In this document: piece by piece, positions 1 to 64,000 of the stretch
Layout: the number at the start of each line of letters is the position of its first letter
Position numbering within the stretch: the first letter of the stretch is position 1
Assembly: GCA_963719945.1 (NCBI GenBank)
Contig: CAVRDX010000001.1
Coordinates: 160,001 to 224,000, forward strand
Direction: 5' to 3'
DNA from: an uncultured Thermoplasmata archaeon
GTDB lineage: Archaea; Thermoplasmatota; Thermoplasmata; UBA10834
Length of the DNA stretch: 64,000 nucleotides
Notes under the pieces: generated by a model
Database searches by the model: none
Told to the model about the DNA's origin: nothing
What the model saw: the letters and a program-made list of their open reading frames with translations, nothing else
Made by a program: the position numbers and the translations under genes

Positions 1-378
1 TATACTTATATGCCAAACACTGGTATTTAGAGAATTAAGCATATGTATCGTGCTCATGTCACTGGCGCATGCGAGCATTGAGATCAATCTGAGATTCACT
101 TGGACGACCGTGAATTGGATCCGTTTCAGGAACGAAACTCAAGGGGAGTCTATGCAGTCGAAAATCAATTATCTAACGGCAAAGAATTCCACATTGAATT
201 TTGAAGCTTCCACCATTGAACACCAGCAAATCTCAGGTCAATATTCGGATCCTCGCACATTTTATGTCACGAATGAAGATGTCTGGCTGTCGGATGGATT
301 CGACCTTGATAGGTCAGCGAGAACCTTTTCACTTCCAGAGCTACTTAAACCCTTGAGATTATTCTCCGGTGATATCAG

Positions 379-837
379 ATGGTTCGAGACGCGGAGATCA
401 GGAATGCCGTGGAAAACGCAAGGTCGCTTCTCGGTGATCATGGATATGACTGCAGGACGACGGTGGAGGATTTCATCCTCTGGTTTCAAGCGGATACTCC
501 TTACGACCAAGGAGGCGAATTCGATTACGTCATTCGCAGTCCATTGCTGGTGGCTCACGAACTTGTGGAAATCGAGAGTGTGAAGGCGATGGGGCTGAAT
601 TTGACGAAGGATGTCATCCTCGAGAACGTACACAGGGTAGATGACGCGCATCTAACGGCGACGCAAACCGAGCTTGAACTTGCTGCATCTTTGAGGGACA
701 CTCCACACATTAGTGAGCGAATAAAGCACATCAGCATGTGGATAGAGGACTCTTCTGTAAGCGCGGAAAACAAGGCGAAGTACTTGGTATTGAAAGGAAG
801 AGCACTGGAGATTCTCGCGGATCTACAGCAGAAATGA
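379..837 (+). CDS. Hypothetical protein with HExxE...AHxxA motif; paralog of 56092-56544
   Basis: 152-aa ORF. PLLVAHELVEIE and VDDAHLTA align with PLLVVHELAEIE and VEEAHYKA in the paralog, which supports real coding. Confidence 0.8.
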   Translation: MVRDAEIRNAVENARSLLGDHGYDCRTTVEDFILWFQADTPYDQGGEFDYVIRSPLLVAHELVEIESVKAMGLNLTKDVILENVHRVDDAHLTATQTELELAASLRDTPHISERIKHISMWIEDSSVSAENKAKYLVLKGRALEILADLQQK

Positions 838-947
838 GAGCGGGTTCCGGCTATGATTCTAGCTGTCTTCGATATGTCACACGGAGTGAGGTCTCCACAA
901 CCGGTCCAATTATCTAGCTGCATTTCTATGAGCAGCTGATACTGTAT

Positions 948-1574
948 ATGACGGCCCCTTTAGGTGAGCATGGCCTTGTACCCACCAATTCAATGAGCTT
1001 GGTCGAGGCCTTGGAGAATGACCCTTTCTATGCTGCTATTACACGAGATTTCTCAGGCGATGATGTCCATCGACGCGAGGTCTTGGAAGCCTACTTTGAC
1101 TATTCGATGAAGGAAGGCATGAGGCTTGGATGCTGCACAATCCTGCCAGACGATGATAGAGGCGCAGCCATTTGGATCAAGCCAAGGCCTCAGAGACTTC
1201 TTTCAAAATCCAAGTCTGAGAAGCATAGATTCTTGGAATCAATACTTGGACGGGACGGACTTGCGGATTATCACAGGATCATTGGATTCATGTCACCTCG
1301 AGCGCGACAGGTTGTGGGGAGCAGCACTTGGTACCTATCTATCCTGGGGGTATCTCCCAACGCACAGAACCAAGGGCTCGGAAGACGGCTGCTGGAGCCT
1401 ACTCTCTACGAGGCGGACCGTGTAAACGCCGAATGCTACTTGGAGACATATTCGCCTCGCAGCATCTCGTTCTACGAACGACTCGGTTTCGAATGCGTGG
1501 TCTCGCATATAGAGCCAGTGACATCATCAGAATATTGGATATTGATCCGAACGCCAGCTGATACTCGAAAGTGA
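948..1574 (+). CDS. GNAT family N-acetyltransferase
   Basis: WYLSILGVSPNAQNQGLGRRLL (acetyl-CoA motif A) and YLET...FYERLGF. Confidence 0.9.
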   Translation: MTAPLGEHGLVPTNSMSLVEALENDPFYAAITRDFSGDDVHRREVLEAYFDYSMKEGMRLGCCTILPDDDRGAAIWIKPRPQRLLSKSKSEKHRFLESILGRDGLADYHRIIGFMSPRARQVVGSSTWYLSILGVSPNAQNQGLGRRLLEPTLYEADRVNAECYLETYSPRSISFYERLGFECVVSHIEPVTSSEYWILIRTPADTRK

Positions 1575-1649
1575 ATATTGACGGCGGATTGAATTCCTCA
1601 GATCCGATATATCCTTTGCCATCCATATTACGCCATAATTCAAATGATG

Positions 1650-1904
1650 TTATTGGCTCCTAAGTCTCCTAGACGTGCACTCCTTTTCTATGAGTTCGAA
1701 GCAGTCTATGCTGAGTTCGAATGATTTCTTGCCGGGAATTCCGTCGAGTGGGCATCGCATGCCGCGGAGTTTGCTCTGACAGAACATATGGGTCGTATCC
1801 CTGCCACCTTCCCTTACCTGGTTGGTGACAATCCAGCATTCGGATCTCAATAGACGCAAGGCCATGGTATTCACTTCTGAGCACTCAAGAAAACAAAGTG
1901 GCAT
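1650..1904 (-). CDS. Possible small Cys-rich hypothetical protein
   Basis: 84-aa ORF filling an otherwise empty gap, with GGGAG just upstream of the ATG. No recognisable domain. Confidence 0.3.
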   Translation of the reverse strand: MPLCFLECSEVNTMALRLLRSECWIVTNQVREGGRDTTHMFCQSKLRGMRCPLDGIPGKKSFELSIDCFELIEKECTSRRLRSQ

Positions 1905-2015
1905 ATCTCCCTGCTGTCGAGCCGGAGTCAGCTAGGCGGATATATCGTCTCATTGGCGACACGTGTCCACCCAACCAGACTGCCCAAAGCTCAGTGGTCA
2001 CAGGGTCCTCAGCTA

Positions 2016-2525
2016 TCAGTACATGAAATCCATATCATGCAGCTTGAGTCCGTCCTTCCATTTCCTATTCTTCAGGTCCATGAATAGTTCGACATGACCG
2101 ACGTTCATCATCCCATTCAATCTGAAGAAGTTGAGCGCGCTCAAGTTTCTCGCAACCGGTCTGACGCTCAGAAATGTAGCGTTGCGGTCCTTCGCCTCTC
2201 GAATAGCAATCTCCATGAACCCTTTCCCTATGCCCGTGCCACGACGATCCTTTTTGACGACAAGTGGTTCGATTGTGATTTCATCTTCTCCGATCTCGAG
2301 TCCCATGAGTCCGATGAGGTTCCCCTCTATCTCTGCTATCCAGATGTTCTCGGCACCTGTCTTGTCAAGGTGTTCGTCGAAGCATCTTCCAGGATCCTCA
2401 CCGCCTATGCTCGGATTGTCATAGATGATTCTGTGTGCTATTGTTAACTGTTCCCAGAGGTTGCGGCAACCTTCGAGGTCGCTGCTCTTGTATTTCCGGA
2501 ACTCTATCGGCTGTGAATCATCCAT
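2016..2525 (-). CDS. GNAT family N-acetyltransferase
   Basis: LVVKKDRRGTGIGKGFM motif A and N..ALNFF..NG. Confidence 0.9.
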   Translation of the reverse strand: MDDSQPIEFRKYKSSDLEGCRNLWEQLTIAHRIIYDNPSIGGEDPGRCFDEHLDKTGAENIWIAEIEGNLIGLMGLEIGEDEITIEPLVVKKDRRGTGIGKGFMEIAIREAKDRNATFLSVRPVARNLSALNFFRLNGMMNVGHVELFMDLKNRKWKDGLKLHDMDFMY

Positions 2526-2713
2526 ATGACTACCCTCATCATATCATTAATGACACCATTGCGATATGTGTGGGTCTATATCTTATGTGGGCTTTTCAGG
2601 ACTGTCTATGATGGGCTCTCTTTTGTCCCGAGGATATCATTGTATCAAATGACAAGCCTTGCTAGGACGGCTCTGATGCCTGCGTAATCGTGCTCATCCA
2701 TCACTTCGTTGGT

Positions 2714-4027
2714 TCATCCACCGTACTGCTTCGTAGTGTAGAAGTACGCCTGTAGCACAAGGTCCCATTCAGTATCATCGACGAAATCCAACCCGACGTT
2801 ATCGTATGCTCTGTCGAAAGAGTCCCAGTAGACCTGATAGATCCCTATCGACGGACATACGAACACTGAGAGGCCTGTGACGAGTCCGCGCATCCTCCAG
2901 CTCGCCCAATCATGGACAATGACTCTGTCAGCTGCTACTACAATCGCACCGCAGGCTTCCGAGACCTCTGGATGTGACTCTGCCGTGCTCTCTCCAAGCA
3001 ATGTGAACATGGTCATGATGTCCGGGTAGAACCAGGTGCCCATATTGTTCATCCACAGGGATACATCCGACTGCAGGGCGGCTGTTTTCAGATATTTGCC
3101 GAGGGAGTTATCCTTCGGCATCACAGCTTCCTTGAAATCGATGAACGCATCGATAAGTGGACCCAATGCATTCAGATCTATGACTGACAGGGAAGCGAAA
3201 TCCTGCATGTATGGGTAGAGCGTGGGCAGTGTATGGAGTGGTGCGGAGTACCACACTTCATAATCGTCCACAAGCTTGCATGCGAAATCCAATGGCTTTA
3301 TGTCAGGATTCAGGGAAAGCCCTGAGAGCATGTCTATGTAGTTCTGTCCATCGAACGGTACCCCGAGCTGCGAAGCAACCATGTATGATGCGGTCCCTCT
3401 CAATTCATAGGCGACTTCAACGATTCCGAGAGTGCATGCGTCGAGAGAGATGATATCTATCGATTCTCCGGTCTTGCCGATCGCGTCATTTATTCCCCTG
3501 CCCAGGTCATCAATGGACATCCAGACTTTTGGCAACTCAGAGTCAGGCAAACCCTCATCGGAGCATAGTCCGAGATACCCGTTCCCGTGGTTCTGGATCA
3601 TGAGCATGAAGTTGTCCGCTGAAAGAGTGGGCTCTGTCAAAGCGTACTGGATGAACGAACTCAGAGTGTCCGGCGAGGATGAGTTGATCTCCTCATAACT
3701 CCGGATCTCCACCCATCCCGTCTCTGTCAAAGTGCTCAGGTTCGCAGGCATCGTCAGCCTGTCGATGAAGACGCAGAGAGCCACATCCTCTCTGTTCGTG
3801 AGATAATCTATCCATAGTTGGACGAAGTAGTCCGTGTATTCGTCCAGGTTGTTGTCGCTGGCCCAATACATCGCTATCGTCCACTTCCTCGCATTATCCT
3901 CTTGATCGACATTCACTTGGTCGTCTGCGCGGCATGCGCCCACCATGATGGAAGCTACGATGATCACGGCGGTGGCGAAGACGGTCGCAACTCTACAATA
4001 CTCACTGCGAAATCCTACAGCTCTCAA
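2714..4027 (-). CDS. Secreted clostripain-family (peptidase C11) cysteine protease, copy 1
   Basis: Hydrophobic N-terminal signal, WTIAMYWASDNNL, catalytic NHG and LDAC, GLSVF near the C-terminus; TTG start. Confidence 0.88.
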   Translation of the reverse strand: MRAVGFRSEYCRVATVFATAVIIVASIMVGACRADDQVNVDQEDNARKWTIAMYWASDNNLDEYTDYFVQLWIDYLTNREDVALCVFIDRLTMPANLSTLTETGWVEIRSYEEINSSSPDTLSSFIQYALTEPTLSADNFMLMIQNHGNGYLGLCSDEGLPDSELPKVWMSIDDLGRGINDAIGKTGESIDIISLDACTLGIVEVAYELRGTASYMVASQLGVPFDGQNYIDMLSGLSLNPDIKPLDFACKLVDDYEVWYSAPLHTLPTLYPYMQDFASLSVIDLNALGPLIDAFIDFKEAVMPKDNSLGKYLKTAALQSDVSLWMNNMGTWFYPDIMTMFTLLGESTAESHPEVSEACGAIVVAADRVIVHDWASWRMRGLVTGLSVFVCPSIGIYQVYWDSFDRAYDNVGLDFVDDTEWDLVLQAYFYTTKQYGG

Positions 4028-4048
4028 CTCTGATTCCCCCCGAGCTAT

Positions 4049-4066
4049 CCGGTCAGACCTGACCGG
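4049..4066. promoter_or_regulatory. 8-2-8 inverted repeat upstream of clostripain copy 1
   Basis: CCGGTCAG-ac-CTGACCGG. Confidence 0.45.
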
Positions 4067-4176
4067 TTTCCCAACAAGTGATTGTCGCGCTGGTAGTTAA
4101 TTCTCGTGTAGGTCAGTGTGCAATCGAAGGACACATGTGTTCATTGCATCAGGGTGTTTGGAATCGTTCCCTAAAA

Positions 4177-4932
4177 TCAATCATAGTGGTTTGATAGCGG
4201 TTCCATGAGGTAGTTGATGAATCCTACTATCGATTGATCATCCGTCCAAAACGCGGTCATGTCTTCGATCTGTTTCTCTTCCCTATAATCGCTCGCGAAA
4301 AGGATGATCTTCTTGTCTGATTGAACAAACAATACTTTGGGAGGATGCATCTCTGTGAACTTCATCATGGCTTTTGGTTTCAGGATGGTTCCATATTCCT
4401 TGAATGTCTTGATCTTTTGAGGGTCCGGTGAGGCGAATCGGATTTTGATCTTCTTTTCCTTCGCCATCCTCCACAGGGCTTCAAAGTCAATCAATAGGTC
4501 CGGATATCCTGCGACCAGCATCTCCGATTTGGTGGAGTCTATCATGCGTTCCATTCTATCCTTGATTCTCCCTTTGCCCTTTATGGCCCAGATCCGGACG
4601 TCCGAAGTCCCCTGAGGTGGCGCGCACGCAAGCTCCTCCAGACCTTCTCGTGCGTCCTTGACTGCGCTCAATACTTCTGATTCGATCTTGGAGATTGCGA
4701 TTTTCGGGGGAACAGCCCTGAACCTCTTCGGTCTCCCAGTAGATGTCTCGATGATCCCCCGATGCTCCAGTCGATCTAGAGTCTCATAGATGGCAGATCT
4801 GGGAACTTCGGCAACCACGTGAATGTCGCTTACCCGCGCTTCGCCCAGCCTAGTCAGGGCCGAAAATACCTTGGCTTCATAGGTGGTTAGGCCGAGGGAG
4901 ATGAGTTTGTCAATAACTTTTTGATGTGTCAA
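4177..4932 (-). CDS. TrmB family transcriptional regulator
   Basis: LISLGLTTYEAKVFSAL...VPRSAIYETLDRLEHRG...GRPKRFRAVPP. Likely TTG start at 4932; the ORF track extends to 5052. Confidence 0.9.
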   Translation of the reverse strand: MTHQKVIDKLISLGLTTYEAKVFSALTRLGEARVSDIHVVAEVPRSAIYETLDRLEHRGIIETSTGRPKRFRAVPPKIAISKIESEVLSAVKDAREGLEELACAPPQGTSDVRIWAIKGKGRIKDRMERMIDSTKSEMLVAGYPDLLIDFEALWRMAKEKKIKIRFASPDPQKIKTFKEYGTILKPKAMMKFTEMHPPKVLFVQSDKKIILFASDYREEKQIEDMTAFWTDDQSIVGFINYLMEPLSNHYD

Positions 4933-4948
4933 TGTATCATACACTCGG

Positions 4949-4968
4949 ATATCTACAATTGTAGATAT
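4949..4968. promoter_or_regulatory. Perfect 20-bp palindrome, probable TrmB operator in the divergent trmB/MMPL promoter
   Basis: ATATCTACAATTGTAGATAT. Confidence 0.65.
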
Positions 4969-5051
4969 GAATGCGAAATACTTATATGTTAGTTTAGAAT
5001 TAACGACATTCTTGTTAGTACGACAATAACAACATAGATGAGAGTGCACCA

Positions 5052-8021
5052 ATGATATTCGAAAGGCTAGCTGACGGTGTGATACACCACCACAAGAAGA
5101 TACTCATCGCATGGATTGTAATCCTCGCGTTTGTTGTACCTGCAGTGCTCAAGGTCGATGAAGTCCTGGTCTATCAGGAATCAGATATGGTCGCTGGTGA
5201 CAAGGAATCCCTCATCGCCCAGGATATCATCAACGAGCAGTTCCCAACATCCGTCCCTAACAGTACTCTGATGATTGTCATAAGTGGGACAGATGTCACT
5301 GGCCCTGCCATGAGGGACTTCTGTCTGGACCTGGAATACAGCATCGCAACCGAGGACGGTCTCGCATACATGGAATCCATGACAACCGTATATTCGATCT
5401 ATACTGGCGCCATCACTGCTGCTGTTGTCGAAATGGGGCCGATGATGTATATCGTGGAATCAGAGGTCAATATGACGGCAAACCTCTTCTATGGTATACC
5501 TTCGCTCTATCTCAACAACTGGATATACTATACGAATACCAGCCTCGATATTCCATCCCGGGATGCTGAGGCATACTGGATCACTATCTCAACATTGGAC
5601 CTGATGCTCTCTGAAGAAGACGATGTTGCCAAGGCTACCACATATCAATACTTCTCACTGTTCGCGGACCGCTGGAATGCAACCTCAGAGAATATCTCAC
5701 TCGTGTCCGACCCGATGGCGCGGACGGAGGATGCGATAGCCTATGCTGCCCCTATCTTCATCGAAGGCATGGCACTTGCCGACGATGAGGCGGCCTTGAT
5801 GATGACTGCGGTCATGTACTCCTTCGATATCTCCACATTCTCGAACACCAGCATGATCCACTCATTCTCACTCTCGATGATATCTGGTCTCTCCGGAATC
5901 GAGAACATGACCTTCATCGAGGAGGTTTATTCACTAGGTCCGGAATACGATTATCCTGAGGCAGGTGCCCTAGCTGCCCAGATCGTTGCTGCTGGTTCAA
6001 TTTCCGACTATCCAATCACCATTCCCGAAGAGTATCTCTCAGGATTCGTAAGTCCGGACAATAGCACGATGCTCATTGTCATGTCATTCTCGAAGGATTC
6101 GAACTATCTTGAGGATGGCGAGAAGCCGATCATGCTGAATGTCGGTATTCTTAGAGACATGGTGTCTGAAGCGAAGTCCACATACCTTGACGATGACTAC
6201 AAGACATATGTCACAGGGGATGCGGCCATATCTTCGGATATGGAATCCTCGATGGGTAAAGAGATGATGCTGATCGAACCGATCACGATCATCCTCATAA
6301 TCGTACTCATGGGGGTGTTCTTCAGATCGGTGGTGGCCCAGTTCCTTCCTTTGGGCAGCGTGATGGTCGCATTGGGTGTGAGCCAGGCGATAGTGTTCGT
6401 AGTCGGTTCCCTCGTGGCTGACATCCATTACACTGTGGTGACCATGCTCTTCAGCATATTGATGGGCGTCGGCACCGACTATGCGATATTCATAGTCGCC
6501 AGGTACAGAGAGGAGCGGATAAAGGGACACAACCGGGAGGAAGCGGTCAGAACCTCGGTCACATGGGCTGGCGAGAGCATATCCACGAGCGGCGCGACCG
6601 TGATGATCTCATTCTTCGCCCTTTCCATCTCTGATTTCTCCATGATCAGGACCATGGGCCTCGTGCTCGGGATGGCGATCGGCATATCTCTGATTGTGGC
6701 GCTCACACTCGTGCCTTCCCTGCTCCTCCTGATGGGGAACAGGATATTCTGGCCCACTAGAGGGCAGCGTTGGAAGAAATTCGCCCAGAACGTCATGGCC
6801 AAGAGGGCCCAGGGCCATCGCGGCTACTTCCACAAGGCCGCGACATTCTCGATCAAGCACGCGAAGGTAGTCGTTTTAGTTGCCTTTCTCATCTCGGTGC
6901 CGACGACCTATGTGTTCCTCACAGCTGAGACGAGCTTCGATTTCATCAGCGGCATGTCATCAGGGGTCGAGAGCAACGAGGGCATAGTCGCGATGACAGA
7001 CGGTTTCGGTGCTGGCAGAATCATGCCCACGGAAATAGTGGTCGTGTTCGACTCGCCGGTGTACGCAGATGGCGATTTCGACTTAGATACGCTGGACGCA
7101 ATCGCGCTCATGACCTCTTCGTTGTCCTCTCTGGACAATGTGAAGCAGGTGACAGGGACCACTAACCCGAAGGTCTCTGCGATCGATTACAGGAACCTCA
7201 GTGCGTTGTCATCTGATTCGAGAGCCGCACAGGAGGCGCTGATGCTGGAGACAGTGGGTCTAGATAACAGCACCGTGCTGATCACGATCGTTCTCGAATC
7301 GGGACCGATGACTCCTGAATCGATCGCCACCATCGACGACATTCGGGCCTTGGTCTCGAACCTGCAGGAAGACGACCCTGCCCTTGAATCAACTGTCATA
7401 TATGTCGGCGGATCCAGTGCTGTGATCGCTGACCTGCAAAAGGATCTTGACCAGCAGTTCAGGGTGATGGAGATCGTCGTGGTCATAGGCATATTCATCG
7501 TTCTCTTAATCGTCCTAGGAGCGCTCCTACTGTCGCTGTTCGCCATAATATCGATCATGCTCAGCATCTCATGGGCGTTCGCTGCAACCGTAGGTCTCTT
7601 CGGCTATGGATTGGGAGAACCGATCCTATGGATCATCCCTCTGATCCTGTTCATCATGTTGATGGGGATCGGAATGGACTATAACGTCTTCATACTGACA
7701 AGGATCAGGGAAGAGATTCACAAAGGGAAGTCCGATCGTGACGCGATTGTCGAATCGCTGGATTGGACCGGCGGGATCATCACTGCACTTGCAGTGATCA
7801 TGGGCTCGGCCTTCGCCTTGATGATGATATCCAGCACCATGATGCTCAAGGAGATTGGCTTCGCCCTCGCTTTCGCAATCATGCTCGACGCGATGGTGGT
7901 GCGAACCTACATAGTCCCTGCGATGATGACATTGCTCGGCAAGTGGGGTTGGTGGGCACCGGGACCGCTTCAGAGGGAGAGACGAAAGGAGAAGACGTAC
8001 CGGTCGCTCAAGAACCAGTGA
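5052..8021 (+). CDS. MMPL/RND family transporter with large acidic extracellular domain
   Basis: Two membrane repeats with MGVGTDYAIFIVARYREE and MGIGMDYNVFILTRIREE; LDAMVVRTYIVPAMMTLLGKWGWW. Confidence 0.92.
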   Translation: MIFERLADGVIHHHKKILIAWIVILAFVVPAVLKVDEVLVYQESDMVAGDKESLIAQDIINEQFPTSVPNSTLMIVISGTDVTGPAMRDFCLDLEYSIATEDGLAYMESMTTVYSIYTGAITAAVVEMGPMMYIVESEVNMTANLFYGIPSLYLNNWIYYTNTSLDIPSRDAEAYWITISTLDLMLSEEDDVAKATTYQYFSLFADRWNATSENISLVSDPMARTEDAIAYAAPIFIEGMALADDEAALMMTAVMYSFDISTFSNTSMIHSFSLSMISGLSGIENMTFIEEVYSLGPEYDYPEAGALAAQIVAAGSISDYPITIPEEYLSGFVSPDNSTMLIVMSFSKDSNYLEDGEKPIMLNVGILRDMVSEAKSTYLDDDYKTYVTGDAAISSDMESSMGKEMMLIEPITIILIIVLMGVFFRSVVAQFLPLGSVMVALGVSQAIVFVVGSLVADIHYTVVTMLFSILMGVGTDYAIFIVARYREERIKGHNREEAVRTSVTWAGESISTSGATVMISFFALSISDFSMIRTMGLVLGMAIGISLIVALTLVPSLLLLMGNRIFWPTRGQRWKKFAQNVMAKRAQGHRGYFHKAATFSIKHAKVVVLVAFLISVPTTYVFLTAETSFDFISGMSSGVESNEGIVAMTDGFGAGRIMPTEIVVVFDSPVYADGDFDLDTLDAIALMTSSLSSLDNVKQVTGTTNPKVSAIDYRNLSALSSDSRAAQEALMLETVGLDNSTVLITIVLESGPMTPESIATIDDIRALVSNLQEDDPALESTVIYVGGSSAVIADLQKDLDQQFRVMEIVVVIGIFIVLLIVLGALLLSLFAIISIMLSISWAFAATVGLFGYGLGEPILWIIPLILFIMLMGIGMDYNVFILTRIREEIHKGKSDRDAIVESLDWTGGIITALAVIMGSAFALMMISSTMMLKEIGFALAFAIMLDAMVVRTYIVPAMMTLLGKWGWWAPGPLQRERRKEKTYRSLKNQ

Positions 8022-8222
8022 AGCTGCTTCGGAAGCACCCACTTCATCCATGATGGAGCGCATCGCCTCTTCGGATGAGATGATTGGTCCAATAAAGTGC
8101 AAATACAATCATTCAAAAACCTATTCATAACAAAATATGGAGGTTGTTTTTCCTCCGAACCATCCCATTTATTGGCCGATGGTACCGAACGCATCCGATG
8201 GAAAAATGCTCGTCAGATTCGC

Positions 8223-8257
8223 GTATGAAATGTATGATTAGTATGAATAGTGTATTA
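8223..8257 (+). promoter_or_regulatory. GTATGA direct repeats, probable operator of the AbrB-ABC operon
   Basis: GTATGA at 8223, 8232 and 8241 (9-bp period), plus GTATTA at 8252. Confidence 0.55.
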
Positions 8258-8289
8258 TAGCCCTTTGCGTTTATGAGGCCTAGATTGTC

Positions 8290-8532
8290 ATGTTCGGGAA
8301 ACCAGAACTTTTCGGGAGTGCAACTGTCGGAGAGCGTGGGCAGGTCGTATTGCCCGCTGAACTCAGGAAACGATTCGGCATCCAACCTGGGGACAAACTA
8401 TTGGTCCTTGCAGAATCGGCCCCTGATGGGATGTGGAGCGTGAGACTTGTCAAAGGCGATGTGCTCCAGAAGATGTTCACGAAGATGACGGAACATCTCG
8501 GTCAGATGATGTCAGAAAGCGAGAAGATCTGA
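8290..8532 (+). CDS. AbrB/MazE/SpoVT family DNA-binding protein
   Basis: ATVGERGQVVLPAELRKRFGIQPGDKL. Confidence 0.9.
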   Translation: MFGKPELFGSATVGERGQVVLPAELRKRFGIQPGDKLLVLAESAPDGMWSVRLVKGDVLQKMFTKMTEHLGQMMSESEKI

Positions 8533-8607
8533 GCAAGGTAACCTGCAATTGGATGATCGATGATTGGCACAGTCTCGGGTATTAATGATTACATCAAGGT
8601 GATTTGA

Positions 8608-9588
8608 TTGGCTAACAGTATTATCGAGGTCAAGGATCTGGAACATTCCTTCGGGGACTTCAAAGCCGTCGATGGGATAAGCTTCAATGTGGAGCAGGGC
8701 GAGATATTCTCGTTCCTAGGTCCGAATGGCGCCGGCAAGAGCACGACCATCAATGTCCTCACGACTCTGCTTTCATGTCAAGCAGGATCGGCGAAGGTCT
8801 GTGGTTTTGATGTCCGGACGAATCCACTTGATGTGCGCAAATGCATAGGGATTGTGTTCCAGGACGAAGTCCTGGATAGGGACATGACCGTAGGCGAGAC
8901 GCTGGAATTCCACGGCCGGATATACTCGATGCCCAAGGATCAGAGGCTCGCAAGGACGAAGGAACTCATCGAATTAGTTGAGTTGAAAGAGAAGGTAAAC
9001 GAGCGGACGAAGAATCTCAGTGGAGGGATGAAGCGACGGTTGGAGATCGCGCGTGGGCTCATGACACGACCTCGGGTTCTGTTCCTTGATGAGCCCACCA
9101 TCGGCCTTGACCCTCAAACCCGCCTTCGGATATGGGATTATATCAAGCGCATAAACGAGGAAGGTACGACGATCTTCCTCACCACACACTACATGGATGA
9201 GGCTGATTTGCTCAGTGACAGAATCGAGATCATAGATTATGGTAAGATCATCGCCTCCGGTACATCCGAGTCTCTGAAGAACACGCTGGGCAGCGACATG
9301 ATATATCTCGAGACAGAGGATGACACCAAGGCTGCAGAGATTGCGAGAAGAACTCTGAATGTTACTGAGGTAAAGCCCCTGTCGAATAAGGGACTCGAAC
9401 TCATACTCGATACGGACGGAAGCAAGGTCATGCCAATGATCCTCCGCTCGATAGAGGAGGAAGGTATCGTGATACAGAGCGTGAAGATGAAGAAACCTTC
9501 CCTGGACGATGTGTTCGTTCATTACACTGGCCGGGAGATACGCCATGAATCTGCTGAGAACGGCCTTCCCAGAAAAAGGAGGCATTAG
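8608..9588 (+). CDS. ABC exporter ATP-binding subunit (DrrA-like)
   Basis: Walker A GPNGAGKST, signature LSGGM, Walker B LFLDEPT, TTHYMDEA. Confidence 0.95.
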   Translation: MANSIIEVKDLEHSFGDFKAVDGISFNVEQGEIFSFLGPNGAGKSTTINVLTTLLSCQAGSAKVCGFDVRTNPLDVRKCIGIVFQDEVLDRDMTVGETLEFHGRIYSMPKDQRLARTKELIELVELKEKVNERTKNLSGGMKRRLEIARGLMTRPRVLFLDEPTIGLDPQTRLRIWDYIKRINEEGTTIFLTTHYMDEADLLSDRIEIIDYGKIIASGTSESLKNTLGSDMIYLETEDDTKAAEIARRTLNVTEVKPLSNKGLELILDTDGSKVMPMILRSIEEEGIVIQSVKMKKPSLDDVFVHYTGREIRHESAENGLPRKRRH

Positions 9589-9590
9589 AC

Positions 9591-10427
9591 ATGGCTCGAG
9601 AGTTTCTTACCGTCTACTGGCGCGAGATGATAAAATATGTCAGGTTCAAGGGGATGCTCTTCGCATCTCTGGTCCAGCCTGCTCTATGGTTGCTCCTCTT
9701 CGGAGTCGCGATGAGCAGCAATTTCGATAATTCCGCGTTCCAGTTTCCGGATATGCCTGGGGTCGTTTCCGTGAACTATCTGACATTTATGACCGCTGGC
9801 GTCATGGCCATGACTGCTCTTTTCACATGCTTGTTTGGAGGTATGGGAATCCTATTCGACAGAAATTGGGGGATCATGAAGGAGATGCTCGCAAGTCCCA
9901 TGAACTCCTATCATATCCAGCTCGGAGTCGGGTTGGGAGGGGTGACGAAGTCTCTCATACAGGTCTGCTTGATTCTGGTGTTCGGTCTAGTTCTAGGCGT
10001 GGACTTCTTCGCAGGGAAATCCGCTCTGGAGGTCCTGGTATCAGTCGCTGGAATCGTTGCCTTTATCGCTGTGTTCTCTGCAGGCTTCATATTCCTCTCG
10101 GCCACTTTCGCGATGCGCGTCGAGAGCATGGAGAGTGTTCAGGCTATCATGACATTGCTGACGATGCCTCTTATGTTCTCGAGCAATGCCCTGTACTCGA
10201 TTGATTCCTTCCCTACATGGCTTCAGGTGATCTCATCGGTTAACCCGCTGACATATCTCGTCAATGGCATCAGGTACTTCGCTCTCGGAGACAATTTCTT
10301 TGCCATGGGGACGCATTATGAGCTCGCAGGCAATGATATCATATTCGCTTTCGTGGTGCTCTTGGCATTCGCATGCCTGACGTTCACCACGGCTTGGTTG
10401 ACCTTCAAGAAAGCGAAAGCCACTTAA
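9591..10427 (+). CDS. ABC-2 type permease (DrrB-like)
   Basis: Six TM helices, DRNWGIMKEMLASP, NPLTYLVNGIR; starts 2 bp after the ATPase. Confidence 0.93.
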   Translation: MAREFLTVYWREMIKYVRFKGMLFASLVQPALWLLLFGVAMSSNFDNSAFQFPDMPGVVSVNYLTFMTAGVMAMTALFTCLFGGMGILFDRNWGIMKEMLASPMNSYHIQLGVGLGGVTKSLIQVCLILVFGLVLGVDFFAGKSALEVLVSVAGIVAFIAVFSAGFIFLSATFAMRVESMESVQAIMTLLTMPLMFSSNALYSIDSFPTWLQVISSVNPLTYLVNGIRYFALGDNFFAMGTHYELAGNDIIFAFVVLLAFACLTFTTAWLTFKKAKAT

Positions 10428-10514
10428 GGCTCGGCCTCAACCACGTCGCATCGATCTAGGGAAACCCCAAAAACCTCTTCACGATTCCATTCTGTTTGAA
10501 ATAGATTCCCGCTT

Positions 10515-11921
10515 TCACATACTCTTCATTCTGTCCGCGACCATAGCCACGAAAGCGATCGTATTGGTCAAGCTCTTCAGGGGCCAGTTCTCATTTGGCG
10601 CGTGTATATTGACACCCTTGAGGTCCACCTGACTGATGGTCAGGCACATCGGTGCATGGGGCGTGAATAAGTACCCTGGCCCAGTTCCGAAAGCCATCGG
10701 TACCACGCTCGAAGATGCGGGCAACGCCACTTCTCTGGATATGTCATGAACCAATCTGACAAATGGATTGTTCACTGGGGTCTTGGCAGGGTCATAGCTA
10801 CTTCCTCCGATGTCTTGAATCTCGATGTCGTCAAACCCCTTGTCTGAGAAATGCTTCTTCAATAACTCTATTGTATTCTCTGCGGTGAGATGTGGGACTA
10901 GTCGGATCTCGAGCTTCGCGCGTGCGGTCGAAGGTACGATAGTCTTGCATCCAGGACCATCGAAGCCAGCAGTTATGCCGCAGACGGTTATGCTCGGTTT
11001 CATGAAGACCGCTTCCAGAGCATCTACTCCCGAAAGGTTGAGCAACAGCTTGTCCAGGCCGTAATCCTCTTTCAGCATCCCAACGACATCTGCTTCGTAT
11101 TCTTCCAGAGCCTTCAGGTCGTCATCCGACGGTTTCATGACTCTCTCATCAATTCCATCCACGAGTATGTTCTCATTCTCGTCCTTCAATGAACTCAATG
11201 CCTGAATCAGACGCCATGCCGCGTTCGGGACCGCATTGGAGAAGCCAGAGTGAACATCAGCTCGAGGAAACCTTGGTGGCCCCCCAGCAATCACATCGAG
11301 ATAGACCATGCCTTTGCAGCCACAGTATACTTCTGCTGGGCTACCAGGCGTAGTCGTCAATAGCTCAATCGCACAGCCATCGGCTTTTAAGAAATCCTCA
11401 TGAGCCTTGGCAAACTCACTGAGATGCACCGAGGATGCCTCCTCCTCTCCTTCGATCACGAACTTGACATTTATCGGAAGTTCTCCCCGGATCTCCTCGA
11501 TCAGACTGATTCCGAGTAGGTTCGCAATATATGGTCCCTTATTGTCCTGCGCTCCTCTCCCATATATCCGTCCGTCCCTTATCGTCATCTTCCACGGAGA
11601 CGATTCCCACAGTTCGAGAGGTCCCTCTGGTTGGACATCGTAGTGGTGATACAACAGGAGGGTCCGTTCTGCACCCACATTCTTCTCGGCGAATATGATC
11701 GGGGAACCTGCGGTTTTAAACTGCTTAGCGTCGAACCCGCGGCTCCTGAGCTGCTTTTCGACATGGTCTGCGCATTGGTTTATGCTCTCTGCGTCTCGGA
11801 TAGCCACAGATGGGAATTCTATCAGCTTACCTAGCATGTCCAGAGCCTGCTTTTCCTTCTGGAGCGCCTTCTCTTGAATCTCCGGATACTGTGTCGCTTC
11901 GCTCACCATCGCTGGCTCCAT
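10515..11921 (-). CDS. M20/M25/M40 family metallopeptidase
   Basis: HHYDVQP, GRGAQDNKG, EGEEE, HAPNE. Start at 11921 or 11909 (GAGGGGAGG upstream); the ORF track gives 11972. Confidence 0.92.
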   Translation of the reverse strand: MEPAMVSEATQYPEIQEKALQKEKQALDMLGKLIEFPSVAIRDAESINQCADHVEKQLRSRGFDAKQFKTAGSPIIFAEKNVGAERTLLLYHHYDVQPEGPLELWESSPWKMTIRDGRIYGRGAQDNKGPYIANLLGISLIEEIRGELPINVKFVIEGEEEASSVHLSEFAKAHEDFLKADGCAIELLTTTPGSPAEVYCGCKGMVYLDVIAGGPPRFPRADVHSGFSNAVPNAAWRLIQALSSLKDENENILVDGIDERVMKPSDDDLKALEEYEADVVGMLKEDYGLDKLLLNLSGVDALEAVFMKPSITVCGITAGFDGPGCKTIVPSTARAKLEIRLVPHLTAENTIELLKKHFSDKGFDDIEIQDIGGSSYDPAKTPVNNPFVRLVHDISREVALPASSSVVPMAFGTGPGYLFTPHAPMCLTISQVDLKGVNIHAPNENWPLKSLTNTIAFVAMVADRMKSM

Positions 11922-11977
11922 CCTCCCCTCTCTTTTGGGGTGGAGCATATTCGCGAAGATATTCTTTTCCATGGTGC

Positions 11978-13317
11978 CTTTCCCGATGACATGAATATCT
12001 CATCGATCGCATGAGTAGCATGCATGTAGCCAGGTGATGGATATGTCCCTGGCCAGATACCGTATTCGATGCTCCACAGAGCGGTAGTGTTCCACATTCA
12101 TGGGGAGCTCCCGTTTGAGGCCAGGATGCTCATGGAGGATTTCCGCCTGGCGGCCAATTGCGCAATCAGAGCCGGTTTGCATGCGAGGGTGACCTCCAGG
12201 AACGCCCTGGTGAAGCTGGCGTACAAAGACTTCAGGAAGGAGCATCCGAACATCTATTCTCAGCATCTTGTCTCCTCCTTCGAGGTCGCTGGTTCTATAC
12301 TCAAGAACCTGCGGAGGCGTTGGGGAAAAGGGCCAGTCAATCGCATACCATATATCCGCCGATTGATGATGAAGGCGGAGAATCAGGCATACAAGCTCAA
12401 CCGGGAGGAAGGAGTGATCGACCTTCCGATACGGGCTGGATGTCATGTGAAGCTGAGGCTCGTCCTGAGCGATTACCATCGTGGGTTTCTGAACGACAAA
12501 TCCCTTTCCCTCGGTTCACTGACCCTACTTCCAGACAGGGTCATAATAGCCTTTAGGAAGAGTGCACCCAAGGCATACACTCCGGAGTCGGCTCTGTCTC
12601 TGGACACGAACGAGCGGAGTTTGGATGGCGTGTTCATGAGCGAAGTTGGAAGCGTGCCGATCCGGGCTGCGTATCCAGATGTCGCAATCATCCAGGCACG
12701 GCATCATGACCGGCGGAAGCGCCTTCAGAAGAAGAAGGCGCACGACCGGCGGACATCGAGGCGATTGTGTCGCAGAGAGGGGAAGAGAGAGCATCATCGG
12801 ATCGAGTACCGCATGCACCAAGTGGCCAATGCGGTCCTCGGCTTCGCGGAGAAGCATAAATCGACGATTGTGCTCGAGGACCTGAGTGGGATGACAGCGC
12901 GGAAGCGCGGCAAGTCGCTCAACCGACGGTTGAGTTCGTGGCCTCGGAGGAAGCTACACGACCTCATCGAGTACAAGGCGGCCTGGATGGGCGTGCCAAT
13001 CATCAAGGTCGATCCATACAACAGCAGTAGGAGGTGTCCGATATGTGGGAGATTGAATCATTCCCGAATGGGTGCCGAGTTCGAGTGTGAGTGCGGCTGG
13101 CGTGCCGACAGGCATGTCAACGCCGGCATAAACCTGCTGCAGACAGCCTTCCCGGATGGGATGGCAGGGGGCTTACGGTTCAGCCCCGGCGCGTTCCAGC
13201 ATGACGTGGTGATGACCCTCTGCGACCCATTCATGGGCGCACGGTCGGAGCCGAATGGAACGAGTCGATCATCGAGGGGGTGGTCATCATGACCACCACC
13301 CGATTATTGACAGAACC
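11978..13317 (+). mobile_element. Solo-tnpB (IS1341-like) element with no transposase; boundaries approximate
   Basis: tnpB with a left hairpin (GCCAGG 12029-12034 / CCTGGC 12048-12053) and a right hairpin; flanked by the direct repeat CCATGGTGC at 11969-11977 and 13318-13326. Confidence 0.55.
12069..13292 (+). CDS. tnpB: TnpB (IS200/IS605/IS607 OrfB family) RNA-guided nuclease homolog with RuvC-III D-to-H change
   Basis: RuvC-I SLDTN, RuvC-II VLEDL, zinc finger CPICG...CECG, RuvC-III DRHVNAGINL. Confidence 0.9.
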   Translation: MLHRAVVFHIHGELPFEARMLMEDFRLAANCAIRAGLHARVTSRNALVKLAYKDFRKEHPNIYSQHLVSSFEVAGSILKNLRRRWGKGPVNRIPYIRRLMMKAENQAYKLNREEGVIDLPIRAGCHVKLRLVLSDYHRGFLNDKSLSLGSLTLLPDRVIIAFRKSAPKAYTPESALSLDTNERSLDGVFMSEVGSVPIRAAYPDVAIIQARHHDRRKRLQKKKAHDRRTSRRLCRREGKREHHRIEYRMHQVANAVLGFAEKHKSTIVLEDLSGMTARKRGKSLNRRLSSWPRRKLHDLIEYKAAWMGVPIIKVDPYNSSRRCPICGRLNHSRMGAEFECECGWRADRHVNAGINLLQTAFPDGMAGGLRFSPGAFQHDVVMTLCDPFMGARSEPNGTSRSSRGWSS

Positions 13318-13335
13318 CCATGGTGCATTAGCGAT
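13160..13335 (+). ncRNA. Predicted TnpB omega/reRNA, scaffold to about 13317 followed by the guide
   Basis: Overlaps the tnpB 3' end. Stem GGGGCT(13168-73)/AGCCCC(13182-87); its loop GGTTC(13177-81) is complementary to GAACC(13313-17), pseudoknot-like. Hairpin GGTGGTCAT-c-ATGACCACC at 13279-13297. Confidence 0.6.
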
Positions 13336-13428
13336 TATTCCTATCCTGCAATTTGATGCTTGATTCCATCAGACGATTGATGCTCAGGTTTTTCAACGAC
13401 CAACGTTCATACCTGGTCTGTGACCTAG

Positions 13429-14232
13429 ATGTCCGAAGGACGTATTCCGACCCACCATCAGGTTGTGAACGCAATAGTCAGGGATCTTGAACCACTAGGC
13501 TATGTCCATGCAGTCTGGGAAGGGGGCGCGGTGGCATTTGGCCGTGCGGATGAATGGTCGGATATCGATCTATATATCGTGGTTGATGATGATAAGATCG
13601 AGGAGTCTTTCCAGGTCGTTGAGCGAGCTTTGGAGAGAATCTCTCCCATAAAGCAGAAGTTCGACATCGGCCAGACCCCTCAGGAAGGCGTGTATCAAGC
13701 GTTCTACAGGCTCAGGAACGCCAGTGAGTATCTTCTGATAGACCTCGCTGTGCTGAAGCTGAGCGCTCCTGATATGTTCCTTGAACCTGAGATACACGGT
13801 TCCGTTGTCTTTCACTTCAATAGGGATGGTTCGATACTCCCCAAACTAACTGACCGATCCGCCCTCGCCGACCGATTGAGAAAAAGACTGAATCGACTCA
13901 AGGAGAGGCGCGATCTCTTCACCATATTCGTCCAGAAGGAGATCAATCGAGGCAATTTCCTCGAGGCGTTCGATGCATATCGTGTCATCGTCTATGAGTT
14001 CCTGCTCGAACTGCTTCGCATGAAGCATTATGCGTTTCACCACAATTTCAAGCTGCGATATGTCTACCATGAACTGCCGGCTGATGTGATCCGTGAGCTC
14101 GAGCGGCTCATACAGATAGATGACATGGCTGACCTTGAAACGAAGTTCGAATCAGCTTCCAAGTGGGCTGAACGCGTCCTCAGTGAACTCGATAATATGG
14201 ATTTCGATGAGCTCCTGGATGATCAGATCTAG
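13429..14232 (+). CDS. Pol-beta superfamily nucleotidyltransferase domain protein
   Basis: WEGGAVAFGRADEWSDIDL motif followed by a helical C-terminal domain. Confidence 0.8.
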   Translation: MSEGRIPTHHQVVNAIVRDLEPLGYVHAVWEGGAVAFGRADEWSDIDLYIVVDDDKIEESFQVVERALERISPIKQKFDIGQTPQEGVYQAFYRLRNASEYLLIDLAVLKLSAPDMFLEPEIHGSVVFHFNRDGSILPKLTDRSALADRLRKRLNRLKERRDLFTIFVQKEINRGNFLEAFDAYRVIVYEFLLELLRMKHYAFHHNFKLRYVYHELPADVIRELERLIQIDDMADLETKFESASKWAERVLSELDNMDFDELLDDQI

Positions 14233-17200
14233 CTTTGCTTGTCATCGAGCGCTGCCCTTTCAGCTGATATCCCCTGCTGACCTGGTTCCTTATCTTTTTG
14301 CAGCATGAGCACGATCTTAGTCCCCTTTGTATGGTCCCCTTGGACGCGGTCTTGGATGCGCATCCGTCCTCCGATATGTTCTGCAATGAGTGACATGAAT
14401 GACAGAGATGAGGCGATTCCTCTGCTGAACCTGTTCTCTGGATCGAACGCCTCTGCGGCCATCCCCGTCTTCATCATGTCCAGAATGCCTGGTCCATTGT
14501 CCGAGATCTCGACTCTCCAGTAGTCGAAATCGGACAACCCCTTGGCCTCGGCAACCTCGATATCGATTTGTACGTCCTCGGATTTGGAGTGTTTTGCAGA
14601 ATTGTCGAGTATCTCATCTATCATCTGGAGTATGTATTCTCTCCCCCTTACACGGATTGCTTCTTCCTGAGGTAGATCGTGATTGAACGTGAACCGTTTC
14701 GATGGATAATCTTTCTGAAGATCTTCTTCTTTTGATTTCAGGGCGTCTCTGAGATCGATGGTCTCCATGTCCTTGACATCTGTCTTTTCAGATTCCGATA
14801 GTCTCCTAGTATTCCTGACGAATGATGCTGTTCGCTTGATCTGGTTCATGATCTTCGTCGCTGATGATTTGACCCAGGGCTGGGACTGTTCATCCTTGGC
14901 AATCATCTCAGCATATATCATCATGGGACTGAGTATGTTCGTCAGATCATGTGCGATGAAATCCAGGTATGTCTGCGCCTTGACAGTTGCAGCCTCAGCC
15001 AATTCCTTCCTATGCTTGAGTTCTTGATCTGCGCGTACTCTGGCAGTTACATCTCGCAAGATACCTTCGGTGGCTACTAGTTTTCCCGAATCGTCAAATA
15101 TTCGGATAAATCGGATTTCGCACCATATGGTCTCCCCATTCTTGTGACGCATGCGTATCTGCAAGGACCCCGATTCAGGCGCATTCTGGGTAAGTCCAAG
15201 CTGCTCCAAAACGCCATCTTTATCATCTGGATGAATGTTGTCGTAAAAGACCGTCTGATCTTCGATCACCTCTTGCGGAGCATAACCAAGTATCGTTTCG
15301 CTGGCCGCGCTGACGAACTCAATCTGCGTGTCTGGATGGAGGCGAATCCTGTAGATGATATCCGGAGCGTTCTCGGCGAGTCGTCTGTATCTCTCCTCGC
15401 TCTCCTTGAGTCCTTGCTCCGCCTTCTTTCGCTCAGAAATGTCTGTATTGAAACCATGCCAGATTATGCTTCCATCCGAAAGTCTCTCAGGTGTCGCATT
15501 CCCCCACGTCCAACGGACGGGTTGTCCCGGGGCCTGCACCTGGTATTCGTGTTGCCATGTCGTCAGATGTTTCGCCGAGTATTCGATGGAATCAATCACG
15601 CCCTTAACATCTTCCTGCACTATCCTCTTGAATATTAATGACGCGTCATCTCGCACGTCTTCCGGAGTGCATCCAAAAATATCATTTATCGCATCGCTGG
15701 AGAACGGTATGCAAAAGGTTCCATCGGGCAGTTTCATGAATTGATATAACATTCCTGGAACGTTGGATGATATCTTCTTGAGTCGATCATCCCTTTCCTT
15801 CAGTTCCTCTTCCGCTCGTTTGATCTGGGTGATGTCTCGCAGACTACCTTCATAATGTGTTATTGCACCACGCTCATCTCTGACCGCTTTGCTTGTATCC
15901 TCGACCCATATGATGATGCCATCACGTCTTCGGAGTTGAAATACGAAATCCTGTATTGAGTGGTCGTGTTCTGTCCTGCGCATCCATTCGTCTCGGAGTT
16001 GTGGGTCGATATAGAGATCATAGATGCTGACAAATCTCAACGACTCTAGGTCGTCATATCCGAGCATGTGAATCAATGCCGTATTCGCTTCGAGGATATC
16101 CCCCGCCACCGTTATCCTGTATAGTCCAGTTGGGGTCCCTTCATAGATACTTCGGTAACGTTCCTCGGCAATCCGGAGTTCTTCCTCAGTCCGCTTCCGA
16201 TCGGCGAGCGCGTCGATGAGTTTCAGGTTGGCATAGCTGAGTTCAGAGATGACGCGTGTGAGCCTGACCATGAAGTCAAGTGCCATATTCACCCTATCTC
16301 TGCTGTATTTCGGAACCTTTCTGAGCGCGTCCAGATATTTCTCCTTGTCGAGACCGTATCTCTTTGCTTGATTGGCGAATATCTCCTCATCTATGGATTC
16401 ATCCTCGAAGAAGAATTGACCCGTGTAGACATTGCCGGCGTGCATGTCGCCGATATACAGCGGCGTAACAAAGTCCCATAGATGGTTCTTGCACTTGTAT
16501 GCCCTGATCTCACCGATCTTCAGGTTCTTTGAGAGGTGTAGGTCGCTCTCCCTGCAAAATTCACGAGTGATCGTATTCTTTCTGTGGAAACTGCCACAGA
16601 TTTCGCTCCATCCAGACGATGTGACCACATTTCCCTCGACGTCCAAGATTGCGTGTCCAATCCCAGTCAGCTTCGTGAAGTCCTCCATGATGGATTTTAT
16701 CTGCGGCACATCGATTATCTCTTTCAAATCGATTTGCAGGGTATCTCCAGGTGTTGATCGAGCAATGCCTCCATCCGATTGATTCGCTCCTTCGCGGGCA
16801 TTCTTTGCATTGAGGTAACTATTGATTTCACTGCTGACAGATTCATCCCGCTGATTTGATGCAATGCTCTCGGTCCATTCCCCGTCGATACTCTCAATCA
16901 TTAGGACGACACTTTCGACTTCTCCCGACTTATTCAATATCGGCAGCGCATCAATCGAGATCGACCTTCGCCTGGTTCCCTGTCGGTCAACTGCAAGTCT
17001 CTCGCTCCTCAGGGGTTTTCGGGAAGCAACGACCTTCGAGAATGGCTGGTTCTCTCTTGATAACGGAACCCCTTCGCAATCAGTGAACGGCACTGAATGG
17101 ACCGATGCCTTTCCCTGATCCGCATTCTCGTAAGTCAATCCGAGGATCTTCTTGGTCTCGTTGTCGGCGTATGTAATCTGACCCTCGTGGTCTACGATAA

Positions 17201-17261
17201 CGATTCCTTTGTTGCATCCCTCAGCTATACGGTCAAGCAAGGCGGTGATTGCCTGGTCCAT
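14229..17261 (-). CDS. Soluble PAS-PocR-PAS-PAS-PAS sensor histidine kinase
   Basis: PocR (C..FHR...CRESD...YKC..HLWD...PL...GQFF), PAS/PAC ends DITQIK, DISERK, DVTAR, H-box AHDLTN, N box NSAKH, DNGPG. ATG at 17261 with GGAGTGA upstream. Confidence 0.88.
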   Translation of the reverse strand: MDQAITALLDRIAEGCNKGIVIVDHEGQITYADNETKKILGLTYENADQGKASVHSVPFTDCEGVPLSRENQPFSKVVASRKPLRSERLAVDRQGTRRRSISIDALPILNKSGEVESVVLMIESIDGEWTESIASNQRDESVSSEINSYLNAKNAREGANQSDGGIARSTPGDTLQIDLKEIIDVPQIKSIMEDFTKLTGIGHAILDVEGNVVTSSGWSEICGSFHRKNTITREFCRESDLHLSKNLKIGEIRAYKCKNHLWDFVTPLYIGDMHAGNVYTGQFFFEDESIDEEIFANQAKRYGLDKEKYLDALRKVPKYSRDRVNMALDFMVRLTRVISELSYANLKLIDALADRKRTEEELRIAEERYRSIYEGTPTGLYRITVAGDILEANTALIHMLGYDDLESLRFVSIYDLYIDPQLRDEWMRRTEHDHSIQDFVFQLRRRDGIIIWVEDTSKAVRDERGAITHYEGSLRDITQIKRAEEELKERDDRLKKISSNVPGMLYQFMKLPDGTFCIPFSSDAINDIFGCTPEDVRDDASLIFKRIVQEDVKGVIDSIEYSAKHLTTWQHEYQVQAPGQPVRWTWGNATPERLSDGSIIWHGFNTDISERKKAEQGLKESEERYRRLAENAPDIIYRIRLHPDTQIEFVSAASETILGYAPQEVIEDQTVFYDNIHPDDKDGVLEQLGLTQNAPESGSLQIRMRHKNGETIWCEIRFIRIFDDSGKLVATEGILRDVTARVRADQELKHRKELAEAATVKAQTYLDFIAHDLTNILSPMMIYAEMIAKDEQSQPWVKSSATKIMNQIKRTASFVRNTRRLSESEKTDVKDMETIDLRDALKSKEEDLQKDYPSKRFTFNHDLPQEEAIRVRGREYILQMIDEILDNSAKHSKSEDVQIDIEVAEAKGLSDFDYWRVEISDNGPGILDMMKTGMAAEAFDPENRFSRGIASSLSFMSLIAEHIGGRMRIQDRVQGDHTKGTKIVLMLQKDKEPGQQGISAERAALDDKQS

Positions 17262-17536
17262 CAATTCACTCCTTGCATATAGACAATATTGCAGCGACTG
17301 ACAATGAATCACGAAGCCGCAGAGAGCGTCCTGGCATACCTACTGAATGCATTGATGTCCAATTCCTCCCCGCAATGGAGAATATCAGTGTTATAGGATA
17401 AGGCTTTTTGGCAGTAAATACATCCATTATGGTTGCCGATTTCATCGAATCGTATCGATGAGAATTTCACTTGTGTTCCAGAGCAATTATCGGCATGGAT
17501 ATATTAGGTGCTCATCATATTCTGGTCTCTGGAACC

Positions 17537-18421
17537 ATGGCTGACGAACCGTCCATTCGATTGATGGTTGATACCGACCTGAATCAAGTCTTCTCACTGA
17601 TCGACAGGGAGAATTGGGGTTGGGAATTCCATGAGATTCGTAGGATATTTGCTCTCGACACCAGAAACTGCATAGTTGCGGAGGTCAATGGGGATCTAGT
17701 TGGTCTTATAACTCTGATCAATTTCGGAAAGACTGCATTCATAGTTCATGTTATAGTGAAAGAGGGTTGGAGGAAGAAGAAGCTCGGTGCAAGGATGATG
17801 CGCGACGCTCTTCAGAACCTAGATTCTCTGGATGTGGATAATGTGGAATTGCATGCGATGCCGGATGCCGCGGATTTCTACACGCAATTCGGATTCAAGA
17901 GGGTCGAAGAGATCTCATTCTTCTGCAAACATCCAGGAACTGGCGGACTGCATGATGTCGTGGACCCACCCTCGAACGCTGAGTTCAGGTTATTGGACCT
18001 TGACGAGACTCTGTCCGTGTCAGAATGCCAGGCAAGGATGATGGGTTACCATGAGAGTGATTTCCGATACGCCTTGAAGACCGATCCTCCGAAGTACCCT
18101 GTTGGAAGGATAGTAGGGAGCTCAATGACCTCAATGCTCGTTGCTAGGACGGGTTCCGACCTGAATCCCATTGGTCCGTGGTTCATGAATCACCCCGATA
18201 AGAAGACGGCTCATGCGATGCTCAGGTATGCGATTGCGAGATTGCCCGACCGCAGGACCGATGTAGGGGTATCCTCATCGAACGAGTTGGCAAAAGAAAT
18301 CTTCTTGGATGAAGGATTCTCACTGATGACCGAGGGCGTTGTCCGGGTCTCTCGATCGTCGAGGGCCATTGACCCGTTCCCCCCTGAACTATTGGCAATT
18401 GGTCATCTTGGAGTGATTTGA
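17537..18421 (+). CDS. GNAT family acetyltransferase with tandem GNAT-like domain
   Basis: VIVKEGWRKKKLGARMM, FYTQFGF; second domain IGPW...N..A..IF...GF. Confidence 0.82.
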   Translation: MADEPSIRLMVDTDLNQVFSLIDRENWGWEFHEIRRIFALDTRNCIVAEVNGDLVGLITLINFGKTAFIVHVIVKEGWRKKKLGARMMRDALQNLDSLDVDNVELHAMPDAADFYTQFGFKRVEEISFFCKHPGTGGLHDVVDPPSNAEFRLLDLDETLSVSECQARMMGYHESDFRYALKTDPPKYPVGRIVGSSMTSMLVARTGSDLNPIGPWFMNHPDKKTAHAMLRYAIARLPDRRTDVGVSSSNELAKEIFLDEGFSLMTEGVVRVSRSSRAIDPFPPELLAIGHLGVI

Positions 18422-18470
18422 CCTGGGAATAGTTCGACAAATCGGCGGTCATGCACTGATGCGCAAATGG

Positions 18471-18812
18471 TCAGAGCACATCTTCTGATATGGGCAAGAC
18501 TGGGACGTCTGATTTAGTGAGCTCTCTCTCCATGCCGACCACATACTGGGTTCCCATGGGTGTATCCGTCTTCTCCCAATCCTGCAGCGTTCTTGCGAGG
18601 ACAACGAAATCTGGACGAACCTTCTCAACCACCTCATCGAAGTTGAGAGCGGTCACATGAGTCCTGATATCTACTTTGGGTATGAGTCCCTGGACAACCG
18701 CCTCTGGAGTCTCATGTGGATCCGCCACGACTATTTCCAGTTTCGAATTCTTCCTCAACTGCTTTATCACGCGCACGCCGAACTTCCCCGCACCAATCAC
18801 CAATACTCTCAT
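18471..18812 (-). CDS. Small Rossmann-fold (TrkA-N/RCK-like) NAD-binding protein
   Basis: MRVLVIGAGKFG...IVVAD; ATG at 18812, about 20 bp after the DASS stop. Confidence 0.75.
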   Translation of the reverse strand: MRVLVIGAGKFGVRVIKQLRKNSKLEIVVADPHETPEAVVQGLIPKVDIRTHVTALNFDEVVEKVRPDFVVLARTLQDWEKTDTPMGTQYVVGMERELTKSDVPVLPISEDVL

Positions 18813-18832
18813 CGAGCCACCACCCCGTCCTC

Positions 18833-20350
18833 CTAGACTATTCCGAACTTGACGAATATGTATACCATCAAAACAACTATCAATATCGCAGGGATCGTCA
18901 CCCTCATCCCTCCAATCGCTATGTCTCTTCTGGATACTATCCCCGTTGAGAATATCAGAGTGAATGGTGGAGTGCCTATCGGGGTCATGAACGATAGGGA
19001 TACGCATAATCCGCACACGAGAACTAGCAGCTTCGGGTCCACGCCGAGGGCCGAGGACATACCTATGAGTACTGGGGCCAGGATCGCTGCAGTGGCCGTG
19101 TTGCTCATGAAATTGGACAGTGCCACAGACACTCCTGCGATTATCAACATGATCACGATTATATGGAAACCATGAGTCACGTAGATTATCTGATCGGCCA
19201 TCCATCCGGCTGCTCCTGATACCTGGAGTCCTTCACCCAGGGCCAGACCCGCCCCGATTATCAGAAATATGTCCCATGAGATAGTGCGTGCATCCTGCCA
19301 ATCGAGGGTCCTCGTGGCGAACAGGATAACCACCGCTCCGAGTGCAACTATCGTCGCGCTCATAAAGCTCGCAGGGAATCCGAGCATCTCCCCTATGTTT
19401 GCGCCAACGACCCACAGGGCGACCGTAGGCAGGAAGATTCCCAGGGTCTTCTTCTCCCCAGCGCTCAAGCGCCCCATCTCCTTCAGCTCCTTGCTGACAG
19501 AGGATATGTCCAATGATTTGATCTTGATAGGGAACACCTTCTGGAGGAGCAACCAAGCGATGACTAGCAGAGCCATGCTCGTTGGCAGGCCGATCTTCAT
19601 CCAATCGACAAAGGTCCAAGTCATGCCGTCCTGTGCGAGCTGGGTCGCGAGCAGGGAGGATGCGACAGCGTTGGGAGCCGATCCCGTCACGGTGGCCATG
19701 CCACCAATCGCAGATCCGATGCCTATGCCAAGCAGGAAGAGCACAGAGAGCCGTCCCTTCTCCTCTCCTGCCTTTGATGCAAGGCCGAGCACGACTGGTA
19801 TGAGGAGCGCGACGGTCGCGGTATTTGAGATCCACATCGACAGGACGGCCGCTACGAGCATGAATGAGAAGAGTATCTTGTTTATCTCCCCTCCAAACTT
19901 CGAGACAATCGAATATGCGAGTCTCCGGTCCACACCATGCTTGCGGAAAGCCTCGGCCAATATCAGTCCGCCCATGAGCAGATATACGACTGGATCTGCA
20001 AAAGGGACCAACGCCTCGGTCGTGTGGAATATGCCATAGAACGTTAGCAGAACCGGGACCAGCAGCGCGGTCACCGGAAGCGGAAGAGCGCCGAATGTCC
20101 ATAGCATGGAAATGCAGACGAAGATTGCGAGTGCATACTGTATCTGCTGATCAACCGGAAGCGGCAGAATGGTCATCAGCAACAGCGCCACGAACGGTAG
20201 GATGAGCTTGATCGACCTCTGAACGATCTTCGGCAGCCTGCCGAAGGATTTGAAGAAAGATGGTGATAGCTCGACGATCTCCTGCCCGAAGAGCTCGAAG
20301 GTCCCTATGAAAGTCTTAAGAGGCTTCTTCTTCGGATATGGACCCTGCAT
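18833..20350 (-). CDS. SLC13/DASS family sodium-coupled anion symporter
   Basis: SMWISNTAT, GSAPN, SNFMSNTATA, FMTPIGTPP. Confidence 0.92.
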   Translation of the reverse strand: MQGPYPKKKPLKTFIGTFELFGQEIVELSPSFFKSFGRLPKIVQRSIKLILPFVALLLMTILPLPVDQQIQYALAIFVCISMLWTFGALPLPVTALLVPVLLTFYGIFHTTEALVPFADPVVYLLMGGLILAEAFRKHGVDRRLAYSIVSKFGGEINKILFSFMLVAAVLSMWISNTATVALLIPVVLGLASKAGEEKGRLSVLFLLGIGIGSAIGGMATVTGSAPNAVASSLLATQLAQDGMTWTFVDWMKIGLPTSMALLVIAWLLLQKVFPIKIKSLDISSVSKELKEMGRLSAGEKKTLGIFLPTVALWVVGANIGEMLGFPASFMSATIVALGAVVILFATRTLDWQDARTISWDIFLIIGAGLALGEGLQVSGAAGWMADQIIYVTHGFHIIVIMLIIAGVSVALSNFMSNTATAAILAPVLIGMSSALGVDPKLLVLVCGLCVSLSFMTPIGTPPFTLIFSTGIVSRRDIAIGGMRVTIPAILIVVLMVYIFVKFGIV

Positions 20351-20426
20351 GGTAATTCTGCAATAGTCCTGTGGTTATTTGAAGGCACTGGACGGTCGGC
20401 CATTCACCAGATGTTACTCGATTTCC

Positions 20427-21749
20427 TCATACCCCGTGCTGTCTCATCGTGCAGAAGTACTTCAGGAGGATCTCGCCCCACCCGCTATCGGACACGAAAT
20501 CAAGCTCCAGCTGGTCGTATACTCGATAGAGGCTGTCCCAATTCACATCGTATATGCCTATCGACGGTGGGACGAATACAGCCATCCCTGACAGCCTATC
20601 TCTCGTTCTCCAGCTCTCCCAATGCTTCACGATGGCATCGTTTGCGGCGCTCACGATATCATTGCACAGAGACGCAACGACCGGATGTGAATCCTCAAGG
20701 GCCTCTGAGAGTTCTCCGAACATCCCTCGGATATCTGAGTTAAATCCGCAGCCCATATTGTTCTCCCACATGGCGATGAAATGCTGCTGCGCCGCAGTAT
20801 TGAACGGAGTGATCAATGTGCCGTCCTTGGGGAGAAGCTCGTCTGAGAGCGCAGCGAATGCAGTCCCAAGGCCGCTCATTTTCGAGAGGTCCATCACGGA
20901 TAGTGTGGCGAAATCCTGCATGTATGGATATAGGGTGGGATAGGTTCCAAGAGGCGCCGAGTACCAATCCTCGTAATCATCTACCATCTTGCACGCGAGC
21001 TCCAATGGCAGTATGCCCGAATCCTCCGACAACCCATCGAGGAGCGCTATATAGTTGAGCCCATCGAACGGGACTGCGATCTCAGAAGCGACCAGGTACG
21101 AAGCCTTGTCCCTGAGCTCGTAGGCCACCTCGACCGTTGCCAGTGTGCAGGCATCGAGATCGATTATGTCGAGCTTCTTCCCGGTCGCAGCCGTTGCCAT
21201 GTCAAGAGCTCTTCCGAGTCCATCGATGCTCATCCAGGGTCTACCTTCCTCACCCTCGTCTACGCAGATGCCGAGGTAGCCGAGGCCATGGTCTTGAACA
21301 ACGAGCATGTAGTGCTCGGCTTCGAGATACTCCGCGGTCATAAAGAACTCGATGAAATCAGACAGTGTCTCAGGATTGGATGAGTTAACGTCTCCCAGAT
21401 ATTCCCTCTCGACCCACCCTTCCTCGGTGACTGTGCTGATGTTGGCGGGAAGCTCCAACCTGTCGATGAATATCGCAAGAGAGACATCATCGCGGTTCCA
21501 GAGATTGTCGAGCCAGATGTCAAGGAAAGTATCCGTCATGCTATCTAAATTGTTGTCAGCAGCCCAATACATTCCAATGGTCCACGATTTCAGGGAGTCT
21601 CTCTCCTGTAGCTCTTGATCCTCAGAAACACTGGTTAGATAATCATCCATCGAAATCGATGCACATTGGGCAGGAGCACCTCCTGCCATGAAAGCTGTCG
21701 AGAACAATCCACACAAAGCAAACGCTAATGCTATCCCCCTGCCTATCAT
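20427..21749 (-). CDS. Secreted clostripain-family protease, copy 2 (close paralog of copy 1)
   Basis: Signal peptide, WTIGMYWAADNNL, DHG, LDAC; shares WYSAPL.T.PTLYPYMQDFA with copy 1. Confidence 0.88.
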   Translation of the reverse strand: MIGRGIALAFALCGLFSTAFMAGGAPAQCASISMDDYLTSVSEDQELQERDSLKSWTIGMYWAADNNLDSMTDTFLDIWLDNLWNRDDVSLAIFIDRLELPANISTVTEEGWVEREYLGDVNSSNPETLSDFIEFFMTAEYLEAEHYMLVVQDHGLGYLGICVDEGEEGRPWMSIDGLGRALDMATAATGKKLDIIDLDACTLATVEVAYELRDKASYLVASEIAVPFDGLNYIALLDGLSEDSGILPLELACKMVDDYEDWYSAPLGTYPTLYPYMQDFATLSVMDLSKMSGLGTAFAALSDELLPKDGTLITPFNTAAQQHFIAMWENNMGCGFNSDIRGMFGELSEALEDSHPVVASLCNDIVSAANDAIVKHWESWRTRDRLSGMAVFVPPSIGIYDVNWDSLYRVYDQLELDFVSDSGWGEILLKYFCTMRQHGV

Positions 21750-21979
21750 GATTTTCCCCCCGATGCAAGATGAGAACCTCTGAAGTTCGTACATCTCGCA
21801 ATACCCGGAATGCATCAACGCTAGTTCAATGTTATCATGTCTCAATAGGGTCAGACATTTTTGTTCATATATGTCTGAGGAGGCCTGATCCACGATTCAT
21901 GCTCCTTGTTATCATGGCATATCCTGTGCGTTGGTATCCCCGAACTATTAATGTGCGAATGTGTACGTTACCTATCTCG

Positions 21980-23104
21980 ATGTTTCCCAAGCGAGTTGCA
22001 TCGTTGAAGGTGTCCGGGATAAGGAGGTTGTTCGAATCAGCGCCACCTGGCGCCATCAACCTCGGCCTTGGAGAGCCGGATGTTCAGCCACCACCTGAGA
22101 CGATCGAGGCGTTCAAGATGGCATTGGACGCTGGTCAGAACAAGTATGGGCCAAGCGCTGGAATCACGGAGCTACGGGAGTCGATAGCGAAGAGTCTCAA
22201 GCGCTTCAGGCACGATGTCACATTCGAGAACATAATCGTTACCGCGGGAGCGACCGAGGGTATGATGATCGCATGCGATACGATCATAGACGAGGGTGAC
22301 GAGGTCCTCGTACCCAACCCAGGGTTCATCGTCTACGGTCCGGACGTTGCGCTCGCTGGAGGTCGTCCGGTGGAATACTCGCTGACGCATGAGAACTCCT
22401 TCATGCCTGACATAGAGGAGATGAAATCCCTTGTGACACCTAGGACCAAGGCGATAATCGTGAACAGCCCCTCCAATCCCACCGGGACGGTGTTCCCCAA
22501 GGAATGCGTGAAGGCGATCTGCGATATTGCCACCGAACACGACCTCTACATCCTCTCAGACGAGGTGTATCACAATTTCGTCTATGATGGTGACCACTGG
22601 TCTTTTGCCCGTTTCCATGACGACACAATAATCATAGATTCGTTCTCGAAATCCTTGGCTGCAACCGGATGGCGGATCGGATATGTCGCGACTTCCAAGG
22701 AAATAGTCAAGCAGCTCTCGAAGGTTCAGTACTATGCGCTAGCGTGCCCATCGACGCCTACCCAATACGCTGTGCTCGAAGGGTTGAAGCACGGAGAACG
22801 GTTCAAGAAAGAGCTCCAGGATACCTTCAGGCGGAGGAGGGATATCGCTCTGAGGAAGTTGAGGGAGATACCCACATTCTCCACGACACCCATCGGAGGA
22901 GCGTTCTATGCGTTCCCGAAATACTCGCAGAACCTGTCATCGGATGATTTCGCCATGAGGATCCTCAAGGAAGGGGTCATATGCGCTCCGGGTAGCGCAT
23001 TCGGATCCTTGGGCGAGGGCCACCTGAGGTTCTCATACGCGAATTCTGAGGAGAACATTGAGAAAGGGCTGGAGATCGTGAAGCAGGTCGCGGCTTCCAT
23101 CTGA
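21980..23104 (+). CDS. PLP-dependent class I/II aminotransferase
   Basis: NSPSNPTG, SDEVY, SFSKSLAATGWRIG, LRFSYA. Confidence 0.93.
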   Translation: MFPKRVASLKVSGIRRLFESAPPGAINLGLGEPDVQPPPETIEAFKMALDAGQNKYGPSAGITELRESIAKSLKRFRHDVTFENIIVTAGATEGMMIACDTIIDEGDEVLVPNPGFIVYGPDVALAGGRPVEYSLTHENSFMPDIEEMKSLVTPRTKAIIVNSPSNPTGTVFPKECVKAICDIATEHDLYILSDEVYHNFVYDGDHWSFARFHDDTIIIDSFSKSLAATGWRIGYVATSKEIVKQLSKVQYYALACPSTPTQYAVLEGLKHGERFKKELQDTFRRRRDIALRKLREIPTFSTTPIGGAFYAFPKYSQNLSSDDFAMRILKEGVICAPGSAFGSLGEGHLRFSYANSEENIEKGLEIVKQVAASI

Positions 23105-23153
23105 ACCTGCCCAATTCCATAGATTTAAATGGACACCCATATCTTTAGGATTC

Positions 23154-24746
23154 ATGCCAGAGGAGGGCGCCAGCACTACCGCCACCCCTGATAGGCTAAT
23201 GAGTTCCAAGGCAGCCCTCTCGGTCTTGAATAGTGTCTTGGGCGCTGTCCTCGGAACGACGGCTCTCGTTTTCATAGCGAAGAACATGGGACCATCCGTC
23301 CTCGGCATACTTGGCTACGCGATGGCGTCCGTGGGCATCTTGAGCTTCTTATCCGACTTCGGAATGGGCTCGGTACACAGGACCCACATCAAGCATACAA
23401 TCGACACTGCAAAATGCATCGGGGCATATGCCGCGATACGACTGACGCTCCTGGCGATTTTCGCTGCCGTCACATTCTTCATGATTGAGCTGTGGAAGGA
23501 TGGATACATGGGCGCGGGCATGCCGACCGATCCATATGTTCTGACTCAACTCGTAGATTCAATGTACGTCTTCTTGGTCTATTACATCCTTCTCGGAATC
23601 AGTCAGATCGCGACTCACACATTCGACGCTTTGGATGCGAGTGCGAAGGTGCAGGTCCCAGCCATATTGGAGCTCATCGTTCGAGTTGTATTCGTGATCT
23701 ACGTGGCCACATCAGCGATGGGCAGCAGCTACAACGGTCCCGCTCTTCTGTCCGCAGCGTACGCTGCTGGAATGATCACATCTGTTTTGCTCGTGGCGTT
23801 GCTCATGCGTCGCTATCCTATCTCGATCCCGGACCGAATGATGATGATGAGCTACATCCGCTCGCTAATACCCGTCTTTGTAGTCTCGGCGACGATCATA
23901 CTTGACCTGTATCTCGATAAATGGATCGTTGGTTATTTCTGGGGAGAAGTGGAGCTGGGGCTCTATTTCGGCGTGCAGAGGATGGCTGTATTCGTAGGCG
24001 TCTTCTCGTTATCCGTGGCGACCCTCATTCTCCCGTCCGTCACGACATATTTCATAAAGAACGATGTCGGAGCGACCTGGGATGTCGTCAATCAGGCTGA
24101 GAGATATGTCTCATTGGTGGTCATCCCTACCGCTGCTTTCTACCTAGTCTTCGGTTCCGATATCCTGAGGATCTTCCTGACCGAGGAATTCTCCACAGCG
24201 ATCACCACGATGAACCTCCTTGTTCTCGCCGGTGCGGTTCTCGCATTGGTGCTCCCGCTCAGATCGGTCATTGCAGGGGTTGGAAAGCCCGTGACCCTGT
24301 TCATGGTCGGAATCAGTGGATTGCTGGTGCAGCTGGCACTGATGCTCATACTGGTCCCGAAGACGTTCCTGGGGATACCCATGATGGGGTTGAAAGGTAC
24401 CGGGGCCGGGCTCGCGCTGCTGGCGACCTCCATATTCTACTTCTTCACCCTCCGATACATGGCATGGCGAATAGGGAAGATACTCCCGAACTCTCGGTCG
24501 TTCAGACACCTGTTGAGCGCGATCGCAATGGTGGCGTCCATGTACGTCGTCAAATGGTTGTTGGTCCCCTCGATCGACTGGATATCTCTCATATTCCTTG
24601 CGATAATCGGTGCGATAAGCTATGGGTTCGCCGCATATCTCCTTGGCGAACTGGATTCCGATGACTACAGATACTTCAGGAAGATGCTCAATCCACAGGA
24701 CACGTATCAATACGTCATCAACGAGCTCCTGGGCAAGCGAGTTTGA
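23154..24746 (+). CDS. Oligosaccharide flippase (Wzx/MOP superfamily)
   Basis: About 14 TM helices, IAKNMGP..LG, DFGM, LDKWIVGYF....LGLY. Confidence 0.85.
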   Translation: MPEEGASTTATPDRLMSSKAALSVLNSVLGAVLGTTALVFIAKNMGPSVLGILGYAMASVGILSFLSDFGMGSVHRTHIKHTIDTAKCIGAYAAIRLTLLAIFAAVTFFMIELWKDGYMGAGMPTDPYVLTQLVDSMYVFLVYYILLGISQIATHTFDALDASAKVQVPAILELIVRVVFVIYVATSAMGSSYNGPALLSAAYAAGMITSVLLVALLMRRYPISIPDRMMMMSYIRSLIPVFVVSATIILDLYLDKWIVGYFWGEVELGLYFGVQRMAVFVGVFSLSVATLILPSVTTYFIKNDVGATWDVVNQAERYVSLVVIPTAAFYLVFGSDILRIFLTEEFSTAITTMNLLVLAGAVLALVLPLRSVIAGVGKPVTLFMVGISGLLVQLALMLILVPKTFLGIPMMGLKGTGAGLALLATSIFYFFTLRYMAWRIGKILPNSRSFRHLLSAIAMVASMYVVKWLLVPSIDWISLIFLAIIGAISYGFAAYLLGELDSDDYRYFRKMLNPQDTYQYVINELLGKRV

Positions 24747-24776
24747 GCCTATCCGATTCTCTTATAGGCACCGACC

Positions 24777-26069
24777 ATGATTACTGCGACGGTCAGGATG
24801 GGCGAAGATACAATCATTGCGCACGCATCGGAGCTCCTCACACTGAGGGGACCAAAGAGGGCTAGGATACGTGCCGAGATGGCCGATCTATCCATTATCC
24901 CAGATGGAGCAGTAGTCGTGTCCGATGGTGTCATTATGGATGTCGGTCGCACGGAGACGATATTGAAGAAGCATGCTGCCAAAGGGATGGAGCTGATAGA
25001 TGCATCCAACAAGGTCGTCATGCCAGGCCTGGTCGATCCCCACACTCACCTCGTGTTCGCAGGATCGCGGGAGTTCGAACTCGCGCTGAAGCTGAAGGGG
25101 AAATCGTATCTGGAGATTCTATCGATGGGTGGCGGCATATCGCGTACCGTCAGAGACACCAGGGCTGCGTCAGAGAACGAGCTGTTCTCTCAATCTGCGA
25201 GACGGCTTGAGTCGATGATCGCTCACGGATCGACGACGATCGAGGCGAAATCCGGATACGGTCTTGATAGAGATGTGGAGCTACGCATCCTGGAGATCAC
25301 GCGCAAGCTCGATCAGAAATACCCCGTCGATATCGTTCCTACGTTCCTGGGTGCCCATTCCGTCCCATCCGAATTCGAAGGACGACCCGATGATTACATC
25401 TCATTCGTGGTCGATGATGTGATGCCCGAGGTCGCAAAGCGTTCTCTGGCCAAGTACTGCGATGTCTTCTGTGAACGTGGAGTGTTCGATGTGGATCAGT
25501 CGCGTCGGGTCCTTCTGGCAGCCAAAGCTCTTGGACTTGGACTCAAGGTCCATGCGGACGAGTTCGTGACCACGGGAGGTGCCGAGCTCGCAGCGGAATG
25601 CGGTGCGATCTCAGCCGAGCATCTCGCGAAACCCTCGGACGATGGAATCATGGCGATGGCCCGGAAGGACGTTATCGGGGTGATGCTGCCAGGCACTCCT
25701 TTCACATCGATGACCGGCATTTATGCGGATGCGCGGAGATTGATCGACCTGGGCCTTCCGATAGCTCTCGGCACGGATATGAACCCGAACTGCTGGAACG
25801 AATCTATGCAGTTCACAATGGCCCTTGCGTGTTATCAGATGCGAATGACTCCCGAGGAGTCCGTCACCGCCGCGACCTTCAATGCCGCAGCTGCGATAGG
25901 GCTCGAGAAGAAGATCGGGTCGCTGGAGCACGGGAAGAGGGCGGATATCGTGATGATGGATGTGCCATCATATGCTCATCTGCCCTACAGATTCGGCACC
26001 AACCTGTGCTCACTTGTGATGAAGAACGGCAAGGTCGTCTGGCAGAAGGATGATGGATTGCAGTCCTAG
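24777..26069 (+). CDS. hutI: Imidazolonepropionase
   Basis: PGLVDPHTHLVFAGSR, EAKSGYGL, TFLGAH, DVFCE, KVHADE, LGTDMNP. Confidence 0.93.
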   Translation: MITATVRMGEDTIIAHASELLTLRGPKRARIRAEMADLSIIPDGAVVVSDGVIMDVGRTETILKKHAAKGMELIDASNKVVMPGLVDPHTHLVFAGSREFELALKLKGKSYLEILSMGGGISRTVRDTRAASENELFSQSARRLESMIAHGSTTIEAKSGYGLDRDVELRILEITRKLDQKYPVDIVPTFLGAHSVPSEFEGRPDDYISFVVDDVMPEVAKRSLAKYCDVFCERGVFDVDQSRRVLLAAKALGLGLKVHADEFVTTGGAELAAECGAISAEHLAKPSDDGIMAMARKDVIGVMLPGTPFTSMTGIYADARRLIDLGLPIALGTDMNPNCWNESMQFTMALACYQMRMTPEESVTAATFNAAAAIGLEKKIGSLEHGKRADIVMMDVPSYAHLPYRFGTNLCSLVMKNGKVVWQKDDGLQS

Positions 26070-26497
26070 AACCTCAGGATTATTATCCCGAGCACGACGG
26101 TTCCGATGCCTATCCATTCCTTGATGCTCAGCTGTTCTCTGAGGAAGACCAGTGCAAGCATGGTCGTGAAGACTGCATTCGAAGTGGCGATGGCCGCGGT
26201 CGCTCCCGTTCCCATTTCTGAGTGCGACATCGCATAAACGAACGACAGCAGACCGATGCCCAGGCATATACCTGCAGCGAGAGGGAACACGATCTTGGTG
26301 TCGATAGATTCGTACTGACCCGTGAACCAGATGTATGCGAAGAGGGTGATTCCCAATGCACCCATCACCATCCACATTATCGCCGTGAACAGATTGGGAT
26401 CGATCGCCTTGTTCTTCTCACCGTAGCCTATCAGGAAGTTTGTTGTACCCCACAGTAAGAAAGTGCCTATCGCGAACATCAATGCATAGGTCGCCAT
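26066..26497 (-). CDS. EamA/DMT family small transporter
   Basis: Five TM helices, LALVFLREQLS...WIGI. Confidence 0.85.
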   Translation of the reverse strand: MATYALMFAIGTFLLWGTTNFLIGYGEKNKAIDPNLFTAIMWMVMGALGITLFAYIWFTGQYESIDTKIVFPLAAGICLGIGLLSFVYAMSHSEMGTGATAAIATSNAVFTTMLALVFLREQLSIKEWIGIGTVVLGIIILRF

Positions 26498-26691
26498 CGT
26501 CTTCCTCTCCACGGAGCCATCGAGCATCGGTTATCTATAAATACGTTTCTTGGAAGGAACTGGCCATCCTCGTTTCTTCGGTGCGATTGCGTTCAACTAG
26601 CTGGGTTATTTATTTATCCACGCAGACAGATGCTCGCGGCGCTGGGGTGCGCGACTAATTGCCCCCTGATCACTCTCAGGTTGGACTTCAA

Positions 26692-27738
26692 ATGGTATCG
26701 GTATGCATGCTCACTGAGCTCGAATCCTACAAGGGCATCATACCCTACAAGAACCCAGGCGGAATGGGAACGAACGCCCCGATGGTTGTGATGGAGCTGG
26801 AGAAGCTCGGATGCAGGGTCATTATGAACAAGCCGGAGGAGGACTATGACGTCCTTCACATACACAGCCCTCTGCCCAACTCATTTCTATGGGCGATCAA
26901 GAGAAGGATCTCCGGAAAGCCGCTTGTCGTACATGGCCGGCATCTGCCCGAGCTTATCAAGGGCGGATTCGTTGGTGGCTCGCTGTTCTATCCATTCGTT
27001 CGCATGTATTCTGTCCTCTTCTACAACATGGGCGATATTGTTCTGGGTGCGACGCCATATGTGGCCAAGTCCCTGTCCAGAGACGGAGTGAAGGGGCCAT
27101 TCAGGATCATCCCGAACGGGATCAACAGGGAAGTATTCGTGCGAGACTCTGAACGAGGTGCATCATTCAGAGATCGTTGGGGCATCAAGCCCGATGAGAA
27201 GCTGGTGGTCAGTGTTGGCTTGCGCATCCCCAGAAAAGGAGTCGACACTTTCATATCTATGTCCTCCCGGATGGCTCACAGACCTGATGTGAAGTTCGTA
27301 TGGGTGGGCGCGTCCGAGGTGCTCTTGGAGGATGCTCTCGTCGAGGGCTCCACTGGTCGAGTATCATTTGTCGGGCACATTCCATTTGAGGATATAGTAG
27401 GAGTCTACTCCGCCGCGGATGTGTTCGTGTTCCCCACCAGAGCCGAGAGTTATGGCAATGTAATGCTCGAGGCTGCCAGCTGCGGATGCCCGTTGCTGAT
27501 CCGAGACATTCCCGTCTACGAGGAATGGGTCAAGGATGGCACACACTGCCTGAAGGCCAGGACCGACGAGGAGTTCGTGTCGAAGCTGGAGCAGATTCTC
27601 GACGATCCGGCGCTGAGAGCGAGTATGGTGGCGGGCGCGAAGTCCCTTGCCGAAGAGCACGATATAAAGAAGTGCGCCAAGATGCTCAAAGCGATGTACG
27701 AGGAAATGGCTGAAGGAGGTATCCAGCCTGATAGGTGA
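26692..27738 (+). CDS. GT4 family glycosyltransferase
   Basis: IPNGI, VG..IPRKG, ADVFVFPTRAESYGNVMLEAASCG. Confidence 0.9.
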   Translation: MVSVCMLTELESYKGIIPYKNPGGMGTNAPMVVMELEKLGCRVIMNKPEEDYDVLHIHSPLPNSFLWAIKRRISGKPLVVHGRHLPELIKGGFVGGSLFYPFVRMYSVLFYNMGDIVLGATPYVAKSLSRDGVKGPFRIIPNGINREVFVRDSERGASFRDRWGIKPDEKLVVSVGLRIPRKGVDTFISMSSRMAHRPDVKFVWVGASEVLLEDALVEGSTGRVSFVGHIPFEDIVGVYSAADVFVFPTRAESYGNVMLEAASCGCPLLIRDIPVYEEWVKDGTHCLKARTDEEFVSKLEQILDDPALRASMVAGAKSLAEEHDIKKCAKMLKAMYEEMAEGGIQPDR

Positions 27739-28324
27739 GGATATCATCAGCGCTTTCTCGTCCCTGGGCGATTCTGGGATGCTCCTCGCCCTCGCATCGA
27801 TCATTTTGATAGATGGTACCGGTTTCCCGATGCTGCCAGAGATATGGACTGTCTTCATATTCGGCGCACATTCGAATTCCTTCGCATGGGGTGCCATGAT
27901 CGTCATCGTGTCGAGCATCTCCAGCCTATGCGGGAACTTCCTGCTATACTCACTCGTCAAATTCGCGAGATTGCCACATTGGATCGAGAAGAGGATGAAA
28001 CAATACACCGACTTCCTCATAGTGAAGGACGAGCGGCTTCTGTTATTGAATCGGCTCGCACCGGTCGTCCCGTATACTGGTGCGTTCATGGCAGTGTGTG
28101 GGTGGAACATAAGGAAATGCGCAGTCTACATATTCGTCGGAGCGATGGCAAAGGCATCGGTTGTGGTGGTTCTCTCTTGGCTCAGCTATGACAACCTGAG
28201 GGAGGACCTCGCCACATGGGTGGCCATCGCAGCTGTCATCATAGTCATCTCAGTGAGCATGGTAGCATCATTAATCTACAAGAGACGGCTTCGGCTGAAG
28301 GGGGAACCAATACGATCTCAGTGA
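27728..28324 (+). CDS. DedA/VTT-like membrane protein, possibly with CTG start
   Basis: P.LPE motif, G..LLY, RLAPVVP. First ATG is at 27779, but an in-frame CTG at 27728 follows GGAGGT. Confidence 0.65.
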   Translation: MIGEDIISAFSSLGDSGMLLALASIILIDGTGFPMLPEIWTVFIFGAHSNSFAWGAMIVIVSSISSLCGNFLLYSLVKFARLPHWIEKRMKQYTDFLIVKDERLLLLNRLAPVVPYTGAFMAVCGWNIRKCAVYIFVGAMAKASVVVVLSWLSYDNLREDLATWVAIAAVIIVISVSMVASLIYKRRLRLKGEPIRSQ

Positions 28325-29424
28325 TAGTCCCGACATACAATGAGCGGGACAATGTCGAGGAACTGGTCAGGAGGGTCAACGTTGCGTGCTCTTCCGCGGG
28401 CATCGAGGTCGAGATGGTCATTGTCGATGACAACAGCCCGGACGGCACCGGCGAGTTGGCCGAGGACCTTGGAAAGAAGTACAATGTCAAAGTACTGCAC
28501 CGCGCCGGCAAGCTCGGCCTCTCTACCGCTGTGATCGAGGGGTTCGGTGCAGCGAGCGGCCAGATGCTCGTGGTCATGGATGCAGATCTCAGCCATCCCC
28601 CGGAGAAGATACCGGCGATGGTGGCGAAACTGGTCGATGAGAATGCGGACATGGTCATCGGCAGCAGGTACGTCAAGGGTGGGATGGTAGAGAACTGGCC
28701 GTTCCATAGGCGCATGATATCCAAATGCGCCACTCTCCTGGCGAAGGGTCTGACCAAGGTGAAGGATCCGATGTCTGGCTTCTTCGCCATCAAGCGTGAA
28801 GTGATAGATGGGGTCGAGCTGAACCCTATTGGCTACAAGATCGCCCTCGAGATACTCGTCAAGGGGCGGATCAAGAATGTCGACGAGGTCCCTATCACAT
28901 TCGCCGATAGGAAGGCCGGCAAGAGCAAACTGGGGACTTCGGTCACCCTGAAGTACATCGACCATTGCATCAGGCTCTACGAGCACAAGAAACCCTGGCT
29001 CGCGAGGTACATCAAGTTCGCCTTCGTGGGCGGGATCGGCACGGTGATCAACCTTGCGATTCTGTGGGCCGGCGTCGAGCTGTTCATGCTTTACTATCTC
29101 CTGGCGGAGACCATCGCGTTCGTCGTGGCTGATACGAACAATTTCATATGGAACCGGTGGTGGACCTTCCGGTCAAAGGGCAAGATACGCATACAGTACC
29201 CTCAGTTCCTGCTGGTCAGTTTCGATGGCCTGATGCTGAACCTGATCCTTCTGTATCTCCTGGTGGAGAGTGTGTTCCCGGCGATCGGAGTCGGTGAGGA
29301 CAAGGCTAGCTTGTATCTACTGTTCGCCCAGGTGATAGTGATCTTCATTGTCAGCACATTCAACTTCTTCGCGAACTCCCTATGGACGTTCTCGAAGGAG
29401 ATGACATTCAAGCCTAAGGCTTGA
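28321..29424 (+). CDS. GT2 polyprenyl-phosphate glycosyltransferase (DPM1-like) fused to a GtrA domain
   Basis: IVPTYNE, VDDNSPDGT, MDADLSH, GSRY, DPMSGF, R..GKSKL; C-terminal KFAFVG...NFIWNRWWTF. Start uncertain; a GTG at 28321 overlaps the upstream stop. Confidence 0.9.
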   Translation: MIVPTYNERDNVEELVRRVNVACSSAGIEVEMVIVDDNSPDGTGELAEDLGKKYNVKVLHRAGKLGLSTAVIEGFGAASGQMLVVMDADLSHPPEKIPAMVAKLVDENADMVIGSRYVKGGMVENWPFHRRMISKCATLLAKGLTKVKDPMSGFFAIKREVIDGVELNPIGYKIALEILVKGRIKNVDEVPITFADRKAGKSKLGTSVTLKYIDHCIRLYEHKKPWLARYIKFAFVGGIGTVINLAILWAGVELFMLYYLLAETIAFVVADTNNFIWNRWWTFRSKGKIRIQYPQFLLVSFDGLMLNLILLYLLVESVFPAIGVGEDKASLYLLFAQVIVIFIVSTFNFFANSLWTFSKEMTFKPKA

Positions 29425-30967
29425 TCCTCATAAGGATCGGTATTCCGAGAGCGAATGCGAGGTCGTTCTTGATGTAGAAGTAGACTGGGTCGATGCTGTC
29501 CTCGAACAGGTCCAGCACAGTATCGTTCCCGCTGCCGATGTACCTGGGCAATATCATCGAGTAGTTGTTCTCGCGGAGGTATGAGGTCAGTCCTCCTATG
29601 TCCTTGAGCCGGAAACAAACGACTACCACGGATACATTGTATTCGTCGATCGCGTTCGTCACGTCGTCTAATGTCAGCTGCGGATATCGCCTATATGCGA
29701 CATTGGCTACCTGCGGTGGTGTGAGCGCATCGGCCTGGGTCGCTATCAACGGGTCGCCACAGATTACCCATGTGTCGTTGCCTGTGAGGTTCTCGATGCT
29801 GTCCGTTATGTCTCGTAGCATCTCTGCATAAGTTATCTCAGACGGCTCCCCCTGGGCAGCGATACCGTAGAACGCTAGACCTGCTGATGCGACCACATCC
29901 ATGAGTATGACGGCTGCCGCGAAGCGTCTCATTGCAGTGTTCTTTTTCAGCATCTTCCTGAGGTTGGTCCTCCTTTTGACGCCTTTTTTAGTCCTTACCG
30001 TCTCGGCGGTCACTACACCCGCAAGTATGGCGAGGGAAGGACTCATCAGGACCAGGTGATGGAAGAAGACCAATGGTTGAATGATCATCAGGAGCAACAG
30101 AACCGCGGAGACGACCATGAGGAGTCGTATCTCTCGTCCCGCGGACCATAAGCTGCGCGCGTAGATGAGCGGGAGTATGTATGACAGGTTCAATCCGAGG
30201 TATGCCAGGACTGCGAACTTCAGGAACGGCTCGAAATCCCTGTGGGTCTGGTTGAATATCATGCCCTGGAGCATCGCTGAGGTGTCCAGGACAACCAGGA
30301 AAAGGACCAGTGGCACTATTGATGCTGAGACGAACAGAGTCATGTCCATGACTCTCTTCGAGGCAAGGGGTCTCTCCTTGATCACTTCGAAGATGAAGAA
30401 CAGCAGTACGCCCACGACTCCGAAGGCTCCCAAGAGTTTCACCGATGCGGATACCCCCATCAGCATCCCTCCGACGACAAGGGCCACCCTGCTCTCTTTC
30501 TGGATGTAATGGATGAGGGCCAAGAACGAGAACGCCAGGAAGTAACTGGCCATTCCGTCGAGCGAGTACAGTCGGGACTCTCTGAGAAACGCGAAATCGA
30601 CCGCGAGGAAGAGCCCGGTCGCGAGCATGGCTATGTCTCCGCTGATACGCCTGGCCGCGGCCATGCATGCGATGATCGCAAATATCGATAGCGCGGCTTC
30701 CAGCGAACGAAGTGTGACGACATCTCCGCTGAATATCGCGCCGATGTAGAATGCGAGCGGCGCTTGATCGCATGGGAGTTCAGTGTAGAGTTCGAACCCG
30801 TAGTCTATGAGCAACGACCGCTGAAGCATCACACCCTCGTCGACGCCGTTGTTGGAGAAGCTCCAGCCGATATGATAGAATCTGATCGAAGCTGCGAGCA
30901 GTATTATCAGGCCCGCTGCTATGAGCACGTTCCGCCTGTTCTCGGTCAGGCGTTCGAGCAATCTCAT
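29414..30967 (-). CDS. GT-C fold (ArnT/PMT-like) membrane glycosyltransferase
   Basis: First TM followed by a DEG motif, QAPL, R....DG, S..K, multiple TM helices and a C-terminal external domain. Confidence 0.8.
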   Translation of the reverse strand: MRLLERLTENRRNVLIAAGLIILLAASIRFYHIGWSFSNNGVDEGVMLQRSLLIDYGFELYTELPCDQAPLAFYIGAIFSGDVVTLRSLEAALSIFAIIACMAAARRISGDIAMLATGLFLAVDFAFLRESRLYSLDGMASYFLAFSFLALIHYIQKESRVALVVGGMLMGVSASVKLLGAFGVVGVLLFFIFEVIKERPLASKRVMDMTLFVSASIVPLVLFLVVLDTSAMLQGMIFNQTHRDFEPFLKFAVLAYLGLNLSYILPLIYARSLWSAGREIRLLMVVSAVLLLLMIIQPLVFFHHLVLMSPSLAILAGVVTAETVRTKKGVKRRTNLRKMLKKNTAMRRFAAAVILMDVVASAGLAFYGIAAQGEPSEITYAEMLRDITDSIENLTGNDTWVICGDPLIATQADALTPPQVANVAYRRYPQLTLDDVTNAIDEYNVSVVVVCFRLKDIGGLTSYLRENNYSMILPRYIGSGNDTVLDLFEDSIDPVYFYIKNDLAFALGIPILMRIKP

Positions 30968-31027
30968 CTGGTCACTCCTTCGCCCGTATCCGAACCGTCG
31001 TAAATCTGTATATGATGTGCAGTCTTC

Positions 31028-32224
31028 TCAGAGGAATTCCTGGAATTCCTTGACGAGTTCCGGATACCTATCCTCAATCGCCTTCAGTATCGCGAGCGTG
31101 GACATCTTCTCCACGCCCACTTCATTCAATGTCGCGATCACCTTGTCGAAAGTCTCGTCAGATAGAGTGACGAGCTTCTCCTTGGCGAGCCAGTTCCTGT
31201 AGAGTTGGTTCTCTATCAGGTTGCGCCAGCCGTTCTCGTATCGCATGAGCGACTTCTCGCTGAAGTCGTTCTCCCGGGTTGCCTTTGCGAGGACCTCCCC
31301 CGCGACCTTCCCCGACTTGCATGAGTTCGATATCCCTCCACCGGTGATCGGGTCGATCTGTCTGGCAGCGTCACCGACGAGGAGGATTCCATCGCCTATC
31401 GTCTTTTCGATAGGAGCACATATCGAAACCGCACCGCTTACCAATTCCAATGGCTTCCCCTTCCTCAGTCTGGGATCGCCCTGGATGAACTTGTCCAGAT
31501 GCTTCTTGACATCAGCTATCTCATGCAACTTCGTGAGTTGCATTCCGATTCCGACATTGGCGGTATCTTCGTTCTTCGGGAACAACCAGATGTATCCTCC
31601 CGGCGCTTTGCTCCCGAGCACGAATTCGCAGTATTCGTGTTCGATATCGATGTTTGTGAGTCTGTACTGGAAGCAGGTGGTGATGTCCCTGGGCGCAAGG
31701 CTGGTGTCGATGCCTGCCCATCTGCCAACCTGTGATTCGAAGCCATCGGCCGCGACGACGCAGCCGCAGCTGATATCTCTGGAACCGTCCATCGAATTCA
31801 CGTGCACTCCCACGACCTTGCCACCTTCCTTGATGAGCTTTGTCGCAGAGGCTTTGAGCTGAAGGTCTGCGCCCGCTTTTATGGCATCTCTCGCGAGCTG
31901 CTTGTCGAAGAAGACTCGGTCGATAACGATGCCGACCTCGTCTCCTGCCATCTTCTCTCCCAAGTAGAACGGAGTGCCATTTGGTGCGACGAGTTTGGCG
32001 CCCTTGACCTCCCATGCCACGCTCTTCTTGTCGAGCTTGAGTCCGACGGAGTCGTGCCATGCCCTGGAGATCCCTTCGCCGCATCTGACGGGAGAACCGA
32101 TCTCCTGGCGCTTCTCTACCATAAGGACTCGAGCTCCATTCTTGGCTGCCCATTTCGCAGTCATGGAACCGGCCGGTCCAGCACCCACGATCACAATATC
32201 ATAGTCCCGCTTCATATCAGGCAC
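31028..32224 (-). CDS. Digeranylgeranylglycerophospholipid (geranylgeranyl) reductase
   Basis: GAGPAGS, EKRQEIGSPVRCGEG, PGGYIWLFPK, GDAA...PITGGGI. Confidence 0.92.
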   Translation of the reverse strand: MPDMKRDYDIVIVGAGPAGSMTAKWAAKNGARVLMVEKRQEIGSPVRCGEGISRAWHDSVGLKLDKKSVAWEVKGAKLVAPNGTPFYLGEKMAGDEVGIVIDRVFFDKQLARDAIKAGADLQLKASATKLIKEGGKVVGVHVNSMDGSRDISCGCVVAADGFESQVGRWAGIDTSLAPRDITTCFQYRLTNIDIEHEYCEFVLGSKAPGGYIWLFPKNEDTANVGIGMQLTKLHEIADVKKHLDKFIQGDPRLRKGKPLELVSGAVSICAPIEKTIGDGILLVGDAARQIDPITGGGISNSCKSGKVAGEVLAKATRENDFSEKSLMRYENGWRNLIENQLYRNWLAKEKLVTLSDETFDKVIATLNEVGVEKMSTLAILKAIEDRYPELVKEFQEFL

Positions 32225-32414
32225 TCTCCACGAGCTTGATCGCGCCTACTGGGCACGCCTTTATGCACCTCTTGCACAAAGTACAGCTGTCGTTGAATTC
32301 AAGGACTACCTCTCTCAGGTAGATGGCGTTCTGGGGGCACGATCCCACGCAGGCACCGCAGTGCATGCACTTGTCTATGTTGACTTCGAATTCATCGAGT
32401 TGGTCCTTCTTCAA
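32217..32414 (-). CDS. 2x[4Fe-4S] ferredoxin
   Basis: CMHCGACVGSCP and CTLCKRCIKACP. Confidence 0.92.
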   Translation of the reverse strand: MKKDQLDEFEVNIDKCMHCGACVGSCPQNAIYLREVVLEFNDSCTLCKRCIKACPVGAIKLVESA

Positions 32415-32425
32415 AGATAATCACC

Positions 32426-33979
32426 TCACGTGTACTGATCACCGTGTCTCTTCCTCCACTCGTCCAATGGGATGGAGAAGCGCTTCTCCACATCGGTCCT
32501 GTACACTGGACCAGAGTTGTAGGCGCAGAAAGGAATCAGCTTCATGTCTGGAGTGGTGTAATGAATGCTGCATCTCTTCACCCTCTCGACATCGTAGTTA
32601 TACGAGTCCATGAAGTGCATCGCGCCGACATACATCATGTTCCAGCTGAACTTGGACAATCCCTTTTTCGTATCCTCTGAGAAGACCCGCTTGAGCACGT
32701 TCAGGAACTCCATTACGTTCATGCCTTCGGGCAGCTGGTCCTTCTTGATATGTTCCTTGATCAGGTTGTATGCCTTGACTTTCGTGAACAGCTGGACCTT
32801 CTTACCGCTCGCCTTCTTCGCCAGCTCGTATAGTTCCGCGAACAGCGAATCGACATCTATGAATTTCGTGAGCGGGACCACATGTTCGTTGTCCTTCACG
32901 AAGAGGTAAGTCGCGAGCCCACAGTGCGTGTGGTTCGTGAAGGTGACCATGTTCCTACCGGCGATGGCACCGACGAGTTCGGATACTGCCACGACTGTTG
33001 GTACGGGGTACCAGTCGGATGCCTTGATCTTGCCACCCGATTGTCTCTCCACATCGTGAATGAGGTCCGTGAGCGTGTATCTCCCCTTCACCAGCTCCTC
33101 ACGTGTCATCCTCCCGGTGAACGCGACGGGCTGGAAATTGACCCCTCTGATGACATCCATATTCTTCAGGGCATAATCGAGTATGGGCCATACCTGGTCA
33201 TCGTTGACCTCTTTGACTATCGTGGGGACCAGGACGATCGATGGGTGCGTCGACAGCTGTCTGAAGTTCTCAACTACCTTCTGTTTCGTCGCGAGGAGGT
33301 CCTTCCCTCTCGCCCTCTCGTAGATCTCGGACTTCATGCCATCGAACTGCAGGTACAATGTGTTGAGACCTGCCTCGCTGGCCTTCTTGCAGAACTCAAG
33401 GCTCTTTGCGAATTCTATGCCGTTCGTCGCTGCTTGGACCTGTGCGAACCCCATCTCTCTGGCAGCCTTTATGACATCGAAGAACCGTGGGTAGATCGTC
33501 GGTTCCCCGCCGGAGAACTGGACCGCTGGGCATGGCACTGGCCTCTGCGATCGCAGGAGCTTGAGCATTTTAATGACGGTGTCATAATCTGGTTCGTATA
33601 CGTAACCTGCAGAATTGGCGTTGGCGAAGCAGATCGGACACTTCAGGTTGCATCTGTTGGTAAGGTCGAGGTTGGCAAGCGCCGTGTGGCTAAGGTGAAG
33701 GTCGCAGAGGCCGCAGTCGAACGGGCACTGCTTCGCCTTCGGTATTGCGGGGTCAATGACTCCCACTCCATCCTTTGCCCACTTCTCGACCCTCAGGTAT
33801 GTCTTAACATCGGACCAGACGACATCCTTGAAACTGCCGTGCTGCGGGCAAGTCTTCTCCATAACGACCTTTCCGCCATCTTCGCGGATGGTCGCTTGAA
33901 TGATAGACAGACATTCTGGACACAGGCTCTCCGTGGTCTTTGGCAAGCCTTTTGCTAACGTTGAGTCTTTTGTCAGCAT
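32426..33979 (-). CDS. tes: Tetraether lipid synthase (radical SAM, MJ0619/Tes family)
   Basis: SLCPEC...KTCPQHG, CPFDCGLC..H, LTNRCNLKCPICFA, C-terminal RCSIHY...IPFCAYN; ATG at 33979. Confidence 0.88.
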   Translation of the reverse strand: MLTKDSTLAKGLPKTTESLCPECLSIIQATIREDGGKVVMEKTCPQHGSFKDVVWSDVKTYLRVEKWAKDGVGVIDPAIPKAKQCPFDCGLCDLHLSHTALANLDLTNRCNLKCPICFANANSAGYVYEPDYDTVIKMLKLLRSQRPVPCPAVQFSGGEPTIYPRFFDVIKAAREMGFAQVQAATNGIEFAKSLEFCKKASEAGLNTLYLQFDGMKSEIYERARGKDLLATKQKVVENFRQLSTHPSIVLVPTIVKEVNDDQVWPILDYALKNMDVIRGVNFQPVAFTGRMTREELVKGRYTLTDLIHDVERQSGGKIKASDWYPVPTVVAVSELVGAIAGRNMVTFTNHTHCGLATYLFVKDNEHVVPLTKFIDVDSLFAELYELAKKASGKKVQLFTKVKAYNLIKEHIKKDQLPEGMNVMEFLNVLKRVFSEDTKKGLSKFSWNMMYVGAMHFMDSYNYDVERVKRCSIHYTTPDMKLIPFCAYNSGPVYRTDVEKRFSIPLDEWRKRHGDQYT

Positions 33980-34047
33980 GATATCCCTATCCCGGAGATA
34001 GATTTTCAGGCGATGATTTATACCTTGTGTAGCTATTACGGCTACAA

Positions 34048-34794
34048 ATGGACCTAAAAGCGACCATTGCACGGCTTGGAGGCAATGCTGACGAGCTCAT
34101 GGCCGAGTACACTAGGATATCTGGAGCACTCTCCAAATTCGGTTTATCGGATTACGAATCGAGGGCTTACATCGCTCTCGTGGCGCTCGGCCCTTCTTCT
34201 GCCAATTTTGTAGCGGACGTTGCGCAGATTCCGAGGACATCTTCGTACAAAGTCATGATATCCCTCATGGAGAAGGGTTTTGTTCAAACGAAACAGGGCA
34301 GGCCTCGAATATTCTCTCCAATTCCTCCGTCGGATCTCTCAGAACGATTCATCGCGGAGATCAAGGAGTCATTCTCAAAGATCAACTCTGTTCGTAACAT
34401 ACTCTCCGACAAAGGCATCCCCCAGCTGGTCTACACCATATTGGGAAAGGATCGAGTGCTCGACAAGATCGGTGAGATGATAGACAAGGCGGAGCACACC
34501 TTCGTAATATCCTCCCCATCGTTTCCCGCAATCAGAAGACGTCTGGGCAAGAGGTTCGGGAGCGCCGTTAGCAGAGGGGTCCATGTGAAGGTCATAACAA
34601 CACCTTTCGTCAAAGCTCCAAAGGATATCGAGGTCGTCCGCAGGGAGGGTCTGATCGCCACGGATGTGATCAGTGATGGCAAGGCCGCCCTCCTGGCAGC
34701 TGCCGATCTCTCGGCTTGTGGGTATACGGATAACGAGTCGCTCGCCGCGCACCTCGAGGAATTTCTGAGGATTATGTCCGACCGTCAATCCTAA
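34048..34794 (+). CDS. TrmB family transcriptional regulator
   Basis: FGLSDYESRAYIAL...IPRTSSYKVMISL..KG...GRPRIF. Confidence 0.9.
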   Translation: MDLKATIARLGGNADELMAEYTRISGALSKFGLSDYESRAYIALVALGPSSANFVADVAQIPRTSSYKVMISLMEKGFVQTKQGRPRIFSPIPPSDLSERFIAEIKESFSKINSVRNILSDKGIPQLVYTILGKDRVLDKIGEMIDKAEHTFVISSPSFPAIRRRLGKRFGSAVSRGVHVKVITTPFVKAPKDIEVVRREGLIATDVISDGKAALLAAADLSACGYTDNESLAAHLEEFLRIMSDRQS

Positions 34795-34884
34795 CCTCTC
34801 ATGGTTCATGTTTGTCCTATGCCGGCGCCTTGAACAAGCAAAATTATTATAGCTATATGTCGGATTGCAGTCAGTACTCCTGAA

Positions 34885-34902
34885 ATGGACATAAATGTCC
34901 AT
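34885..34902. promoter_or_regulatory. 8-2-8 inverted repeat upstream of clostripain copy 3
   Basis: ATGGACAT-aa-ATGTCCAT. Confidence 0.45.
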
Positions 34903-34929
34903 CGAATGGATACTAACGGGGGAAGAGAA

Positions 34930-36327
34930 ATGAGAAGAGCACCAACTTGCGTTTTGATTATGGGTTTGTTGCTGTCCGCTTCGATGGCGATGACTGGCAT
35001 AATTGCGAATGCTGGCACCGCCCCGAAAGCTGTAGAAGAAGGACCTGGTTCATGGACCGTCTTCGTCTACTTGGACGGGGATAACAACCTTGAGAGCTAT
35101 GCGATTGACGATCTGCTCGAGATGGAATCCGTAGGATCCACGGATGATGTGACCATAATCGTGCTTCTGGATACTTTGACATATGTGGAAGGCACCCACT
35201 GGCTTTTGATCGAGAAAGGCGTATCGCACTACGATGCCGAGAGCCAGGAGCTGGACTGCGATTGCGATTTGTTCCCTGAAGTAGACTGCCCAGACGAGGT
35301 TGACATGGGCGATGGCACAAAGTTGACTTGGGCCGTCGTGACTGCGTTCACATTCGCTCCAGCTGATTACTACATGCTCGTGCTCTGGGACCACGGCGGT
35401 GGATGGAGAGGCGTCTGCTACGATGACAGCTCCCCTGCAATCGGCACGGATGGCTGGGTATCAAGGCTGACGACTCCTGAGACTGCTGCCTCATTGGCGG
35501 CTGCTCAAACCGAGCTTAGGAAGGGTGTGGACAAGGATTACAAGCTGACAATCCTCGGCTACGATGCCTGTCTGAACGCAATGATCGAGGTCATCTACGA
35601 AAACCGGTATATCGCGGACTACATGTTCGCATCGATCAACCTCGTGCCTGGTCCGGGAATGGGTTATGCTGGGTTCCTGGAAGTGATGACTGAGGATTCG
35701 CCAACGGTTCAGGAAGTAGGGATTGCCGTCGTTGATTCATATGTCGACTTCTACGAGAACCTGGTCTCTGAGTCGGGACAGGGCACTGAGTATTGTGCCG
35801 ATGTGACGCTTTCATTCGTGCGTCTCGGAGAGCCCGTGACGAACCTGGTCAAGGGCATCAACGCGCTGGCGAAGGAGATGTTCGTGGGCAGCTATCTGAA
35901 CGACAGCCGCTACAGAGGTGCGATCGAATCCGCTGAATCGCAGACTCCGAGGATACCCACATATGAGGGTGAGCAGCTGCCGTTCATAGACCTCGGTTTG
36001 TACGCTGAACTCCTGGGGCAGAAGATACCAGAGCTTCTCCCGCTGACCACCACGATTGTGAATGGTGTGGATGACGTCGTCGTGTATGAGAACCATGTGA
36101 CCGCTGCTGGCGGAGGCATACTCAGAACCTCGGGTATATCGATATACTTCACATGCTGCAGCCACTGGATCAACCCTGCATATTGGTTCGAGGACATCGA
36201 GGACGCCGAACTCTACGGCCTGAACACGCTCTATTACGGCATGGCCTTCACCGTAGATACCTGGTGGGACGAGATGGTATTCACGTTCACACAGGCCTAT
36301 GACGAGAGCGTGCTAGACTTCGACTAA
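34930..36327 (+). CDS. Secreted clostripain-family protease, copy 3
   Basis: Signal peptide, WTVFVYLDGDNNLE, LWDHGGGW, YDACL, GISIYF. Confidence 0.9.
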   Translation: MRRAPTCVLIMGLLLSASMAMTGIIANAGTAPKAVEEGPGSWTVFVYLDGDNNLESYAIDDLLEMESVGSTDDVTIIVLLDTLTYVEGTHWLLIEKGVSHYDAESQELDCDCDLFPEVDCPDEVDMGDGTKLTWAVVTAFTFAPADYYMLVLWDHGGGWRGVCYDDSSPAIGTDGWVSRLTTPETAASLAAAQTELRKGVDKDYKLTILGYDACLNAMIEVIYENRYIADYMFASINLVPGPGMGYAGFLEVMTEDSPTVQEVGIAVVDSYVDFYENLVSESGQGTEYCADVTLSFVRLGEPVTNLVKGINALAKEMFVGSYLNDSRYRGAIESAESQTPRIPTYEGEQLPFIDLGLYAELLGQKIPELLPLTTTIVNGVDDVVVYENHVTAAGGGILRTSGISIYFTCCSHWINPAYWFEDIEDAELYGLNTLYYGMAFTVDTWWDEMVFTFTQAYDESVLDFD

Positions 36328-36333
36328 ACGATC

Positions 36334-36372
36334 AAAAACCGTGCGGCTGTGAGGCCGCACATCTTATTTTCC
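36334..36372. terminator. Probable bidirectional terminator between convergent genes
   Basis: A-tract, then GTGCGGC-tgtgag-GCCGCAC hairpin (36341-36360), then a T-rich tract. Confidence 0.6.
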
Positions 36373-36394
36373 TTATCCTTCTAACACCGAAAGG

Positions 36395-37660
36395 TCACTT
36401 GCTCGAGAGAGGCCAACCTCGTTTGCCCCCCTTCTTGTTCTCCGCCTTGATTATGGTCTTGATGAGGAAGGGGGCGTATATTGTCGTGGCTATCGATACG
36501 AGGACTATGATGGAGTAGATGTCGTTGCCAATAGTCCCCATGTTCAGGCCGATCATGGCCACTACGATACCCACTTCTCCTCTGGGTACCATGCCCGCTC
36601 CGACTATGAGCGCAGTCTTCTCGCCCCTTTTCGCAGCGCCGAGGCCGCAGCCGATTAGCTTGCTCAGGATGGCGACCACCGTCAGGATGATCGCGTACGG
36701 TGCTATGGCAGAGAAATTGCCGAAATCGACTCTCGCACCCATGACCACGAAGAAGAACGGGATCAGGAGCACGTTCAGCGGCTCGAACTTGCGTTCCAAT
36801 TCGTAAGTGTCTTTAGTGTCTGAGAATATGAGTCCAGCGAAGAACGCGCCGATTATGGCTGCCAGACCGACGAACGATGCCGCTGCTGAGAGGAAGAAGA
36901 TGACTATCAGGATGATTACGAAGGGCGCCTCCTTCTGAACGAGTTTGTCGAACCAGCTGTCCCTCTTGAATGCCCTTGTCGAGTAGTGGATGGCCCATGT
37001 GCCGTTGACATTCTTGTCATGCCTTATCTCTCTCTTGCCCGAAGCGTACTTCACTATTCTCGTTCCCAGAATGGTCACGATGGCGACGAAGCACACTGCT
37101 TCTGCGATGACGATGACGACATTAAGTGTGGTCAGGCTTCCAGCTGCGGTTCCAGATACGAGCGTGAGGACGATCATCGCGAGTATGTCGTCTATGACTG
37201 CGGCACCAAGGATGATCTTCGCCTCCTGCGAATTGATCATCTTGAGGTCCTGCAACACCCTTGCAGTGATTCCTACGCTCGTTGCGACCAGCGCGGCGCC
37301 GATGAACATCGCCTCAATCGATGAGGCAAACAATAGCAGCGAAACGTAATAACCCATGATGAACGGGACGATGACACCGAGCACTGCGACTGATGCTGCG
37401 ATCATCCCGACCTTCCTAAGATCTGAGAGCTTGGTCTCCATACCTACTGAGAACAGGAGGAATGTCGCGCCAAGCTGGGCAAGCACATCGAAGAAAGCGT
37501 CCTCCTCAGTGATGAGACACAATATCGACGGGCCCAGTATCACCCCTGCCATCAGCTCGCCCGTCACGGCTGGCATTCTCATTCGTTCCATGATCTCGCC
37601 GCCGACCTTCGCAGCAAGAAACGCTACGAAGATCAGAAGGAGAGTCTGTTCAGTCTCCAC
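36395..37660 (-). CDS. CPA2 family cation:proton antiporter
   Basis: GELMAGVILGP, ATSVGIT, GAAVIDD, GMVPRGEV. Confidence 0.92.
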   Translation of the reverse strand: METEQTLLLIFVAFLAAKVGGEIMERMRMPAVTGELMAGVILGPSILCLITEEDAFFDVLAQLGATFLLFSVGMETKLSDLRKVGMIAASVAVLGVIVPFIMGYYVSLLLFASSIEAMFIGAALVATSVGITARVLQDLKMINSQEAKIILGAAVIDDILAMIVLTLVSGTAAGSLTTLNVVIVIAEAVCFVAIVTILGTRIVKYASGKREIRHDKNVNGTWAIHYSTRAFKRDSWFDKLVQKEAPFVIILIVIFFLSAAASFVGLAAIIGAFFAGLIFSDTKDTYELERKFEPLNVLLIPFFFVVMGARVDFGNFSAIAPYAIILTVVAILSKLIGCGLGAAKRGEKTALIVGAGMVPRGEVGIVVAMIGLNMGTIGNDIYSIIVLVSIATTIYAPFLIKTIIKAENKKGGKRGWPLSSK

Positions 37661-37796
37661 TGCATCCCATCCGAGGATTGAATATCATAATCCGTATTTA
37701 ATTGTGAGCCAGTGGTTCGCGACTACGCCTTACACTCCTGGTATGCTGCATGTAGTTGGAGGGGTTTACACTCGACCGATATCTCAGCTTCATGGG

Positions 37797-40700
37797 ATGA
37801 CTATGAGATATCTGATCTCCAATTCGGGTGCGCGCAGCAAAGAGCGCCATCGACTAACGAGCGATAGATCCGCTCAAATCTCGTTCTCAGTAATCGCTGT
37901 CGTGATCCTTCTTGCATCTACGGCGTCTGGTCTCTATATCGCGAAGAGGGAGATTGATCGCCTATCCGACGAGCGAAGGGTCGAGATGATTCGGTCAATG
38001 GATGCAGCCATATCCGAGGTAAACACCGAATTGGGGCTATTCGCTTCCACAAAGGCCAATGAACTACTCTCGAGTTGGGACGAATATCCGGTGAACGAGT
38101 CTCTGATATCCGAAGAATATTCTCGCATGGTCGAGGCATACATCCTCGATTCGTTCCCTCGAGATCGAAGCGCATTCAGAATCGATGTCCATAACTGGTC
38201 CGGATCCCTATTCTTTGCCGAAAAGAGGACCTTAGATCTCTTGTCTGCAGACGATGGCAAGTCGGCCGAAGTAACGATTGATGGCCAATCGATGGAGTAC
38301 GAAGCCCTTCCAGCTCCATCGGACGACTCCATTGGAGAACAGACGGTGAATCCTTACTACATCGTCATAGGCAACTTCTCGGTCTCTGTCCAGGCTGACG
38401 ATTGTGTCCTCGCCCGGGACGAGTGCTTCGAGAAGCCTTTGCTGTCCGCACTGCCGTTCCTCGAATCCAAGTTGCGTGCATTCGAGATGGCGTCCTCCGG
38501 AGAGTACTCGGACATCGGGAAGATGGTGATGTACATGTTGACGACGCTGTCTCAGTATAGAGTCCTTGACGGTTTCGGCGTGCCCCTGTACTCCAACGGT
38601 TCCACATCAGACATGATCCTCACGGAAGAGGATGTGTACCGTGCGGTGACCGTCGCGTTGCTTCTGGAGCAGGCAAGACTGTTTCGGTCGATCGATGGTT
38701 CCTTTGCTGCAGAGGTGGTCGATGCCTGCGGAGGTAGCATGCTGGGCCTGCTTGCCTTGATGTCGTGCTCGGGCTGCTCGCTCGATCCTGCAGAGCTATT
38801 CCTTTGGTTCCTCGGCTTGAGAGAGCTCCAGCTGGATCCGACAATCGTGATGGCACAGGCCATTGCTGGTATTGCGGACATGCTGGTGGTCAAATACATG
38901 GATTATCTAGGATTCCTGGGATTGTTCGAGGTGGCGGACGAGGTGTTGGAATCGATATCCGATTCCGTCGACAGCGTGATGGAGTTCTTGACTGGGGAGG
39001 ATGATTCCGCTGATGCCGTTTGTTCGTGGATGGAGCGGAGTCTTGAGATCATCGGCTACTCCCCACGGCTCTACACTGAGACATTCTCAAGCGACTGTGA
39101 TTTCTTCGTTCCAGTTCCAGAGAGAGTATACTATGTCGAAGATGTCTCTGGCAATCTCTATCCCGTCTGGGTGGGAGGTATTCTAGCCGACGCGGACGTC
39201 CCCGAATACAACCTTCTGGAATCGGATATGTGGAGAGAATTCTATCCCGTCTTCAAGGAGTGCCAAGGGGAGGTCAAGGATATTCTGTATGATTGCGTCC
39301 AGAGGCTAGCTTTCGACCTCGCCTCCGCATCGTCCATGGACCTTAGCAGCTGTTCGGTCGATCCAAAGGACGGGATGGACGTGTTCTCATTGATGGCTGC
39401 TCATGCCGGCGATGTCACCGTATGTACCGACCCTGAAGCAGTCATGATTGCTGCCAGCACGTTGCCGTTGTATAGCACACAGTTCAAGATAGTTGATCGA
39501 TTCATCGATTTCATCGGCGATCATGAGTCGAGCATATTCCCTGAGGATCTTAGGACTGAGATGTATTCGAATATCGCATCTGTGGTCCTCGACAGCGCCC
39601 GATATGCGTACATACCTGATCTGGGTGTGTCCGTTCGTCAACAACTTGAGGAGATAGTCGAACACGATGTGATGTATGATGATGAATGGGGGGTGTCCGC
39701 ATCCGCCTCGTGGGATTACGACTCCATATGTTCCCTTTACATCGAATGTTTCGAGTCTGCGTTCAATCGGTCCATCGAGCAGGCGGACGATGAGTTCGTC
39801 GGTCCCCTGGTAGATTCATTCGCATCTATGCTCGCATACGGTGCCGGGGGCTTCCCCGGAATCGCGGATCTCCTGGAGATGCAGATCGAGTGCATGGCGA
39901 ATGCCACTTTGGCTCAGAGCCGCATCTCCTCGTACAAACGATCGGTCTATGTGGATATGGCCACTCCATTCGAGTTCTGGGATGGCGAGCGAGAGGCTGC
40001 TGATGAGATATCGTCCATCCTGAACGAGAGCCTCTCTCTCGTGGTCCAAGGAGGTCTCCCACCGCTCACCCAGGTGCCATACGATCCATCGATCGGATAC
40101 TCCTCGATCGAGCAGTTGTTCCCCACGGATGACATCTTGGTCCAGGTGAAGCGACCATGGGATTATGATCGCACCGAACAGGACTATCCGAACACTCACA
40201 TGACTTCGCTGTCTAATGCGTCCGCCACTCCATACTCCACGCAATGGCTGGTCTCAGCAAAGGGTCTCGTGGAGGTCGAGCTCTCGTCCGAGAGCTGCTC
40301 TCTTCTCTCATTGATCTGCGGTGAGGAGAGTTCTCGAGTGCAGATACTGGTGGACATATGCGTCCCGGTCGTGGTCCAATCATCATGGCCTTTGGACGGC
40401 GTAGACTACAATCCCACGAACACCGCGTTGACGGATGCCATCAATGCGGCGAGGAAGTTCTATGAGATACTATGGTCCAAGGTCGAACCACTTGTAGGGT
40501 GGATCAAGGATGGTATGGAGCGGCTATTCACATTCTTCCAGGATGCCTTCGAGACGCTCGCGGGATATGCAACACGTGTCCTCGCATTGGTGGCAAAAGC
40601 TGCTCAATCCATGGTCGAGCTACTTCAGGAATACATCCAGAAGTTCGCTGATTCTGCTTTGGCGAAAGCCGTCAAGCTGTTCATCGACCTTGTGGGGACC

Positions 40701-42233
40701 GTGGAGCTGCGGATCACAATGTATGGCTTCACGATAATCGTGCGCACCAATCTCCCTGACCTCCTCTACAAGAAGTCCCAGGATCTGGTCCGGATCATCG
40801 TATGCACGGACAGGTTCGGTCCTGGCATATCGTTCGGATTCAGGATTGCCAGACTATCCGACGGCAGGTTCGATGTGGTCGTCAACGGGACGCTGTCCCT
40901 GAAGCATGCCACGGTCGAGGTCGTCATCGATCCCCTCATGATCATCCTGAGGAGGTTCGTGGAGGTCCATTGCAAGGCTGAGACATGGGCTCTGGACCTC
41001 GTGATCCCCGAAGCGGAGCCATATGAGATCGCCGAGGTATCGACTTCGAGTCTTCCGGGTGTAGGGCTCCTTCTGTCCAATATACCCATACCTGTCCTGG
41101 GTATGTCCGCCTCGATCGAGGCTGGTTTACGGTTGAAGTACTCGCCGCCTTTCCCTACGGATGTCGTGGTCAACGAGTTCGAGGCGAACCCTCAGGGCGA
41201 TGATTCCGGACGCGAATGGGTGGAGCTGTACAACCCGTTGGCGGAGCCGAGATGCGTGGATGGTTGGGCGATCGAGACATCCCATGGCATGAGCACGGAG
41301 CTGTCGATATCTGGTACTATCCCGGCGAACGGCCTCACGGTCTACACATTCCCAGCGACCTCCATAGACAACGGCTACTCCGGGGACCCGTTCAATGATG
41401 GTGACTCTATCATCCTCAGGGATTCTGCGGGAAAGATCGTCGACGTGACACCCACGCTGAGTGACAGTGCGAATGATGCACGGACACATCAGCGCACTTG
41501 GGACGGTGGCCCCAGATGGCAGCTTCGTGATGGGACCAAGGGTGATTCGAACGGCGCGTCCGTGCTGCTCTCCACATCGGATTTCATAGCGAAGGCTCTC
41601 TTCAAAGCGTTCAAGGATGCGTTCGACGAGACGAAGCTGTCCGAGGTATCAGCATCTCTGGATTTCATCACGCTCCTGGGCAAGCGCATCCTGAACCACT
41701 TCATCGAGAACCTGCTATCCATCGTGAAAGAGGTGATCCATGAGGTCATCATCTACATCGAGGTTACCCTGAACGATGCCAGCGGTTCCGCTGGATTCGG
41801 GTTCAGGACCTCTTTCGTGGTGACGGGAGACGCGATTGTCGACGTGCTTCGCTGGCTCATCCATACGTTCGCGACATTCGTTGTGAACCTTGGACGGGCG
41901 AGCAATCCCATCGCATATCCTCAATTCCCCTCGAGCTTCTTCTCCGGTCTATATATCCGGTTCGAGATGCTGTTCGAAATAGGTACTCCCAAGATGCTGA
42001 ATGTATTGGGGGTTGCGAGCGCCCTGGAGAACAAACTCACCATGGTCGTATCGATCGCTCCCAACATTCCCGCTCTGGGTAAGCTGGTAGGCAAATCATG
42101 GGGTAATTGGGCCGTTGAATTCGGGGTCTATTTGGAGGGGGTGCCAAGGGAGTATGTCTCAGGATTCCTCGTCAAGGACACTGGCAACCTCGTGGACCTA
42201 TGGCTGGTGAAAGGGCGCGCCTACGGCGTGTAG
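37797..42233 (+). CDS. Giant (~1480 aa) surface protein with class III (pilin-like) signal and lamin-tail domain
   Basis: DRSAQ-ISFSVIAVVILL N-terminus; LTD motif VVVNEFEANPQGDDSGREWVELYNP...N.GD.I.L.D..G.IVD. Start at 37797 or 37803; the ORF-track start at 37356 overlaps the CPA2 gene. Confidence 0.8.
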   Translation: MTMRYLISNSGARSKERHRLTSDRSAQISFSVIAVVILLASTASGLYIAKREIDRLSDERRVEMIRSMDAAISEVNTELGLFASTKANELLSSWDEYPVNESLISEEYSRMVEAYILDSFPRDRSAFRIDVHNWSGSLFFAEKRTLDLLSADDGKSAEVTIDGQSMEYEALPAPSDDSIGEQTVNPYYIVIGNFSVSVQADDCVLARDECFEKPLLSALPFLESKLRAFEMASSGEYSDIGKMVMYMLTTLSQYRVLDGFGVPLYSNGSTSDMILTEEDVYRAVTVALLLEQARLFRSIDGSFAAEVVDACGGSMLGLLALMSCSGCSLDPAELFLWFLGLRELQLDPTIVMAQAIAGIADMLVVKYMDYLGFLGLFEVADEVLESISDSVDSVMEFLTGEDDSADAVCSWMERSLEIIGYSPRLYTETFSSDCDFFVPVPERVYYVEDVSGNLYPVWVGGILADADVPEYNLLESDMWREFYPVFKECQGEVKDILYDCVQRLAFDLASASSMDLSSCSVDPKDGMDVFSLMAAHAGDVTVCTDPEAVMIAASTLPLYSTQFKIVDRFIDFIGDHESSIFPEDLRTEMYSNIASVVLDSARYAYIPDLGVSVRQQLEEIVEHDVMYDDEWGVSASASWDYDSICSLYIECFESAFNRSIEQADDEFVGPLVDSFASMLAYGAGGFPGIADLLEMQIECMANATLAQSRISSYKRSVYVDMATPFEFWDGEREAADEISSILNESLSLVVQGGLPPLTQVPYDPSIGYSSIEQLFPTDDILVQVKRPWDYDRTEQDYPNTHMTSLSNASATPYSTQWLVSAKGLVEVELSSESCSLLSLICGEESSRVQILVDICVPVVVQSSWPLDGVDYNPTNTALTDAINAARKFYEILWSKVEPLVGWIKDGMERLFTFFQDAFETLAGYATRVLALVAKAAQSMVELLQEYIQKFADSALAKAVKLFIDLVGTVELRITMYGFTIIVRTNLPDLLYKKSQDLVRIIVCTDRFGPGISFGFRIARLSDGRFDVVVNGTLSLKHATVEVVIDPLMIILRRFVEVHCKAETWALDLVIPEAEPYEIAEVSTSSLPGVGLLLSNIPIPVLGMSASIEAGLRLKYSPPFPTDVVVNEFEANPQGDDSGREWVELYNPLAEPRCVDGWAIETSHGMSTELSISGTIPANGLTVYTFPATSIDNGYSGDPFNDGDSIILRDSAGKIVDVTPTLSDSANDARTHQRTWDGGPRWQLRDGTKGDSNGASVLLSTSDFIAKALFKAFKDAFDETKLSEVSASLDFITLLGKRILNHFIENLLSIVKEVIHEVIIYIEVTLNDASGSAGFGFRTSFVVTGDAIVDVLRWLIHTFATFVVNLGRASNPIAYPQFPSSFFSGLYIRFEMLFEIGTPKMLNVLGVASALENKLTMVVSIAPNIPALGKLVGKSWGNWAVEFGVYLEGVPREYVSGFLVKDTGNLVDLWLVKGRAYGV

Positions 42234-42286
42234 GGCCTCCCGCATAAGACTTAAATGCCACCGGGTAATGTGAGACGCGGTCGCAG

Positions 42287-43510
42287 ATGGACGCGTTCAT
42301 AAACTCTCTGCTTGACAGACTCCTAGAAGATGTCTGGTTCGAGCTCACGTTCCTTCTAGCAGTGGCCTTGGTCGCAGCGTTCCTTTTCACCAGGTTCGGC
42401 CAGCCAAAGGTGATCGGTTACATAGTAATCGGAGTCGTCATTGGCCCGAGCGTGCTCAGCATCATCCAGGGTGGCGCGGACGGCGAATCAGGACTCCCCG
42501 AATCGATCATGATGCTAGCCGAGATGGGCGCCATAATCCTATTGTTCATGATCGGGCTCGAATGCGACCTCAAGGAGATATACACGAGGAAATCCATAAT
42601 GATCGCATTGGGCGGAGTGATCGTCCCTTGGGTTGCTGGTTTCGGCACCGCCTATCTTTTCGGGTATGAGCTTGAGGCGGTGTTCATCGGAGCCACGCTC
42701 GTGGCGACCAGCGTCGCGGTCACGGCTAGCGTGATCGCGGAGCTCGGTCTGATAGGCACTCCAGTGGCTTATGCCATAGTTGGCGCGGCGGTCGTGGACG
42801 ACATACTCGGCATGGTCGTGCTGGGCATTTCCAAAAGCCTTGGCTCTGGTGAGTTCGATATGATCGGAATCGGCATCCTGGTCGTCGCAGCCGTTCTGTT
42901 CGTAGTACTTGGCGCGTGGATCGGGTCGAAGTTCCTTGCAAAATTGGTGTTCAATGTACAGATATCTGGTTATCGAAGGAAGATGCCCATGAGCGGGTTC
43001 ATACTCGCACTCGCGATCGCATTCTTGTATGCGTTCGTGGCAGAGGCCATTCAGATATCTGCGATCGTCGGTGCCTTCGTTGCTGGCACGGCCTTCTCGG
43101 GATCAGCTCTCAGGGACGGGTTCAGGAAGGGGACGCAGTATCTCGAAGCACTATTCGTCCCACTGTTCTTCGTATCATTGGGCACGGCCGTGAACCTCGG
43201 CTCGATGTGGGACATGATCCTTTTCGGTGTCGTCCTCACAGCGGTAGCGTTCGCGTCCAAGATAGTCGGATGTGCAATCCCCGCATATTATACTGGAATG
43301 AAGAAATGGGATGCCATATCTGTCGGTGTAGGGATGACACCAAGGCTCGAGATTGCGTTCATCATTGCATATTACGGACTCACGAAGAATCTGATTGGGG
43401 TGGATGTCTATTCAGTCATCGTGTTCATGGGGCTGGTAACTGCGCTGTTGGCTCCACCTATCCTCAAGCGTACACTAAAACGAGGGGGCCACAAGCCTAC
43501 AGGCATCTGA
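42287..43510 (+). CDS. CPA2 family cation:proton antiporter
   Basis: GVVIGP, ATSVAVT, GAAVVDD, GMTPRLEI. Confidence 0.92.
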   Translation: MDAFINSLLDRLLEDVWFELTFLLAVALVAAFLFTRFGQPKVIGYIVIGVVIGPSVLSIIQGGADGESGLPESIMMLAEMGAIILLFMIGLECDLKEIYTRKSIMIALGGVIVPWVAGFGTAYLFGYELEAVFIGATLVATSVAVTASVIAELGLIGTPVAYAIVGAAVVDDILGMVVLGISKSLGSGEFDMIGIGILVVAAVLFVVLGAWIGSKFLAKLVFNVQISGYRRKMPMSGFILALAIAFLYAFVAEAIQISAIVGAFVAGTAFSGSALRDGFRKGTQYLEALFVPLFFVSLGTAVNLGSMWDMILFGVVLTAVAFASKIVGCAIPAYYTGMKKWDAISVGVGMTPRLEIAFIIAYYGLTKNLIGVDVYSVIVFMGLVTALLAPPILKRTLKRGGHKPTGI

Positions 43511-43518
43511 TCCATGCT

Positions 43519-43731
43519 TCAGTGCGATGCTGCTGCCATGGAGTCGCTGCTTGATCGATTCGCGAAGGCCCCGTTGTCTTCGCTGGATTCTGGGTCCGCA
43601 TGTCCCAGCGCCAGGAGAAACGCCCTTCCGAAGGCGATGGCGTTATCTCTGTGCCCTGCTTGAATCTCTTGCAGGAACGCCTTGCCGACCAAGAGCGCGA
43701 AACGCTCATCTTTTCTCATCATCTGACTCAT
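43519..43731 (-). CDS. Small hypothetical protein
   Basis: 70 aa with AGGAG upstream of the ATG and TTTTATA further upstream; no domain recognised. Confidence 0.5.
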   Translation of the reverse strand: MSQMMRKDERFALLVGKAFLQEIQAGHRDNAIAFGRAFLLALGHADPESSEDNGAFANRSSSDSMAAASH

Positions 43732-43856
43732 CTGCTCCTTCTATGTTACAATATGTCTCCGCGAGCAGTATAAAAGGGGTGGGTGTGACAATCATGGTTG
43801 ATTCTCAGGCATGAGAAATGATGGTGGTTTCGTTCGAGGTTCCGCAGTCCGTCCAG

Positions 43857-45128
43857 TCATCCGATGACTTCGGTTCCCTTCATATATGGCCTCAAGACCT
43901 CGGGGACGGTGACCGTGCCGTCCTTGTTCTGGTAGTTCTCGAGTATGGATGTCATAGTCCTTGGAAGGGCTATCCCGGAACCATTCAGTGTATGGATGAA
44001 TTCGCTCTTGAGGTGTGGCTCCCGCCTGAATTTTATCATTGCTCTCCGCGCCTGGAAATCCTTGAAGTCACTACACGACGAGACCTCGAGCCACTGGTCC
44101 ATTCCTGAAGCGTATGTCTCGATATCGTAGGTCTTCGATGAATGGAATCCGGTATCACCTGTGCAGAGCAACTTGACCCTATAGGGGAGTTTCAGTCCCT
44201 GAACGACCGCTTCGGCGTCCGAAAGCAGTTTCTCAAGCTCCTGCGGAGATGTCTCAGGGACAACGAACTTCACCATCTCAACCTTGTTGAACTGGTGGAC
44301 CCTCGCTATCCCCTTCGTTTCAATGTGCTTCCCAGCTTCTCTCCTGAACGACGGAAGATATGCAGTATGATAGATTGGCAGATCCTTGCCTTCGAGTATC
44401 TCATCGCTGTACAGATTCGTGACGGGCACCTCTGCGGTCGGGTTGAGCCAGAGGTCGTCCCTCTCTATCCAGTACATATCGTCTTCCATCTTCGGAAGCT
44501 GACCCGTGCCTATGCAACTCTTCCTGTTGATTACGACTGGTGGGAAGATCTCGATATATCCCTGATCTCGGTGCAGATCCAGCATGTAGTTGATGAGGGC
44601 GCGCTCAAGTCGAGCTCCATCTCCCTTCAGCACATAGAATCCAGTGCCGGTTATCTTGACCCCACGGTCGAAATCTATGATCCCCAGCTTCTCGCCGATC
44701 TCCCAATGGGGTAGTGGCTTGAAATCGAACTTGCGTATGGTCCCCCACTCCTTCACGGTGGGGTTGTCGTCCGCGCTCTTGCCGACTGGTACACTAGGGT
44801 CCGGCATGTTAGGCATGTTGAGCAAGAGTTCGTCTCGTTCCGACTCTATCTTGCGCACTCCATCCTCGATCTCCTTGATGCGCTGGGCTATGGCCTTCAT
44901 CTCGGCTATCTTGGCCGCCTTTTCTTCTTTGTCGAGTTTCGGTATCTGCTCGGACACTTCATTCCTTGTGCGTCTGAGGCCATTGCCCTCTTCGATGAGT
45001 TCTCGCCACTTCGCATCAAGGCTGAGGAACTGCTCCAGTATGGACTCGTCGAAGTTCCTGTTCTTCAACGATTGTCTGACTGCAGCCTCGTTCTCCCGTA
45101 TGAATCTGGCATCGAGCATCCGTATCAC
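43857..45128 (-). CDS. serS: Seryl-tRNA synthetase (standard type)
   Basis: MLD..FIREN, PTAEVP, FRREAG, RVHQFNKVE, EVSSCS, TLNGSG. Confidence 0.96.
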   Translation of the reverse strand: MIRMLDARFIRENEAAVRQSLKNRNFDESILEQFLSLDAKWRELIEEGNGLRRTRNEVSEQIPKLDKEEKAAKIAEMKAIAQRIKEIEDGVRKIESERDELLLNMPNMPDPSVPVGKSADDNPTVKEWGTIRKFDFKPLPHWEIGEKLGIIDFDRGVKITGTGFYVLKGDGARLERALINYMLDLHRDQGYIEIFPPVVINRKSCIGTGQLPKMEDDMYWIERDDLWLNPTAEVPVTNLYSDEILEGKDLPIYHTAYLPSFRREAGKHIETKGIARVHQFNKVEMVKFVVPETSPQELEKLLSDAEAVVQGLKLPYRVKLLCTGDTGFHSSKTYDIETYASGMDQWLEVSSCSDFKDFQARRAMIKFRREPHLKSEFIHTLNGSGIALPRTMTSILENYQNKDGTVTVPEVLRPYMKGTEVIG

Positions 45129-45200
45129 CCATGTTCAGGTTATTTGTCAATGACCTAGTTCGTATATAAAGTGTGAGCAGCGCAGAATATCTGGCATGTC

Positions 45201-45458
45201 TCATTCCTTGGCGAGGACCACGGTCCTTCCTCTCACTTCGATCATGACAGCGTCCGCAGCCTCTGCCAAGCGAGTGCCGGCCTCACGGCGGTCCATCTCC
45301 ATGTTCTGCAATAATCGGACCTTCACGATCTTATGCTTCTTGAGCTGTTTGGATACCTCGGCCACGATGCTCTCCGTTATCCCTTCCTTGCCGATGTGGA
45401 TCGACGGCTCCAGCTTCTGGGCCCTTCCTTTGATTCTCTTTACCATCTTCTTATCCAT
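45201..45458 (-). CDS. yhbY: YhbY/CRM RNA-binding protein
   Basis: LEPSIHIGKEG...KHKIVKV...RGRTVVL. Confidence 0.88.
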   Translation of the reverse strand: MDKKMVKRIKGRAQKLEPSIHIGKEGITESIVAEVSKQLKKHKIVKVRLLQNMEMDRREAGTRLAEAADAVMIEVRGRTVVLAKE

Positions 45459-45462
45459 CGTA

Positions 45463-45789
45463 TCATGCTCCCTCGACATTCTTGGGCTTCAGCGGATATC
45501 TGAGGACATTGCCGCAGGATAGACAGGTCATTGCAACATTGCCAGACCTCGTCCTCACCCTCACATTCCTTGGAGGTGTGAAGAACACATGGCACTCTGG
45601 GCAGTATTTCCTCTTGTGCCTTGCCCTGACCTTGTGTCTCTCATTCATCTTCAGAGCCAGGCCCACGTACCTTCGGGCTCTCTCGTCATTTCCGACGAGC
45701 GCCTCCTTTTCTGCGAGTTCGAAGAGTCTATCTACTCTCTCTTCGGCTATGCTTCTCGCATCACTCTTGCTAAGGTGCCTTCGGGCCAT
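45463..45789 (-). CDS. rnp4: RNase P protein component 4 (Rpp21)
   Basis: IAEERVDRLF..A, RRYV.LA, CPEC, CLSCG...RYP. Confidence 0.92.
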   Translation of the reverse strand: MARRHLSKSDARSIAEERVDRLFELAEKEALVGNDERARRYVGLALKMNERHKVRARHKRKYCPECHVFFTPPRNVRVRTRSGNVAMTCLSCGNVLRYPLKPKNVEGA

Positions 45790-45952
45790 ATCATACGTGG
45801 GAATGTGGTAGTCTTAGATAATCATATCCGGACAATTCACGCATGCCAGAACCCTTGGACAGCATCTAAATCAAAAGGCCGCTGTCAGTGAGGTTTAAAT
45901 ATGACTACCATTATCCCGCAAACCTGATAGAACAATCGAACCAGGTGTTATA

Positions 45953-46468
45953 ATGTCACGCAAGCCAGGAAGCATGTACAGGGAAATAAAAGGGCAGGCC
46001 TACTGCCGCAGAGAGTACATGGGCGGCGTTCCAGCATCGAGGATCACCCAGTTCGAACACGGCGTGAAGGCGGACTATCCCGTAAGGATAACGCTCAGGG
46101 CCGTGGAACAGTGCCAGATCAGACACATAGCTCTCGAGGCTGCGCGTATATCTGCCAACAGATTGCTCTCGAAGAAGATTGGCACGACTGGCTATCACCT
46201 CAAGATCAGGGTCTACCCTCACCAGGTGCTGAGAGAGAACAAGATTGCGACCGGTGCGGGAGCAGACCGTATATCCGAAGGGATGAGAGCGGCTTTCGGG
46301 AAGCCCATAGGGACTGCGGCAAGGATTCAGCCCGACCAGCAGATCATCACGCTCGAGACGACCGCGAATCACTTCGTCACCGCGAAGCTCGCGCTGAAGA
46401 GGGCAGCCATCAAATTGCCTACGCCCTGCTATATCGAAGTGGAGAAGGGTCCCGGAGCGGCCAAGTGA
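45953..46468 (+). CDS. rpl10e: 50S ribosomal protein uL16 (L10e)
   Basis: QIRHIALEAARI, YPHQVLRENK...GAGADR..EGMR.AFGKP. Confidence 0.96.
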   Translation: MSRKPGSMYREIKGQAYCRREYMGGVPASRITQFEHGVKADYPVRITLRAVEQCQIRHIALEAARISANRLLSKKIGTTGYHLKIRVYPHQVLRENKIATGAGADRISEGMRAAFGKPIGTAARIQPDQQIITLETTANHFVTAKLALKRAAIKLPTPCYIEVEKGPGAAK

Positions 46469-46593
46469 TTTCATCTGAGCCGGGGCGATTCCGCACAATG
46501 TTTTTTACCATTGGTCTCTGTATCCCCAAATGTGCATCGGTGCGAGTGATTTGATTTATGCACAGACGTGAGTTGAGAATGGGGTGAGGATGT

Positions 46594-47589
46594 TTGTACG
46601 ATGTTGACCTCGCCAGCGCGATATCCGAGATAAAACGACTGAAGGTCAGAGTCGTCGCTCTGCAGGTCCCTGAAGGGCTGAAGCGGAGGGCGTATCAATA
46701 TGCCGAGGACATAGAGAACAAATCGGGCGCAGAGGTCGTGGTAGTGGCTGAGCCTTGTTTCGGGGCCTGCGACGTGCCCAGCTCACTTTTCGACCTGGTC
46801 GATGCCGTAATCAATGTGGGGCATTCCTCTATCCCCTCCATCAAATTCGTGAAGCCCGTCATATTCGTCCCCGCAAGGTCCAATGTTCCGTTGATAGACC
46901 AGCTCAAGAAATCCGTTGACATGCTCACCGAACCGGTCGGTGTCCTGGCGACGACCCCTCATCTGACGGACCTAGAGCCAGTGATCGAAGGTTTGGAGAG
47001 TCTGGGCCTGAAGGTCAAACTGGGTGAAGGCGATACCAGGATATCACATGCGGGAGAAGTGCTGGGGTGCAATTACACGTCGGCGTTGTCCATCGGGAAG
47101 GATGTAAACAGCTATCTCCTGATCGGATCGGGGACATTCCACGCGCTTGGCGTACATCTCGCCACGGGCAAGAAAGTGGTTGTCTTGGACCCCAACCTCG
47201 ACGCGCCTCAAGAGATTGACCAGATAAAGGACAGGATGCTGAGGCAGAGACACGCAGTGATTGAGAAGGCTCAGCGAGCACGCACATTCGGGATAATCAT
47301 CGGAGAGAAGATCGGACAGCGTCGGCTCAGACGCGCACGCGAGCTGCGCAAACTCCTGCGGTGGAAGAAGAGGGATGCTGTTCTGATCATGATGGACAAG
47401 TTCGATCCGGATAAGTTGAAATCGCTGGGCTTCGATGCATATGTGTCAACTGCCTGTCCGAGGATTGCAGTCGATGATGTCGCCATGTACGACAAGCCGC
47501 TTCTTACCCCTCAGGAACTCGAGATAGTCCTTGGGGTGCGGGAGTGGGAGAACTACGTCTTCGACCAGATGACCGACGACGAATTCTGA
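46594..47589 (+). CDS. dph2: Diphthamide biosynthesis radical SAM enzyme Dph2
   Basis: LQVPEGLK, PCFGACD, VLGC, TACPRI. Confidence 0.93.
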   Translation: MYDVDLASAISEIKRLKVRVVALQVPEGLKRRAYQYAEDIENKSGAEVVVVAEPCFGACDVPSSLFDLVDAVINVGHSSIPSIKFVKPVIFVPARSNVPLIDQLKKSVDMLTEPVGVLATTPHLTDLEPVIEGLESLGLKVKLGEGDTRISHAGEVLGCNYTSALSIGKDVNSYLLIGSGTFHALGVHLATGKKVVVLDPNLDAPQEIDQIKDRMLRQRHAVIEKAQRARTFGIIIGEKIGQRRLRRARELRKLLRWKKRDAVLIMMDKFDPDKLKSLGFDAYVSTACPRIAVDDVAMYDKPLLTPQELEIVLGVREWENYVFDQMTDDEF

Positions 47590-47593
47590 ATGG

Positions 47594-48358
47594 TTGGTGC
47601 TGGACCTGATCGATATCGACGCCCTTCTCAGGCGGGGATGTGAATCCCATGCTCGGATAGGGATAGGTGCCTCCAAGGAGCTATTTGAATCCACAAGATC
47701 GCGTCTCGCATCGAAGGCATGCACTATCGAACTAGTTCGATTCGACTCACCTGAGGAGCTCGTCCGCGCACTATCGTCTGAAGACGTCGATGCTGCAGTC
47801 CGTGGCACTCTTCCTTCGTCCTCTCTGCTATCCGAGCTGAAGTCCTCGTTCGACCTGTCTGAGATCATGCGAACTGCGATAATGCGTACTTTGGACGACC
47901 GCACTTTTATGCTCACACCTGTCGGAATAGACGAAGGAAAGAATGCTTTTTTGAAAATGTCACTGATTCGAACCACCATTGACTATTTCTCTCGCGCCGG
48001 CTGGTCTCTTTCGGTCGGTGTTCTGTCCAAGGGCCGCATGGATGACGTGCACAGGGGAGAGGAGATCGAGCGCAGCATCACGGAAGGCGTGGAGATGGTC
48101 AAGGCCCTTCGGTCGGAAGGGGTCGACGCCGAGCATTATGCGATACTGTTGGAGAAGGCTCTAGGTGAGAGGGATATCATAGTTGCCCCCGATGGAATCT
48201 CGGGCAATCTCATATTCCGCGCCCTGCACCTCATTGGAGGCTGCGAGGCTTTCGGCGCACCCGTCGTCAATATGGACGCGATTTTTGTCGACACTTCCAG
48301 GGCGAAATCCGACTTCTCGGACGCGGTGATGCTGGCTGCCGGCCTGAAACTTTTATAA
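47594..48358 (+). CDS. mtxX: MtxX / methanogenesis marker protein 4 family (phosphotransacetylase-like)
   Basis: DAAVRGTL, PVGIDEG, VLS.GR..D..R, APDGISGNLIFR, VDTSR. Confidence 0.82.
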   Translation: MVLDLIDIDALLRRGCESHARIGIGASKELFESTRSRLASKACTIELVRFDSPEELVRALSSEDVDAAVRGTLPSSSLLSELKSSFDLSEIMRTAIMRTLDDRTFMLTPVGIDEGKNAFLKMSLIRTTIDYFSRAGWSLSVGVLSKGRMDDVHRGEEIERSITEGVEMVKALRSEGVDAEHYAILLEKALGERDIIVAPDGISGNLIFRALHLIGGCEAFGAPVVNMDAIFVDTSRAKSDFSDAVMLAAGLKLL

Positions 48359-48382
48359 TGCCCCCTGAGCTATCCCATCACG

Positions 48383-48850
48383 ATGAGGCTTGAGATTAAC
48401 GGCTGGAGTTCGAAGATAACATTCTCCGCGACTCATATCATTCCCGGACATCAGAAGTGCGGTCGCCTGCACGGACACGATTATGCCATAAACGCAGCAG
48501 TCTTCGGCGTGGTAGGGGTCGGAGGCGTCATTGTGGATTTCATCAGCCTTAAGGAGTTCTTGAGGGGCGTGGCCAATGAACTCGACCACAAGATCCTGAT
48601 CCCGATGAAGGACACTTCGGTCGAGATATCAGGCGATACTGTGAGATACACTGCTTGTGGGAAGCACTACAGCTTCCCGAAGGTCGACTGCGCTCTCCTG
48701 GACCTGGAGGTTGCCTCCGCAGAAGGGTTGGCTGAATACGTCCTCAGGACCTTGTTGAGCAAGATGAAGTTCCCAGCTAATGTCAAACGTGTGGAACTCG
48801 GAGTGGATGAGGGTAGGGGTCAAGGTGTCTGGACCGGCCTTGATTTGTGA
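48383..48850 (+). CDS. queD: 6-carboxytetrahydropterin synthase
   Basis: FSATH...CGRLHGHDY...VDF...LDH...AE. Confidence 0.9.
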   Translation: MRLEINGWSSKITFSATHIIPGHQKCGRLHGHDYAINAAVFGVVGVGGVIVDFISLKEFLRGVANELDHKILIPMKDTSVEISGDTVRYTACGKHYSFPKVDCALLDLEVASAEGLAEYVLRTLLSKMKFPANVKRVELGVDEGRGQGVWTGLDL

Positions 48851-48868
48851 ACCTGGCGGTGATGAAAG

Positions 48869-49555
48869 ATGACGAAATCGGTCGTCTTGCTTTCTGGAGG
48901 GCTCGACTCTTCCACGGTCCTCGCTATCGCCAGAAGCAGAGGTCTCGATGTGATTGCCTTGACATTTGATTATGGTCAGAGGCACGTTCGAGAGATAGAG
49001 AGTGCTCGAAAGGTCGCGTCCTATCTTGGTTGTTCTGATCATCTGATCATTCATCTCCCTATCGGGGAGTTGCTATCTGGCTCCCTCACAGATCCTGGTG
49101 AGAAGGTGCCGGAAGGCAGAACTCCGAGCGAGATGACGAACGGCATCCCAAACACCTACGTCCCAGCCAGGAACATCATATTCCTCAGCATAGGTGCATC
49201 CATAGCTGAGAGCATGGGCGCGGAATCCATATTCATCGCGGCAAACGCGGTGGACTACAGCGGGTATCCTGATTGTACCCCCGAGTTCATAGAATCGTTC
49301 CAGAGGATGCTCGATGTTGGCACCAAGGTCGGAAGGGCGGGTCGTGGAACAAGGGTCGAAGCTCCGATAATCAAGATGTCGAAGGGTGATATCGTGCGGA
49401 CCGCATCGCAGCTCGGCGTACCGTTGGAACTGACTTGGAGCTGCTACAATGGGAACGAGAAGGCATGCGGTAGGTGCGATTCCTGCACTCTCAGGCTCCA
49501 GGGATTCTCGGAAGCTGGCTTAAATGACCCATTAGAGTACGAGGTGATTGAATGA
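48869..49555 (+). CDS. queC: 7-cyano-7-deazaguanine (preQ0) synthase
   Basis: SGGLDS, YGQRH, TYVPARN, YPDC, SCY, CGRCDSC. Confidence 0.95.
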   Translation: MTKSVVLLSGGLDSSTVLAIARSRGLDVIALTFDYGQRHVREIESARKVASYLGCSDHLIIHLPIGELLSGSLTDPGEKVPEGRTPSEMTNGIPNTYVPARNIIFLSIGASIAESMGAESIFIAANAVDYSGYPDCTPEFIESFQRMLDVGTKVGRAGRGTRVEAPIIKMSKGDIVRTASQLGVPLELTWSCYNGNEKACGRCDSCTLRLQGFSEAGLNDPLEYEVIE

Positions 49556-50181
49556 AGGTTTACTCGATATTCAGATCGATACAAGGTGAGGGAATTACGA
49601 TGGGCGCACCGACGACTTTCATAAGGACATCAGGCTGCCCCCTTAGATGCACCTACTGCGATACGCCGCAGGCTTTCGACAAAGGCAAAGAGATGACCAT
49701 TGAATCTATACTAGCCGATGTGGAGGAAAACAGAACCTCGCACGTCTGCCTTACAGGCGGTGAGCCATTGGCTCAGAAGGAATCTATCCAGCTCGTGGAG
49801 GCGATCCTGAACCAGGGCTATCACCTGGTGCTCGAGACAAACGGTGCTATGCCATTGGATGACCTCCCCTGTGTCGAGAATCTCACCATCAGCATGGATA
49901 TCAAGGGCCCTTCCTCCGGTGAATCGGATAAGATGTTGTTCTCGAATATCGAAATGCTCGGTCCTTCTGATCAGCTGAAGTTCATCATCTCTGACGAGGC
50001 CGATTACGCGTATGCCAAGGACGTCATCCGGAAGTACTCCCCGAAGTGCGAGATCATAATCACACCGGTCGGAGGGACCGACCTCAAATGGTTGGCGGAG
50101 ATCGTGCTCGAGGACCGTCTTGACGCGCGCGTCATGCCTCAATTGCACAAGATCATCTGGGGCGATGAGGACAACAAGTGA
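49552..50181 (+). CDS. queE: 7-carboxy-7-deazaguanine synthase (radical SAM)
   Basis: F.SIQGEG, GCPLRCTYCDT, TGGEP, ETNG, QLHK. Confidence 0.93.
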   Translation: MKVYSIFRSIQGEGITMGAPTTFIRTSGCPLRCTYCDTPQAFDKGKEMTIESILADVEENRTSHVCLTGGEPLAQKESIQLVEAILNQGYHLVLETNGAMPLDDLPCVENLTISMDIKGPSSGESDKMLFSNIEMLGPSDQLKFIISDEADYAYAKDVIRKYSPKCEIIITPVGGTDLKWLAEIVLEDRLDARVMPQLHKIIWGDEDNK

Positions 50182-50187
50182 TGCCGG

Positions 50188-52026
50188 TCAGCCTCGGAAC
50201 ACCGGCCTTTTGGACAGCATCCTGGGAAGAGGCAGTCTGGCCTTCGGGTAGCTGCCGGACAATCTCTCGATCTCTTTCGCGAGTTCCTCTTTAGTCATCT
50301 CCTTCATCTCGCCGGATCTGAATCTGATTGGTATCTTCTCTGATGCGCGTTCCTTTTCTCCGAGCACGATTATGATCGGGATCCATTCCCTTTCGGCGTT
50401 CCTGATCTTCTTGCCGACCTTATCGTCCGTGTCGTCGATATCCACTCTTCCGGGAATGGATTCAGCCAACTTCTCGCAGTCCTCGATGAATTCCTGGCCC
50501 ACAGGCAGAATCCTCACCTGGGTTGGAGAGAGCCAGAATGGCAGGCTCGGCTTCTCGTGCTTGAGTGCCTCCTCGAGGAGCACGTAGATCCACCTCTCTA
50601 TTGAGCCGATGGACGAATGGCATATGATGCACCCTTTCTTCTTGCCCTCGTCATCCGTGTACACGATTCCGTATCTCTCCGCATCTGCGACATCCAATTG
50701 GACCGTGCTTAGCTGGACGGCACCTCCGACAGAATCGATCCCCTGGAATTCATGCTTGACCGCCCAGTAGTGCTTCATCTCCGAGAGCACTTCGATCAGA
50801 GCGGGTTTATTTGAATACTTCAGCAGTTCGATTATGTGTTCCTTGTACTTGTCGTAGAACTCCTTGACCACTCGGAACGCCACTGCGTATTCGACACCTG
50901 TTCCGTCCGCTAGGTCCGCGTAGTTCCTGTACAGGAGCATGTACTCCTTCCAACCCTCGTCGATGTCCTTTACGAAGCAATGAATATCCGGCATGTGGAA
51001 CGCTCTCAGGCGCTTGAGGCCTGTGAGCTCGCCCCTCTGCTCCAGCCGGAAACTCTTCGAGAACTCGTATATCCTCAGTGGGAGGTTCTTGTAGCTGACA
51101 GTCGCCCCCTTCATCATCCTGAACAATCCGAAATCGCCAGCGAATCTGAGCACGAACTCTCTCTTCTCATCAGTCTTCAGCGTGTAATGCCGCTCATGGA
51201 ACGACATCCCCTGGCTCCGAATGTCTGGCATAGACCAATCGTATAGGATGGGCGTGTCGATCTGCATGGCGCCTACTTTATCGAGGGCGATCTGCTCCGC
51301 CCAACTCTCAAGCAGGCTGAATATGAGGTGCCCTTTCGGGAACATCCTGAAATGCCCTCGATCGCTCGCTTCCTCATAGTCAACGAGCTCCAATCTCTGC
51401 ATCGCTTTGATTGATGGGGGCTCGACACCCTTTGTCCGGCCGACCTCCTCTGATATTACAAAAGTCTTCAGAGAAGGGTATTTGTCGAGTATATGGGCGG
51501 ATTCGATATTCTCAAAATCGATCCGATGCTCCTCTCCTTCGGGCGTGAGGATGAGGAACTCGCTCCTGATCTTCTCCACGATCTCTTCTCGTGTGACCTT
51601 CTCATCGACCGAGAACTCTCTCGAAAGCTCAGATAGTGGGTGTCCCTTGCAGCTGATCTTGAACGCTTTATACCATCCGAAAGGCGATCTGTGGATATCG
51701 ATCCCTTTAGTGGCTACGGCTGCCTCGGTGGCTTTCAGCACTTCGATCGCTTTGTCCGGGGTCGCTAGGTCTGAGCTCAGATGTGCGTATGGGTAGAGCA
51801 CAACGCTCCTGGCCTCGACTTTTCCGAACACTTCGGCAATATCGTCAGCGGCTACCGATGCTATCGCTTCTGCATTATCATCTGAGGATTCGACCGTGGC
51901 GAAGACCACCAATGGCTCATCGAAGGAATGCCTTTTGGGCTGACCTTCGGCCAATTTCTCGGCCATCTTCGTCGGGTCCTTGACTTCGTATTGGAAGCTG
52001 TCTGCATGAATGAGGAGTACCCTCAT
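50188..52026 (-). CDS. thrS: Threonyl-tRNA synthetase, archaeal type with N-terminal editing domain
   Basis: LLIH.D, YPYAHLS, PFGWYKAF...CKGHPL, FR.EQ.GEL.GL.RLR.F.MPD.H, GSIER. Confidence 0.95.
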   Translation of the reverse strand: MRVLLIHADSFQYEVKDPTKMAEKLAEGQPKRHSFDEPLVVFATVESSDDNAEAIASVAADDIAEVFGKVEARSVVLYPYAHLSSDLATPDKAIEVLKATEAAVATKGIDIHRSPFGWYKAFKISCKGHPLSELSREFSVDEKVTREEIVEKIRSEFLILTPEGEEHRIDFENIESAHILDKYPSLKTFVISEEVGRTKGVEPPSIKAMQRLELVDYEEASDRGHFRMFPKGHLIFSLLESWAEQIALDKVGAMQIDTPILYDWSMPDIRSQGMSFHERHYTLKTDEKREFVLRFAGDFGLFRMMKGATVSYKNLPLRIYEFSKSFRLEQRGELTGLKRLRAFHMPDIHCFVKDIDEGWKEYMLLYRNYADLADGTGVEYAVAFRVVKEFYDKYKEHIIELLKYSNKPALIEVLSEMKHYWAVKHEFQGIDSVGGAVQLSTVQLDVADAERYGIVYTDDEGKKKGCIICHSSIGSIERWIYVLLEEALKHEKPSLPFWLSPTQVRILPVGQEFIEDCEKLAESIPGRVDIDDTDDKVGKKIRNAEREWIPIIIVLGEKERASEKIPIRFRSGEMKEMTKEELAKEIERLSGSYPKARLPLPRMLSKRPVFRG

Positions 52027-52165
52027 GGTAACCGGCGTGAAATGACTAGCTGGGTATTAAAATGATTCATTTGCCTGTGGCGACTCGCTAATCCCTAGAG
52101 AAATATTCATGCTCCTTGGCCCATACGGTATTCGTGGCGCCTTCCCCAATCAGGAGAGTAGTTCG

Positions 52166-53288
52166 TGTGGATTCGAGTGGTGATTCAGGTGCAGTGTCCC
52201 CTGTCGTGGGACCATCCAGGCAGGATGCAAGTTCCATTAATGGGTCAAATATCCGAACTCACAGAGCCGTCTGTGTCGCGCTTCCCCACGAAGGGAAACC
52301 AACGAAGATATTCGGCGATAACCCTTCCGAATTCATATCATCCCTGAAGACCGCCAGTTTGGGTTGGGTCAATTTCATGGTGGACGACCTTGGGAGGGAT
52401 GCCGCCGAGATAGCGGTGAAGTTCGGGTTCAGCGATTCGATGGTCCCCACATTGCTAAAAGGGTATCACTCTGCGTTCGAAGACAGGGATACCGAGATGG
52501 GGATCATGGTCCCCGCTGTCAAGGTGTCCAAGCTGGATGTCAGTATATTCCCTCTGCTCATACTCGTCAGGAAAGATCTTATCGTCACCATCCACAGCCG
52601 AGACATAGAGCGACTGATATTGTTCTCCCGCTATGCCGATGTATTCCTGCGGAAGCTGCCTGAGCGCATGGGCCAGCAGGATCGATTGACCATGATGCTC
52701 GTAAGGATACTCGACGAGAATAACTCTCACAATTTCGAACATCTGCGCGAGATTGAGGAGCAGGCGGATGATATGAGTGAGCTGCTCCTCGACCCGGAGT
52801 CACCCAGAATGGAGATAGGGCGCAAGATATACGAGCTCAAGCACGCCCTGATAACCTACCTGAACAGCCTGTGGCGGACGATGGATGTGCTGCATTCGCT
52901 CAGATATGGCGATGCGGAACTCATAACAGACAATCCTAAGGTTCTAGCGAAGGTCGGCCTTCTCGTTGAGGATGTCAATCGACAGATATCCCTCAGTGAG
53001 CACATGTCCGAGGTGCTCGCGTCGGGGCTGGAGGTTCTGCAGGCGCTCTACAACAACCAACTTCAGACCCTGAACAATCGCATGGCATTGACGATGACTT
53101 GGTTGACGATCCTGGGCACGGCCGTTCTGGTCCCCAATACTATTGCCACCGTGGTGGGTTCGATAGCTGGAATGGATTCCAATACTCTCATATGGTATAT
53201 CACGGTCCTATCTCTGTGCACCCTCAACGCAACCTATCTTGCATACTGGTGGGTAAAGCGGTGGGTCCACTTGCCCAAAGGTGCGTAA
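52166..53288 (+). CDS. CorA/ZntB-like divalent cation transporter with divergent signature
   Basis: CorA soluble domain, NQLQTLNNRM..TM..LTI and two C-terminal TM helices; start uncertain. Confidence 0.75.
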
Positions 53289-53324
53289 TTCCTGCCTAAC
53301 CCGTTCGCCGATACACATTTTACC

Positions 53325-53735
53325 ATGGCGAATCATAAGGTGCTGAGGATTGGAACTTTGAAGGAATTCGATGTCTACGTCCAGGATAAGCCTGGTGAGC
53401 TGGCTAAGGTCTGTGAGATCTTCGGCAACAACGGCGTCAACATCAAGGCGATATCCAGCGAACGCAGTGGTCTCAAACCGATCATACGGGTCGTGACCGA
53501 CGATGAGACCACCGCAAGTTCTGCGCTGGAAAGATCTGGCATAAGTTACGACCTCAGGGAGGTCCTATCCCTGAGGATATCCGATCGCCCTGGCGAGCTC
53601 GGAAAGATTGCCAGAAAGCTCGCAAGAGCTATGGTCAACGTAGATTCCATCTACATTCTAGGAAAGGACGACGGCATCACGGAGATGGCGTTCACCGTCG
53701 ACAACCTGCGGAAGGCTGAGCAAGCACTCCGATGA
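53325..53735 (+). CDS. Tandem ACT domain protein
   Basis: DKPGELA...GVNI and DRPGELG...VNV. Confidence 0.88.
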   Translation: MANHKVLRIGTLKEFDVYVQDKPGELAKVCEIFGNNGVNIKAISSERSGLKPIIRVVTDDETTASSALERSGISYDLREVLSLRISDRPGELGKIARKLARAMVNVDSIYILGKDDGITEMAFTVDNLRKAEQALR

Positions 53736-53776
53736 ACCATCTAGTATCTAGATGGGGCGTCTTTCTTCAATGGTTC

Positions 53777-54160
53777 CTAGTCCAGGCTCTTTCCCCTTTT
53801 GACAAGGATCTCTTCTAGGTGGTTCCTCGCATCTCTGACTTTAGCCAACTCATCATGGGTCAGATCGAGTCTCAGAACGTGTGACCATACCTTCGACAAC
53901 GCATGATATGACTCTCTGATCAATTCCAAGTCTTCATCGAAATTCTTTACTGGCTCTACCTTCTCCTCTATGATAAGGCGGTACATGGCATTCCTGCCAA
54001 TCTTATTCCTCTCTACGACATTCTTCTTCTCCAACTTCTGGAGTGCCTGGGTAGCTCCTGATTGAGTGATCCCGAGTTCTCTGGCAAGGAGGGTCGGAGA
54101 ATTGGTGCCTTTTCTGAGGATTTCTACAATGTGTCTCTCTCTATCGGTCAAATCCATCAT
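53777..54160 (-). CDS. Winged-HTH transcriptional regulator
   Basis: LTDRERHIVEIL...LARELGITQSGATQALQKLEKKNVV.R...GR...Y. Confidence 0.85.
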   Translation of the reverse strand: MMDLTDRERHIVEILRKGTNSPTLLARELGITQSGATQALQKLEKKNVVERNKIGRNAMYRLIIEEKVEPVKNFDEDLELIRESYHALSKVWSHVLRLDLTHDELAKVRDARNHLEEILVKRGKSLD

Positions 54161-54168
54161 TTCACACC

Positions 54169-54321
54169 CATAAGTGATGTATTAGCGGGTACTTATGCGA
54201 ACTTATACATGCTTATGTGTACGTCTGTGGCGAGGTAATGTATCTCCCCCAGAAATATCCTTCGCGAACGTTGCCAGGTTTTGCAACAATTTCGCTTAAA
54301 GGTTGATGCAATGCATAAGTA
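54169..54321. promoter_or_regulatory. Phased (A/G)CTTAT repeats, probable operator array
   Basis: ACTTATG 54191, ACTTATA 54201, GCTTATG 54211; inverted copies at 54169-54175 and 54313-54321. Confidence 0.55.
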
Positions 54322-54460
54322 ATGTCCGCAACACCTTCGCATGATTCGACAAGGTGGATTCGGCCGACTGTTGAAGCTATGATTCTCTATGAAATCGACC
54401 GAAACATCTCTAAGAAACTGTGAAAATGGTTTGTTTCTAGCCTTTGCGAGTGGTATTCGA

Positions 54461-55927
54461 TTAAGATCTCTCTTCGGGGAGCGTTTCCTCCGTCTTTTCG
54501 ACGCTCGCTGATTCTGGATTCTTCGCCTTCTTTATCGAACCCGGGATCAAAATGTTCATGAACTTCTCGAAGTACATCTTCTCACTGGCTACTCCCTCTC
54601 GTTCCGTCTCAAGATTGGCCATAGCACTTATCGATTCCGAACCAAGGCCAAACGACTCCATCCTGAGCTTATCCAGGTCATTTGAAAGCACTCTCTCATG
54701 TTCCTCTAATTTGACCCCTATTCGCTCCATCGCTATGCTCCTGAGCATATTCTCGAGGAAGTTGATCTGCTCCTCCTTGGTCCTCATGGATTGGAGCATC
54801 TTTGCTGCCTCCTCCCTGAAGTCGAGCCTCGCGCTTGCGTGCTCTTCGTCCGTCTTGGACGCCCATAGCAGCGGGTGTTCCGGGGAGTTGAAAGTCACCT
54901 TCTCAGGCATTAGCGAATCGACCGATATCTTCGTCGCAGCATCTCCTGATGAGTGATAGATAGCGTAGAAGCTCATCCTTTCCAGGAAGTTGACCTCAAG
55001 GAACTCCTTCCTGTTCTTCTCGACAATCGTGGGGTTCTGCTTCTGTAGCTCCTCCAGAACCATAACTGGCGTCGCATTCGGCTTAACGGTGTCGGTGAAG
55101 TATCTTGACGCACCCATTATGCACTTGAGTGGTTCATAGGATCGTGTCATCCAGAATGACGGCGGAAAGTTTGTCCATGATTTCCTCTTGCTAGGCTCGT
55201 CCTCCTTCTTTACCTTCAACTTAGAGAACGAGAATGTCGAGAATTGGTACCTTATCTTGCCATCTATGGTCTCTAGCACCCCTGATGGAATACCCTCCTT
55301 CGCGACAATCCTATCTGCCCAGAACCCCAGGTCAGTTCGAAGCTTCGGACGAGTCACTGCCCCCTGCTGGTTGATGTAGTTGAGTATTTTCCTCCTCGTA
55401 GGGGTTATCAACCAACTCATCCAAAGTGTGAATGATTTGGGCGAGTCGATGTAAGGGACAGGCAGGATCGTATGGTCGGCAGCCGTGCCCCATGCTGGCA
55501 ACACCGCATGGCCTGGAGTATGGGTCACTGTCCGATCCAGGTGTGCTGTGAGCGCGACGCTTTCTTCGTCATCTACATTCTCCCTTATCGGGGCAGGGTC
55601 TATCTTGAGATCCGAGTTGAGGAAGTAGTAATTCTGGCGCTTCGAAGTGATTGGTATCAATACTCCGCAGTTCACGCCTTTGGCGAGCAGAGTCCTCATC
55701 TGCACATTGGATTTGTCCTTCAGCGACCGGGTCTGAGCGCTGAGCGATATCCTCCTCATAGAATCGGTGAGCGGACTCCTCTCGATCTCTCTGCGCGTGA
55801 GCGGCTGCTTGTGCAGCAGAGTGTAAACTACCGCTCTCGATACATTGTTCGTGAGGAACTCCCCGATTTCTTCCGTCTTGTCTTTAGAAATTGGCGTTAT
55901 TTGCGGTGGCATCCCATCCTCCCTCAT
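54461..55927 (-). CDS. Hypothetical protein with two wHTH-like segments and a C-terminal coiled coil
   Basis: SRAVVYTLLHKQPLTRREI and TRRKILNYINQQGAVTRPKL; 488 aa. Confidence 0.7.
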   Translation of the reverse strand: MREDGMPPQITPISKDKTEEIGEFLTNNVSRAVVYTLLHKQPLTRREIERSPLTDSMRRISLSAQTRSLKDKSNVQMRTLLAKGVNCGVLIPITSKRQNYYFLNSDLKIDPAPIRENVDDEESVALTAHLDRTVTHTPGHAVLPAWGTAADHTILPVPYIDSPKSFTLWMSWLITPTRRKILNYINQQGAVTRPKLRTDLGFWADRIVAKEGIPSGVLETIDGKIRYQFSTFSFSKLKVKKEDEPSKRKSWTNFPPSFWMTRSYEPLKCIMGASRYFTDTVKPNATPVMVLEELQKQNPTIVEKNRKEFLEVNFLERMSFYAIYHSSGDAATKISVDSLMPEKVTFNSPEHPLLWASKTDEEHASARLDFREEAAKMLQSMRTKEEQINFLENMLRSIAMERIGVKLEEHERVLSNDLDKLRMESFGLGSESISAMANLETEREGVASEKMYFEKFMNILIPGSIKKAKNPESASVEKTEETLPEERS

Positions 55928-56091
55928 CTGCCCTTTTTACTTCAAATCTGTTTATAATTACTTATAACTATGCTCAGAAAAGCTCCGAGACATAGGTGCT
56001 GATGCATGATTGGTGTGCGAATGGCTGTCCGTGGAAGAGTATTTTACGGATTCTCACCTTCTAGATGTGTGAGGGGATATGTTTGGTGGGC

Positions 56092-56544
56092 ATGGCGGAA
56101 GTAGAGAGCGCAGTCGCTCGAGCTAAAGAGTTGATGTCTGCAAACGGACAGGAATGCAGCGCGACCGCGAGTGATGTTGCACGATACTTCGAAGTCTACC
56201 CTTATGAAGCTGACATGACCCTGGACATGATTATCAAGTTCCCACTCCTTGTGGTACATGAACTGGCCGAGATCGAAGAGCTTAAGAAATCCGGCATCAG
56301 ACTCGACAGAGATTCCATTCTCAATAATCCTATCAAGGTTGAGGAAGCTCATTACAAGGCAGCGACCCTGGAGCTGAATATGGCCTATTCTCTGAGGGAC
56401 TGCAATCACGTCAAGATGAGGCTTGGGGTCATTCGCTCATGGCTTCTCGACGATCGGATCGATAATGGTTACAAAGCGCTCTATGCTGAGCTATATGCCC
56501 GAGTGATATCGATATTGGATGAGCTGACAGGTCCGAATCTATGA
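56092..56544 (+). CDS. Hypothetical HExxE protein, paralog of 379-837
   Basis: End-to-end alignment with 379-837. Confidence 0.8.
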   Translation: MAEVESAVARAKELMSANGQECSATASDVARYFEVYPYEADMTLDMIIKFPLLVVHELAEIEELKKSGIRLDRDSILNNPIKVEEAHYKAATLELNMAYSLRDCNHVKMRLGVIRSWLLDDRIDNGYKALYAELYARVISILDELTGPNL

Positions 56545-56585
56545 TTGGGAATCAGAGTCTCCTGTTCATTGTTCGGGGATATCGG

Positions 56586-57704
56586 CTACTGGTTCTTCAG
56601 CCTGCTAATGATGGCCTCTCCCATGGCAGTGGTCGACATCTTGCCACCCACATCCGCGGTCCTGTGTTTTCCATCGCCCAAGACACTCATGACAGCTGAT
56701 TCCGTCTCATGAGCAGCATCCTTGTACCCCAGAGTATCCAACATCAGGGCCGATGAGAGGATTGCTCCGACTGGGTTGGCGAGGCCTTTTCCCGCGATAT
56801 CTGGAGCTGAACCGTGGACAGGCTCGAACATGCTCACACCGCTCGGGTTGATGTTCCCCGATGGCGCAAACCCTAGTCCTCCCTGCAGAGCTGCTCCCAG
56901 ATCCGTGAGGATGTCTCCGAACAGGTTGGGTGTGACAAGGACCTTGAATCTCTCAGGGTTCCTCACCATGTGAAGTGCAACCGCATCGACATACTGGAAC
57001 TCCTTCTCAATCCCGTAGATGTTCGATGCTTTCTCCACCTCTTCTCTCCAGAGCCCGTAGACCTCTGTGAGGACATTCGCCTTGTCGACGGAGGTCACGA
57101 GGTCGAGACCTTTCTTCTTCGCGAAATCGAACGCGTAGTCGATCACGCGCCTCGCACCTTGCCTGGTGATGATCCCTATCTGATATGCCATCTCGTCTGC
57201 ATCCTTGAGGTCGATTCCTATGTCGAACTTGACCTCATAGGCCTTTCTGATGAGATTGAGCTGCTCTCTCGAAGATCCCGTCTTGACCCGGCTGCCCAGA
57301 CCGACATAGAAATCCTCGGTGTTCTCCCGGATGAAGTACATGTCTATCCTCTTATCTCCAGCCAATGCGGTAGGCACTCCCTGGAACAGCTTCACCGGTC
57401 TGAGGTTGACATACTGGTCGAAATGGAATCTGAGTCTGAGCAGAATGCCTTTCTCAAGCACACCTGGTTTTACTCGAGGGTCACCCATCGCGCCAAGCAG
57501 GATGGACTCCTTCTCCTCCAATCTGGATATGGTTTCGTCTGAGAGCACCTCTCCAGTCTTCAGGTAGTGCGCCGCCCCCAAAGGGAACTCTTCGAAATCG
57601 AGCTGGATGCCATTTCTTTCGCAGACGACATCCAAGACCTTGCGCGCTTCCCTGACTACCTCTGGTCCTATCCCATCTCCTGGAATCACTCCGATCTTGT
57701 GCAA
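56586..57704 (-). CDS. leuB: 3-isopropylmalate dehydrogenase
   Basis: GDGIGPEV, RENTE, VDKANVL, NLFGDILTD, EPVHGSAPDIAG. Confidence 0.9.
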   Translation of the reverse strand: MHKIGVIPGDGIGPEVVREARKVLDVVCERNGIQLDFEEFPLGAAHYLKTGEVLSDETISRLEEKESILLGAMGDPRVKPGVLEKGILLRLRFHFDQYVNLRPVKLFQGVPTALAGDKRIDMYFIRENTEDFYVGLGSRVKTGSSREQLNLIRKAYEVKFDIGIDLKDADEMAYQIGIITRQGARRVIDYAFDFAKKKGLDLVTSVDKANVLTEVYGLWREEVEKASNIYGIEKEFQYVDAVALHMVRNPERFKVLVTPNLFGDILTDLGAALQGGLGFAPSGNINPSGVSMFEPVHGSAPDIAGKGLANPVGAILSSALMLDTLGYKDAAHETESAVMSVLGDGKHRTADVGGKMSTTAMGEAIISRLKNQ

Positions 57705-58189
57705 CCCAATCTCTCCTTGGTGTAGGGTACTAGACCCCCTTTCTCCATAAGCATCATCACGAAAGGCGGATAGCTGGCGAATGTGGTCTCCTTTCCGGAG
57801 CTGTGGTTCCTGGCGACACCCTTTGATAAATCCACCTCGACGTCATCTCCCTGGTCGACCTCCAGCTTCGCCTCGATGACTGGTAACCCTATGTTGATCG
57901 CGTTTCTGAAGAATATCCTGGCAAATGATTCTGCGACGACGCAGGACACCCCTGCCCCTATCAATGCTCTGGGGGCATGCTCTCGACTCGAACCGCACCC
58001 GAAGTTCCTTCCGGCCACTATCACATCGCCTTCCTTCACGTTGGCGGAGAATTCCGGCATGACCTTCACGAATGCGTACTTGGCAAGCTCAGCGCTGTTC
58101 ATCGTGACGAGATACTCGGCGGGTATGATCTGATCAGTATCTACATTGTCCCCGAACACCCATGCCTTCCCGGCGAAATGCGATTTCAT
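57686..58189 (-). CDS. leuD: 3-isopropylmalate dehydratase small subunit
   Basis: DNVDTDQIIP, NFGCGSSREHA, SFARIFFRN. Confidence 0.92.
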   Translation of the reverse strand: MKSHFAGKAWVFGDNVDTDQIIPAEYLVTMNSAELAKYAFVKVMPEFSANVKEGDVIVAGRNFGCGSSREHAPRALIGAGVSCVVAESFARIFFRNAINIGLPVIEAKLEVDQGDDVEVDLSKGVARNHSSGKETTFASYPPFVMMLMEKGGLVPYTKERLGCTRSE

Positions 58190-59439
58190 CCAGTCACCTC
58201 AGATGGGTCGACTATTCTCCCAGCAACTGCGCTCGCCGCGACGACTGCGGGACCCGCAAGGTAGACCTCAGATTCTTTGTGCCCCATTCTGCCAACGAAG
58301 TTCCTGTTCGTCGTGCTGACGCATCTTTCCCCTGGAGCGAGCACACCCATGTAGCCTCCGAGACATGCACCGCATGTCGGGCCGGATATGAACGCACCCG
58401 CATCGGAGAATATCTTGAACAGCCCTTCTTCCATCGCCTTGTCGAAGACTTCCTTGCTCGCAGGCACTACGATCATCCTGACTCCTTCGTGTACCTTCTT
58501 CCCTTTCAGTATCGCGGCCGCGACTCTGAGATCCTCTATCCTTCCGTTCGTACATGATCCCAGATACGCCTGGTCAATGGCAACTCCGACCTCGCTCGCA
58601 GGTGCCACATTGCTGGGCAGGAACGGTTTCGCGACCACTGGGACGATGTCTTTCGCATCGTACTTCCTGATATCCGAATACTCGGCATCCTTGTCCGCGA
58701 AGACCTTTTCATAACTGCCTCTGACACGGCCCTTCAGATAGTCATCCACCTTCGCGTCAGGTGGTATCATGCATGCCTTTGCTCCCGCTTCTATGCCCAT
58801 GTTGGATATCGTGACCCTTTCAGAGACGGGCAATGCGAAGATAGTGTCACCGACGACTTCCATCGATTGATAGAGTGCGCCTTCGACCCCGATGTCTCCT
58901 ATGATTGTGAGTATTATGTCCTTTCCAGACACATGCTTTCCAAGCTGTCCGTCTACTTCGAACTTCATCGATTCTGGCACTTTGAACCATAGGGCGCCTC
59001 TCGCGAACACCGTTGCGGCCTCAGTGCTTCCGATCCCTGTGGCGAATGCGCCCATCGCTCCGTATGAGCACGTATGCGAATCGGCTCCGACTATCAGCCT
59101 TCCAGGTGCAACGAACCCCTTCTCGATCATCAGTTGGTGGCAGACGCCGCTGGACCCTATTTCGAAGTAGTTGCGTATCTTGTACTTGGATGCGAAATCC
59201 CTCATCTTCTTCGCCTGGATCGCAGATGCCACGTCCTTGTTCGGAACGTAGTGGTCCGGGATCAGAACCATCTTCTTCTCCAGCGGGGGTGTGCAGAACC
59301 CCTCGAACTCATCGAACGCAGCTGGAGCCGTGATGTCATTCACCATCACATAGTCGACCTCTGCTTCGATGATCTCTCCTGCGCGGACGTCCTTTTGAGC
59401 CTTCGTTGACAATATCTTCTCAGCTATGGTCTTTCCCAA
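58186..59439 (-). CDS. leuC: 3-isopropylmalate dehydratase large subunit
   Basis: TIAEKIL, DSHT, GSCTNGR, CGACLG, TNRNF.GR; likely TTG start at 59439. Confidence 0.93.
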   Translation of the reverse strand: MGKTIAEKILSTKAQKDVRAGEIIEAEVDYVMVNDITAPAAFDEFEGFCTPPLEKKMVLIPDHYVPNKDVASAIQAKKMRDFASKYKIRNYFEIGSSGVCHQLMIEKGFVAPGRLIVGADSHTCSYGAMGAFATGIGSTEAATVFARGALWFKVPESMKFEVDGQLGKHVSGKDIILTIIGDIGVEGALYQSMEVVGDTIFALPVSERVTISNMGIEAGAKACMIPPDAKVDDYLKGRVRGSYEKVFADKDAEYSDIRKYDAKDIVPVVAKPFLPSNVAPASEVGVAIDQAYLGSCTNGRIEDLRVAAAILKGKKVHEGVRMIVVPASKEVFDKAMEEGLFKIFSDAGAFISGPTCGACLGGYMGVLAPGERCVSTTNRNFVGRMGHKESEVYLAGPAVVAASAVAGRIVDPSEVTG

Positions 59440-59455
59440 TGCCACGCACCCCTCT

Positions 59456-61096
59456 TCAGTATGCCTTCCTCTTGACTTTTCCGCCGTTTGCGCCAAGCTT
59501 GTGCATCCAGAGCCTGTTCAATGCTTCCACGGTGGCGTCAACGCTCGTCGTCACTATGTCCGAACCGACGCTCTTTCCGAGTGCGAGGAGTTGAGAATCC
59601 TCACAGTCTCCGAGCTTCACAGTGACCTCACAGAGTGCGTTAGACCCGCCAGTTATCGCTTCGAGCCTATATTGCTTCAGCACGATGTTCTTCGATACAG
59701 CTGTCCTTATCGCGCTCAGGCTCGCATCTATCGGGCCAACGCCGGTCTCCGAAGCCCGCCTGACCTCTCCATCTATGTTGAGGACGACCGTGGCCGTGGG
59801 TGTGAAGTTCAGTCCCGTGAAGACTGTGAATTCCTCGAGCCTTATCACAGGCTCCTTCTCCTCACTTATCTCGTCATAGGCGACTGCGAGCAATTCCGCA
59901 TCATCCAGCTTCTTCCCGGACTCTGCGTACTTCTTTATCCTCGCGACCACTTCTTTGAGCTGGTCTCCGGTGAGGTCGAGTCCATATTCCTTCAGTTTGT
60001 TCTGGACCGCGTGGACTCCGGAGTGCTTGCCGACTACGAACACCCTCTCCTTGCCGACGATCTCAGGTCTCATTGGCTCGTATGTTGAGCACTCGCTAAG
60101 CACCCCGTGAACATGTATTCCCGCTTCGTGTGAGAATGCGTTCTCGCCGACGATGGCCTTGTTCGGTTGGACAGGTATCGCAGTGAGCTGTGACACCAGT
60201 CTCGACACGAAAGCCATCTTCCTGGTGTTGATCCGGGTCTTTATCCCGTAGAACGCCTGAAGTCCCATCACGACCTCCTCGAGGGCTGCGTTTCCAGCAC
60301 GCTCTCCAAGGCCGTTTATCGTACAGTGGACCTCCTCCGCACCCCCGAGTATGCCCGCCAGGGAGTTGGCGACTGAGAGTCCGAAATCATCATGGCAGTG
60401 CACTGCGAGAGGTACCTTAGTCGTCTTCTTGATCTCAGCGACGAACTGCATCATCGCTTGCGGAGTCATGACTCCGACGGTATCTGGGATGTCGATCCTG
60501 TCGACGCCTACCGCCTCGATCGCTTTGTGTACGGTGTTGAGGAATTCGAGGTCTGTCCGCGTGCCATCCTCGCAGCTGAATTCGACTATGAACCCGTGGT
60601 CTTTTCCATATTGGACTGCGGTCACAGCCTTTTCAACGGCCTCCTCCCTGGATATCTTGAGCTTCTTCTCCAGGTGCACCTTGGAGGTCGCAAGGAAAAT
60701 ATGGATAGAATCGACATCACACGCCAATGCGGCATCTATGTCCGGCTTGCCCGCGCGACAGAGTCCGCAGATCTCGCTCTTGAGTCCCGCCGCTGCGATC
60801 TTCTTCACAGCCTCGGCTTCGCCCTCTGAGTTGACTGGGAAGCCGGCTTCGATTATGTCCACTCCCAGTTCATCCAAGGCCTGTGCGATCTTGAGCTTGT
60901 CGTCGATTGATAGCGCCACATTGGGCGTCTGCTCGCCATCTCTCAGGGTAGTGTCCAGAATCTTCACAGTCTCGGGCATCCTGGTTGCCTGAAAGATCTG
61001 CTTATTGTATTCACTGACGAAGACCCCTTTGTCTGGGACCTTGAACACGCCGACTTCTTCTTGTTTAGCACTCTCACTCGGAGCTTGTGTGGGCAT
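59456..61096 (-). CDS. leuA: 2-isopropylmalate synthase (LeuA/CimA family) with C-terminal regulatory domain
   Basis: DTTLRDGEQ, HCHDDFG, GLGERAGN, HEAGIH, GVGPIDA. ATG at 61096 after GGAGAG. Citramalate synthase cannot be excluded. Confidence 0.85.
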   Translation of the reverse strand: MPTQAPSESAKQEEVGVFKVPDKGVFVSEYNKQIFQATRMPETVKILDTTLRDGEQTPNVALSIDDKLKIAQALDELGVDIIEAGFPVNSEGEAEAVKKIAAAGLKSEICGLCRAGKPDIDAALACDVDSIHIFLATSKVHLEKKLKISREEAVEKAVTAVQYGKDHGFIVEFSCEDGTRTDLEFLNTVHKAIEAVGVDRIDIPDTVGVMTPQAMMQFVAEIKKTTKVPLAVHCHDDFGLSVANSLAGILGGAEEVHCTINGLGERAGNAALEEVVMGLQAFYGIKTRINTRKMAFVSRLVSQLTAIPVQPNKAIVGENAFSHEAGIHVHGVLSECSTYEPMRPEIVGKERVFVVGKHSGVHAVQNKLKEYGLDLTGDQLKEVVARIKKYAESGKKLDDAELLAVAYDEISEEKEPVIRLEEFTVFTGLNFTPTATVVLNIDGEVRRASETGVGPIDASLSAIRTAVSKNIVLKQYRLEAITGGSNALCEVTVKLGDCEDSQLLALGKSVGSDIVTTSVDATVEALNRLWMHKLGANGGKVKRKAY

Positions 61097-61131
61097 CAAA
61101 ACACTCTCCAAAAAATCCTACACTGCAGCAT

Positions 61132-61191
61132 CTAGGCTAGGATAAGCAGCCCCAAGGGCAGAATAAGCTGAATCTTATTCTCTTGTGCCAT
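61132..61191 (-). CDS. Putative Leu/Ile-rich leader (attenuator) peptide MAQENKIQLILPLGLLILA
   Basis: GGAGG at 61202-61198, ATG at 61191, TAG ending at 61132; 6 Leu and 3 Ile in the last 13 codons; stop is 35 nt before the leuA ATG. Confidence 0.7.
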   Translation of the reverse strand: MAQENKIQLILPLGLLILA

Positions 61192-61260
61192 TCCTTGCCT
61201 CCATGTCATAGTGGGGTCACACCCTTCTTGGGCATGACAATCATCTGCATGGTCTCGATT

Positions 61261-61274
61261 GATATAAACTTTTG
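61261..61274 (-). promoter_or_regulatory. BRE/TATA promoter of the leu operon
   Basis: Minus strand CAAAAG-TTTATATC, about 70 nt upstream of the leader ATG. Confidence 0.6.
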
Positions 61275-61399
61275 CTGGCTCAATGCTGGCCAATCATGTT
61301 CGGTTGCTGGACACATCTGTACAATGCATGGCTGGCCATACGCATCCTACTTTGGAAGGATAGAAATATGATGTGATTTGTACGAGGCTGGTGGTATTC

Positions 61400-62221
61400 G
61401 TGAAGGATAAGGTCGTCGCATTCCAGGGTGAACAGGGAGCCTATTCCGAAGACGCCTGTGTCAAGTACTTCGGAGCCGATGTCACCGCTAGACCCTATCC
61501 AGATTTTCAATCCGTCTTCGAGGCGGTCGAACGGGATGAGGTCACACATGCGGTCGTTCCTGTCGAGAACTCGATAGAAGGGAGCGTCACGCAGGTCAAC
61601 GACCTCCTGCTGGACCACGACTTGGGGATATCCGGTGAGGTGATAGTCCCTGTCAAGCATTGCCTCATGGTTGCCAAGGGAGCTTCTGAGGAAACAATCC
61701 GAGAAGTACTCAGTCATCCACAGGCTCTGGGACAATGCAGAAAATTCCTTCAAAGGCATAATGCTTGGCGGACGATAGCATCCTACGATACCGCCGGCAG
61801 CGCGAAGATCGTTGCCGAATCAAAGCGTCTGGACCTTGCAGCGATCGCCAGCAAGAGGGCCGCGTCGCTATACGGTCTGGAGATCCTCAGGGAGGACATC
61901 CAGAACGAGGATACCAATGTCACGAGGTTCTTTGTGATGGAGAAGAACCCAGGTACGGTCGAGAGCGCCGACAAGACTTCGATAGTCTTCGCCACGAAGA
62001 ACGCTCCAGGCGCGTTGTACAAATGCCTCGGAGAGTTCGCTTCCAGAGGGGTCAATCTATCCAAGTTGGAGTCCAGACCGAGGAGGAACAAGCCTTGGGT
62101 GTACGTTTTCTTCGCAGACATCGAGGGCGGAGTGGAGGATCCAGACTGCCACGCTGCCATAGGTGGGCTGCTCAAGACCGGTGCATTTGTTAAAGTCCTC
62201 GGCTCGTACAAGAAAGCCTGA
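61400..62221 (+). CDS. pheA: Prephenate dehydratase with ACT domain
   Basis: FQGEQGAYSE, PVENSIEG, SHPQALGQC, N.TRF, NLSKLESRP; GTG start at 61400. Confidence 0.95.
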   Translation: MKDKVVAFQGEQGAYSEDACVKYFGADVTARPYPDFQSVFEAVERDEVTHAVVPVENSIEGSVTQVNDLLLDHDLGISGEVIVPVKHCLMVAKGASEETIREVLSHPQALGQCRKFLQRHNAWRTIASYDTAGSAKIVAESKRLDLAAIASKRAASLYGLEILREDIQNEDTNVTRFFVMEKNPGTVESADKTSIVFATKNAPGALYKCLGEFASRGVNLSKLESRPRRNKPWVYVFFADIEGGVEDPDCHAAIGGLLKTGAFVKVLGSYKKA

Positions 62222-62302
62222 CATCTGCTTTCGAATGTGATAAAACAAGAAAATGGGTTTTTCAAAGGGTTTCTCGAAGACAGCCTATTTCACGTGAGTC
62301 AC

Positions 62303-63523
62303 TCACTTATCTAGGCCCCATGTCCGCCCTTCCCAGCTGGAGAATGACAGGACGAATTCGTACCAGCCCGAGTCCTGTGCGAATGGTACGTCCACATAGT
62401 CGTCTTTGATGCTGTGCATACCGTCGTTCGTGGACGGGGCATAGATGGCAATGCCATAGGACTTGTAGTTATGGATGCTGTTGTAGATTGCGAACACACC
62501 GCCTTCAACGGCATCTATGACTCTCTCAGCTGCATCCTTCAACTCATCGTTGTCGATGTAGTCATCCGCGAGCAAGTTCTTGGCGAACCCCTTAAGATCG
62601 ACGTTGTATGGGTAATAGTACTCCTGTGCACAGATCAAGTCCTGCTGGATATTGTTCATGTATGCTCTGAGAGACTCAAGCAATTCTGCTCCCAGGTCTT
62701 CTACTGCATCGAAGAGGTCGTCCATGTACTCCATGTCCCAGGCACTCATCGTCCAGTCGACATATCCTGACGTGGATGAGTAGTATTCTCCATAGTCTTT
62801 GACGATGACTTTTGATAGTTCTTTCCCGTCCATATCGGCATCTGCAACAAGGTCCCTGGCGATGGCGTCATATGGGAAGCCAGCTCCGGGCACTGTCTCC
62901 TCGCTGAAGACCACGTAATCTGCGCAGTCCATGACCTGATATGCGACTTCGGGCATGGCCATCAGGCACAGGTCGAAGCCAACCACATCGAGCACGATGC
63001 CAGTTTCTTCCTTGGCGCCCATGAGGGCGTCTCTCAACTCGACCATCGTGATGCATTCATCATTTCCAGTCAATGCTTCAGTGGTATCGTCCCAGCACAA
63101 TCCGCGCCATCCGCCACCGTGATCCCAGAGTATGAGTGCGTACCTGTCAGCTGGGTAGTCTGTGCAGGTGTTCACGATGAACTCCTCGAGGACCGCCGGG
63201 TCTGACATGTCGACTTCCTTCGGGTATCCGTATTCATCGCCGATTGAATAATCAGAATCTCCCTCATTCACATACAGAAGGTTCGCATCTCCGCTTAGTG
63301 GGTCCATGAGAACCACAAAGTTGACATTCTCATCGGAACCAACGGTCTCTAGCCATTCAATGTTCAAATCGCCGAATGTCTCCAGGCTGTTGTCGGCGTC
63401 AAGATAGACCATGAAGGTCCATTCTGCGCCTTCATCTCCGGCCGACATCGTGGCTGGGACAACCATCACCGCTAGCATAGCGACTGCCGCTAGCGCGACA
63501 AGTCTTCTACTCAATTCCCTCAC
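62303..63523 (-). CDS. Secreted clostripain-family protease, copy 4
   Basis: Signal peptide, WTFMVYLDADNSLE, LWDHGGGW, FDLCLM, GIAIY. Confidence 0.9.
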   Translation of the reverse strand: MRELSRRLVALAAVAMLAVMVVPATMSAGDEGAEWTFMVYLDADNSLETFGDLNIEWLETVGSDENVNFVVLMDPLSGDANLLYVNEGDSDYSIGDEYGYPKEVDMSDPAVLEEFIVNTCTDYPADRYALILWDHGGGWRGLCWDDTTEALTGNDECITMVELRDALMGAKEETGIVLDVVGFDLCLMAMPEVAYQVMDCADYVVFSEETVPGAGFPYDAIARDLVADADMDGKELSKVIVKDYGEYYSSTSGYVDWTMSAWDMEYMDDLFDAVEDLGAELLESLRAYMNNIQQDLICAQEYYYPYNVDLKGFAKNLLADDYIDNDELKDAAERVIDAVEGGVFAIYNSIHNYKSYGIAIYAPSTNDGMHSIKDDYVDVPFAQDSGWYEFVLSFSSWEGRTWGLDK

Positions 63524-63685
63524 TGTTCTCTTCCCCCGTAGTATATTTAAAGAGGCTTATTTATCGACGGAACCTCAAGAGGTCCGAAGAGTCGTACTGA
63601 CTATGCCCGATAAAATCGTCGAGCTATAAATCTCTTCTCAGCGTCCGATTCTTTAAAAATGTATTGTTTTGTACGCGCAGGACCT

Positions 63686-64000
63686 TCACGATGAAGTTAC
63701 CTTGGACTGCTTCTTGAGCTCCTCGACGCCATCTTCTCCCTTGACTACCCTTCGATCCCTCTCGATCATGGCTAGCTCCTTATCATCGAATGCCCTGGGG
63801 TTCAATGCAATCATCATCCTGGCTTTGGATATCCAAGTCGTCTCGTTGAGGGAGTCCAGGTACTTGAGCACCTTCTTGAACTCGTTGAATGTCATCAGAT
63901 ACTCAATCCCTTCGAGGAGTATGATGCTGTTCGGATTGCTCTCCATGAACCTGATAAGTGTATCCGTGAGCACCGCCAGGCTCGTGGGGGCAATCCTCCG
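63686..64000 (-). CDS. DUF835 domain protein (5' part outside the window)
   Basis: PT.LA.L....IRFM......ILLEGIEYLM..NEF..V.K.L..L. Confidence 0.8.
   Translation of the reverse strand, partial: RRIAPTSLAVLTDTLIRFMESNPNSIILLEGIEYLMTFNEFKKVLKYLDSLNETTWISKARMMIALNPRAFDDKELAMIERDRRVVKGEDGVEELKKQSKVTSS

Follow-up and report, generated by a model that had tools for sequence, protein, structure and literature searches.

A conserved leucine-codon leader enclosed by an RNA clamp precedes the leuACDB operon in Thermoplasmata and may act as a ribosome-read leucine gauge

In an uncultured Thermoplasmata archaeon, the leucine synthesis operon leuACDB is directly preceded, on the minus strand, by a structured leader containing a short, leucine-rich leader ORF (uORF) with its own Shine-Dalgarno (SD) sequence. 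We think it somewhat probable that this leader works in cis as a leucine gauge read by the ribosome, in which the closed form of an RNA clamp around the uORF would lower leuA expression. All positions given here refer to the window, i.e., the whole 64,000-nucleotide stretch of DNA that was analyzed. The regulated operon (56586-61096, minus strand) was delineated by Pfam domains and comprises leuA (59456-61096; HMGL-like and LeuA_dimer), leuC (58186-59496; Aconitase), leuD (57686-58189; Aconitase_C), and leuB (56586-57704; Iso_dh), with pheA as its divergent neighbor. When the sequence was read directly, all the features listed in an earlier, sequence-only reading of this DNA were found at their minus-strand positions. 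These include the promoter (61261-61274), made of a BRE-like CAAAAG and the TATA box TTTATATC, and, in front of the operon (61094-61109), the leuA ribosome-binding site GGAGAG (61104-61109) and start codon ATG (61094-61096). The TTTATAT of the promoter is invariant in all 23 aligned family leaders, and the distance from the TATA box predicts a transcript start at around 61238, about 25 nt past it. A simple promoter/terminator scan of the locus detected nothing.

The uORF (61132-61191, minus strand) consists of 19 codons followed by a TAG stop (61134-61132) and encodes the peptide MAQENKIQLILPLGLLILA, of which six codons are Leu and three are Ile. Its SD, GGAGG (61198-61202), lies 8 nt 5′ of the ATG at 61191 and overlaps the 5′ arm (AGGC-A-AGGA, 61192-61200) of a helix termed P3, the two together covering 61192-61202. 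The distance from the end of the uORF to the leuA ATG is 35 nt. Among 1416 upstream regions in the genome, an SD-preceded uORF of 10 to 25 codons with at least six Leu codons was seen in just 2, one of them that of leuA, and the uORF exceeds chance expectation. A genome-wide de novo scan for other SD-preceded uORFs with amino acid runs returned top candidates that were judged to be chance occurrences because they are sited before AspRS, a proteasome subunit, a surface protein, and unassigned ORFs. For the divergent pheA, no conserved Phe-rich leader was found.

Conservation was assessed in 34 leuA leaders from four genera of the family (g1 to g4; leuA 81 to 97% identical), with 23 leaders entering some of the alignments and folds. 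As the sequence-only reading had claimed for this genome, a Leu-rich uORF with its own SD occurs in a structured leader before the operon, and both uORF and SD are kept in all 34 leaders, at a length of 19 to 21 codons and with a GGAGG-like SD 8 to 10 nt before the start. The family uORFs end in the conserved LLILPLGLL[LI]LA, while their N-terminal half is variable; this variable part measures 21, 24, or 27 nt, with indels occurring in frame only, and the stop codons stand at the same place (TGA in 15 leaders, TAA in 14, and TAG in 5). A covariance model of the leader (R1) found a single copy in the genome and matches limited to the same order. Leucine makes up 38% of family leader codons versus 9% genome-wide, valine 1% versus 7.7%, and isoleucine 8% versus 6.9%, i.e., no enrichment for the last. 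Most relatives have one Ile codon, and the excess of Ile is confined to this genome's own copy. The idea that the leader senses both Leu and Ile was thus not borne out, and where Leu/Ile-rich uORFs had been anticipated in related leaders, uORFs are indeed present and enriched in Leu but not in Ile. Sensing of leucine by the leader is well supported.

Across the class, a uORF is present before leuA in most relatives, and Leu runs of three to six were found in seven families of Thermoplasmata. The leader peptides include MSEYNMKLGNLDLLLLLLG and MDAKRSSASILPLQLLLLLC in family f2, MEPRFRKPLLLTLRLLPLA in f25, MNAQRLGLLLLLRLVPAPLL in f33, MRHNKMICLLLLLH in f26, MWNAIEIELLFLRLYC in f30, and MIFAQHIGLLLLE, MICNAFIGLLLLLE, and about 20 more in f6. 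Since the Leu runs mix CUG, UUG, CUU, CUA, and CUC, only the Leu frame is homopolymeric. Peptide and RNA sequences differ between families, the constants being a Leu run toward the end of the uORF and a long-range helix bracketing this ORF. This bracket is of unrelated sequence in f2 (GCAUUGG/CCAGUGC and ACACUCGGA/UCCAGAGUGU) and is formed by ACCGUCA/UGACGGU in f6, with a CG-to-UA swap. In the same genome and order, a uORF rich in Val, Leu, and Ile codons also lies before ilvB; it has no SD and was for this reason missed by the scan for SD-preceded uORFs. In front of ilvD there is no leader, and the upstream coding region adjoins the gene.

These comparisons bear on whether the peptide itself could be what is selected. 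A small hydrophobic product with its own function, either membrane associated or acting in trans, would make the adjacency to leuA incidental or a matter of coexpression. Such a product would account for the strong conservation of the C-terminal dodecapeptide within the family, and trans-acting leader peptides such as peTrpL (PMC7298713) are known in bacteria. However, neither the length (13 to 21 residues) nor the sequence of the peptide is kept between families, the Leu run alone being retained. In addition, a membrane helix would need a longer hydrophobic stretch than the 5 to 12 residues seen here, which have Pro-x-Gly at their center; replacements of Leu by Arg or Pro are tolerated (leaders L016, L041, and L044); and the uORF is always found in cis to leuA, in a single copy per genome. 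We regard a function of the peptide itself as highly improbable.

The fold of the leader beat 199 of 200 dinucleotide shuffles (z = -2.6). Its 5′ hairpin, P1 (GUCAUGCCC-aagaa-GGGUGUGAC, 61216-61238; GTCATGCCC-aagaa-GGGTGTGAC in DNA), occurs in the MFE structure of every leader, with compensatory changes in 5 to 7 of 8 pairs and about 90% of cells paired, and is conserved together with the promoter, in agreement with the initial description. The following helix, P2, is one of two parts of a clamp; its 5′ arm (61203-61215) pairs with a 3′ arm (61117-61131) that begins directly past the stop codon of the uORF and stops 1 nt short of a T tract. In P2, CC and CACU pair with AGUG and GG (61117-61124), and CAU (61203-61205) pairs with AUG (61129-61131). 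P2 was recovered in the MFE structure of 21 of 23 leaders and in the alifold consensus, and 83% of its cells are paired in g1 to g3, compared to 28 to 45% when the partners are slid. As most of the sequence is conserved, P2 shows only modest covariation inside the family; genus g4 has P2 in a shifted register, which was out of register in both the MAFFT and CM alignments and was judged from single-sequence folds only. P3 pairs the uORF's own SD region with UCCU-A-GCCU (61134-61142), which corresponds to the last sense codons and the first stop base, and its pairs are kept at 89 to 100%. Inside the uORF, the hairpin P4 (61160-61181; AGAAUAAG/CUUAUUCU; in DNA, AGAATAAG at 61181-61174 with CTTATTCT at 61167-61160) has the first Leu/Ile codons as its 3′ arm, and the MFE structures of relatives form a shorter analogue (AGCA.../UGCU). 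The mini-hairpin P5 (GCCC-UUG-GGGC, 61149-61159) is made of the Pro-Leu-Gly codons, with a stem that is invariant in the 34 leaders and a variable loop (GAU, AUC). Taken together, P1, P2, P3, and P5 are about 85 to 90% paired versus 28 to 47% in slid controls, and double changes are seen in 10 to 21 pairs, a number matched by 0 to 1 of 500 shuffles. The duplex energy of the uORF flanks was no better than that of shuffled flanks (z of about 0 to -2); duplex energies being nondiscriminating, covariation and positional conservation were relied upon instead. The structure that is well supported on these grounds is the 5′ hairpin plus the clamp (P2 and P3) enclosing the uORF and its SD.

The conserved structure is this long-range clamp and not the stems put forward in the sequence-only reading. 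The proposed terminator stem, ATCCTA (61143-61138) with TAGGAT (61120-61115), pairs without mismatch in the closest relatives alone and lacks covariation; evaluated as the key helix, it was 74% paired, no better than shuffles or slides of -2/+1, and it was rejected. No conserved antiterminator was found in the leaders, this same ATCCTA/TAGGAT pairing having been the candidate alternative stem. When leaders were folded with a ribosome mask, the P2 3′ arm was blocked only with the A site on the last two to three codons or the stop, and a ribosome halted on the first Leu codons did not prevent P2 from forming. The proposed mutual exclusion of a ribosome in the loop and a closed clamp is suggested by steric reasoning.

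The clamp might instead be recognized as RNA by a protein or a ligand, in the manner of the actinobacterial LEU element, with the CU-rich Leu triplets kept as anti-SD pairing partners rather than for slow decoding. P3 does pair Leu codons with an SD-like purine stretch, and the nucleotide conservation of CUGCCCUUGGGGCUG and of the P3 arm exceeds the needs of the peptide alone. Precedent comes from the LEU element upstream of actinobacterial leuA, described with a base stem made of the Leu-codon run and the leuA SD and with a proposed pseudoknot (Seliverstov et al. 2005, PMC1262725). That article also cites, at second hand, an actinobacterial leuA leader with a Leu-run uORF in which mutation of the Leu codons argued against classical attenuation. 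Unlike in the LEU element, P3 of the archaeal leader joins the final uORF codons to the SD of that same ORF, and the leuA SD is outside the clamp; the LEU-type base stem is absent, and the leuA SD is equally accessible whatever the state of the leader. Recognition as RNA also fits poorly with RNA sequences that are wholly different across families while the in-frame Leu run, start, SD, and stop persist, with indels restricted to whole codons, and with an ilvB leader that switches to Val/Ile/Leu codons. Furthermore, CUG and UUG, which make up 41% and 13% of the Leu codons in the leaders, cannot pair with GGAGG-type sequences. The leader has no match to an Rfam family: a cmscan of 60900-61500 at E values up to 10 gave only three chance matches, all to eukaryotic lncRNA or miRNA models, and RF00512 was unmatched. 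We consider recognition of the leader as RNA to be improbable.

The favored reading, a ribosome-read leucine gauge, finds its closest counterparts among the enterobacterial leaders leuL (RF00512, Leu_leader), trpL, hisL, pheL, ivbL, and ilvL, and the leuL-type parallel drawn at the outset is apt, being strengthened by the class-wide conservation and by the Val/Leu/Ile-rich ilvB leader. Like these systems, the archaeal leader places a short ORF, equipped with its own ribosome-binding site, ahead of a biosynthetic operon; codons for the amino acid that the pathway makes are overrepresented or form a run, the RNA is structured, and a U tract lies ahead of the first structural gene. A sister leader with Val/Leu/Ile codons, here before ilvB, parallels ivbL and ilvL. 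In contrast to them, this leader belongs to an archaeon, is transcribed from a TATA/BRE promoter, and is read by a polymerase that terminates at oligo-T without needing a hairpin. There is also no 1:2, 2:3, 3:4 arrangement and no supported antiterminator, but one long-range clamp around the SD and uORF, the Leu codons extend to the penultimate codon, and the U tract is not universal in relatives. Attenuation by leader peptides, familiar from bacterial textbooks, relies on the coupling of transcription to translation, and our literature search found no published case of it in archaea. We see an even chance that leader-peptide sensing has long been a standard part of archaeal branched-chain operons, spanning the Thermoplasmata (including presumed Methanomethylophilaceae) and both leuA and ilvB, and departing from the bacterial design in operating through a single ribosome-held clamp, without an antiterminator, on oligo-T termination or on initiation. 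If true, this would be the first case of attenuation in archaea and would provide direct functional evidence that transcription-translation coupling serves regulation there. A class-wide leucine leader with a matching ilvB leader would show the ribosome as an archaeal amino acid sensor, a question that is directly testable because related leaders occur in complete assemblies of cultured size. The clamp architecture suggests a simpler two-state design and could reveal how nascent RNA structure acts on archaeal polymerase or initiation.

In the proposed sequence of events, transcription would begin at the foot of the stabilizing P1 hairpin, and a ribosome would load on the GGAGG of the uORF while RNA synthesis is ongoing, to read the six to nine Leu codons in the second half of the 19- to 21-codon frame. 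When charged tRNA-Leu is scarce, the ribosome would linger on the Leu codons and keep the clamp open, allowing RNA polymerase, initiating ribosomes, or both to enter leuA. With ample leucine, it would finish and depart, and the clamp would shut directly before the T6 tract and the leuA ribosome-binding site. As P3 would also occlude the SD of the uORF after the first pass, the reading would mainly be that of the pioneer ribosome.

For the output step in this genome, we favor premature termination or pausing at the T6 tract (61110-61115, minus strand), a possible oligo-T termination or pause site, with hindered leuA initiation as the alternative. Archaeal RNA polymerase terminates at oligo-T and does not require a hairpin, so a clamp-assisted terminator is an assumption. 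Termination at T6, advanced by the sequence-only reading alongside control of access to the leuA ribosome-binding site, agrees with T5-T6 right after the clamp in g1 to g3, whereas g4 has T4 or TTCT (AATTCTGG in part of the genus) and the tract is weak or absent in f26 and other families. Since it is not kept in every genus, oligo-T termination cannot be the sole or universal output.

A purely translational output from the same leucine-sensing uORF, in which the closed clamp would hinder 30S docking or a standby site, a stalled ribosome would keep the region single stranded, and no premature termination would occur, strikes us as rather unlikely. It would suit the uneven conservation of the T tract among genera and families, the ilvB leader, whose hairpin abuts the SD without a T tract following, and the genome-wide lack of enrichment of T5+ runs 3′ of genes. 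Against it, the clamp of the family stops 6 to 13 nt short of the leuA SD and leaves it outside. In addition, the T5-T6 right after the clamp is kept in three of four genera, and tracts of T6+ are otherwise rare ahead of starts, 0.5% of the long ORFs in the genome having one in the 45 nt before them. Sequestration of the leuA ribosome-binding site according to ribosome position was rejected, as partition-function folding with masked footprints gave no systematic change in this family and four others; in these computed equilibrium folds, the leuA SD and AUG are equally accessible for every ribosome position. In f6, as would suit a translational output, the 3′ arm of the clamp ends only 2 nt before the leuA SD. 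In the f6 leaders, one segment with two alternative partners was also noticed, by eye only.

The leader lies on the minus strand ahead of leuA, and the coordinates of the sequence-only reading were all correct. A BRE/TATA element (CAAAAG-TTTATATC, 61274-61261) is followed by a perfect hairpin, P1 (GTCATGCCC/GGGTGTGAC, 61238-61216), a Shine-Dalgarno sequence (SD; GGAGG, 61202-61198), a 19-codon upstream open reading frame (uORF), MAQENKIQLILPLGLLILA (ATG 61191 to TAG 61134-61132), a T6 tract (61115-61110), the leuA SD (GGAGAG, 61109-61104), and the leuA ATG at 61096. The usual spacing between a TATA box and the start site would place the 5' end of the transcript at about 61238, where the hairpin begins. 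The leuA product has 546 residues with HMGL-like, HCS_D2, and LeuA_dimer domains; leuC, leuD, and leuB follow, and the opposite-strand neighbor is pheA. The element CCATG (61248-61252, minus strand) falls at about -14 to -10, downstream of the TATA box and ahead of the predicted start of transcription; none of the 23 aligned leaders departs from its CAT, and at least 90% keep the C and G on either side. No coding or pairing role was seen for this element, which may be promoter proximal or a regulator site.

The window belongs to a metagenome-assembled genome of an uncultured Thermoplasmata archaeon, whose order comprises 49 species genomes in two families. For its own family, a set of 34 leaders was assembled from the leuA upstream regions of 23 relatives and 11 further species recovered by a DNA pattern search. 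A Leu-rich uORF of 19 to 21 codons was present in all 34, with a GGAGG-like SD 8 to 10 nt ahead. The first half of the peptide is variable and polar (MAPQSN.., MKHESN.., MTRKLAG..) and the tail is conserved (LLILPLGLL[LI]LA). The variable part measures 21, 24, or 27 nt, and indels are therefore whole codons. The stop keeps its position as TGA (15), TAA (14), or TAG (5), and in one leader (L012) that has lost the aligned ATG, an in-frame ATG two codons upstream takes over. Judged by sequence comparison, this pattern is that of a translated frame. Leucine accounts for 38% of own-family leader codons versus 9% in the genome's long ORFs, valine for 1% versus 7.7%, and isoleucine for 8% versus 6.9%. 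The proposed Leu/Ile signal thus narrows to leucine, with isoleucine near background. An SD-preceded uORF of 10 to 25 codons with at least six leucines occurs in only 2 of 1,416 upstream regions of this genome.

The leucine run extends across the class. In the sister family f2, whose LeuA is 66% identical, RNA and peptide sequences differ, yet a Leu run still closes the frame (MSEYNMKLGNLDLLLLLLG, MSGSKSHNAILSLLLLLLG, MDAKRSSASILPLQLLLLLC). A class-wide sample of 300 genomes was searched, and 40 leuA upstream regions were fetched from five more families. Leu-rich uORFs ending 25 to 64 nt before leuA were found in f25 (MEPRFRKPLLLTLRLLPLA), f33 (MNAQRLGLLLLLRLVPAPLL), f30 (MWNAIEIELLFLRLYC), one member of f26 (MRHNKMICLLLLLH; the other members have MTMSIIIVDGHGLLRA), and f6 (MIFAQHIGLLLLE, MICNAFIGLLLLLE, MIFSTTTGLLLLK, and others). 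The large family f6, suspected to be Methanomethylophilaceae and represented by complete genomes of 1.3 to 2.2 Mb, carries one in nearly all sampled members, the exceptions being L106 and L107. The runs mix CUG, UUG, CUU, CUA, and CUC codons, so they are homopolymeric only in the Leu reading frame.

A single RNA architecture was common to 21 of 23 single-sequence leader folds and to the alifold consensus. In addition to P1, it comprises a long-range helix, P2, joining the bases between P1 and the SD (61203-61215) to those from after the stop to before the T tract (61117-61131); P3, in which AGGC-AGGA from the SD and spacer (61192-61200) pairs with UCCU-GCCU at the uORF end (61134-61142); and, within the uORF, the small hairpins P4 (AGAATAAG/CTTATTCT, noted before) and P5 (GCCC-UUG-GGGC). 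The folding energy of the leader is -47 kcal/mol (z = -2.6). In a 24-sequence alignment of genera g1 to g3 of the family, 89.7% of cells obey the consensus pairing versus 28 to 45% with partners slid, and 10 pairs show double changes, a number reached by 1 of 500 shuffles. A model-fitted 35-sequence alignment, which is biased towards structure, gave 85% of cells paired and 21 double-change pairs (0 of 500 shuffles). Covariation resides mostly in P1; P2 and P3 are largely conserved in sequence, with some G-U pairs and few compensatory changes, and in genus g4 the register of P2 is shifted (GCACCGCA/UGCUGUGC), which the alignments missed. The stronger case for P2 is positional, in that a predicted helix bracketing SD and uORF recurs elsewhere with unrelated sequence: GCAUUGG/CCAGUGC and ACACUCGGA/UCCAGAGUGU in f2, and ACCGUCA/UGACGGU in f6, where 89% of cells are paired versus 23 to 49% when slid and a CG-to-UA swap yields ACCGUUC/GAACGGU. 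The ATCCTA/TAGGAT stem originally proposed is complete in the window and the closest relatives but keeps just 3 to 5 pairs elsewhere, and statistically it did not outperform controls with shuffled or slid partners. An Rfam search with the leader gave no match, and its own covariance model found one copy in the window's genome and matched one f2 leader (L024) weakly. In f6 leaders (L083-L108), the uORF SD also pairs with its own start codon (AGGUCAU-GAA-AUGAUCU or, in other members, GAGGAU...AUCUUC), which would explain the conserved MIF/MIC peptide start. A post-stop segment in these leaders, GUCAG or UCCAG, can by eye pair with the 3' arm of the bracket helix, a possible alternative structure.

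To mimic ribosomes, leaders were folded with a 28-nt footprint masked codon by codon. In none of the families did the position of the ribosome alter how accessible the leuA SD and AUG were, so these folds do not support a mechanism that simply sequesters that site. For transcripts truncated at the T tract, this model, which has no sterics, predicts that P2 forms except when the A site occupies the stop or one of the final two or three codons; the P3 loop, at about 49 nt, is too small to hold a ribosome, which P2 would need to enclose. The masked folds and the small P3 loop together suggest a two-state device, in which a ribosome held up at the Leu codons would keep the clamp of P2 and P3 open; after its departure the clamp would close, leaving 1 nt to T6 and 7 nt to the leuA SD. 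That open means on is taken from biological logic. P3 would also shut the uORF SD behind the first ribosome, consistent with co-transcriptional reading by a pioneer ribosome. Translation of the uORF, stalling, and the output step are all things we infer from sequence.

For that output in the window's genome, we favor termination or pausing at T6, because runs of six or more T are rare upstream of starts (0.5% in this genome) and a T5-T6 tract is retained in three genera. Against this, g4 has T4 or TTCT instead, some families have a poor tract, T runs show no enrichment downstream of genes in the window's genome, and archaeal polymerase terminates without needing a hairpin. Hindrance by the clamp of initiation at the adjoining leuA site is thus a serious rival, and the case for it is strongest in f6, whose helix stops 2 nt short of the SD. 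The first leuA codons (61067-61096, minus strand) are also conserved between distant families, in protein (MPTQAPSES; M.TQQTSES in f6, L083-L108) and partly in nucleotides. They pair with the leuA SD region in folds, where the unpaired probability of the SD is only 0.1 to 0.3 in all states, and may form a constant ribosome-binding-site hairpin.

Full-text literature searches found leader-peptide attenuation only in bacteria, and archaeal Ribo-seq papers found in this way mentioned uORFs in general terms only. The actinobacterial LEU element places a Leu-run uORF, within a compact structure, upstream of leuA; its Leu-codon mutations are reported not to have behaved as in classical attenuation (PMC1262725), a warning for an attenuator reading here.

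A candidate second leader peptide precedes ilvB (TIGR00118), outside the window at C1:553951-555600 of the same genome. This 26-codon uORF, MSAGQVNLTLLLRTLEVIVDLRIVGL (G000:C1:553807-553887, or L110:1357-1437), is separated from ilvB by 63 nt, has no SD, and is apparently leaderless, its start falling about 36 nt past a TATA box (TTAATATA). It is kept in 29 of the 30 order loci listed by a composition filter, with a similar frame seen by eye in the thirtieth (L141); examples are MLESAGQGKLVPILVVLGVLVDLRILRP and, in f2, MTRSADKGKIVANQGLLVGVLVVLRIERP. Valine, leucine, and isoleucine make up 35 to 50% of its codons, and a hairpin (CGCCCG..GGACAC-loop-GUGUCC..CGGGCG) begins in its last two. The pair of uORFs, Leu only before leuA and Val/Leu/Ile before ilvB, mirrors leuL versus ivbL/ilvL of E. 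coli, and this switch argues that the property conserved is decoding rather than RNA pairing.

The genome also encodes two shorter leuA paralogues of HMGL type (G000:C3:202125-203258 and G000:C4:71510-72619; 43% and 38% identical), which lack the LeuA_dimer part and are candidate citramalate or homocitrate synthases; a search with the leader model found no copy near either. The part of the shared spacer nearer to pheA, where no Phe-rich uORF is conserved across the family, carries two family-conserved motifs on the plus strand (61309-61323 and 61352-61368): GGACAnnTnTGTRCA, which may be a regulator site, and TGGAAGNNTAGAAATA, likely the pheA TATA region. At the start of pheA (61373-61402, plus strand), comparison with relatives indicates that the ORF-finder choice, GTG 61373, probably lies too far upstream and that conserved coding begins around GTG 61400, with GGTGG before it.
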